A stretch of DNA of 1,349 nt, taken from a phage. The stretch lies in sequence record AF017621.1. One strand, 5' to 3'. Shown here one piece after another: positions 1 to 1,349 of the stretch (the first letter of the stretch is position 1; each line of letters starts with the position of its first letter). The notes under the pieces were generated by a model, which was given only the letters and a program-made list of their open reading frames with translations, was not told the origin of the DNA and made no database searches. The position numbers were made by a program, and so were the translations under genes.

Positions 1-165
1 ATGCTGCGCCACATGGGTTGGACCGAAGCCGCAGACCTGATTGTTAAAGGTATGGAAGGCGCAATCAATGCGAAGACCGTAACCTATGACTTCGAACGTC
101 TGATGGAAGGCGCTAAACTGTTGAAATGTTCAGAGTTTGGTGACGCGATCATCAAGAACATGTAA
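1..165 (+). CDS. icd: Isocitrate dehydrogenase (NADP-dependent), C-terminal 54 codons plus stop; 5'-partial, the gene continues upstream of the window. It could alternatively be a displaced icd 3' pseudogene fragment (icdC-like) if the full gene is not upstream.
   Basis: Frame 1 translates without a stop to [54 protein letters not shown] then TAA at 163..165. This is near-identical to the C-terminus of E. coli Icd as I remember it. The six-frame track omits it, presumably only because it is short and truncated. Confidence 0.9.
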
Positions 166-188
166 TCTCTACATGTGTTAAATATTGA

Positions 189-218
189 AACGGGCGTGTT
201 ATACGCCCGTTGTTTTAT
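189..218 (+). terminator. Rho-independent terminator downstream of icd; possibly weakly bidirectional and also serving the convergent int transcript.
   Basis: Perfect 9-bp stem AACGGGCGT (189..197) pairing with ACGCCCGTT (203..211), 5-nt loop GTTAT (198..202), followed by the T-rich tail GTTTTAT (212..218). It sits 24 nt after the icd stop codon. Confidence 0.6.
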
Positions 219-232
219 GATGATGTAAAATC

Positions 233-268
233 TTCCCCAAAACTTTCCCCAAAACCCTTCCCCAAAAC
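233..268. repeat. Three tandem direct repeats of the 11-mer TTCCCCAAAAC, starting at 233, 245 and 258 (spacers of 1 and 2 nt). Candidate arm-type (P'-arm-like) integrase binding sites of the attachment region.
   Basis: Exact 11/11 identity in all three copies, read directly from the sequence. They lie in the 113-bp gap between the icd stop and the int stop, which is where lambda carries its three tandem P' arm sites relative to int. The function is inferred; the repeats themselves are certain. Confidence 0.5.
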
Positions 269-278
269 TGGCTATTTT

Positions 279-1349
279 CTATGCTGTTTTGATATCTACG
301 ATAACCCAGTCTTTACCACGATCATCATTGTATCGGTCGGTCATTTTTCTGGATTTATGGCCTAACAACTTTTGCGTATCCAGACCCTGTTCCCGATATA
401 ACCGTTCTGACAGAGATCGCTGCTCATGAAATGTGGGCGCAGTTCCTTGCTCCCATTTTATGCCACATTTTTCCCTGGCCTTTTTAAAAGCCGTTGTCAG
501 AGTATTTGCAGAAACCTGGTCTCCTCTGTTTGCTTGAGAGGTAGTGTGACGGTAATGGACCAGATATTTACTAACAACAGCATCCCTGCACTGAGATATA
601 ACTTCACGAAGGGTAATATTCAGAGCATCGCATTTCAGGTTAAGCGGAATAGCAAGTTTTGAACCGGTTTTTTCCTGAGTAATGTGCAACATGTCGTCCC
701 ATATATCAGAGAATTTCAAATTGCAGATATCGCCTAAACGTTGTCCAGTAACAAGAGCAAGTAGCATGCCGCATTTTAAATAGGGCTGCCGTCTGCTTAC
801 GATTTCAAATATTGCCTGCCATTCGGGCAGTGACAATCTTTGGCGGTTTACTCGATTTCGCGGTTGTTTTGTTGCCTGCGCTGGGTTAAATCCTGGCGGA
901 ACATGTCCTGCGTGTTGTGCTTCTTTGAAGACGTCGATCAACACCATTCTCACGACTTGCGCCATCCTGTTATGACCTTCAGCCTTTACAGCATCAATTA
1001 TTTCGGCAATATCAAGTGCGGTAATATCCTTGAGGTGTTGCATTCCACAATGCTCACGGAAAAGACGAATGGGTTTGCCTTTTTGCCGATAGGAGTTGGG
1101 TCTTAGTTCATTATGTTGCAGCCTGTCCTCCTGGATAGAAATATATTTATCAAGCCATTCTGTCACCGTAATGTCTGAGCGCCTGCCTTTCATTCTTTCC
1201 AGACGCTCATTGACGCTTAATATTTGTCTGGTACGTTGTTCAGCAATAATGGTATTTGCTTCAGTAGCAACTTGTTTTGCTTCATTCTCATCAGTTCCTA
1301 AGCTATGAAAACGACCGGATAGTGGATGTTTGTATTGCCAATATACCTT
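279..1349 (-). CDS. int: Lambda-family tyrosine recombinase (phage integrase), e14 IntE-like; 5'-partial, with the N-terminal arm-binding domain continuing past position 1349.
   Basis: The 304-aa ORF (279..1193) matches lambda Int motifs with the lambda spacing: R152 in TGQRLGD (lambda TGQRVGD), K175 in KTGSKLAIP (lambda KTGVKIAIP), H256 and R259 in PTFHEQRSLSERLY (lambda PTFHELRSLSARLY), H279 in LLGHK, and the nucleophile Y288 in DRYNDDRG (lambda QYRDDRG; codon at 330..332). The frame stays open from 1194 to 1349 and encodes KVYWQYKHPLSGRFHSLGTDENEAKQVATEANTIIAEQRTRQILSVNERLER, which resembles the lambda Int N-terminal domain (YYCYRDPRTGKEFGLGRDRRIAITEAIQANIEL). The Met at 1191..1193 is therefore internal, not the start. 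Confidence 0.95.
   Translation of the reverse strand, partial: KVYWQYKHPLSGRFHSLGTDENEAKQVATEANTIIAEQRTRQILSVNERLERMKGRRSDITVTEWLDKYISIQEDRLQHNELRPNSYRQKGKPIRLFREHCGMQHLKDITALDIAEIIDAVKAEGHNRMAQVVRMVLIDVFKEAQHAGHVPPGFNPAQATKQPRNRVNRQRLSLPEWQAIFEIVSRRQPYLKCGMLLALVTGQRLGDICNLKFSDIWDDMLHITQEKTGSKLAIPLNLKCDALNITLREVISQCRDAVVSKYLVHYRHTTSQANRGDQVSANTLTTAFKKAREKCGIKWEQGTAPTFHEQRSLSERLYREQGLDTQKLLGHKSRKMTDRYNDDRGKDWVIVDIKTA

Follow-up and report, generated by a model that had tools for sequence, protein, structure and literature searches.

A phage 21-type integrase and a replacement icd 3' end at a prophage junction in Escherichia coli

The icd 3' end, the integrase and the spacer between them

The window, by which we mean the whole stretch of 1,349 nucleotides that was analysed, opens on the 3' end of icd (positions 1-165, plus strand), which comprises the last 54 codons and the TAA stop and encodes Icd residues 363-416. 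The translated fragment matches the C-terminal end of the Pfam Iso_dh profile (profile positions 301-348 of 348, E 1.5e-6), and the same 165 positions are annotated as icd in every E. coli match. From position 279 to 1,349, on the minus strand, the window is occupied by codons 25-380 plus the stop of a phage 21-type integrase gene that is open to the window edge, with its TAG stop at 281-279 and its first 24 codons beyond the window. The two genes converge tail to tail with 113 bp (166-278) between their stop codons, an arrangement that the first-pass annotation had described correctly as the icd 3' end facing a lambda-type integrase.

The window integrase matches lambda Int (PDB 1z1b) with E 2.7e-54, aligned over its length, and the equivalents of R212, K235, H308, R311, H333 and Y342 of lambda Int are all conserved. 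Residues 1-24 of the arm-binding domain lie outside the window; a full-length 380-aa relative, in which Pfam finds Arm-DNA-bind_1 (PF09003, 1.7e-28) and Phage_integrase (PF00589, 1.1e-23), completes the placement of the protein among the lambda-family integrases. Of its 356 aa in the window, only four differ from phage 21 Int (~99% identity), while identity to e14 IntE is 60%; for the 380-aa integrase of SC516, one of the close relatives described below, identity to phage 21 Int is 99.2%. The int gene of the window differs from that of SC516 at one nucleotide, position 802, with A here and C in SC516, which replaces S207 by I in the minus-strand gene; this base-by-base comparison was made with SC516 only, and phage 21 Int also has S at codon 207. 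The 20 best complete-genome matches are all 99.9% identical and none reaches 100%, and S207I would seem to be a private Int substitution, of the order of ordinary polymorphism. Plus-strand ORFs of 78-88 aa antisense to int were treated as spurious.

Peptide comparison distinguishes four versions of the last 54 Icd residues. The host original, present at SC516 attR and in K-12 icdC, reads ...LMEGAK...GEAIIENM; the e14 copy, fused to icd in K-12, reads LMDGAK...GDAIIENM; the copy in the phage 21 genome reads LMEGAK...GDAIIKNM; and the window ends in ...GDAIIKNM, exactly the phage 21 version. After its first codon the window peptide is identical to that of the phage 21 icd' pseudogene, and given this exact match we take the icd 3' end to be phage-supplied. 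The peptide identifies this icd end as a replacement copy carried by the phage and not the host original, from which it departs at two residues, with D410 and K414 in the window against E410 and E414 in the host (E410D and E414K). A replacement 3' end brought by the element itself is what the first-pass annotation had proposed for this locus.

Downstream of the icd stop lies an intrinsic terminator (189-218, plus strand), the hairpin of which (189-211) consists of a 9-bp stem, AACGGGCGT/ACGCCCGTT, and a 5-nt loop, and is followed by GTTTTAT. The stem is a perfect inverted repeat, the feature is matched by a terminator scan and folds with -19 kcal/mol (z -3.6), and a homologous terminator is annotated in phage 21 OL657228. 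Phage 21, SC516 attR and K-12 icdC have ATAAC as the loop, of which the GTTAT of the window (198-202) is the exact reverse complement; the three substitutions that separate the window from phage 21 here together amount to an inversion of the loop. Among free phages, 2E9 and D2 have the loop as in the window and ev207, Perceval and phage 21 have it in the opposite orientation, and host-side copies also carry both orientations, e.g., AR_0006, which is 100% identical over window 166-218. This stem-flanked terminator loop appears to flip recurrently.

Three tandem dodecamers, TCTTCCCCAAAA, CTTTCCCCAAAA and CCTTCCCCAAAA, follow at 231-242, 243-254 and 256-267 on the plus strand, and form three Int arm-type sites of a putative P' arm (231-267). 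All three are exact matches to YYTTCCCCAAAA, a count reached in 0 of 200 shuffles, and the dodecamers also form a direct repeat family; in the homologous stretch of OL657228, attP is annotated as three subsites, P1P2P3, with the consensus YYTTCCCCAAAA. From that annotation and from lambda P'1-3, we infer that Int would bind the dodecamers at 231-267. A fourth dodecamer lies 130 bp to the left of the core in phage 21 (the P arm), the same site is present in the SC516 attR flank, and the outermost arm sites of phage 21 attP span 397 bp. An Rfam scan of the spacer returns sub-threshold chance matches only (L20_leader, 20.4 bits vs a gathering score of 58.7; tpke11, 20.1 vs 43) and no known sRNA, unlike the C0293 found downstream of icd in e14. 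The IHF consensus WATCAANNNNTTR gives two one-mismatch matches, which 114 of 200 shuffles equal and which is thus chance level, and a promoter scan gives a single weak minus-strand match, inside int and below shuffle expectation.

Attachment site and crossover

BLAST comparison of window 1-281 with SC516 attR matches positions 2-218 at 93%. An alignment of SC516 attL and attR with phage 21 attP reveals that the homology begins at window position 2 and ends past the T-run of the terminator, with attP and attB unrelated to the left of position 2; the resulting phage/host block of 217 bp (2-218), shared between attP and the host icd 3' end with its terminator, is present here as the P' copy. The alignment of both icd copies had been recommended in the first-pass annotation as the way to locate the crossover, and allele comparison of attP, attB and attR does leave 2-17 as the identity block that must hold the core. 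Phage 21 attP equals the empty attB over 2-17, and since SC516 attR combines the phage left flank with the host allele T18, the exchange falls within this block. The crossover would lie, then, at the left edge of the homology, in 2-17, and probably more narrowly in 2-11. In K-12, identity between the attL and attR of e14 is limited to 1-11 (ATGCTGCGCCA), and at position 12 the attR allele is the one found in the e14-cured K-12 AG100; together these observations place the e14 crossover within 1-11. The window allele C12 is found in the attP of the free phage ev207 and in no genome on the reference host haplotype, a pattern that is consistent with a phage-derived position 12 and a crossover to its left. 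TTA occupies positions 4-6 in phage 2E9 and EC38, and mosaic copies (L022, L010, EC38 and 2E9) reflect secondary exchange across the homology, so that allele tracking is blurred at the scale of a 7-bp overlap.

A composite attB, assembled from the left side of attL and the right side of attR, matches uninterrupted icd-iraM sites at 100%, e.g., in strain 720632, and an empty icd-iraM site is present in ~3040 of 5426 complete E. coli genomes. The icd body on the host side, to the left of the att core, reads ...CTCTCCGCTGAGATG. The attL and attR of e14 and of 21-type elements have the same homology boundary, with integration 165 bp before the icd stop. Wang et al. are said to have reported in 1997 a minimal attP of 366-418 bp and an icd homology of 209 bp, and these figures are consistent with the 397-bp dodecamer span and the 217-bp homology found here. 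In K-12 AG100 (NZ_LN832404.1, L030 601-768), icd carries an 84-bp in-frame tandem duplication across the att core and is annotated as 1335 nt, not 1251; the duplication may be genuine, as a scar of excision, or may have arisen in assembly.

Within the icd segment, positions 1-29 match the e14 attL of K-12 (C12, T18, C24) and positions from 30 on have phage 21 alleles (C30, A33); the e14-like first 29 bases mean that the P' segment is not pure phage 21. We offer tentatively, at somewhat less than an even chance, the reading that segment 1-165 is a recombinant, e14-type over 1-29 and phage 21-type over 30-165, with the loop flipped, and that there is continual exchange of sequence among e14, phage 21 and the host copy across the 217-bp homology. 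Tandem lysogens, serial occupancy or gene conversion could provide the routes of exchange. If this is true, the att region would evolve as a three-way recombining locus, with the identity of the feature unchanged. Other copies (L022, L010, ev207 and EC38) are mosaics with different switch points, and mosaic icd 3' ends in natural E. coli were already described in the 1990s.

Identity of the element and its proposed mode of insertion

The window almost certainly represents attL, the integrase-side junction at which a phage 21-type lambdoid prophage is inserted in icd of Escherichia coli. Over window 2-1349, identity to phage 21 (M61865, OL657228) is 98.1%, and identity to ~25 other sequenced 21-like phages ranges from 98.1 to 98.6%. 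The homologous stretch of OL657228 is annotated, in order, with an icd-like pseudogene (last 53 aa of ICDH), a terminator, attP P1P2P3, a tyrosine integrase and an excisionase, and its icd pseudogene, terminator, dodecamers and integrase have counterparts at the corresponding positions of the window. Just one base in the window is host-side, namely the A at position 1; host icd and the e14 P arm share it, and seven 21-type P-arm contexts (six attP, one attR) have C instead. We consider the state to be integrated because of this A and because all matches of at least 99% are chromosomal; position 1 taken alone, as a single base, is weak evidence for choosing between attP and attL. The earlier description of the locus as the int-side junction of an icd-targeting element is borne out, the junction being attL with its homology boundary at position 2, and so is the suspicion that the element differs from e14; that it is phage 21 had gone unrecognised.

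How far the e14 alternative can be taken is limited by the integrase. An e14-type cryptic prophage with IntE, as in E. coli K-12, shares attB and has its boundary at the same distance of 165 bp from the icd stop (the annotated start of e14 is 1196209 and the last position of icd 1196373), and its K-12 attL is identical to window 1-29; however, the window follows phage 21 alleles from position 30, the e14 icd copy differs from that of the window by its LMDGAK...GDAIIENM end, and Int stands at 60% to IntE vs ~99% to phage 21 Int. In MG1655, moreover, C0293, ymfD, ymfE and lit (3.3 kb) separate icd from intE, in agreement with the several genes that the first-pass annotation had placed there, whereas the icd-int gap of the window has no intervening genes. 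Integrase identity and gene order rule out e14, and the chance that the element is of this type is negligible. A closer competitor takes the same phage 21 sequence and places it elsewhere, in the attP of a 21-like phage that is free or has excised, or at the internal junction of a double lysogen with e14 and 21 in tandem. All sequence from position 2 on is phage-borne in free phage genomes, and in L011 (IMGVR_UViG_3300029745_000183) a tandem junction, made of the right end of e14 followed by a 21-type P' and int, likewise shows A at position 1. The host-like A at position 1 in place of the C of 21-type P arms argues weakly against this placement. Against it, too, each of the 20 best matches (99.9%) is an attL site in a chromosome, preceded by icd, and we rate the placement as improbable.

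The state of the element is a separate matter from its identity, and the integrase could be a stranded remnant without any conflict with our main explanation. The prophage would in that case have eroded and lost attR, excision would no longer occur and icd would be permanently fused to the phage end. Such a fate is seen in EF7-18-51, 99.9% identical over the window, which retains int-xis-IS1-holin-lysozyme-Rz-trkG-IS1 only, has lost attR and the neighbouring host genes and has only one icd-like place in its genome, and SC516 and MRE162 are also IS1-eroded and devoid of head and tail genes. Both junctions are kept in SC516 and MRE162, however, and int in the window has an open frame that encodes every catalytic residue, so that we hold the stranded remnant to be unlikely, if well within reason.

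For the phage 21-type prophage that we favour, a coherent mode of insertion can be proposed. Phage 21 Int, a tyrosine recombinase of the lambda family whose N-terminal domain binds arm sites, would recombine attP with attB 165 bp before the icd stop. An insertion there would truncate an essential-pathway enzyme, which would explain why the phage carries the last 165 bp of icd and the terminator to the right of the crossover. Once inserted, the host icd body would be fused in frame to the phage copy, yielding Icd E410D + E414K, and the host's original 3' end would be displaced to the far prophage end as a pseudogene (attR). The three dodecamers between the phage icd copy and int would serve as the P' arm sites for Int, and the fourth dodecamer, in the P arm, would come to lie at attR upon integration. 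Int would bridge arm and core sites and cut at the left edge of the homology, with icd remaining functional, and Xis would direct excision, as in the lambda paradigm and the phage 21 literature (PMC3530522, PMC10111431). In relatives, xis overlaps the int start just outside the window. The core-P' distance of ~215 bp would follow from the need for attP to carry the gene end and the terminator. The catalytic residues are intact, and Int-dependent integration and excision at icd are predicted for such a module; this particular element may still be able to excise, with two reservations about its Int, the S207I change and the 24 codons that lie beyond the window.

Phage 21 (genus Jouyvirus) and the 21-like phages (ev207, 4A7, 1H12, Perceval, 3W, 1W and D2) are 98.1-98.6% identical over the whole window and have the same order of icd', terminator, three dodecamers, int and xis. 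The window differs from phage 21 in four Int substitutions, one of which (S207I) is absent from both SC516 and phage 21, in e14-like alleles at 12, 18 and 24, and in a terminator loop opposite to that of phage 21 and the same as in 2E9 and D2. With e14 (intE, xisE, icdC), the window shares the attB, a replacement 165-bp 3' end and a lambda-family arm-binding integrase, and in both systems restriction genes adjoin attR (mcrA in e14, AAA ATPase and McrC in SC516 and MRE162). The e14 element differs in its Int (60%), in the 3.3 kb of cargo (C0293, ymfD, ymfE, lit) between icd and intE, and in its Icd-end substitutions, and the Int/Xis specificities of e14 and phage 21 are non-interchangeable (PMC3530522). 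The icd helper prophages of PICIs (50icd/61icd, Eco160.55.icd; PMC10111431), compared here by integration site and prophage type, use the same site and are lambda-like; neither the window nor any of the relatives examined has a visible satellite. The likeness to lambda extends to Int architecture, catalytic residues, the three tandem P' arm sites between core and int and, in relatives of the window, the overlap of xis with the start of int. Lambda integrates between gal and bio without gene repair, whereas the system in the window repairs icd and has a core-P' distance of ~215 bp that accommodates the icd end and the terminator.

These features belong to a well-described system. Phage 21 is stated in PMC4129442, after Campbell et al. 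1992, to replace 165 bp of the icd 3' end, and PMC10111431 presents icd, after Wang et al. 1997, as a well-known prophage site; the use of icd by phage 21 is called 'well-known' in the literature (PMC10111431, PMC4129442, PMC3530522), and phage 21 and e14 occupy the same site with different specificities (PMC3530522). The element is already known, and the window departs from it only by ordinary polymorphism, i.e., S207I, the e14-like first 29 bases and the flipped terminator loop. The phage 21 att/int region (M61865) was sequenced around 1991 and the icd arrangement was described in the early 1990s; it is textbook knowledge and Campbell's classical system.

Prevalence, relatives and significance

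We counted the junction as present where at least 80% of the window is found in one place and find it in 1625 of 5426 complete E. coli genomes, about 30%. Three genomes that are 99.9% identical over the window, MRE162, SC516 and EF7-18-51, were inspected. The MRE162 element (26.2 kb) is composed of int-xis-exo-bet-gam-kil-cIII-ral-sieB-N-cI-cro-cII-O-P-ren-nin-Q-lysis-trkG, with IS1 in place of the head and tail genes, and at its right end has an acyltransferase, an invertase remnant, an AAA ATPase with McrC, and attR. SC516 (23.1 kb), another version eroded by IS1, shares the right end of MRE162, while in EF7-18-51 the remnant is reduced to int-xis-IS1-lysis-trkG-IS1, with attR deleted by IS1 and the adjacent host genes lost. 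All three relatives examined carry IS1-eroded, defective prophages. A second icd 3' fragment downstream, which the first-pass annotation had expected, was looked for in these relatives: the displaced host fragment is found 23.1 kb (SC516) and 26.2 kb (MRE162) downstream, with int-xis-exo-bet-gam-kil-cIII-N-cI-cro-cII-O-P-Q-lysis genes between, and is lost in EF7-18-51. The suggestion that the cargo lies to the right, and is where defence genes should be sought, likewise agrees with MRE162 and SC516, whose cargo there includes defence-type genes, in a lineage where the prophage is defective.

The AAA ATPase and McrC form a McrBC-like pair just inside attR (SC516 L002 718-3791; MRE162 L031 11330-14403), which matches the position of mcrA in e14; the ATPase is matched by PADLOC restriction-enzyme models only (E 4e-17). 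A DUF3800 protein encoded between Q and holin (MRE162 L028 33493-34296) gives a PADLOC match to PDC-M04A, a candidate defence family (E 3.4e-34), and its gene is cut by IS1 in the SC516 copy (L001 26206-26646). The trkG gene, which in K-12 belongs to the Rac prophage, directly follows the lysis cassette in all three relatives (L001 28242-29699; L028 35892-37349; L029 22423-23880), and in MRE162 and EF7-18-51 it has IS1 on its flanks. In L011, at ~3853-3920 on the minus strand, an e14 P arm stands to the left of the att core and a 21-type P' with int to the right, and by its sequence this is a tandem arrangement of e14 and a 21-type element at icd. An icd 3' end with CTTCCCCAAAAC-type repeats and a convergent integrase is also found, at 72-74% identity, in Kosakonia, Trabulsiella, Buttiauxella and Mangrovibacter (L020, L021, L023, L026), and the presence of this icd module in other Enterobacteriaceae genera means that the 21-type module is not confined to E. 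coli.

As a discovery the junction carries little weight; it is a classical case of a prophage that inserts into and repairs a housekeeping gene, and its practical value is in annotation. A variable lambdoid prophage has its left end here, and at the right end of that prophage the closest relatives have a restriction-like module of AAA ATPase and McrC, and an acyltransferase. About 30% of E. coli genomes have phage DNA as the final 165 bp of icd, and this affects the use of icd in MLST and in phylogenetic analysis.

Follow-up and report, generated by a model that had tools for sequence, protein, structure and literature searches.

Tandem repeats at the attL junction of a phage 21-type prophage as probable arm-type integrase sites, with candidate specificity classes among icd integrases

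Results

Three tandem repeats lie between the icd terminator and int

The stretch of DNA analyzed here (1,349 nucleotides of record AF017621.1, referred to hereafter as the window) opens with the 3' end of icd and runs out within an integrase gene on the opposite strand, with the icd terminator and three exact plus-strand copies of TTCCCCAAAAC lying between the two (Table 1). Successive copies start 12 and then 13 bp apart, and a gap of 10 bp separates the third from the int stop codon (279–281, minus strand). The initial annotation had described just such an array of three perfect 11-bp repeats, and our motif search recovers them with starts at 233, 245 and 258; its description of the spacing as near-helical holds for the 12–13 bp itself, while the helical fit is only loose (the P'1–P'3 sites of lambda are 10 bp apart). 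Its statement that the window holds no further copies also stands, on both strands and with up to two mismatches allowed. Tandem Repeats Finder returns the same three-copy array, and dinucleotide-preserving shuffles of the window (n = 200) averaged 0.45 matches and never exceeded 2, such that none of the 200 reached three and the array can be regarded as non-random.

Table 1. Features of the window (coordinates in nucleotides from its first letter)
Feature	Position	Strand	Basis
3' end of icd, last 54 codons and stop	1..165	+	ORF; annotated icd in E. coli genomes
Replacement icd copy, phage-borne, keeps icd intact after integration	from ~2 onward	+	
Left end of phage/host homology (TGCTGCGCCACATGGG...), putative core/crossover region for the Int catalytic domains	2..20	.	
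icd intrinsic terminator hairpin, 9–10 bp GC-rich stem, then T-run, phage side	189..211	+	annotated terminator
Probable P'1 arm-type site TTCCCCAAAAC, nearest the core	233..243	+	motif search, annotation, conservation
Probable P'2 arm-type site TTCCCCAAAAC	245..255	+	motif search, annotation, conservation
Probable P'3 arm-type site TTCCCCAAAAC, nearest the int stop	258..268	+	motif search, annotation, conservation
int, phage 21-type tyrosine integrase, last 356 of its 380 codons; truncated by the window end	279..1349	-	
int part for the N-terminal arm-DNA-binding domain, full-length residues 25–71	1209..1349	-	Pfam PF09003

The window is 98.1% identical over 1348 nt to phage 21 (OL657228, M61865), with which its element shares the gene order icd tail, terminator, repeats, int and xis; identities to ~25 other lambdoid coliphages range from 97 to 99%, and a prophage junction in E. 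coli SC516 matches at 99.9%. At least 80% of the window is present in 1625 of 5426 complete E. coli genomes (~30%). Since the order in SC516 is icd, repeats, int, xis, the window represents an attL junction, and is, judging by these identities, the attL of a phage 21-type prophage in E. coli icd. Phage 21 itself carries three copies base-for-base identical to those of the window, in the same place between the terminator of its icd-like segment (annotated as an icd-like pseudogene, the counterpart of window 1..165) and the int stop; the window differs in being the prophage attL form of a slightly different phage, so that the P-arm copy described below falls outside it.

Identity to phage 21 attP starts at window position 2, and further upstream phage P-arm DNA takes the place of icd. 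By the general rule for phages that integrate inside genes, the crossover would lie at this end of the homology; comparison of attL, attR and attP leaves its exact position ambiguous owing to allelic variation in icd. The phage-borne icd tail and the K-12 tail (L086 1166–1326) differ in a few codons (for example ...LMEGAKLL...IIKNM in the window vs ...LMDGAKLL...IIENM in K-12), and lysogeny would therefore slightly alter the C-terminus of isocitrate dehydrogenase, an alteration by e14 and phage 21 that is already known. The SC516 prophage (L005 5800–19400) is heavily degraded, with several IS1/IS3 insertions and truncated phage genes, and has trkG and an mcrBC-like system near its right end; the P' and P arm sites are nonetheless intact. 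This right end is partly e14-like (mcrC lies nearby), yet the P arm at attR is of phage 21 type.

The repeats have been noticed before. A misc_feature of OL657228 (27563..27599) covers the repeat bases and reads "attP ... 3 subsites P1P2P3; consensus YYTTCCCCAAAA", and the TTCCCCAAAAC repeats are thus a rediscovery, already annotated as part of the phage 21 attachment site; the suggestion in the initial annotation that they newly define a specificity does not survive. Work from the Campbell laboratory in 1992 and 1997 reportedly proposed the phage 21 repeats as arm sites, beginning with the "repeated dodecamers" of the Stanford thesis of S. J. Schneider (1992). Wang et al. 1997 (J Bacteriol 179:5705) are said to have placed the minimal attP between 366 and 418 bp, with the outermost dodecamers included; the outermost copies in phage 21 span 396 bp (L001 2872–3267), in agreement with that range. 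Full-text literature searches on the motif and on phage 21 arm sites returned no relevant match, and the phage 21 genome announcement does not discuss attP.

The integrase retains an arm-binding domain

The partial int of the window matches the Pfam family Arm-DNA-bind_1 (PF09003, E=1e-16, fragment residues 1–47), bearing out the earlier statement that the N-terminal arm-binding region is kept, and the ORF also matches Phage_integrase (E=6e-24). The first 24 codons lie outside the window; residues 1–24 include several of the class-specific positions discussed below. Phage 21 Int aligns with lambda Int (1z1b) over its whole length (E=8e-55), with five additional residues inserted in the first N-domain beta hairpin.

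The repeats are conserved while their surroundings diverge

A survey of relatives, taking one genome per bacterial species, yielded 80 loci whose integrases share between 50% and 99% identity with 21 Int; the genera represented include Kosakonia, Mangrovibacter, Trabulsiella, Buttiauxella, Edwardsiella, Proteus, Morganella, Providencia, Erwinia, Pantoea, Klebsiella, Xenorhabdus, Pectobacterium and Serratia. Given an integrase at least ~63% identical and an icd tail after it, there are always two to four copies of YTTCCCCAAAAY between the terminator hairpin and the int stop. Across 21 non-redundant loci with the window's motif (class A, below), TCCCCAAAA holds 2.0 bits at every position, as against 0–1.2 bits in most flanking columns and 1.4–1.7 bits in a few columns of the terminator-adjacent T-run. 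Copies were found by requiring AAAA and allowing up to three mismatches, a rule slightly biased toward conservation, and the near-perfection observed is far above that threshold. The start-to-start spacing in these 21 loci is 11 or 12 bp and then always 13 bp. Other genera have a non-homologous hairpin at the icd terminator position, and the distance from the icd stop to the repeats is constant in class A loci even there. The initial annotation had looked to related icd-integrated elements for conservation of the repeats relative to flanking bases, and this is what is seen across many genera of Enterobacterales. On this comparative evidence the repeats appear to be under selection, and their specificity appears to track the arm-binding domain.

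Several loci depart from the common arrangement. The P' array numbers four copies in L020 and two in L017; in L034 both the motif (GTTAGCAAAAC) and the N-domain (PMFSRKANK) are variant; the first repeat of L059 is interrupted by an insertion; and L072 carries decayed copies (TTCGCCAAAAC, CCACTAAAAC and TTCACCAAAAC) beside an N-terminally truncated int.

A single distal copy and an IHF consensus recur at fixed distances on the P arm

The far end of the element, where the initial annotation had pointed for further copies, does carry one. Phage 21 attP has a fourth copy, TTCCCCAAAAT, upstream of its icd-like segment, and attR of the 99.9%-identical SC516 lysogen carries it too, 23 kb from the repeats that match those of the window. 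In phage 21 and SC516 alike this copy starts at -129 from the start of icd homology (TGCTGCGCCAYATGGG), with a perfect IHF consensus (AATCAAACGGTTG) starting at -100; on the same scale P'1 of the window starts at +231 and its three copies span +231..+266. The core region TGCTGCGCCACATGGG is unlike the arm motif.

This layout recurs in other genera. Six independent P arms, representing three motif classes, each carry a single arm copy at -129 to -131 amid unrelated flanks (L001 2872–2913, phage 21 attP; L005 23363–23404; L086 16238–16279; also L045, L032 and L177), and five of the six have a perfect IHF consensus WATCAANNNNTTR (AATCAAnnnnTTR) at -100/-101. Three of the arms, two of class A (Proteus and Providencia) and one of class C (an IMG/VR contig), were recovered from tandem prophage arrays, and each has a single class-appropriate copy at -129 to -131; in the Proteus and Providencia class A arms the IHF consensus stands at -100/-101. 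The P-arm sequence around the copies cannot be aligned between genera. In a scan of IMG/VR for phage-form attP of classes C and D, most contigs end at the int stop; the class C P arm came from the tandem array L177, and for class D none was recovered. A scan of the P' arm for IHF gave no convincing site (the single one-mismatch match is inside icd), and a scan of the P arm gave no clear analogue of lambda P2.

The P arms hold further repeated elements. Between the IHF site and the core, a direct repeat is present twice in phage 21 (GTTGAATA, L001 2905–2990) and another twice in e14 (AATGAGTTATA, L086 16265–16310), and just past the IHF site of phage 21 there is an inverted, degenerate arm-like copy, ATTAGCCAAAATC (L001 2921–2936). 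These could possibly be Xis sites or a P2 analogue. The e14 P arm also contains TTCTGCAAAT (L086 16206–16216), which resembles the class C motif and lies ~22 nt upstream of the element's own class B copy; it could be a relic or a chance match.

The arrangement resembles that of lambda, with a longer reach to the core

In lambda (NC_001416), P'1 (AGGTCACTAT), P'2 (CAGTCAAAAT) and P'3 (AAATCATTAT) start 10 bp apart, at a distance of 55–85 bp from the overlap region; P'3 shares bases with the int stop codon, and a co-oriented P1 in the P arm is followed by H1. The arm consensus of lambda is C/AAGTCACTAT, and its integration employs P1, P'2 and P'3, its excision P2, P'1 and P'2. The phage 21 type shares with lambda three tandem direct P' copies abutting the int stop with the same polarity relative to int, one co-oriented distal copy on the P arm (like P1) followed by an IHF site (like H1), and an integrase with a PF09003 N-domain. 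The two differ in the arm motif, in the spacing (10 bp vs 12–13 bp in the window), in the distance of the P' sites from the core (55–85 bp vs ~231 bp in the phage 21 type, which carries the icd tail and terminator in between), and in P2 and H', for which we found no clear analogue in phage 21. The lambda-like placement in relation to int claimed in the initial annotation is right, as the overlap of lambda P'3 with the int stop illustrates; the distance to the core is not lambda-like.

The e14 element of E. coli K-12 offers a closer comparison. Its attB too is in icd; at attL the icd terminator is followed by three copies, and at attR a single P-arm copy starts at -129, with an IHF consensus at -100. 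It differs in its motif, GTTATCAAAAC, and in a class B Int N-domain (NLYPLYSRK...); moreover, an insertion of ymfD, ymfE and lit separates the repeats from intE, such that the repeats sit beside icd, 3 kb from intE.

Arm motif and integrase N-domain vary together

Integrases 50–61% identical to 21 Int are found in the same layout (icd stop, hairpin, three tandem repeats, int stop) with another 5' half-site. Four motifs can be distinguished: class A, TTCCCCAAAAC (phage 21 and the window); class B, GTTATCAAAAC (Klebsiella, Proteus and Xenorhabdus, and also E. coli K-12 e14); class C, TTCTGCAAAAC or CCTGCAAAAC (Xenorhabdus, Providencia, Serratia); and class D, TCAGTAAAAT (Pectobacterium, Symbiopectobacterium). 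The initial annotation expected the motif to define the arm specificity of this integrase family; this applies to the 21-type class, and not to the icd-integrase family as a whole, in which e14 and others have different 5' half-sites. Within the first 45 residues the N-domains divide likewise, with ...NLY-x-KLDKR... in class A, ...NLYPLYSRK... in class B, ...GLSCYTDART... in class C and ...NLFCFxDPRT... in class D. Loci were first assigned to a class from the N-domain only, after which the motif adjoining the int stop or the icd terminator was read; the two assignments agree at 72 of 73 distinct loci (A–A 22, B–B 33, C–C 13, D–D 4). Neither cargo genes between int and the repeats (e14) nor a target gene other than icd disturbs the agreement.

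The lone discordant locus (L032, Providencia alcalifaciens BIGb0506, int at 3001–4131) has a class A N-domain and class B repeats, of which just two good copies follow int. Residues 1 to ~290 of this integrase are 82–97% identical to class A Providencia Int, whereas residues ~300 to the end (~300–375) and the following DNA are 90–95% identical to class B. We therefore rejected L032 as a counter-example, its int being a chimera with a class A 5' part and a class B 3' end plus downstream DNA; the locus lies in a tandem prophage array, and its int is probably a recombination product of neighboring icd prophages.

Class C integrases by a porin-like or ushA-like gene keep three copies of CTGCAAAAC, and class A integrases without icd nearby keep class A copies. 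The motif goes with the N-domain, not with the target gene. Among the class C loci away from icd, seven (L181, L183, L184, L189, L209, L212 and L081) have int 74 nt past a prematurely terminated OmpC/OmpF-like porin ORF (...YDFGMGINC*), and the prophage may interrupt or truncate the porin gene; in two others (L172 and L174), int instead follows a UshA-like gene and a hairpin.

The class-specific Int residues are positions 7–9, 16–24 and 29 (21 Int numbering), in the N-terminal tail and first beta hairpin. Going by its title, the study of Fadeev et al. 2009 identifies the N-terminal tail and beta hairpin as the elements that lambda uses for major-groove reading, and the class-specific residues of the icd integrases would then coincide with them.

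Discussion

The three repeats are very probably the P' arm-type binding sites of the phage 21-type integrase, lying in an attL junction. They have the features of arm-type sites, namely an integrase with an arm-binding domain and a short motif, unlike the core, that recurs on both arms of attP, and the original reading of them as such is supported by the comparisons made here. We observe the sites themselves with their geometry and conservation, their occurrence on both arms, and the agreement between motif and N-domain class; physical binding by the N-domain, a requirement in recombination and the pattern of bridging are what we infer from these observations.

Physical linkage of the repeats to int and xis means that part of the class-to-motif match could be co-inheritance, and this consideration lies behind the alternative that the repeats bind another co-inherited protein of the element, most plausibly the excisionase. 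The xis gene is immediately upstream of int, overlapping its start, and would show the same association of class and motif, and tandem direct repeats are typical of Xis sites. In lambda, however, Xis binds the P arm, at sites between P2 and the core, and not the P' arm beside int (PMC4880445), while three P' copies abutting the int stop, together with a distal P copy and an IHF site, match P'1–3 and P1–H1; the GTTGAATA repeats of phage 21 and AATGAGTTATA repeats of e14 are better placed to serve Xis. We consider it improbable that the repeats belong to Xis rather than to the Int N-domain. An RNA-level role in the 3' UTR of int, in stability, retroregulation or a G-quadruplex, is suggested by the three minus-strand copies of GUUUUGGGGAA, 10 nt past the int stop and ahead of a hairpin that might act as a terminator for int; yet a copy of the motif also stands on the P arm, at a constant distance from the core and beyond any int transcript, classes B, C and D have no G-runs, and the e14 repeats adjoin icd, 3 kb from intE, all of which makes such a role highly improbable. 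We rejected an RNA element on the strength of an Rfam search, which gave only two sub-threshold chance matches at a permissive threshold, and a G-quadruplex on the grounds that the fourth G-run relies on non-conserved spacer and that classes B–D are without G-runs.

It is scarcely credible that the repeats are functionless products of slippage, or a structural A-tract element with no specific protein partner. Copy number does vary slightly (two in L017, four in L020), as slippage would allow, but a 9-bp core is invariant across genera whose flanks randomize, the 5' halves are class-specific, phasing at 12–13 bp would not sum A-tract bends coherently, and the 200 shuffles failed to reproduce the pattern. 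The conservation data in effect refute chance or slippage. Recognition of the repeats by the integrase N-domain is the reading that we develop below.

Heterobivalent bridging of arm and core sites, assisted by IHF, is the established mechanism of lambda integrase (PMC4880445). By analogy, the small N-terminal domain of phage 21-type Int would bind TTCCCCAAAAC with high affinity at four arm sites, while its core-binding and catalytic domains would bind the crossover region in icd, ~231 bp away. Bending of the arms by IHF (for which the P arm has a clear site and the P' arm none that is clear) and Xis would allow Int to bridge arm and core sites and so form an intasome. This complex would recombine attP with attB in integration and, with the help of Xis, attL with attR in excision; the P' sites in the attL of the window would serve the latter. 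With class-specific arm motifs, 21-type and e14-type elements that share the icd attB would be assembled solely by their own integrases. Class-specific arm recognition would thereby let the two types share one attB and recombine only their own att sites, which is, going by the title, the theme of Wang et al. 1997.

We lean, by a little, towards a more general reading, in which the icd integrases and their retargeted close relatives comprise at least four arm classes built on one intasome geometry (P at -129, IHF at -100, three P' sites from ~+231) and carry a readable recognition code. In this four-class reading the 11-bp arm sites would differ solely in the 5' half (TTCCC, GTTAT, TTCTG or TCAGT, then CAAAAY or AAAAT), and Int solely at roughly a dozen positions (7–9, 16–24, 29) in its N-terminal tail and first beta hairpin. 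That 21 and e14 differ in this respect was known before; the picture of four classes, the constant geometry and the candidate code may be undescribed.

For the finding as first given, little changes: a reader working from the sequence alone correctly recognized the arm sites of a classical phage. From the wider pattern follow simple rules by which attL and attR of the icd prophages, which are very common, can be annotated from sequence. Class specificity could explain the lack of cross-excision between co-resident 21-type and e14-type elements, and the four-class code, if true, would explain how tandem prophages sharing one attB excise independently. The classes form a natural series of arm sites and N-domains on a constant att scaffold, one that could guide the engineering of orthogonal lambda-type integrases.
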